In this document: in pieces, positions 1-33,160 of the stretch | How the letters are laid out: each line of letters starts with the position of its first letter | Numbering within the stretch: the first letter of the stretch is position 1 | The notes under the pieces: generated by a model | Told to the model about the DNA's origin: nothing | The model's database searches: none | Seen by the model: only the letters and a program-made list of their open reading frames with translations | Program-made: the position numbers and the translations under genes | Source of the DNA: Bigelowiella natans CCMP2755 | Lineage: Eukaryota > Protista > Cercozoa | DNA length: 33,160 nt | NCBI GenBank assembly: GCA_000320545.1 | Contig: ADNK01000749.1 | Span: 1 to 33,160 of the forward strand | Reading direction: 5' to 3'

Positions 1-86
1 TCTCTCTCTATCTACAACACATATAACATCATACACACACCCACATACACGCATGCACAGCACACATTTACCACGGTACTACTAAC

Positions 87-193
87 CTCTGCACAGGCCT
101 TCTGAAAACACCTGGTATACCTAAGAAATCGATATGATGGTTTATGCATCGGTAGTACTACGTACGGCGACGGGGAAGGTAGAAAAATCAGGC

Positions 194-226
<33 letters not shown>

Positions 227-2587
227 TATCAGAGTATCGTTATCACCCTACCCCTGACAAGCGTCACTAACGGCCTTGTTCAAGTCACTAAAGCATACAG
301 CACAAGAAAGTAAGTGCCTCTGTGTATGTGCGTGTACGTATTCCAAAGATTGGAAAACTGATAGAGATAATGTCATCATCATCATCATGATCATCATCAT
401 CATTTTATCAACGTTAAATAACGTTATGCAGTACCCGCAGCCAGAATCAATATATTCCTTCGTACAATTCAATGCCTCAGGAGTCTGGCAGTCGTTTGTA
501 TTGTGCCCTCCACCTAAATATCACCACCATCAGCAGCAGCAGCCAGCAGCAGCAGCAGCCGTGTATGAAGACAGTCAGCAAACCGTTTAACGATGCTTGA
601 TAGACTATTGCGTTGTAGTACCGCATTCACAGCAAGCTTCATTTGCAAATTTCCCGTACAACGCGTCCTTACACTCGCCCACGGAGCACCTAGATTGTAG
701 TCGCAACAACGATATAATCGATCGATGGACATAGACTAGCAGTTCAAAGCACCATATCTTCGTTCTCTCCTAATCACGTTGTCCATCTACTGACCCTCTT
801 CGTAGGTCTTGCTCGGTTACAAGGAGTTCTCCATCACGGCAAACACCCTGCCGAATAATCGAGAAAAGAGACGAGAAGAAGATGTAGTAGCACCAACATA
901 ATACACAAAATCATCCGTATTTTTATTATTATTATTATTAGCACTTTTTCGAAGCTATCCTCGGCGTGCGCGCGTGCAGCAGCATATAGAAACAGACGCA
1001 GTAATATGATTAATTCTATTACTTTGCGAATATATCACAACACTACTGCTAGCGCCATACCTTTTTGACATAACTGATGCACGTGTCCCCATCCGGGTCT
1101 TTCCATTTCAAGTAATCGGAGCAACCCGGTGTGACGAATCTAATCATGTACGCATGTTTGCAGCCACAGAAGTCATTCATTGCAAGCAAGTTAGTAATCT
1201 TATTTTAGTCAGACGCTGATCGAGTAAAGCATTTCGTGCACACTTTACCTTTGGCAGGACCGCACAGCCACTGCAAGAATCAAAGCTTCATCTTTATACT
1301 TACTGCGGAACTCTCTCGACTAAAGAGCGGTAATGTTGGGAAGGGATTTTGATAAACAGAATGATACGGATTATCATGAGTTACAAGATATATTTTGTTA
1401 TATTCAATCTTCGGGCTCCTACATGTTGACAGTGGAACCAGCTCTCCTGCGTCCCATTCTTGCCTATTCCTCTGGCGCACTGTAGTAGTTTTTACAGCAA
1501 TAGGTAGTTTAAATCACGTTCTGTCTTTCCGAATATGACGATGGCGCGAAGAGGAAAGAGGGTCATCGCCTATTACCGTATCCGAGCATGCGTCGTAGTG
1601 GGTACCCTGGCAATCAGTTGCAACCTGGCCATAAAGAAGCGTACAGCATCGGTCAATCATGCACGGTCGGTATAAGAGTAATAACAACGCCTTTTCGTAG
1701 AAAAATGCGCCACCTTTAGTAAACCCTCGATGTCGTGATCTGTGTAAAGATTACAAACCATTTCACTTTTGATGACCAACACAGATGATTGAAACAGGAG
1801 CTTACTTGTACACTTCTTCGGATCGGGAAAAGTGTGGCTGCAATACCTTTATTTAGAGACAGATTTTAACTTAAGCAACAGAGATAATGCATTGTGAAAT
1901 ACGCAAAATTTTCTTACTTTGCAGCACAGCTCCTTATATATCCCATGATATGTATGGCTCTTAAACCTGCAAAATTCATGGTCCGTATTCAGATATTGAT
2001 CATTCGAGTAGAATCTTATTCCTCGTTTCACCACCACCACCACCAACAACAACAACTACTACTACTACTACTACTATGATTACTGCCACTGCCACTGCTA
2101 CTATTAACGCTGCTTATGACATAGTACTTACTAGGGAGAATGCCATTGCCGAGAGCACATCTTGCCAAACAGCCAGCGCTGTCAAGGGGGCATTCCTGAT
2201 TATTTGTAGATAAGAAATACAAGGCTATTACCAAGGCAAAGGCTAGGAGGGGGATTGAAGAGAAAGGCTATATATTGACCCTCTGGCATCGCTCAAATGA
2301 TTGACAGACTCGATCTGCTTTGCACTTTTTCATTAACTGCCCGCACTGAGGAAGCAAAACGAAGCGTAAGTCGTTCGTTCGCATAAGATGGAGGATGCTT
2401 AATAGAGTTCGCCGCATGCCTTCTTACTCAAAGTCATATTTCGCTACAACTTAATGCGGAAGCGCCAAAGGAAAATTGCGTGTAATGATACCGATCTCTC
2501 CTCGCACTTCTCGCGTTCTGTTTGCCCAGCGAGGACCGGATCGAGTGCAGCTGTGAAGAGGAGAAGAGGGGCAACTTTGAGCATCAT
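87..2587 (-). CDS. Secreted cysteine-rich multi-exon protein (VDE-like N-terminal Cys-rich domain plus WxDxxGxxCxxY...ANEACCxCGGG module); 3' end lies beyond the window start
   Basis: About 15 GT-AG exons join in frame (2587-2492, 2345-2280, 2195-2132, ... last visible 120-87): MMLKVAPLLLFTAALDPVLAG|QTEREKCEERSCGQLMKKCKADRVCQSFERCQRECPLDSAGCLARCALG...CSDYLKWKDPDGDTCISYVKKGVCRDG...YGKFANEACCECGGGHNTNDC...YTRCFQKACAE. Hydrophobic signal peptide; phases consistent at every junction. Confidence 0.85.
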
Positions 2588-3051
2588 GAGGATGCGTTGT
2601 TCCCTGGATCACAGTAGAGAAAGATAGTCGGGGAGAGAGAGGGAGAAGGGTTCGCAAGCACAGTAGCTTTGGCGTTCGCCACGATTTGAGGATTGGCTGA
2701 GATTTGGTTGTTGATGATCCTGATCTGGAATCTCAATCAAGATATTCTCCGTATTAATTTCTTCTTAATTCTTTACATGAGAAGAAGTAGCACAATATTT
2801 TGTTAAATCGGATGTCATTAGTTCACGCTTCCATAGGTTATTTCCGGGTTTTTTCCCGATCTGGTCCTTCCTCCAAATTCCGGATGTTTAACATGCTCCC
2901 ACGGGAACACACGAAAACACCTTCGATTCCAGGGATGCGACAAGTCACTATCTATTGTTTCTTATATGAAACACCGACGATATTAGGACTGCGACAAGGA
3001 TAAAATCTCCTCTACGTCATCACCGACCGACCAGAATCGAGCATTCAGGAA
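2588..3051. promoter_or_regulatory. Putative bidirectional promoter (Cys-rich gene / MEA1-like)
   Basis: 464 bp between divergent ATGs, free of microsatellites; ATTGG (reverse CCAAT) near 2692, TTCCGG at 2842 and 2878, ACGTCA near 3014. Confidence 0.55.
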
Positions 3052-3950
3052 ATGGCTGCACAACCCTCGGAACAGAACGTCGAGGTAGTCGTAGGTTAGA
3101 GGCGGCGACCAGAAAAAGATGCATGCAGTTCGTTTATACTGTTTGCCCTCTCGTCACAGGTCCAAATCAAAGAGCACGAGAAAAAGGTTGCAGCCTATGT
3201 CCGAAACGAGCTTTTGAACGGTGAGACGAATTGTGTTCGGAATCATTCAAGGCCCTAAGATGAGTGTATGATGCTGAATTAAATTTAGCAGAAGGACTAG
3301 AAGACCCACGTAATAAGGTTATAGCAGGAATATGGGAGGAGAAATTAAATAGCTTAAATCGTGAATACCTCGAATGCGTAAACGCGAGGGTTCAACCAAA
3401 AGACAATTCCTCGTCGGCTCCTTCCACAGAGCAGCAGCAGCAACAACAACAGCAGCAGCAGCAGACGGAGGGGCAAAATGAGACAAAAATAATAGCACCG
3501 AAAACAATAGATTCGAAGAGTAGCGACCAAACACAAATTGCCAGCCGGAATGACTCAGTCGAAGATGTAGATGCACGCGCACAAGGATATGGCATGTTGA
3601 GTTCCCAATTTCCTGATAGTGACGACGACAGTAACAACGATGACGAAGATGCATACCCTGACACTGGATATGCACAATTGCAAGGAAATATGGATGGCGA
3701 AAACGGAGATGAAGGAGCCGAATTAGAGGGAAATCAAGCTGGAACATTGGAAACAAAAGAAACCAATAATAATGATGCTGCTGATGCCACTGCACAGATA
3801 TTCAGCAATGATAAAGCCAGTAAGATCCAGAGCATAATGGGTGAGCTCGATCTTCCAGCACCTGAATGGGCAAAGAATGTTCCTGAGGATGTTTGGATGA
3901 AAACATTGCTATCTGGAGCACAGATTGATCAACAAAAAGAATGCAAGTGA
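3052..3950 (+). CDS. Male-enhanced antigen 1 (MEA1)-like acidic protein
   Basis: Three exons (3052-3084, ~3160-3220, ~3289-3950): MAAQPSEQNVE|VQIKEHEKKVAAYVRNELLN|AEGLEDPRNK... with polyQ, acidic D/E tracts, GYxxL motifs and C-terminal IQSIMGELDLPAPEWAKNVPEDVW, resembling the MEA1 signature (M...LP...P.WA..+.+..W). Confidence 0.7.
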
Positions 3951-5112
3951 AATTATTGCAATGCGGGAAATCTGTGAAAGATGCACTTGCAAAATGAACT
4001 TGAAGTTACCAAAAACTATATTATATTGTTTAAGCAACAACAGTGACCAGATAAATGTATTTACGTATGAGTTCGATGTGGCTGTATGGTACTTGTCCGC
4101 GTTTGTGAATCGATGCAAAACACCGCCTCTGCTGAACGGAAGCTCAATTTCAATCAATGTTTTTCACAGCTATTATGGCTCAATGTATGTCATTGAAACC
4201 CAAAATATAGGAGCATCCAAACAGACCAGTAGAGTTGCAAACGTCAGAACACAGTACGAACAATCTAGACAATTGTCTTATCGCTGCACTGGCGGCACAC
4301 TAGTCTAGTCTACTAATGGCTCATTGACGTACAACGCAGCCAGTATGTGTTGAGTCATTGCCGTTTAGTCAGCAGTTGTCTGATAGCGTATCTGTGGGCG
4401 CGTTCGGCTGTTGTTTAGCGAAACAGCAGATGTACCCGGCAATCATACACTATTTTTCATTGGATCCAATGAAAAATCATTGGAATCATAGCACTGTGCT
4501 TGTTCTGGCAGTGCTGCATATGTCGTCCGTAGCATTACAGCAAATACAATACACATGCATAATATACACGTACATATGCAATAATCAATGAATGCATGAA
4601 GGCGTATGTTAATGCTCGAGACAAGGTGATAATGTTGATAGTTTATACTTTTTTACTTCTTGGGCACACAAATTGCTCCATACATAATACACATGACAAA
4701 ACGCATGGCTAATATGGTGCACTCGCATTGTGACGTTGTGTTCTGTTGTATACTGTGAAAATAGCGAATAAGACTCTGAGAGGCACTTGATATACTCTAC
4801 TGATAGTTTCTATTGTGCGGACGGCGGTATCAAGCCTTCACCGCTTATAGCTGTATAAATATCTATTTTGTGTACGCTTTATCTTTCTTTCCATATTGGA
4901 CTAGTATCATCGTCCCTCTATACCATTTTTTGGATATAATTTTCATGCCATACCTTTTCTTAATATTTTTTTATTTTCGCTACCCAGTATCGATCTATTA
5001 TTATCTGTTCTACTTCCCGTGGCTCCATGCAAAATAAATACCCCGCATTATGTTTCGAATTATCTCCGCTGCGACTTCGTCTGCAATGAAGACAACCTCT
5101 AAGTAGCAGAAG

Positions 5113-7041
5113 CTATTGAGCTGCCTCACCAGTAGATGTGGCAGTCTTACTTGCAACATGCTCCTCTTCTTTGCCTTTCTTTGGAGATGAAGGCTCAGCA
5201 GCGTCGACGCTGCCGCTACTGCCCTCCGCATCATCAAGATCCGCCTTAAAGCTTGCTGGCTGTTGAGTTGAAGTGATTAGGCGGTACCACATCTGACCGT
5301 TGGGATCGACCTTTCTCGGCCCCGCCTTGATAACTTCCAATATGGGAATGTACACGTAATTTGTACTGACCATACCGGCGCTAAAGCCGGTAAATCCGGC
5401 CATGGCGCCATGGACAGCCTGCTGAGCCAGGACAGCGCAATACACCCTGTCGCCGGCGTTGGCAGGAATGGAACGAATCATGTAGGTCGGGTCAATGTTC
5501 ACCAGACGGTGGTCCATATTGCGTTCCGAGAGGCAAGCTTTGATCTTGGCCCTAAGGTGCTGGCCGATGTCGCCACTGATGGGTTGTGTAGCCCCACCCT
5601 TTGCCAACTGCTCCCCACCCATAGCCTTCTGCTGGAGCTCTTTCAGCGCAACCTCGGCCATGCCCTCCGCGGCCACGATCACGGCGTGCTGCTTCTTTTG
5701 AAGTACCTTGAGGAGATGCTCCAGAAATTTTTCTTCGCTGAATTCAATTTCAGGGATTAGCGCAATGTCGACGTCGTTCGAAGCGAGCGATGCCATAAGG
5801 GTGATTGCACCGCTGTGTCGTCCCATCAGCCTCACGATGCCAATGCCGTTGATCGACGCCTTCGCTTCCACTTTAGCGCTCTCTATAGCGCGCTGCGCCT
5901 CTTCAATGGAGGTTTCGAAGCCGAAAGACCGATCAATGATGTTGATGTCGTTGTCGATTGTCTTGGGTATGGCTACCACGCTCATCTTGAGGCCTTCATC
6001 CCTAGCACTCTCATAAATGGCATTGGCTGCTGCATGCGTCCCGTCACCGCCAACTATGAAGAGCATGTTAATCCCTAATGCCTTTGCAGTGGCCAAGATC
6101 CCATCACGATCGTAGTAGCCTCTTCCTGTGCCAAGGATGGTGCCTCCCATCTGGTGGATTCCAGCCACTGTTTTGGGATTAAGCTCCATGCAGAAGTCGT
6201 TCTTGTGCTTCTCGAGGGAAGGGGAGAGATCCGCCCTCAAGCCTCGCAGTCCATAACGGAAACCGGTAATGTCACGTACTCCATAGTTCTCCCACAGCGA
6301 GTTGGTGACTTCTCTCACCACTGAGTTCAGCCCAGGGCATAGCCCACCGCACGTCACAATCCCTGCTTTTACCTCCTCTGGCTTGAAGAATATCTTCTCG
6401 CGGGGGCCGGCTCTGAGGAAGGTCCGCGCATCGTCCTCGCATAATTCGCCCTTGCAGAAGGCAACGTCTACAAGAACTTTTTCATCGCGTTCCATAATAT
6501 CAGCTTCGAATCCTGGCCGTGCAACTAGCGGGGAGTCGACACCGTTAATGTGCTTCAAGTAATCGGTGAGGTGAGCAACCTCTTCTTCATCTGCCACAGG
6601 ATGGTAGCCCAGCGGTTTGCTTCCGTAACACTTTGTATCTAGCTCTCTCCTTCTCCTCCACTTCCGTGTCCCCGTAAATCCAATACCTGGGGACTTCGCA
6701 GCAGATGCCGTTGTTCTACGCGTTGACAAGAAGGGAGGTGATGAGAATGTTGGACTTCTCACCGAGGATAGTCTCCCTGCAGATGTTCTCTTAATGGAGC
6801 TATACTTGTATCCACTAGATTTTAAGCTGCTGAACCTTCCCAATTTGCTGCATGGCACGCAATGATTAGCTGACAGAAGTAAAATCGCGGCGAGGAGAGA
6901 GCACACTAAGATCATATTTGTCCTGCAGTTTTTCATCTGTATAGCCGCGGTATGATGCCGATGGTCGTGCAGACGATCCTGATCTTCTGGTCCGGGGGAT
7001 AGCGGGTAAAACACATCGCCTCGTCGCCTCGACATCAACAT
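5113..7041 (-). CDS. PFK: ATP-dependent 6-phosphofructokinase (group X, plant/kinetoplastid type), intronless, with probable bipartite plastid-targeting leader
   Basis: 642-aa uninterrupted ORF with RAGPR, GIVTCGGLCPGLN, GGTILGTGRG, GGDGT (Gly variant, ATP-type), PKTIDND, LMGRHSG and DPTYMIR. N-terminal hydrophobic stretch MILVCSLLAAILLLSA is followed by an S/R/K-rich transit-like region. The true start could be a downstream Met. Confidence 0.96.
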   Translation of the reverse strand: MLMSRRRGDVFYPLSPGPEDQDRLHDHRHHTAAIQMKNCRTNMILVCSLLAAILLLSANHCVPCSKLGRFSSLKSSGYKYSSIKRTSAGRLSSVRSPTFSSPPFLSTRRTTASAAKSPGIGFTGTRKWRRRRELDTKCYGSKPLGYHPVADEEEVAHLTDYLKHINGVDSPLVARPGFEADIMERDEKVLVDVAFCKGELCEDDARTFLRAGPREKIFFKPEEVKAGIVTCGGLCPGLNSVVREVTNSLWENYGVRDITGFRYGLRGLRADLSPSLEKHKNDFCMELNPKTVAGIHQMGGTILGTGRGYYDRDGILATAKALGINMLFIVGGDGTHAAANAIYESARDEGLKMSVVAIPKTIDNDINIIDRSFGFETSIEEAQRAIESAKVEAKASINGIGIVRLMGRHSGAITLMASLASNDVDIALIPEIEFSEEKFLEHLLKVLQKKQHAVIVAAEGMAEVALKELQQKAMGGEQLAKGGATQPISGDIGQHLRAKIKACLSERNMDHRLVNIDPTYMIRSIPANAGDRVYCAVLAQQAVHGAMAGFTGFSAGMVSTNYVYIPILEVIKAGPRKVDPNGQMWYRLITSTQQPASFKADLDDAEGSSGSVDAAEPSSPKKGKEEEHVASKTATSTGEAAQ

Positions 7042-7156
7042 CCGGAAATTAGAGATGCGGGGTGGCGGTGTGGGGGTTCAGGCCCACTCTTAATAATGTG
7101 CGAAAGCGCCCAGTTGCAGGATCAATTACAGGATATTTCAGTACTGCGACATCAAA
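7042..7156. promoter_or_regulatory. Very short putative bidirectional promoter (PFK / GNAT)
   Basis: Only 115 bp between the annotated divergent ATGs; contains CCGGAA (7042), a G-rich GC-box-like run and GGCCCA. Confidence 0.5.
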
Positions 7157-9541
7157 ATGTCCATTGTAGTGTCAGAATCCCACATGAACAATGGACACGT
7201 TGTGGTGGTGGTGAGTGCTCCAGGAAAAAAAAAATCCAAAAAACGCATTGGATTTGACGAACAGCAGGATATTTTGGGGATGCGTCAGCCAGTTTTTGTT
7301 GTCGCAAGGACCAAAATCAACCTGCGAAGGACCTGGACTCTTGGGAGGCGATGGGACGGAGTGTGTGATGATTATCCCCAGAGGCGCTTTATGGGAATTA
7401 TTCTGGCTGGTGACCTTGCAAACCCGATTCTCTGTGAATTGTGCATCTACCTCCTACTCATCCTCTGCTGTTCTAGCGTCGTTTCGACATGGTTGTAGTA
7501 TTTTCTTAAGAATCTTGCGCCGACCTGCATTGGCAGAATCAGAATGCTCACGGTTCTACTTTAGATTACTCGGATATCACTATTCGCTCCATGGCAACTC
7601 GGGATGCTTCAGCATTATTTATGTGCGTGAATGGAGTGTGTAGCCCTCCGAGGGGTGGTTGATTTGCATTAGGTTATAATTCAACGTTTCTCGTTTCGTG
7701 TAGGCTAGAGAAAGCAAACGCGGAGGTGCTGCGGAAGATATCCTATGAGCCTGCATCGAGTAGAAGGGTATTATTAGCATGTTATAGTTGCTAATATGAT
7801 ATACTGAAAAAAATAGGGCGGCATGCGGTGGGGTTGCGTGCACGGGGGTGAGGGAGCACACGGACAGAATTGTCAATCAAGTAGGGGCCAAAGAAGAGGC
7901 GAAGGATGAGCTATCTAACGATAAACCTGTCCTTTCACGACACACAGATGCGTCAAAAATGGCTGGATGAAGACCTCCAAGAGGCCACAGCAACGGGGAA
8001 AAAAATGTAGTTAACACGCAATTAAGAAGAAAGAACAGTATCCTGAGATTCAACACACCTGTAGCTGTCTATACCATGCAGCTGTTACTCGATTTAATAT
8101 ATGTTATTCGAAATTACCATCAGGCTTGCTGTCATCTTGCTTAATGGAAGCATATCAGGGGAAATAAGCTTGCAGGTGTTGCTAATGCTACCGCATATAT
8201 ATTCTTCCCATAAACTATTCTTATGCTCTCGGATAATAGCCTTGATGTTTGTTAGGCAATCGATCGCAATCGATCTACGGGTTATATTGGTAGCAGCCTC
8301 TACATTAATTGAATCATACTTCATGTGACCTGCAGGAGAGGCCATATCCAACAGGTATATATGCTATTTATGCAGGCTACTGGATTGACAGAAACGTGCA
8401 GCGAAGGGGCTTCATGGTGCGTGCTATGCTGCGTTGTTGTTGTTGTTGTTGTTCATGATGATGATGATTTCGATGTCAATGTAGTGGGAGATGAGAATAG
8501 TTGAGGTTTGCTGTGTACGTTGCCATGACCGTGGAGTAGCAGTATATATAGATGTCAATTCCTTTGCATTTGCCTTTCCCTGCCTTTCCCTCCCCTTACA
8601 TCTTAAACATCATGGTGCTCAAATGCAATGGCTGACGTATCCTTTAGACCGCATGCGTCCGCGAGTTTTGCTCCTATTGCTTCGAGGTAGGAGGTTGTAG
8701 AAGTGCGTTGGCTTGTGAACGTATGCGTGGTTCTCAAAACGAATATTACATGCAGTGATAGTAGAATCATAGTAATTGCATCAGTTATTGCGGATGATGA
8801 GTAGTAATACTTCCTCATCTTGTGGCCATGGTAAGAAATTGAACCTTCACTTGTTGGATATAACTTGCTCCCCGCGGAACATTGCGAGGTTTGATTGGAT
8901 CATTTCTTGAACCAAACACAGTCACATACGCACAGACAAACGCCGTCAGAGAAAGAGAGAAGGGGGGGGAGAGGACGAGGAGGTAGAGAGAATGCTGCAG
9001 ACTACAAAGGCACTAACACAAAACACCCCCGCGTGCGTGCGCGCTACATGAGTCGTCGATGAACCATTTGTTATCAGCAGCATCCATGACACATCACTCA
9101 TATCTGTTAGCATTCGTCTAGCTCAGAAGCTGGGGTTTGTGCACAGGCCCGAGATCTACGACGTAGATCCAGTAATGGCAGTTATAATTATGATTGATGA
9201 TGATGATGATGATGATGATCATGCTCATGCTCGAGGTTTGATAGCAGTTTTGACTTCTCTCCTTCATCACACCCCCACCGTCGTCACTGACCTAGATACT
9301 GTTTGAATATATTGACATTATCGTTATAATCATTTTCTTCTTCTTTTTCTTCTTCTTCTTCTTCCTCTATTGTTAGTTGACGGGAGAGGATGTCCAGATA
9401 TTCACTCTTGCACGGTATTATTATCCTAGCAACTACCTACTCTAAACTTAAGCAACAATCAATCAATCAATCATTCAATCAATAACTACAACAACAACAA
9501 CAACACCAACTTATGTGATATCGTCGGAGATACAGAATATG

Positions 9542-9610
<69 letters not shown>

Positions 9611-9798
9611 TGCGCGCTTTTGTTTATTGAACATACAGGAGTAATTATTTGCGTCGTCTTATCCGGCCTGCACTTTGTAACGCCGCATTAACAAGAAGCA
9701 ACACCAGCAGGAGTAGGGGGGGAAGGCCGAACCTTTTTTGGGCCGACCTATACCACTTCCTCGACTCTAGAATTCCAAGGTTGTCGCTTCCACTGTAA
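7157..9798 (+). CDS. GNAT N-acetyltransferase, RimJ/RimL (Acetyltransf_3) type, multi-exon
   Basis: About 13 exons join in frame: ...ITIRSMATRDASALFMLEKANAEVLRKISYE...LAVILLNGSISGEISLQAIDRNRSTGYIGYWIDRNVQRRGFMTACVREFCSYCFEKLNLHLLDITCSPRNIASIRLAQKLGF... GYW...QRRGFM (8376-8416) and NIAS.R+AQKLGF are RimJ/RimL hallmarks. The first two exons are less certain; an extra last exon could move the stop to 9955. Confidence 0.88.
9544..9607. repeat. Compound (AT)n(GT)n microsatellite in a GNAT intron
   Basis: Directly visible tandem repeat. Confidence 0.95.
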
Positions 9799-10495
9799 AC
9801 AACTGATGCTTATGGACTTACATGCATATCATCAGGTTCTGCTATCCTATGCGTGATGCTCTGACAGGTCACACGCAGATCTGTCGCTCTCCAGGTTTCG
9901 GCAAGATCACAAATTTCATACGCAGCCCCCAGGCCGGCTGTACCAGGGGCAGTGATGCCGCTGCGATTACATAGATGGATGTTCCAGCACAGGGAGTCCG
10001 CGCATAATAATGACGGGCAAAATGTGTATGTTCTGGCATGTGCAAATCAAATGAAGTCAAAACATTATATAAACTTCCTATAGATCACTACGCAGCGGGT
10101 CATTCACTTCATGCATTTGCGTACGTACCTCAAACGCTGCACATTATGAGCTACCGACGTAAGCATTTAGAAATAGGGTATACATAGCGTTCTGCAGCGG
10201 CAAAGCACCCATATGATACGTAAATATGTACTCGATGAAGACGAAGTGCATATTCATATCTAAACATCTACAAATGTAAGAGTGTAAAGGAGCGGCGAGG
10301 CTACGTGCCGCGAACCGGAGGCCGGCGACTCCACAGCTTAATAAATGCGCGTGTGATTGAGAGTTACGATGGACATGATGTCGCGATTCGCTATCGTTCT
10401 TTACTTCAAGAGTTATAGAATTCTTCATGATCAGCGCAATAACCTATGTAACTTGGTTGTGCAGCGGAATGCATATCTAGATATTATCCAAGTCA

Positions 10496-11438
10496 TCACA
10501 AGAAAAATTTCTCCGGTTCATCAACATTTATGAGCTCCGATACGCTTAGAATCCCCGTTGTGTCCCACGAAGCCTGATATTATAAAAAGTAAGTTGAAGC
10601 AAGCACAAAGCAGCACTTATAATTCGGGGGAACGTGCCATGGACTTGCTCGCAAAATGCCTCTCAATAGAGCATGAGAAGTCAATGCATCATCCAACCCG
10701 CTATCACCCATTGCTAGATTTGTACCGAGAATCGTTTTCGAGCCTTCGATACGCTCCGTAAAGGCAGTCCAATGCAAGTTCCTGATTTAAATTATTATTC
10801 CAAAATACATAGCAGCGGAGATGTCGGTGGGGCAGATAGGTGAAAGCATGCAGAAGCAAACACTCACGATAGAAGTGCCATTTTGTAGATTTCAAGAGCG
10901 TGATAGTGTAATCAAGAAATACCTGGGAAATTCAGTGGCCTGAGAGCTAGGATATCCGTAGATGGCGGAAGCACATTACCCAACAACCGAGTAAATGGTG
11001 TGAAAGCAGAGTGCTCAAGATCTGTCATATAGATATGAACCGAACGATGCAACGATGATACCATTATATAAATCGGAATTAATGTAATATAATACGTGTG
11101 CACGTGCTCGCATGTGTGGGTGTGTGTGTGTGTGCGTGTGTGTGTGTGTGCACGTTACATAAATGCTGCCAACACCATGATGTGATATACCTCCGGTGAG
11201 TCGTCTATAATGGCGGTCAGCTTTTAGGATCATCACGTCGAAGTGTCTATTATTGCGCAAAAACCACAAATAACAACAACAACAAATCTAAGCATGAAGT
11301 TGACGGGTTGATAACGATGATGGGAAAAGAAGGGAGTCCCCAACGATGATCTTGGATGTTTCATTTGTACAGCGGCATGATTTGACCAGGCATGCACATG
11401 ATGCAAGTATGATAGTAGAGTAAGCCTAGATTATGCTC

Positions 11439-11471
<33 letters not shown>

Positions 11472-12981
11472 CACGGATCGCAAAACTAAACAAAAAACGA
11501 TAATAGCTCTCCGCATCCTTTCCTTCCTCCTTCTAAATACGATCGATCTCAACGTCATCATTTATCGTAATCACCCTATATGCTCTGTGAAAGACTTCGG
11601 CGCTGCCCAGAACGGGAGCGGCGTTTGGTAGAAAGAAGGCGTCTGGTTGTGGGACAAACACAGGAAGCAACACCGACAGCAGCAGCGCACGAATAAGAAC
11701 GATGGCATTACTACGATGATGGTAATAAATAACCGTATCATTTCAATGCACACCGACAGAATTGAAAGATTTTTGCTTCACACCATTCATGTATTATCAT
11801 TACCATAATCTCCAATCGAGAAGTCTTGAGGGCCTTCTTTAGCCTCCTTGCAGCATTTTGAGCTGATGGAAAGAGAAAGAGAGAGAGATAGAGAGGAGGA
11901 GGAATAGGTATCACATATGCATATATTTACATAATAAAAATAGACACATAAAAGATGATCGAGATCAAACATACACACACACATACATACGCATACACGC
12001 ACCATATAAGCGACTACTGCTTTCCTCCACGTTTCCATCTTGCTCATACATTTTCTCCATGAACTCGATCGCTTGCAGAACGTCCTCCTCAGTTGCGTAC
12101 GATGGGTGCTTCGAAGAGTGAAAGAGGCGAGGGGCGGAGGGAAATAATGACGGATTGGCCAACAACAAAAGTAATATCTTCACATGTCCAATTTTCAGTT
12201 TGAATATCTCATTTGTTTTTAAATTTCTGAACAAAATAAACAAATCTACACAATGATAATCCAAGTGACACGCCCCTCCCCCCCCCCCCTCTATTTATGG
12301 TCCCCTCTTTTTTCTTCCTACCATGTTTGCAGGTGAAAGATGCATGGTGACACGGCGATTATCGTTTCCTATAAATGCATCATTTGGATATTATACGACA
12401 ACGACGACGACGATGATAATAAACATGAAAATGGAAGCGAAGGAGGAGAGAGAGAGAGAGAGAGAGGAGGAGAAGGAGGAGGAGGAGAGAAGGTAGAGGA
12501 AGGGTAAGAGAATACGATGTACGAGTGAGCAAGAATTTGATATATGATGTCGTTTCTTACTTCCTCACTTACCTCTAAGGAATGTGTCTACGAGGAGAAG
12601 GTCCATCGTCACTTCAATACCAGCATTTCCAGCTAGTAGCAGAAGAGAGTTTGATCGTGACAGACGCTCAGCTCCCAGATCAGAGTCGTCTCTGTGCGCG
12701 CGTAGTGGTGAATCAATGGATGAATGAGAAAGCAGCTCGATACATTATATGCGAATCACAGATCTCTCTCTCTCTCTCTCACTCACACACACACACACAC
12801 ACACGCGCGCGCGGAGAAAGAGAAAGAGAGAGAGAGAGAGGGGGGGGGGGGGGGGGTACCGCAAATACGTTGAATTCGTGTGATACAACAAGATTCTGCA
12901 TCATCACTGCAGTCAATCAACCCCCCCCCCTCACCTTAAAAAGATCGATGGTTTCTCTGTTCCATGCTGGTAATCGGGGAT

Positions 12982-13021
<40 letters not shown>

Positions 13022-13389
13022 TTATTTGCAGTAGCACAGAACAACAATAAAAAGGTGATATCCTGCTGTTGCTATGTGGATTGTGACAAATCACGCTACC
13101 CCACTTAGAAGTAGGTGGGGGGGGGAGGGGGGTTGGATGCGTCGTGACACGTTCTACTTACTCCGTAGATTTCGGCAGGGGCATTATCCGCGATGTATAC
13201 TTTGTCATCTTCTCTCCTCACATAGGAGAAATATGTGTCAGCCTCTTCAAAAGTCTCTGGATCTACAGATGTGCGGTTCTGTTGTTTTGATGACAACGAC
13301 AACGATGAGGAGGAGGGTGAGCACGTACCAATGTTAGCAGCACACACAAACAGCAGGTAGGCAGCTATGCAGCAGATACGGGGTGAGAT

Positions 13390-13430
<41 letters not shown>

Positions 13431-15874
13431 CATACATATACATATATTCACACCCCGGAACAAATCAAATTGCACGATGTGCGCTTATTGTAGACCATAA
13501 TATCTATAAATCCTATGTCACAAACTGGGTGATAGCCGTTCGCATCTACCCCTCCTCCCCTCGCCTTCCTCCCCACACATTCATTATCCAGCATTATTAT
13601 ATCTCACTTTACCTCGGTCTTTGGGTTTTTCACGATATAATCCTCGAACTGAAACACAGCCATGGAGAAGAGGAGGCAGAGTTATCTCTAACACCATCAG
13701 AAAATCTATGCTAATTTGCTTTTTGCATCACAGAAATGTATGTCAGATTTCTTATTACTGTTTTTTTGGTTGTCTCTTTCCACCCCCCACCACCCACCAC
13801 CACACCATCACCATCACCATCACCACCACCACCACCACCACCATCGTTGTTCCCTATCCCACCGTCTTCTCCTCGTCTTCGTCCATTGGGTTTATATCGT
13901 ATATTGAAAAATTTCTCCCTGTGCTCTCCACCTGATACGAGAGAAGAACCAGAAGAAAAATAGCAGGGATACATAGGAAGGAACTTACACCTCGCTTCTT
14001 TTCAAATCGTAACTATTCTCCCCAGCCTACTACCACCTGCAGCAGCAGTAGCAACGTCTCCTTCCTCTGTACTACACCTACTACTACTACTACTACTACT
14101 AATAATAATAATAATAATACCCGTTCACGATCCTGCTCGCTTTTCTCCCGGCGTCTGCGCTCTTGGTCCTCCTCAAATTTCTTCTTATCCTCTTCAAACT
14201 AATTGATTGACGATGGTTGCAGCAGGGGGGGGGGGGGGGGGTTGAGTGGTGGCAGCGAATATTGCTGGTGGTATTGTGTGCGTGTGTGTGTGTGTGTGTG
14301 TGTTTGTGTGTGTTTGTGTGTGTGTAGATACATAGCAGAGAAAGAAAGTCCAAAATCCAAGGATATTGTAACATAATAAGGCAGCATAACAAAAACCCAA
14401 CAATACCGACTACTACTACTACAACTACTACAACTACTACTACTAAGGATTGGAACAAACACGTACTTTCTCTCTGTTGTACAACGCAACACGCTCACGC
14501 GCATCCATCGTTGAAAGCACCATATTCCTTCCATACAGCTCTCTGTGCAGCAGGTCAACTCTTCCAGCTGTAGCACACAGCCGCAGCAGCTGGGGGGGGA
14601 TCCATCCTTCCTGAGCAATCTTTTCTTCGATCTCACCCGCAGCCTCAGCGTCACCCCTGCCGTCATCAAGATCCACATCATCCTCAAAGGCCAAGGAGGA
14701 AGGTGAGAAGGAGAAGAAGGCGTCTTCAATGTTGTCCTCAACCACGTCCGCAGCGCCTACCAATAGCTCGTTCTTCTGCTCTGCATATCCGTCATGCTGA
14801 AGGAGGAGTGTGAAGGACGGGGTTAAAACGACACTCGTGCACGTGAAAGCGCAACATTCGATAGTACAGTTGTAATGGTGGTGGAGGGTAGTAGCAGCAG
14901 TAGCAGCAGCATGCATGCATCGATCATCCATCATCATTCTGAGCATGCATGTTATCAATCATCATCCATCATCATCATGAGCAGCAAATAACCTGAGAGG
15001 CTTCGATGCCGTCGTGATCTTCAAGGATTTGAAGCAGCCGTTGGTACACGTAGTGCTCTGTGAAGAAGATGCTTCCCCTCTGTGTGCGTTGTAGGAGTAG
15101 TAGTAGCAATAATAATAACAATAAGCAGGATTAACGTTAGGAAAACAACCAAATCCCTGTGACTCACGCACTCACTAGCAGCATAGCACCCGCAGCAGCG
15201 AGGAGCTCTACGATACGTGTCAATCAGGGGAGGAAGAAGAGGAGGAGGAGGAGGAGAGGGGGTGGGGGGGGAACGGAGGCAGGGAGGCCTCTATTCTCTC
15301 GCTTCAAGCGCATATACACACGCTCACTTGAGCACGCACGATTGCATCATACACCGCTTGCACAACAAGCGAAGAAGAACTACGACAAGTGGGAGATGTG
15401 GGTTTGAGGTCAGCTGAGTGCTTGTTACAGCAAACCTTCCAAGTTCTGCGTCTGTGATCTTGTAAGTCGAGGTACTGATTCCACTGCTTGCCTCTACTGC
15501 CCTTCTGAGCGATGGGAGGAGAAGAAGAAGAAGAAGAAGAAGGAGGAGGAGGAGGAGGAGGGGTTCATAAAATCAATAAGAAAGAAAGGCAGCGTTGTTA
15601 AGGAGAAGGAAGGGACCAGTAATACCACTGAACAACACAACACAACGCACATCAACAGAGATTCTTATACGGTGATTGGCCACCAACACGAGGGTTTACT
15701 ACTGAATCTTCAAAACAAACAAAAGCTATGGTTGCCTGCTCCATCATCATCATCATCATCATCATCACCATCATCATCATTGAAAGTGATATCGGCTGGT
15801 GTTAGCAAGTATCAAATCGCTAGAAAGTAGGAAAAGAGAGAATGGTCAAAGGACGATGAAAGCGCGCGCGCGCG

Positions 15875-15925
<51 letters not shown>

Positions 15926-16872
15926 AAGAGAGGACACGCAATCACACGCACGTACGCGTGCATCTACACAAACACGCACCAGGGGGCTGAACGGTCGGTC
16001 CAATATAGATGATGACGACGATGTTGATGACGATAAAGCAATCTAGAGGAGAAGGGTTAAAATTAGGGTAAAGACGTTGCACCACCACCACCAGCAGCTA
16101 TATTTATTCTGGTAGTGTAAGGACAGGTGCTGATTTGTGGTGGTGATGGTGGTGATGGTGATGGTGGTGGTGGTGATGACGATCATCGAGACCAAGCAAC
16201 AAAATCATAGATGCACAATCGTGCATATGCATGCATGTGTGTGTGTGTAGTGTGCAAATTCGATAACTAGTCATCATCTTACTTGCGCCTCTTGAACGAG
16301 ATCTTTCACGGCCCTAGCAACTTTGGAACTATGACCATAAAACCCACATCAGAAGCACAATCACACTAGCACATCATGGACGCCAACAGCAGAGTGCTAC
16401 AATTCTGCAGCAGTAGCAGCAGCAACAACAACAACAAAACAGCGAGTAGATCATGGATGTGGGATGCGTTTCTTGGAAATAATGGGAGGAGAAAAAAAAG
16501 AGGGGGGGGGGGGAGGGGATATATCCCGACAACATTCCTGCACACATTATCAACAAAGAATATATAGTTGGAATTTCTGAGAGCACAGCAGCAGCAGCGC
16601 AACCACCTGTAAGGAGGCTTGGTAAACACCTCCAGAATCCTCCCCAGGCTGTCAAAATACCTCTTCGCATAATCACTAGGGAGGAAAAGGGCCATATCAT
16701 TCACATCGGCAAAACAACAAATTAGTGTCATCGTCAAAGGAGAAGAGGCGTGCATGCCATGCATATATGATGGATGAAGCAATCAGAAGAGAGATGGGAC
16801 TCCATTTCCGCTGATGCTGCTATTATTGCCACTACAACTACTAGTAGTAAGAAACTGCCACAAGAAGAACGA

Positions 16873-16903
<31 letters not shown>

Positions 16904-17761
16904 TACTACTACTACTACTAGGTGACAGTGGTAAAACAACCCCTTTGTTTTGGTTGATGTCGTGTGGTACTCCTCTCCATACTCCCAGAAGTCGACTGTT
17001 CAGAAAAAAGAACGAGGAGAAGGAGGAGGGGAAGCGAATGCGGCGGTGAGACACGGAAACAGCTGGATAATTGAAAAAGAGGAGGAGGATGATAATGATA
17101 GTAGTGATGATGATCTGGGATTATTATCATCATCATCATCATCATCACCACCACCACCACCATCATCATAGCGACAATATCCACCCAACACACAGATGGG
17201 CTGCTAAGAACTGGTGACCTTCATCAGATGGCCCTCTCGGTTCAGGCAGGTTCATCAGCAAGTACTCATCGAACAGCTCACGACCTCGTTCTTCGGTCAA
17301 ATAGCTGAATAATAGTTGGAGAACAAGCGGATGATGATTGATACAAGAACGGTAATTCCACAATATGAACAGTCTAATACCTGTGATTTAGCCGTCTCTC
17401 TAATGTCACACTCTTTCCCACCTGCACATCGAGGAGACATGTTGTGGATTTTCATCAAGATATAATATTTGTGTTGATATTCAGAATATTGCCGCAGCAT
17501 CAATCATCGTCACTGTTGTTAGTATGAATCCAATCTCCACCCTCTCACACTCAATTTATTACCTTGTGTGAGCGTGACATATCGATTAAGAACTGGTTCT
17601 CGAAATAGTCGAGCTCGGTGGACTAATAGGTGAGAAGAATCACATGAATGAGGGCTGCTACGACACCTTCATGCTGTATTATTGTGACTTTGGAGAAAAT
17701 ATGTAAGGAAATTGTCAAGTCTTTGTTTCAAAACAATAGGGAATGTGTCGCTCTTTCTCTT

Positions 17762-17800
<39 letters not shown>

Positions 17801-17875
17801 TCTTTTCTTCCCTGTGTATCAGTTAAGTGGTTTTCGTGTGCAAAAGAAGACTTAGAGAAGAGAAAGAGAGAGGAG

Positions 17876-17929
<54 letters not shown>

Positions 17930-18110
17930 ATCGTACGAATCGCTCCTCCTGCTCATCATCCATGATTTGGAAGCCTCCCGTTGTCCTTTTATGGTAAAAA
18001 ATAATTATACACCCTTCTTACACTTAAAGTGATGATGAAGAATGCAGTCAAGATCATTTCACAAGGAAAGCTAGGTTTGTGTGCGTGATCCTCAGGTATA
18101 TCACCATGAT

Positions 18111-18189
<79 letters not shown>

Positions 18190-18415
18190 CTAAAAGGAAT
18201 TGGAGCGTGTAGTATTGTGAAACTTGAGTAGTAGCTTAGTATTTTCGACTGGTTGTTGTTGTTGTTGTCTTCTCACCGATTCGTCATGTACGAGGCGTTG
18301 TAATGTATGTCATCGTTGACGTCTATCAGGCTATTGTCCGGGCCGACGCTGTCCCATGCATAGCTATCCATCTCATCCGTAATTCCATCAAGGTGCATGG
18401 TTTTTTGGTATCCCT

Positions 18416-18455
<40 letters not shown>

Positions 18456-18793
18456 TACGTTCCAGCTCTCCAGAGAGTGGGGGAAGATAACGGTTTGTGA
18501 GCAGTGTTTTTGGTTTTCCAACAAACCTCGTAGCGCTTTCGCCTCTTGGATGCAACCTTCGTCACACGATCTGTGCAGCGTCTTCTCCCCAAGTGACCGA
18601 GCTTCGATCTCATAAGTAAGGGCTTTATACGTCTCATAACCATGGATTGAGCGACAGGTATCATCCTGCTACTGCCTCTTCCGAGCCACCCCTTAAGGAG
18701 TAGAAGATGAAGGACAGTGAGGGTCCACACCAACCCCCACCCTCCGAAACAACTTCGGGCCCTGTTCGCACCCAAACCATGCGAAGCTGTCAT
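10496..18793 (-). CDS. ARMT1-like / DUF89 (damage-control phosphatase family, subfamily III-like) protein with degenerate active site, large inserts and bipartite leader
   Basis: More than 25 exons. ARMT1-like blocks appear in order: KP...WNQYL, TWKRGSIFFTEHYVYQRL, HDGYAEQK, IFLRDDS, LLLLAGNAGIEVTMDLLLVDTFL, VTMHLSPANMHPSYATEEDV, FYQTPLPFWAAP, VMILKADRHYRRLTGD, ILALRPLNFPGTCIGL, SWDTTG; stop TGA at 10498-10496. First exon MTASHG...WGLVWTLTVLHLLLLKGWLG plus an R/K-rich segment. A few internal junctions (about 13.7-14.0 kb, 16.3 kb, 16.9 kb) are ambiguous. Confidence 0.85.
17763..17926. repeat. Complementary (CT)n and (GA)n microsatellites in one intron
   Basis: (CT)n at ~17763-17795 and (GA)n at ~17881-17926. 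Confidence 0.9.
18112..18187. repeat. Compound (CT)n(GT)n microsatellite, intronic
   Basis: Directly visible tandem repeat. Confidence 0.95.
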
Positions 18794-19492
18794 CCGCTCT
18801 CCGGATGGCTGCTGGCACGTAACCGGTGTGTGGATTCGCGCTCCGATCTGTTGTTTTCTGTGAGGAAGATCTGGGTAAAAATATATCGAGATAATATCCA
18901 CATAATCCTCACGAGTATAGTGACCCTATGACAGAAGTTGCTTGATCGCAAACTTCTTCATTTCGCAAGCCGGAACTATCCTAGTAACTTTTGGCGGGTA
19001 AAATGTTGTTGTAATTGTTACCGAAAACATTGCCTAGAGATTACACGGAGCGGAACCACCGAAAATGAGCACAAACTATTTCACAGCCAACGGCTGGCAT
19101 CCCAGACCTAAAAGCATGGGTTATCTTCGGGTGTTTTTACTTATTATCTAGAGACGAGATATGATTGTCGTTCATCAAAAACCAAGGGCATGTTGAGCAT
19201 TATTAAAGGTCGTTCGTGGAAGCAGCTCGCTTAATTTCGGATCATCACCATTAGGCGCCAACCTCATCGATTGGTTGCAGCAAACAAACAACCACTCGAG
19301 GAGGAGGCCAAGGGGAAGAATACTCTACATTCCTTCGCTCCACTCTCTCTCAGTGGGTCCTGCCGAGCTGTATCACCGTCTATGTGGACGAGGGAGAAGA
19401 CTACCTAGGCCGTTCATCGAAGGAAACTAGCAACCAACGCAAGACACCCTCTGATTATTATGCCACTGTGGTGATAGCTAGGAAGAGGCTGG
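18794..19492. promoter_or_regulatory. Putative bidirectional promoter (DUF89-like / calflagin-like)
   Basis: ~700 bp repeat-poor spacer between divergent ATGs; CCGGAA at 18970, ATTGG near 19270. Confidence 0.5.
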
Positions 19493-21502
19493 ATGCAGCG
19501 TCAAACCAAGAGCGCTTGCAAAGCAGGAGCAGGATTTGTTGTCTTTGCCCTTTTCATCTTCATCCTCGAGCTTGCCATCCTCTCCCACCCCCATCATTCA
19601 GCTTTTCTGCGCTCATCATCCAGTGACGCTGCCTCTGTAACCCCTCTGCGAAGTCTGTCGCTGGTTGCAGCCAAGCTGCCTGCTTCACCCTCCAAGTCGC
19701 ATTCAGCACTTCGCGCGAAACTGTTTCGGCAATGTGATACACAAAACACGGGACGCCTCAGGTTCTCATTCCTCCTCCTCTCTCTCTCTCTACTCAGTTT
19801 ACTTGCATCGAATCATTGCTGCATGGCTGTGTTACCTGGCTCATTGTGATTTGGCGTGTGAAACAGTCTAGCAATGGTTCGGGAGGGATTGCATACGTTT
19901 CTGGTCAACAACGACAATGATTTCAACGTTGATGAAGCACTTGCAAGGTAGATTGTAGTCGTCTATACAACATGTGCATGCAGGTGTTATCACCCGTCAA
20001 AACGGCATTACATTATACGCTCAAATACATTATACGCTCAAACCATGCCCAGCTCACACACATACACGCGCACACACGCACGCACAACAATGGTACATCG
20101 CGCGCGTGTGCGTGTTCGGAAAACATTTTGAATGCATCGATCAATTATCTTCCAGATTGTAAAAAATGAGAAATGTGATGTTTGCCAGTGCTTTTCGTGC
20201 CGCTACCGCTATATCCAAAGGAACAGAGCTCACGGTGCAGTTTTGTAGAACATTCACCATATATGAACATCACATAGCCAAGTTAGGCCGAAGCAACACA
20301 TTTATTTCATGCTCGTTTTTCTCAGAGACGGGGCTTTCGGCTGCTTCTGCTCTACTTACAGCAGCACCTTAACCTAGCCCCCGTCTTCCCAAATATTGCT
20401 CTTACTGTGACAATGGCTGCAAGATCGAAAGGAGAGAACAGCCTTGGAGGAAGCAGAAAGAAGCATCTTGTTGCAGTGCCACCGCTCTCCGCGTGGGTTC
20501 CGCGTGGCGCATTTGAGAGGGCAATTCCACGGTTGAACGTAGAAGGGGGGAGGGGGGAAGGGTGGAAGGGGGTGGGATAACAGCATATCAGAGCAAATCT
20601 ATGGTGGTGACAATAGATAGTGGCAGGGGTGGTGGACAGTGGTTGTTGATATATCAAGCTGCCATTATACGTGTACCATATCATCGTTTTTATCGCTGGT
20701 ACATCGCACCAGCTTCTCCTGTGTGTGCATTGCTGTTATAGCAAGTTGGGTTTCACTTTCTACGCCTTCAGCTGATGCAGTGTGTTCTCAACATGTGCGT
20801 GGACCATTCGTGTTCCTGACGTCGTCTCTTCTTACACCGCTACACTCACACGATGGTATGTATGTGTCTCCAGCTTGCAGGAGAAGGGCATAGAAGTGAC
20901 CGACATCTCTCAGGTCTGCTACTCTACTCAGCTATGATAAATGGAAAATCCATCTGCCATTACAACAACCACACTCATCATCGTCATCGTCATCATCATC
21001 ATGACAAATATATCAAAATCATCAATAATAACAACATAAACAAACCACCTTCAGGTGTTCGGCGATGACGATGATCAGAAGACTTTTCACGATATCTGCA
21101 TATGGTATTATGGGTTATTATATAAATGTGTGAGTGGTGAGGGGAGGGGGAGAAGCAAAAGCCATTAGAAGAATAACCAACATCGCGTTTGTGGTACTAC
21201 ATTATGAGCAATTGGCAAATAACCGACAGGGCCTTGAAGACTCGTTTAATGGAGGAGATTCTTGCGGATATTGACACACCTTCCGTGTCTAAGAAAGAGG
21301 TTCTTCTTCTTCTTTTTCTTCTTCCTCTTCTTCTCGAAAGCAGCAGCAGCAGCAGCTCTGAATTATAGAATACCCCCCTCTAGTGTGTTAATACTATCGT
21401 CATTGTGTGTATATCCTATCATCAATGTAACCATCATGCGAAGGTAACCATTATTCTTCTCTTGGAGGTGTTGCTGAGAAGCGCTAATACATCTTTGTTC
21501 TC

Positions 21503-21539
<37 letters not shown>

Positions 21540-22646
21540 CCCAGGAGGAGAAAGATAATAGAATCGAAGATGCTGGCGGTATGGGGGAAGATGCTACCGT
21601 ACTACCAATGTCTCTCGCAGCAAGCCCTGCACCTGAGCAGCCTCTTTTACGGCAACGACTAGCTCGTATTAATGTACTATTTACGGGGGATATATAGTGC
21701 TTAATGTACTTTATGTACGAATCGTGCATCGTGTATCCCTACCCAACGCTCAAATGCAGGTGGCGGTGGTGGTGGTGATGATGTGGGGAGAGTTGTGTTG
21801 TTCCATCACTAGTCTTTCGATATTACATTAATCTACTAATAACCCTCAGATCATCAATTCATCGGCCGCACCGCCCCCTCCCCTCTCTCTTCCTCCTCCT
21901 CCTCCTCCAATCATGTCGCTAGAGGAGGCGTTAGCCTACGAATCCATCATTGGTAAACGATTTCACGCACTGAGTACGACGCAACCGTGGTGGTGATGGA
22001 TTGATGGGCCAAAACGAGAAGAAGAAGAAGAAGAAGAAGAAGAAGAAGAAGAAGAAGAAAAAGATACATTATGTACATGACATTGTTGCTTCTCTTCAAA
22101 GCGGATAATGACGATAATGATGATTCTCCTGCTATTTCTTTTCCATATACTGCTACGGCCATTGTCAGCACCAACCGCAGCTGAGGAAGAAGGAGGACGG
22201 GGGGGGGAGAAGAAGATTGCGAGGAGAGCGCCAGCATCTGTGACTTCTGCAGTGGCTGCTGCTTTAACCCCTGCCACTACCAATACCCCCACCCATGTAT
22301 TAAACTCTGAATTCAGGGGGGTGGGGGATGGAAATCACAGAGTTGATCTCGGAACAATGACTCCTAATAGAAACAACTACCAGCAACACTCTCCACCGCG
22401 AAGAAGCAGTCAAGATCTTATCGAGTATGAAAGAGACCTTAGAATGGGTGCTGCAAAGACGGATGAGGTGCTGCTCGAGGATAGGAGTAGGATGTAGTAG
22501 TGGAAAGAGGGAGGGGAGGGGGGGGGGGTAACGGATCGGCTTTCCCATTTAAAGAAGAGATCGTTAATACAATGCGATGTGTGCAGGTCGCATTGGCAAA
22601 GCAGCAGATAAACAGACTCTCGGTAGTGTTAGCGAAGAGGAAGAGA

Positions 22647-22694
<48 letters not shown>

Positions 22695-23003
22695 CTTTAG
22701 AATGTAGCTAACGTGAGGGATAAGGAGGGAGGAGAAATTCATAATCTCCTGGATTTGTGTGCGTGTGTGTCCTATATGAATACTCGTTTCGTCGTTGTCT
22801 CTCATCTATACCTTCGTCATCGTCCTCGTCGTTGCCATCATCATCATCATCATTATCATCATCATCATCATTCTCCCTATATTTTCACGTGTTCAGGCAG
22901 AAGTGGGGGAGTTGAGGAGGAAATATGCACATGAGTCATCACAGTAATGAGAAGACCACAACACCGTTGATGATTAGCATATATGGACGTATAATTATAT
23001 ATA

Positions 23004-23041
<38 letters not shown>

Positions 23042-23308
23042 GTAATATACTATGCTCACGTGTATACACACGATTGAATAAGATTATGTTGTGTGTGTGT
23101 GTGTGTGTGTGTGAAATTGATTCCATTAGATCAAAATCCCTCTCATCAGCACTTGACAGAGCGACGAACCAGAGGTATTTACTACTCCTGCTGCTGCTGC
23201 TAACAGCACTGCATCATAACCATACAAACATATTATTCATCAATTTGGTCAACATGCGCCTTCGCACGCGCGCGCGCACACACACACAAATACATAAGAT
23301 AATTTATG

Positions 23309-23346
<38 letters not shown>

Positions 23347-23518
23347 CTAGAATTGCATACTCAAAATTACTATGTATATCGTTTTGACTCTTCTCTCCCC
23401 GCCTCCCTTACTCCCCCCCCCCCCCCCCCTCCCTCTCTTTCTCTCTTTTTTTAATATAAATGTGCAGACTCTTGCTGAGTGAGACTATGCGAAATTAGTT
23501 CCGACAAGATCGTTGAGG

Positions 23519-23556
<38 letters not shown>

Positions 23557-25374
23557 TCTAAGAACCCTAAAAACACACACGCATACAAGCAAAAACGTAT
23601 CACACGTATATGTAGTTTATGCGTGTCGCGTACTATGTGAATATATGGCAGTAGTCTCCTCCTCCTCCTCCTCCTCCTCCTCCTCCTCCTCCTCCTTCTC
23701 CGACATCTTCTTCTGTGCTTTTGCTGCTGCTATCGTTCCAACCTTATCCCTTGTGATCCATTTCCAGATAGAGCTACAAAATCAAGACTTGATATCGAAG
23801 CTGAGGTTGTTCCTTTGACCCCTCCCCCCCCACACACATATGATATATAAGTAATAGTCGCTGGTGTTTCTATATGATTGCAGCAAGTAGAAGAAAGAGA
23901 GAGAGGGAGAGAGAGAGGGAAGGGGAGAGAGGGGGGGAACGCTTCGTCGGCGGCGACTAACAAAGAGATATTTACACAGCATGCACTTGCACATGATACG
24001 CTCGTGGTACATCTGAGATGCTCTGCTGCACTTAATATTGAGCTTGATGTCTCGAAATTGCTTGTTCGGTACTCACTCTTTTGGAAGGGCTCGAGAAGAG
24101 GAGATCTTAAAGCTCAAGAACGAGAGAGAAATTGACAAAAATACCATCATCGAATTGCAGGTTGTGACCACAAACACGACGATGATATTGATGATGATGA
24201 TCATGATGATCATGATGATACCTCATACATGCTACTGCTTATGGAAGGCGACCCACGTGCACTTACAAGCGCTGAGAAACCGAACCAAGCACGAACTCAA
24301 TGCAAGGTACATTGCCACGTTGGGCGGAGGAAAGTCAAGCGTTTGCTGCGCACTATATATACATCCACCGAGATAGATGTCCTTTTTGTTAGTAACGGGG
24401 GGAGGGGGGGGGGGGTTGATCTTGGTAGTAATTATCATGACCTTGGTAGTAATTGTCATAATCGGATCGGGTACCACAATACAGAACTCTGGAATTTGAA
24501 GCAACAAAGAAGATGTTAGAGGACGCGGAAGAGCGGTGTCATCGTGAGAATGATTTGTACAATGCTGCAGCCGGGGATCTGGAAGCCTCGCAAAAGGTAC
24601 GGAGCAAACAACAGTAGAATTACGCAGTAAATAATTGGGGCAGTAGTAGCCAGTTGATCATCGTTCGGTGTTGTCTCAGCGTTAGTGCATTATTGATTAG
24701 CAAGCTTTTCTTTTTATCGATCTTCCTGGTCGTCTTCTCAATTGTTGATTGTCTTTTGAGGTCTTCTCATGAGCGAATCATCATTATCATCACCACCACT
24801 ACCCATGGGCAGGTGCTTAAGCGCATGCGACTGGCAAAAGAAAAACAAGCGGTATTTTCCTCTCTCTTTCTCACAAAGAATCAATTCATCAAACATGCAA
24901 CACGCGTTTATGGGCGTAATGAACATGCACTTTGTCATTATCTTCAGTTCATTCGTCGCAACAGCAACTGATTCCAGCTCTCACCGTTTTCTTTTCTTCG
25001 TTACGTGACATAGATGCAAGGCAATCAAGTCGGGGTCAACCTGAGTAGGATAAAGGATGGCCTCAATCAAGTGGTGTCGGATTTTCAGCTGTTTTTGGGA
25101 TCGATGCAGGGCAGTAGCACACATTCTGGTGATTCGGTGACGAATACCACACAAAAAGGGGATCAAGTGGTATTGGTAGAATAATAATTTGCTTGTTTGG
25201 AGGAGCGTACACAAAAGAAAAATGTAAATTAAATCGTAGGTGTAAAGTGCATTTACATATGCACAAATGCGCTGTGGCGCAAATTATATTGCATAGCTGG
25301 CTAGCTGGGAAGAAGACGTACGCACAGCTACGCGTTTAAGGCGGAGCTCGATCGCCTTTCAGAAATATAAATAA
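19493..25374 (+). CDS. Calflagin/FCaBP-like degenerate EF-hand protein with N-terminal signal/TM segment, Pro-rich linker and C-terminal coiled coil
   Basis: About 20 exons in frame: GFVVFALFIFILELAIL (hydrophobic), LFRQCDTQNTGRLSLAMVREGL, ALASAFRAA, GFRLLLLYLQQH, FERAIPRLQEKGIEVTDISQVFGDDDDQKTFHDICIWAL. These parallel the trypanosome flagellar Ca-binding protein blocks (LF..FD...TG.L, RAF..A, EFRL+L.Y+, RA+PKL..WG..V.D...F, TF.+F..WA). A heptad-like helical tail ends ...IAFQKYK*. Confidence 0.75.
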
Positions 25375-26043
25375 TAATGCTGTTGATCGTTATGAGCGAA
25401 CACAACAAGGCTACATGCCATGCGCACTGTTCTGCCACCGATGCGTACGACCAAACATTGACACTACGCTTGTACATAGCTACATGTCAAGATGTATTGT
25501 GCATGCTCATGATGATCGCGCGGCGATATAAAGTGTTATGTTATTTAAATTTAAATTAATGCACATATACATTTTAACACCATTGAGGTACGATAGATGT
25601 GCTTCCGACTTTTCAGTAAGTTGTAACGTATACGTACCGACAGTATGCATATACATGTGCTCGCATGATCTCCCTCGCGATCAATCCCGCGTGTAGCATC
25701 ATACATGATGTCTACATGTATTATATGTAACAAATAAAGTTAGCTCACGATATTGTGCAACTAAGCCTCCCTAGTCCTGCGCGTGTGCCTGCTAGGTTGT
25801 ATAATTTGTGCTAATAATAATACACTAGCATTGATGACCCGCCTATTAGCACATGAGAGCTAGCCGAACAACATCGAAATCGACAATATTTACTATAGCT
25901 ACTAAGCTGGCTTTTGTTACAACATGATCACGACTACAGACGCCTGTACATTGTGCGTGTGTCTATCAATCAATTTCGTTACTCTTCAACGCCATGATGC
26001 ATGCCTAGCAAGCTGGGGATTTATGTATATGTTTTAGTCTTCC

Positions 26044-26487
26044 TTAAGACATCGTAAGGACGGCTTTCTTTTTCTTCGTCTCAATTGCCTTCTTAGCACT
26101 GGAGTTATGATGAGTATGCTTCGAAGCTCCTTTCTGCTCTACATTATCATGGCGGTGTGCGCCATCACGGCTGCCTTGAAGGACATCAGCCCCATTTTGA
26201 ACGGTTTTCTTAACTTTTGCATCAGCAGCAATGTCGTGATTCTTCTGGCTATTATCAACATTTTGCATTGCATCCTCTTTCATCATGGCCTCTAGTTCTG
26301 CTTGAAGTTGACTCTCTTCCTCCTCATCTGCCGGCGCTGCCTCAAACTGTGCGTCGTTATCGATAATAAGCAGAATGAATGAGAAAACAGGAGGAGAAGC
26401 AACTAAGAAACAAACGTTGATGTAGCTAACGCAAGATGAAGCAAATTAACACCCAAAATTCTCTTCCTCCTTCCTTGGATTGTTGGT

Positions 26488-26522
<35 letters not shown>

Positions 26523-27934
26523 GCTAAAGGAATTACCATCTCATCAACAGTCGTGCAGAGGTCCCGCAAATCGTCAAGATCATCACGGATACTGTCCGGA
26601 TCCAAACCGTCAGTCTCCGTGACTCGTTTGAGCTCTTTCCCGCCTTTCCGTAGCACCTTCATCACCTGCGTGTTTGTCCATGTGCTTTGCAGGGACTCGT
26701 AAAGCATCTCAAGATTCTCAAGATGATTTCGCGCCTGATCTACTCTCTTCTGAGTACGTTTTCTCTTCCGCAGAAGGAATAAGGCCGCCGCCTTTGATTT
26801 CTTGTTGAGAATGCCAACTTTGAGCTTTGTAACATTTTCCTCCCCGGAAGCTATATTCTTTTCTATGTCTACAATCGCCTCTTTGAACATTGCGATGTAC
26901 CCGTCGGATTCGCATACTTGCAGCTCAGATGATGATGACGCTGCTGACGGGGCGAGTTTTAGCCATTTGCCTCTACTTACAGATGATACTGCTGCAGCTA
27001 CTGGGTTAATTTCCCTCGCGAGTCCAAGAGACTGCATTCTATTGAAAAGTAGGTTCAAGTCGCTGTTTGAGAAACAAACAAACTCCTTTGCAATACGTTC
27101 CCTGGGAATTAAATAGTCTGCTCGAGCTTCCGCGTTTTGAATCATACGGGTGTGCACGATATGGGCAACTTCGTCTATAAGGCTTGGGATAATGAGGACC
27201 TCATCCTCGTCCGGTATTTGTGGTTTCTGATCGCCCCCCCCCAAAGCTAGTTTGTACAACTGATCCGCGAGCAAGGACACGGAGCTGTAGACATAGCCGC
27301 TGTACGATGACGACGATGATGACGACGACGAAGAGGAGAGGCTCTTGGCTCGGCAAACTTTCTTAGATTTGATGAGATGTGCTATAACCTGACTGATTGG
27401 ACGTGGCTTCATCGATTTTCGTGTAAAGCGCGTATGAAGTGTTTCTAGAGAGAATGCGAGGCAATTTTTTGAGGAGGATCGCCGATTTCTCATTTCTTCT
27501 TCTATCAAAGCTCGTTGGGTGTCAACGATGGCCGTTTCCCAAAACTTGAACTTTTGATTCCATTGGGCAACATCAAGCTCCCTGAGTTTGAAAGGTTATA
27601 GCACACCAAAATTAAGATCACGGAAGACGGAGGACGAGGAGTTGTTATGATCACGAAGCAGCTATTGAAAAAAAGCGAACGAGGCAGCTATCAAAATAAA
27701 CAAAATATAATCTGAATGTATTTATATTAATAGAATGCTCAACGAAGTAACTACTCATCAGTCTCCGTCCGGTAATGTATTTCATATGTGGTAAAAAAGT
27801 AAAGTTCATTACTTGCGTTTCGGAAGATTGGCAAACATGAATTTCATTGAATAATCATCGCCCCAATTTTCGGGAAAGCCCCTCAGCTTTTCGATGCGCT
27901 GCTTGCGATCTGCCGAGAGCGATTGAGGTTTCAT
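26044..27934 (-). CDS. CHMP7: Charged multivesicular body protein 7 (ESCRT-II/III hybrid)
   Basis: Three exons (27934-27813, ~27581-26537, ~26347-26044): FPENWGDDYSMKFMFANLP..K|ELDVAQWNQKFKFWETAI (typical CHMP7 N-terminal winged-helix start), FTRKSMKPRPISQVIAHL, then a Snf7 domain (KAAALFLLRKRKR...LENLE...NTQVMKVLRKGGKELK...ELEAM). Confidence 0.88.
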
Positions 27935-28414
27935 CGCGGGACTCTTTATCGAGCTGCAGTATAAAATAATCCGCCCCCTGACCGATGGAGGATTCCTGCG
28001 ATTTGGGCTACCTCAATTCTGAGACGACGAAGAGGTAAGGCCGAATTTTTATTTTCCAAAAAGTAAGAAGTGAATATCGAACATTTTGCCTGCATTTCCT
28101 CCCCTTTTAAGTTGCAGTTCCGCCCCCCGATGCTGAACAGATACGACGAGGAAACTCAGCTCAGCTGGAACGCACCACGGAGGGTGGGATGTTCTATTCC
28201 GGCCGCAAAACCGGCGAATCAGTCCACGCATAAGTGTACCTAAGAGGACTAGAGAACCTCTGCCCCTCTTCTACCTTGAAACTCTCTCTCACACACCCAG
28301 GTTTTCTCCCCTCTCTGCTTTCTCATCGCTTTCTACACGTTGCTCCAGTGTACGTACCATTGTGCAACACTCTCTCATTAATTAAATCTGGTCATTCTCA
28401 GGCAGTGAGCGAGG
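27935..28414. promoter_or_regulatory. Putative bidirectional promoter/5'UTR (CHMP7 / UBL protein), with a probable 5'UTR intron ~28234-28401
   Basis: Repeat-poor spacer between divergent ATGs; TTCCGG at 28197; TTCTCAG acceptor just upstream of ATG 28415. Confidence 0.45.
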
Positions 28415-30275
28415 ATGATCAAGGTTCATGTTCGTGAGCTGAGCGATCGGAGGGATTTGAATGAAAAGCCACATGTCTTTTCGCTCGGAATAGATAAACT
28501 GATAGGTAGAATTAGTCGTCAACACCACACGCATGCACGCTATGCGGAAGGGAAGATGAGAGAGATTGAGATTGGAGGTGAAGGGAAAGCGAGCATCAAC
28601 GCATCTATAAGCTCCAGACAAATGCATGCGCGCGCGACACAGTGTGACATACATGAATTGATCAACAGTGGACGTCAAGAAAACCCTGTATGAGGAGCAC
28701 GGAGTACCGGGGGATCTATGCCGTGTCATTATCGATGAGAGAGGTGGCTCAATAGATGCAAAAAATTGCCGTTTTCCATCATCAGCCTCTTCAAATACTA
28801 GTAACGATGGGTGCCATAGTAATGATAGCCCTCCTCACTCGTGTGTTAGCTTGTTGGCTTTCCCCCCTGAACCACATTGAAAAACGTCTACAAACGGCCA
28901 ATTCTGATGACATACTACTGCTTACTACTGGTTGTGTGTGTTGGCTCAGAAGAACCGAAACGGGCTTCCCTGACCACTGCGGAACTGTTAGGGGAGATGC
29001 CGACATTGCCGGTATTATTTATTCATGCCATTGCTTAGAGAAAGAAGACGAGTATGTTTGAATGATGGATATTATTTCATGCTAAGGAAGGCGTTGTGTC
29101 AATCTATATGGTTGTAGTTGAATGTGATGTAATATACAAGATGCTGAATATTAGCATTACTATATGTTAGGATTCCCTCCCCATATCAGAGTTAGTTGCT
29201 GGTGCAGACAACACCCTTTACCTGTTTCTATCAGTTGGCCGCCTTGTACTCCGATTCATAGCGGTAATACAGTATTATATATATAATAGAGGATAATCTC
29301 GGGTTTGCAGGGAGCAGTTTCGTCTGTGTGTTTTGCCTGCAGAACGTGCATGTGGAGCAGTAGAAGTAACGATAGTAGTGCTCCGGTAAGAAGTAGGAGT
29401 AATTCACATTGGAAGAGAACGATTGATTGTTGCTCGCAACAACTAAACAAAACAATCCATTCAAGCTTACAAGACGATGCATTTCCCGCTCTTTATCGAA
29501 ATAACAATACGCAATATAATGTATACTTAAAACCTCAATCTCATCTGCCTCAGCAGCTCCGACTATCCCTAATGTTATCATTGCTGGTCTCTCTCCAGGT
29601 TCTCCCGCCAGAGGAAGAGTTTGATGTGGACAGGGATGGAAAGAGGAAATTGCCTTCGCTTACTGATGCCCTCCCCGAAGCAAGAAGACGGTTGAAGGTG
29701 GTGTTGAATACATCATTCTGGACAAACGCAAAAGCCAAGAAGGAGAGCGCATGATGATGATGATGGTGGTGATGATGATGATAGAACTGATCAGGACTTT
29801 TCATCGACATATGATGGGGGGGGGGGACATGGGCTACCATCCCATGAATAATCTTTGGTCGCTTTTCTTGTTATCGTCACCATCTTCTCAGCTATTGGTG
29901 TCAATCATGTGCTTCGAACGCTCATCGTGAACATCTACCCCCCCCCCCCCTCCCCACACACACTCAGCCGATCTATGGTTACTCTCTGGAGACGGTCAGC
30001 GACCTGACAGCTCGGTAAGGGGGATTGTTTCTCCTGTGATTTGATATTCTTGCCTTTTCATCATCATCATCCTAAGTTCCTTCTTCTTCCTCCTCCATGA
30101 TGTTGATGAGTGATATGTGTGCTGCTTCTGTACTACAACCTTTTCCCTTATTGTTGCTACTGTGTTGTCAGCTACGACGAGGAATTGAATGGAGGAGATG
30201 AAGAATTTGGTAATTATCGTGTTGTAGCTGTTGGCGCTAGTGGTGGTGGTGGTGGTGGTGGTGGCTGTGCGTGTT

Positions 30276-30314
<39 letters not shown>

Positions 30315-30552
30315 GCAAAACGTCTGCGTCTACAAAAACGCAAGCTAATAATAATATACCATTCTTCTATGTATATTCGTTCTGGTGTCGCACATAATTC
30401 TTTCACTTCTTCTCGAGACTTATGACAAAAAATAGCGGGCACACACACACACACATTATAATAGGAAGAGGACCGTTTATGTGCTTTCCACCGCCATCAG
30501 AAAAAGAGGCATACAATAATAAGGTGCTTGTTCGTGCATTGTAGCATTGCTA

Positions 30553-30605
<53 letters not shown>

Positions 30606-31174
30606 TCTCCCTCTCCCTCACACACACACACACACACACACAGAAACCTTATTACGTGCAAAAGTGTGCGGCGCCTATGTGTGCTACTACTACTACTAGT
30701 AGTAGTAGTGCCAAATCTCTAACTACGATACTACGCACTCCCTCCTCCCCCATCACAGGGTGTGTGCGAGGAGACGGAAGAGGAGGAGAATAGGGAGGAG
30801 GAGGAGGAGGAGGAGGAGGAGGAGGAGGGAAAGGGAAAGGAGAGAAAGGGAGAAAAGAAACACGACGAAGATGCATGCTTTGACAAGTGGCAGCTTAAGG
30901 TCGTTGGATAATGCCATGCTTGCATATAAGAGGAGGAGGAGGAAGAAGAAGAGGAGAGGACTATATATGTCATAACTGAGGCACAGGAGGGTTGATAGCA
31001 GCCATTGTTGTTTTTATCTTGTATTATTGATGGAGACGGTGATGAAAACAATGATGATGATGATGATGATTACCAGGGATCGTATCTGGGGAAGGATGCG
31101 AAGGGCAACGACTACATCACACCCATATTTCCTCTTTCCTCCGGTCCAATCATTGCGTTGATTCTGTGTTTGTG

Positions 31175-31208
<34 letters not shown>

Positions 31209-32184
31209 CATGTCCTTGAGTTGTCGTTTGTGTTACAAGTATGAATGATGATGATGATGATGATGATGATAATGATAATGATATATGCATTTCCTTCCTC
31301 CTCCTCCTCCTCCTCCTTCTCCTCCGTCGTGCGCAGGGTCAATCAGTGAGGAGAACTGCGATGTTGAGTTTTTCTATGCTTCCAGGCTTGGAAGAGAGCT
31401 GGGTGATGTTACATCATCATCATCATCATCATCATCATTGCCCTATTGTATTGAATAATGTGTGTGAGACTGTGAGTTATCGTGGGTGCTGCTTGTGGTA
31501 TATATACTCCTCTCATTTCTCGGGTATGACCTCGGACTACTTCTCCATCCATACCCCCACCCCTTATTTTTCTCCAGATGAAGAATTTCTGTCTGCTGAA
31601 TGGATCTGCGACTCTATCCTGACCATCCGCCACTACCAACTGGGAAAGCAGGTGTGTGGACACACACGTAAATATTACATATATATATATATATATATAT
31701 ATATTAAGATGGTTTTAGCATTGAGCGCACCCATATTCTAAGAACACAAACCAAAAGGCACTCCCTCTCTTTCCCAATACTTCCACTAGCACATATCCAT
31801 GCATGCCCTCCTCCTCCTCCTCCTTCTTCTTCTTCTTCTTTTTCTTCTTCTTCCCACAAATGCATGGAAACCGTCAAATACTACAACCAGGCTCGAAGAT
31901 CGTCATCATCTTCGTTCGCATTTCACATTCACGGCTTTCGCAAGAAGGAGGACAACAACGATGAGGACAGTGACGATGATGGTGAGGATAATGATGATAA
32001 CGATGTCAAGGGAGGAGCTCGTCCTTCTCGTGGGCTTCGCCCCTGTCATCGCCGTCCTCGTGAGAGTAGTGTTGCAACTAGCATCAGTAGCAGTAGCAGC
32101 ACTAACAGCATCTACCATCCCTTACTGCTTCTCCCTGTCGCTCAAAGGTGAAGTAAGAGGAACCTGTATTTTTAATGCAATCAT

Positions 32185-32219
<35 letters not shown>

Positions 32220-32574
32220 TGTGATTTCGGTATTCTTCCCACGCTCATTGTTGATAATGTTGTTTTCTCGGCACCATAACGAGGAGCGCGTAAATGATGT
32301 TGTTGGATGTGATCGTTTTATCAATCATTCAGGGAGAAGGAATACACCGCGTGGATGGATCTTGCCGACAAGGTAGTTGTAGAATGTCTTGCTACATACA
32401 AACTCCACGAGTAGCCAGTCACAAAAAGCCCCATTGCAGTGTCGATATGAATGACAACTAGCAATAACGTTGCGGCGCTGCTGTAGTGTGGAGGAGGGAG
32501 AAAGAGAAAGGAGGGAAGGGGGAACCAAAGATGTGATTGAACCTTTTTCTCTTTTTTCTAGCATGGAGTAGTAG

Positions 32575-32606
<32 letters not shown>

Positions 32607-32777
32607 ACTATCGTTTCTTCCTCCTGATGGAGAGAAACATTTATATTACTGCTACAACTACTGCTACAACTACTGCTACGACTAGCGCTGCTACCACTTA
32701 TTCCCACTTATTCCCCTTACGACCTCAGATTCTTGGCCAAATGGATTCTTCCTTGACAAATCCTCTCATGCCAACTG
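28415..32777 (+). CDS. Uncharacterised multi-exon protein with N-terminal ubiquitin-like domain and acidic tracts; continues beyond the window end
   Basis: Exons join in frame: MIKVHVRELSDRRDLNEKPHVFSLGIDKLIVDVKKTLYEEHGVPGDLCRVIIDER|EPKRASLTTAELLGE...QFRLCVLP (beta-grasp pattern), then ...ETVSDLTAR..., polyE, CFDKWQLK, AEWICDSILTIRHYQLGKQ, a D/N-rich tract, and last visible exon 32729-32777 ending at a GTAAGA donor. Confidence 0.65.
30556..30642. repeat. Compound (CT)n(CA)n microsatellite, intronic
   Basis: Directly visible tandem repeat. Confidence 0.95.
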
Positions 32778-32952
32778 GTAAGAAGAAGGAGAAGAAGAGA
32801 GATCATATCTGCTGCCAACTAATAATAATAATATTAATAATAATAATAATATGATGATGATGATGAGACGTAGTAGTAGAACACACCATCAACGCCACCA
32901 TATGCGTAAGATAGTATGATGTTCATGGTCAACTGCTCATAGCAAATTCCAA

Positions 32953-32956
<4 letters not shown>

Positions 32957-33006
<50 letters not shown>
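32957..33006. repeat. (AT)n microsatellite, intronic
   Basis: Directly visible tandem repeat. Confidence 0.95.
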
Positions 33007-33007
<1 letters not shown>

Positions 33008-33160
33008 GTTTGCTATATGCGGAGGAGAATGTGCATATTACAATCTCACGCGTATGGGGGGGTGTATGGGGTGTGCTACAACAACGTGTCATCATATTCT
33101 TATTATAATTATTATATTAAATATATTAATAATATGTTGGGGGCGGAGATGAGCTCTCTT

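What the first reader, a model, noticed from the sequence alone, without database searches (positions are those of the whole stretch)
10496..18793. Probable plastid-targeted DUF89/ARMT1 pseudo-phosphatase with catalytic motifs replaced but ORF intact
Seen: the spliced product follows ARMT1/YMR027W-type DUF89 proteins block by block, but DNxG reads GNAGIE (12630-12613), K..P.FVSD reads SPANMHPSY (metal-ligand Asp to Tyr), KGDLNYR reads KADRHYR, RTxK reads RPLN, and LWGN..D is not recognisable. Established: in DUF89 phosphatases the DN and the later Asp bind the catalytic metal, and RxxK binds phosphate. Inference: a catalytically dead paralog kept across more than 25 exons, given a signal + basic transit leader and long acidic/charged inserts, possibly acting as a sugar-phosphate sensor or scaffold in a complex plastid. 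I am not aware of such a protein being described.
Basis: partly seen in the sequence, partly recalled or inferred. Interest (0 to 1): 0.8.

Follow-up and report, generated by a model that had tools for sequence, protein, structure and literature searches.

The report
Catalytically dead DUF89 phosphatase homolog
This 27-exon gene of the alga Bigelowiella natans encodes a relative of the DUF89/ARMT1 "damage-control" sugar-phosphate phosphatases that has lost its catalytic and metal-binding residues yet is conserved in at least three chlorarachniophyte genera, so it is probably a working non-enzymatic protein, a kind not yet described for this family.

Summary
Window 18793-10496 (minus strand) is one 27-exon gene with 26 GT-AG introns. 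Its translation is identical to the existing Bigelowiella natans model jgi/Bigna1/70929 (797 aa). The product matches Pfam ARMT1-like_dom (72 bits). An AlphaFold model superposes on human DUF89 (Z 26.6) and matches subfamily III best.

- Nucleophile Asp to Gly (GNAGIE).
- Second metal Asp to Tyr.
- RTxK Lys to Asn (RPLN).
- KGD reads KAD.
- The lid WGN..D motif is degenerate.

It is not a decaying pseudogene. Transcript-derived orthologs from Norrisiella (45% identity) and Gymnochlora (37%) are collinear and lack the same three residues. Silent sites between Bigelowiella and Norrisiella are saturated.

Asn591, Asp712, Arg716 and Arg748 are retained, so part of the phosphate pocket survives. 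The N-terminus has a hydrophobic segment followed by a very basic stretch. This fits a bipartite plastid or periplastid leader, but localisation is untested.

The best reading is a conserved DUF89 pseudo-phosphatase with a non-catalytic binding or regulatory role. A "sugar-phosphate sensor" role is speculation. I found no paper describing such a DUF89. Databases hold the protein only under an automatic "phosphatase" name. It is a new variant of a known family, of moderate interest.

The parts
10496..18793 (-). Whole coding region: 27 exons, 797 codons plus TGA. This is the Bigelowiella natans gene model jgi/Bigna1/70929.
   Evidence: exons joined by coordinate translate without internal stops to a product identical to P0002, and all 26 introns are GT-AG. 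One search gives the name of P0002.
18527..18793 (-). Exon 1 (aa 1-89), the N-terminal leader. It has a hydrophobic segment at aa 19-33 (18739-18695), then a very basic stretch at aa 34-89 ending in KRRKRYE.
   Evidence: Kyte-Doolittle maximum 1.88 at aa 19-33. The next 55 aa hold 18 K/R and 1 D/E. The leader is only 25% identical to Norrisiella, but Norrisiella has the same layout.
16941..18413 (-). Exons 2-7 (18413-18277, 17985-17937, 17622-17563, 17421-17381, 17304-17219, 16995-16941; aa 90-232). This is a clade-specific N-terminal extension that lies mostly outside the DUF89 fold.
   Evidence: One search gives the coordinates; 46% identity to Norrisiella; the DUF89 superposition starts at model residue 177-232, depending on the chain; no Pfam family and no usable atlas match.
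14993..16675 (-). Exons 8-12 (16675-16607, 16328-16283, 16042-15980, 15504-15436, 15079-14993; aa 232-343). These encode the N-terminal helices of the DUF89 domain, including WNQYLD (15483-15466) and EHYVYQRL (15058-15035).
   Evidence: domain 1, aligns this block to human DUF89 residues 64-157.
14467..14796 (-). Exon 13 (aa 344-453). It holds the acidic insert and the degenerate lid region. LYGRNMVLS at 14538-14512 stands in place of LWGN..D.
   Evidence: This exon was the query that retrieved P0002 and the Norrisiella ortholog P0004.
12935..14198 (-). Exons 14-18 (14198-14121, 13931-13863, 13648-13613, 13278-13162, 12981-12935; aa 454-569). They encode a charged helix and a clade-specific insert. 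The insert carries the motif EEADTYFSY...DKVYIADNAPAEIYGI, which is well conserved between Bigelowiella and Norrisiella and only partly in Gymnochlora.
   Evidence: AlphaFold gives a long helix at 442-482 and pLDDT below 50 for 485-569.
12573..12691 (-). Exon 19 (aa 569-609), the strand that should carry DNxGxE. It reads GNAGIE (12630-12613): the nucleophile Asp is Gly590 and the Asn is kept.
   Evidence: Pfam E 1.2e-4 on this exon alone.. One search aligns it to human 'DNSGFE'..
12003..12368 (-). Exons 20-21 (12368-12322, 12108-12003; aa 609-660). HLSPANM|HPSYAT stands in place of K..P.FVSD. Ser620 (12336-12334) replaces the Lys, and Tyr628 (12099-12097) replaces the second metal-binding Asp.
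   Evidence: the position aligns to human Asp291, which is Ala in the D291A mutant entry 6umr..
11191..11862 (-). Exons 22-24 (11862-11804, 11642-11575, 11246-11191; aa 660-721). They include PLPFW and KADRHYRRLTGD (KADRHYR at 11224-11204). Asp712 and Arg716 are retained.
   Evidence: The frame of exon 23 is fixed by the orthologs.
10496..11021 (-). Exons 25-27 (11021-10923, 10781-10726, 10573-10496; aa 721-797 plus stop). LALRPLNFPG carries RPLN (10941-10930) in place of RTxK, 47-50 residues from the C-terminus. The C-terminal W..tG motif is also here.

Best explanation
The gene encodes a conserved pseudo-enzyme of the DUF89 (ARMT1-like) subfamily III damage-control phosphatase family.

Shown:
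- It keeps the DUF89 fold.
- It lacks the Asp that serves as both nucleophile and metal ligand (now Gly590), the second metal-binding Asp (now Tyr628) and the phosphate-binding Lys of RTxK (now Asn751).
- The lid Asn and Asp are also degenerate.
- The same three core positions are lost in orthologs from Norrisiella and Gymnochlora.

Inferred from published mutagenesis: it cannot hydrolyse phosphate esters by the family's aspartyl-phosphate, divalent-metal mechanism.

Because the protein has stayed 37-45% identical while silent sites saturated, it is under purifying selection and must do something non-catalytic.

Most likely role (inferred): it uses the remnant pocket (Asn591, Asp712, Arg716, Arg748) and the clade-specific additions to bind a phosphorylated ligand or a partner protein as a regulator or scaffold. 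The additions are a 125-140 aa N-terminal extension, a charged helix and the EEADTYFSY...DKVYIADNAPA motif.

Likely location (inferred from the leader alone): inside the complex plastid, either the stroma or the periplastid compartment.
For: Gene structure:
- 27 exons, all introns GT-AG, product identical to P0002.
- Single copy in the genome.

Family and fold:
- Pfam PF01937 at 72.3 bits against a cut-off of 25.
- Ortholog profile against PDB human DUF89, E 2.5e-12.
- hhalign against the canonical paralog, 98.2% probability, E 3e-14.
- Foldseek top 15 hits are all subfamily III DUF89 structures, E about 1e-8.
- VIA-align gives Z 26.6, 344 residues aligned, rmsd 4.2 A to 6umq. Subfamilies II and I give Z 15-17, and the best unrelated chain gives Z 6.

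Residue losses, by alignment:
- Gly590 at the nucleophile position.
- Tyr628 at human Asp291.
- Asn751 at the RTxK Lys.

Published mutagenesis (PMC9062747): D248A, D248N, N249A, D286A and K401A in S. pombe Duf8901 each abolish activity. The matching Duf89 mutants D252A, D252N and D290A do the same.

Conservation:
- Norrisiella reads GNAG / HPSC / RPIS. Gymnochlora reads GNAG / HVSM / RPLL.
- Both come from transcriptomes. L004 is an intron-free 2.8 kb contig with the complete ORF.
- Four-fold silent sites are 23.9% identical against 25.6% expected by composition. dN is 0.56 overall and 0.49 in the domain.

Precedent for a non-catalytic DUF89 role: S. pombe duf89-D252A and D290A do not phenocopy the duf89 deletion (PMC10187668).

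Leader: hydrophobic segment at aa 19-33, then 55 aa with 18 K/R and 1 D/E. Norrisiella has the same layout.
Against: - No expression or splicing data for the B. natans gene itself could be retrieved. The model is an ab initio 'fgenesh1_pg' model, and no transcript-derived protein clusters with it.
- Loss of activity is inferred from mutants of other DUF89 proteins, not measured here.
- The clade has new invariant residues next to the old site (Arg613, Arg614, His618, Asn623, His625). They could form a different binding or catalytic centre.
- The AlphaFold model has low overall confidence (mean pLDDT 50, five-sequence alignment), so pocket geometry cannot be judged.
- Targeting was scored only with hydropathy and charge counts. 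The basic stretch is unusually R/K-rich and poor in S/T for a transit peptide, and it ends in an NLS-like KRRKR.
- dN/dS could not be computed because dS is saturated.
Confidence: 0.72

Rival explanations
1. It is still an enzyme. The DUF89 scaffold has been re-tooled with a different catalytic or binding centre. Candidates are the clade-invariant Arg613, Arg614, His618, Asn623 and His625, together with the retained Asp712, Arg716 and Arg748. The centre would act on a different substrate or without the canonical metal.
For: New invariant His and Arg residues flank the old metal site in all three orthologs. Four pocket residues are retained. The pseudoenzyme review in the abstract listing (PMC10211241) notes that catalytic residues can migrate.
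Against: The residue replacing the second metal Asp is not conserved (Tyr, Cys, Met). Neither is the one replacing the Lys (Asn, Ser, Leu). This is what relaxed constraint at a disused site looks like. Gly at the nucleophile position offers no side chain. No known phosphatase motif such as RHG or CX5R is formed.
Confidence: 0.13
2. In B. natans the gene is a silent or decaying copy, or a mis-predicted model, and only the relatives' genes are functional.
For: The model is ab initio. No B. natans transcript-derived protein clusters with it, and no contig encoding it was retrievable. The introns are full of microsatellites.
Against: 27 exons give an uninterrupted 797-codon frame with 26 canonical GT-AG introns. 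The product aligns end to end with two transcript-derived orthologs with no junction artefacts. Neutral decay would be expected to break such a frame.
Confidence: 0.07
3. It is a non-catalytic DUF89, but it is not in the plastid. The hydrophobic segment would be a signal anchor or secretory signal. Alternatively, the KRRKR-ending basic region would direct it to the nucleomorph or nucleus, echoing the nuclear, non-catalytic role of S. pombe Duf89.
For: The basic stretch is atypically R/K-rich (18 of 55), poor in S/T (7), predicted helical, and ends in KRRKRYE. The non-catalytic role of S. pombe Duf89 is in transcription termination (PMC10187668).
Against: The Norrisiella leader looks like an ordinary signal plus transit-like peptide (10 S/T, 7 K/R, 2 D/E). 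Bipartite signal-plus-transit leaders are the rule for plastid and periplastid proteins in B. natans (PMC3542566).
Confidence: 0.2

Closest known systems
DUF89 subfamily III damage-control phosphatases: human C6orf211/ARMT1 (PDB 6umq), S. pombe Duf89 and Duf8901 (7t7n, 7t7k, 7u1x) and S. cerevisiae YMR027W (3pt1, 5f13)
   Same: Same fold: Z 23-27 over about 345-370 residues. Same block order: WNQYL, E.Y.YRRL, D.F..K, the (D)NxGxE strand, the (K)..P..VS(D) strand, PFW, K(G)D..YR.L.GD, (R)T.(K) 47-50 residues from the C-terminus, and W..tG. The Asn, the KGD Asp, the YR Arg and the RT Arg are kept.
   Different: The nucleophile and metal Asp is Gly, the second metal Asp is Tyr, the RTxK Lys is Asn, and the lid WGN..D is degenerate. 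The protein has 797 aa instead of 380-480. It has an N-terminal leader, a 125-140 aa extension, and about 110 aa of inserts between the lid and the core strand.
Engineered phosphatase-dead S. pombe duf89-D252A / D290A (PMC10187668)
   Same: A DUF89-III protein without the nucleophile or metal Asp that still carries out its in vivo function. This shows the fold can have a non-catalytic role.
   Different: Those are laboratory point mutants of an active enzyme in a fungus, and they act in lncRNA termination. Here the loss is natural, involves several residues, is conserved across genera, and comes with an organelle-type leader.
B. natans paralog jgi/Bigna1/83188 (P0001; ORF in L002)
   Same: Same genome, a DUF89 domain above the Pfam cut-off (98-99 bits), and also Gly at the nucleophile position (GNSG). 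It has no SD Asp and reads RVVE for RTxK. Its N-terminus also has a hydrophobic segment followed by a basic, S/T-rich stretch.
   Different: Only 24% identical to this protein, no closer than the canonical paralog is. The model has 1432 aa with other flanking regions. It keeps KGD. The domain lies in a single open frame without introns.
B. natans canonical DUF89 (ORF in L001, contig C1374)
   Same: Same genome and subfamily III. It is 26% identical over the C-terminal half.
   Different: It has every catalytic motif (DNAG, FVSD, KGDLMYR, RTLK, LWGN..D) and scores 191 bits to Pfam.

Membership tests
DUF89 / ARMT1-like domain (Pfam PF01937) | Sequence match to the family profile above the curated cut-off of 25 bits | tested here: met
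   P0002 scores 72.3 bits, E 5e-20. Norrisiella P0004 scores 73.6 bits. Exon 19 alone scores 21.8 bits.
DUF89 / ARMT1-like domain (Pfam PF01937) | The DUF89 fold | tested here: met
   The AlphaFold model has mean pLDDT 50, with the core at 64-92. The Foldseek top 15 are all DUF89 structures. VIA-align gives Z 26.6 to 6umq, with 344 of 415 residues aligned, against Z 6 for the best unrelated chain. Caveat: the model has low overall confidence.
DUF89 subfamily III (YMR027W / ARMT1 type) | RTxK motif about 40-50 residues from the C-terminus (definition in PMC9062747) | tested here: not met
   The motif position is right: residues 748-751 of 797, which is 47-50 from the end. It reads RPLN, and RPIS and RPLL in the orthologs. 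The Arg is kept and the Lys is lost.
DUF89 subfamily III (YMR027W / ARMT1 type) | Closer in sequence and structure to subfamily III than to subfamilies I and II | tested here: met
   Z is 23-27 to subfamily III structures, 16.8 to At2g17340 and 15.0-15.5 to PH1575 and AF1104. The PDB sequence hits are all subfamily III.
DUF89 subfamily III (YMR027W / ARMT1 type) | Size of about 380-480 aa (PMC9062747) | tested here: not met
   The protein has 797 aa. The DUF89 part spans about residues 230-781 with large inserts.
DUF89 metal-dependent phosphatase (catalytic membership) | DN motif: the Asp is the nucleophile and a metal ligand, and the Asn is a metal ligand | tested here: not met
   Gly590-Asn591 (GNAGIE, 12630-12613). 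All three orthologs have Gly. D-to-A and D-to-N mutants are inactive (PMC9062747).
DUF89 metal-dependent phosphatase (catalytic membership) | Second metal-binding Asp (VSD; human Asp291, Duf8901 Asp286) | tested here: not met
   Tyr628 here, Cys in Norrisiella and Met in Gymnochlora.
DUF89 metal-dependent phosphatase (catalytic membership) | KGD Asp (Duf8901 Asp363) and the phosphate-binding Arg of NYR | tested here: met
   KADRHYR keeps Asp712 and Arg716, which are invariant in the three orthologs.
DUF89 metal-dependent phosphatase (catalytic membership) | Lid motif LWGN..D (Asn192 and Asp195 in Duf8901) | tested here: inconclusive
   A local MAFFT alignment places LYGRNMVLS (Bn), LFGDSMVLS (Ns) and a non-matching stretch (Gymnochlora) opposite LWGNQADSS. 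Profile methods do not align this region.
DUF89 metal-dependent phosphatase (catalytic membership) | Metal-dependent phosphohydrolase activity | not testable with these tools
   This needs recombinant protein and an assay.
Chlorarachniophyte plastid- or periplastid-targeted nuclear proteins | Bipartite leader: ER signal peptide plus transit-peptide-like sequence (PMC3542566, PMC4641359) | tested here: inconclusive
   There is a hydrophobic segment at aa 19-33 (Kyte-Doolittle 1.88), followed by a basic, acid-poor stretch. Norrisiella has the same layout. No SignalP or ChloroP was available. The plastid proteome supplement is not held.

The most novel reading that the evidence does not exclude
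Chlorarachniophytes have turned the DUF89 fold into non-catalytic, organelle-targeted phosphometabolite-binding regulators at least twice: this clade and the separate GNSG paralog 83188. This protein would sense fructose or hexose phosphates inside the complex plastid. It could act together with the leader-bearing phosphofructokinase encoded 3.5 kb downstream. Alternatively, the clade-invariant His/Arg cluster next to the dead site could form a new, metal-independent active or binding centre.
Probability: 0.12. Interest if true: 0.75.

Novelty: new variant of a known kind. Interest (0 to 1): 0.5.

Why it matters
DUF89 proteins occur in all domains of life and are treated as metabolite-repair phosphatases. 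The in vivo phenotype tested in fission yeast does not need catalysis. A natural lineage that has discarded the catalytic machinery but kept the fold under selection would be an independent handle on that non-catalytic function. It shows which surfaces stay conserved once chemistry is no longer required.

The finding also has a practical side. The automatic names "damage-control phosphatase" and "metal-binding domain" on these database entries are probably wrong, and metabolic reconstructions of chlorarachniophyte plastids should not count this protein as a phosphatase.

If the leader does send it into the complex plastid, it adds a candidate regulator to a compartment whose carbon-export control is poorly known.

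Tried and rejected
- Local tblastn of the two paralog ORFs against the window gave only insignificant hits (best E 0.5). Two of them, KADRHYR and EHYVYQRL, later proved real. Pairwise BLAST is too weak for this divergence.
All later work used coordinates only.
- I first read exon 23 (11642-11575) in the wrong frame ('DAFFLPNAAP...'). That produced phase conflicts at both junctions and made me consider odd splice sites and cysteine-rich extensions. The database model and the orthologs show the other frame (TPSFYQTPLPFW...), which splices cleanly.
- I considered and dropped a 22-nt mini-exon near 14010, an 'NSNYIFF' exon near 16575, and a hydrophobic exon near 18060.
- A word search with the L002 domain found only its own JGI model.
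- A word search with alignment A1 found only the query, probably because low-complexity words swamped it. A search restricted to residues 500-797 worked.
- P0003 from the representative search is a repetitive protein that matches only the acidic stretch, and I discarded it.
- A metagenome-contig scan with the ortholog alignment found no relative.
- There is no record of contigs encoding P0002 or P0007.
- dN/dS by NG86, LWL85 and YN00 failed because dS is saturated. I report silent-site identity instead.
- The supplement of the plastid proteome paper is not held, and PMC2722280 is not held.
- The pyrenoid proteome paper mentions no DUF89.
- An atlas search of the N-terminal extension gave no usable hit.
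- The weak Pfam hit to RGS (15 bits, below cut-off) is treated as noise.
- No complex prediction with the neighbouring PFK was run, because adjacency alone does not justify it.
Full report
**What the window is.** The window is contig C2988 of a 91 Mb eukaryotic assembly. A paralog's protein carries the name jgi/Bigna1/83188. This gene's product is EukProt EP00466_Bigelowiella_natans_P003246, jgi/Bigna1/70929. The organism is therefore the chlorarachniophyte alga Bigelowiella natans.

**Checking the observation.**
- A six-frame scan of the whole genome with Pfam PF01937 found two strong DUF89 genes elsewhere (L001 at 193 bits, L002 at 102 bits). It found one weak hit in the window, at 12559-12696 on the minus strand.
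- The stop-to-stop frame holding that exon, scanned on its own by reference, scores 21.8 bits, E 1.2e-4.
- I then read the minus strand from 19400 to 9900 and assembled exons from open frames, AG/GT sites and phase.
- Exon 13 (window:14467-14796:-) went to the representative library. It returned P0002 (797 aa, 100% identical over the exon) and P0004 (778 aa).
- My joined model was never typed or sent to a search. A script joined the 27 exons by coordinate only to compare them with P0002, and they are identical. There are no internal stops and all 26 introns are GT-AG.
- All later full-length analyses used the database record P0002.
- Each quoted motif is at the stated place.
- One correction to my own reading: exon 23 must be read as TPSFYQTPLPFW..., as the orthologs show.

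**Is it a DUF89?** Yes.
- P0002 scores 72.3 bits (E 5e-20) to ARMT1-like_dom, against a cut-off of 25.
- A profile of the three orthologs hits only subfamily III structures in the PDB (human 6umq/6umr at E 2.5e-12, S. pombe 7t7n/7t7k).
- The same profile aligns to the canonical B. natans paralog with 98.2% hhalign probability.
- An AlphaFold model from a five-sequence alignment is poor overall (mean pLDDT 50) but reaches 64-92 in the core.
- Foldseek's 15 best matches are all subfamily III DUF89 structures.
- VIA-align gives Z 26.6 to human DUF89, with 344 of 415 residues aligned, rmsd 4.2 A and model range 230-781. Subfamilies II and I give Z 15-17, and the best unrelated chain gives Z 6.

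**Are the catalytic residues gone?** Sanchez et al. (PMC9062747) give the reference:
- The DN Asp is both a metal ligand and the nucleophile that forms an aspartyl-phosphate.
- The DN Asn and the VSD Asp complete the metal site.
- The RTxK Lys and a lid Asn hold the phosphate.
- A lid Asp and the KGD Asp position the water.
- D248A, D248N, N249A, D286A and K401A in Duf8901 abolish activity.

By alignment the window protein compares as follows:

| Canonical residue | Window protein | Status |
|---|---|---|
| Nucleophile Asp (DN) | Gly590 | lost |
| DN Asn | Asn591 | kept |
| Lys of K..P | Ser620 | lost |
| VSD Asp (human Asp291, the residue mutated in PDB 6umr) | Tyr628 | lost |
| KGD Asp | Asp712 (KAD) | kept |
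| NYR Arg | Arg716 | kept |
| RTxK Arg | Arg748 | kept |
| RTxK Lys | Asn751 | lost |
| Lid LWGN..D | LYGRNMVLS | degenerate |

By the published mutagenesis, any one of the three core losses should kill the canonical reaction.

**Pseudogene or maintained gene?** P0004 is Norrisiella sphaerica (UniRef A0A7S2QSB4; MMETSP0113 member P0005). A complete intron-free transcript contig is L004. P0007 is Gymnochlora sp., MMETSP0110.
- Both are collinear with P0002 from the N-terminal extension to the C-terminus, at 45% and 37% identity.
- Both lack the same residues. Norrisiella reads GNAG, HPSC and RPIS. Gymnochlora reads GNAG, HVSM and RPLL.
- The replacement residues at the second Asp and the Lys differ between genera. 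That is expected for a site no longer in use.
- Asn591, Asp712, Arg716 and Arg748 are invariant.
- Between Bigelowiella and Norrisiella, four-fold degenerate sites under identical amino acids are 23.9% identical against 25.6% expected from composition. They are fully saturated. dN is 0.56 overall (0.49 in the domain, 0.56 in the N-terminal extension, 1.23 in the leader).
- A formal dN/dS is not computable, but retaining 45-48% identity across saturated silent divergence means purifying selection.
- The motif residues lie inside exons 19, 21, 24 and 25, so alternative splicing cannot restore them. The relatives' mRNAs carry the same replacements.
- The gene is single-copy in the assembly.

**What else is in the protein.**
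- Residues 1-89 are a leader: a hydrophobic segment at 19-33, then 55 residues with 18 K/R and one D/E, ending in KRRKRYE.
- Norrisiella has the same layout with a more ordinary S/T-rich second part. The leader sequences themselves are only 25% identical.
- Bipartite signal-plus-transit leaders are what B. natans uses for plastid, periplastid and nucleomorph proteins (PMC3542566; PMC4641359). I could run no predictor, so targeting stays an inference.
- Residues 90 to about 230 form a conserved extension with no Pfam or atlas match.
- Between the lid and the core strand are a long charged helix and an insert with the motif EEADTYFSY...DKVYIADNAPAEIYGI. AlphaFold cannot place it.

**How it most likely works.**
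- Shown: DUF89 fold, loss of the nucleophile, metal and Lys residues, and conservation under selection in three genera.
- Inferred: no canonical phosphatase activity, and a non-catalytic role that uses the remnant phosphate-binding residues and the new surfaces.
- A direct precedent exists. In fission yeast the phosphatase-dead duf89-D252A and D290A alleles do not reproduce the duf89 deletion phenotypes. The protein matters there, not its catalysis (PMC10187668).
- Whether the alga's protein binds a sugar phosphate, a partner protein or both is open.
- Rival readings, with my probabilities: a re-tooled active or binding centre built on the clade-invariant Arg613, Arg614, His618, Asn623 and His625 (about 0.13), and a silent B. 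natans copy (about 0.07). A non-plastid destination (about 0.2) concerns location only and is compatible with the pseudo-enzyme reading.

**Comparison with what is known.**
- The protein sits in the DUF89 family by sequence and fold and is closest to subfamily III. It fails that subfamily's diagnostic RTxK motif and size range, and it fails the catalytic definition.
- I found no paper that links DUF89 or ARMT1 with pseudoenzymes or pseudophosphatases in the searchable library. That library omits most subscription journals.
- The sequences themselves are already public and carry an automatic 'Damage-control phosphatase ARMT1-like metal-binding domain' name.
- I rate it a new variant of a known kind, and of moderate interest.

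**Limits.**
- There is no B. natans expression evidence.
- The alignment behind the structure model is shallow.
- Only three orthologs were found. The word-based searches are insensitive and the one exhaustive search used a single 110-aa exon, so the clade's true distribution is unknown.

Noticed in passing
L002 (G000:C509:16741-20775), ORF 1165-3861 minus; JGI model P0001 = jgi/Bigna1/83188, 1432 aa: A second degenerate DUF89 in the same genome. It reads GNSG for DNxG, has no VSD Asp, and reads RVVE for RTxK, but keeps KGD. It scores 98-99 bits to Pfam. Its N-terminus also has a hydrophobic segment followed by a basic, S/T-rich stretch. It is only 24% identical to the window protein, so it may be an independent loss of catalysis. 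There is also a weak Agenet-like hit (15 bits, below cut-off).
   Followed up: partly
L001 (G000:C1374:18739-22815), ORF 1309-3165 minus: The canonical DUF89-III of B. natans, with all catalytic motifs (191 bits), encoded in a single open frame. From its first internal Met it has a hydrophobic segment at aa 41-55, then an A/S/R-rich stretch. It too may be organelle-targeted.
   Followed up: partly
window 5113-7041, minus strand: An intronless 642-aa phosphofructokinase gene (Pfam PFK, 195 bits) lies 3.5 kb downstream on the same strand. Its 225-aa N-terminal extension holds a strong hydrophobic segment (Kyte-Doolittle 2.83), then 55 aa with 19 S/T, 10 K/R and 0 D/E. That is a textbook bipartite-type leader. 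A leader-bearing fructose-6-P kinase sits next to a dead fructose-phosphate-phosphatase homolog. This may be coincidence, and synteny in other chlorarachniophytes was not checked.
   Followed up: partly
window 26426-27508 minus; 3264-3950 plus: Other open frames with Pfam matches: Snf7/ESCRT-III (53 bits) and MEA1 (33 bits). Neither was examined further.
   Followed up: no
window 10496-18793, introns: Most of the 26 introns (76-475 nt) carry (CA)n, (GA)n or trinucleotide microsatellites. Several create long spurious open frames on both strands, for example 12582-12989 on the plus strand.
   Followed up: no
P0002 residues 613-625 (window 12357-12322 and 12108-12106): A clade-invariant cluster, RR.T.H....N.H, flanks the dead metal site in all three orthologs. 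It is absent from canonical DUF89 proteins and is a candidate new ligand-binding feature.
   Followed up: no
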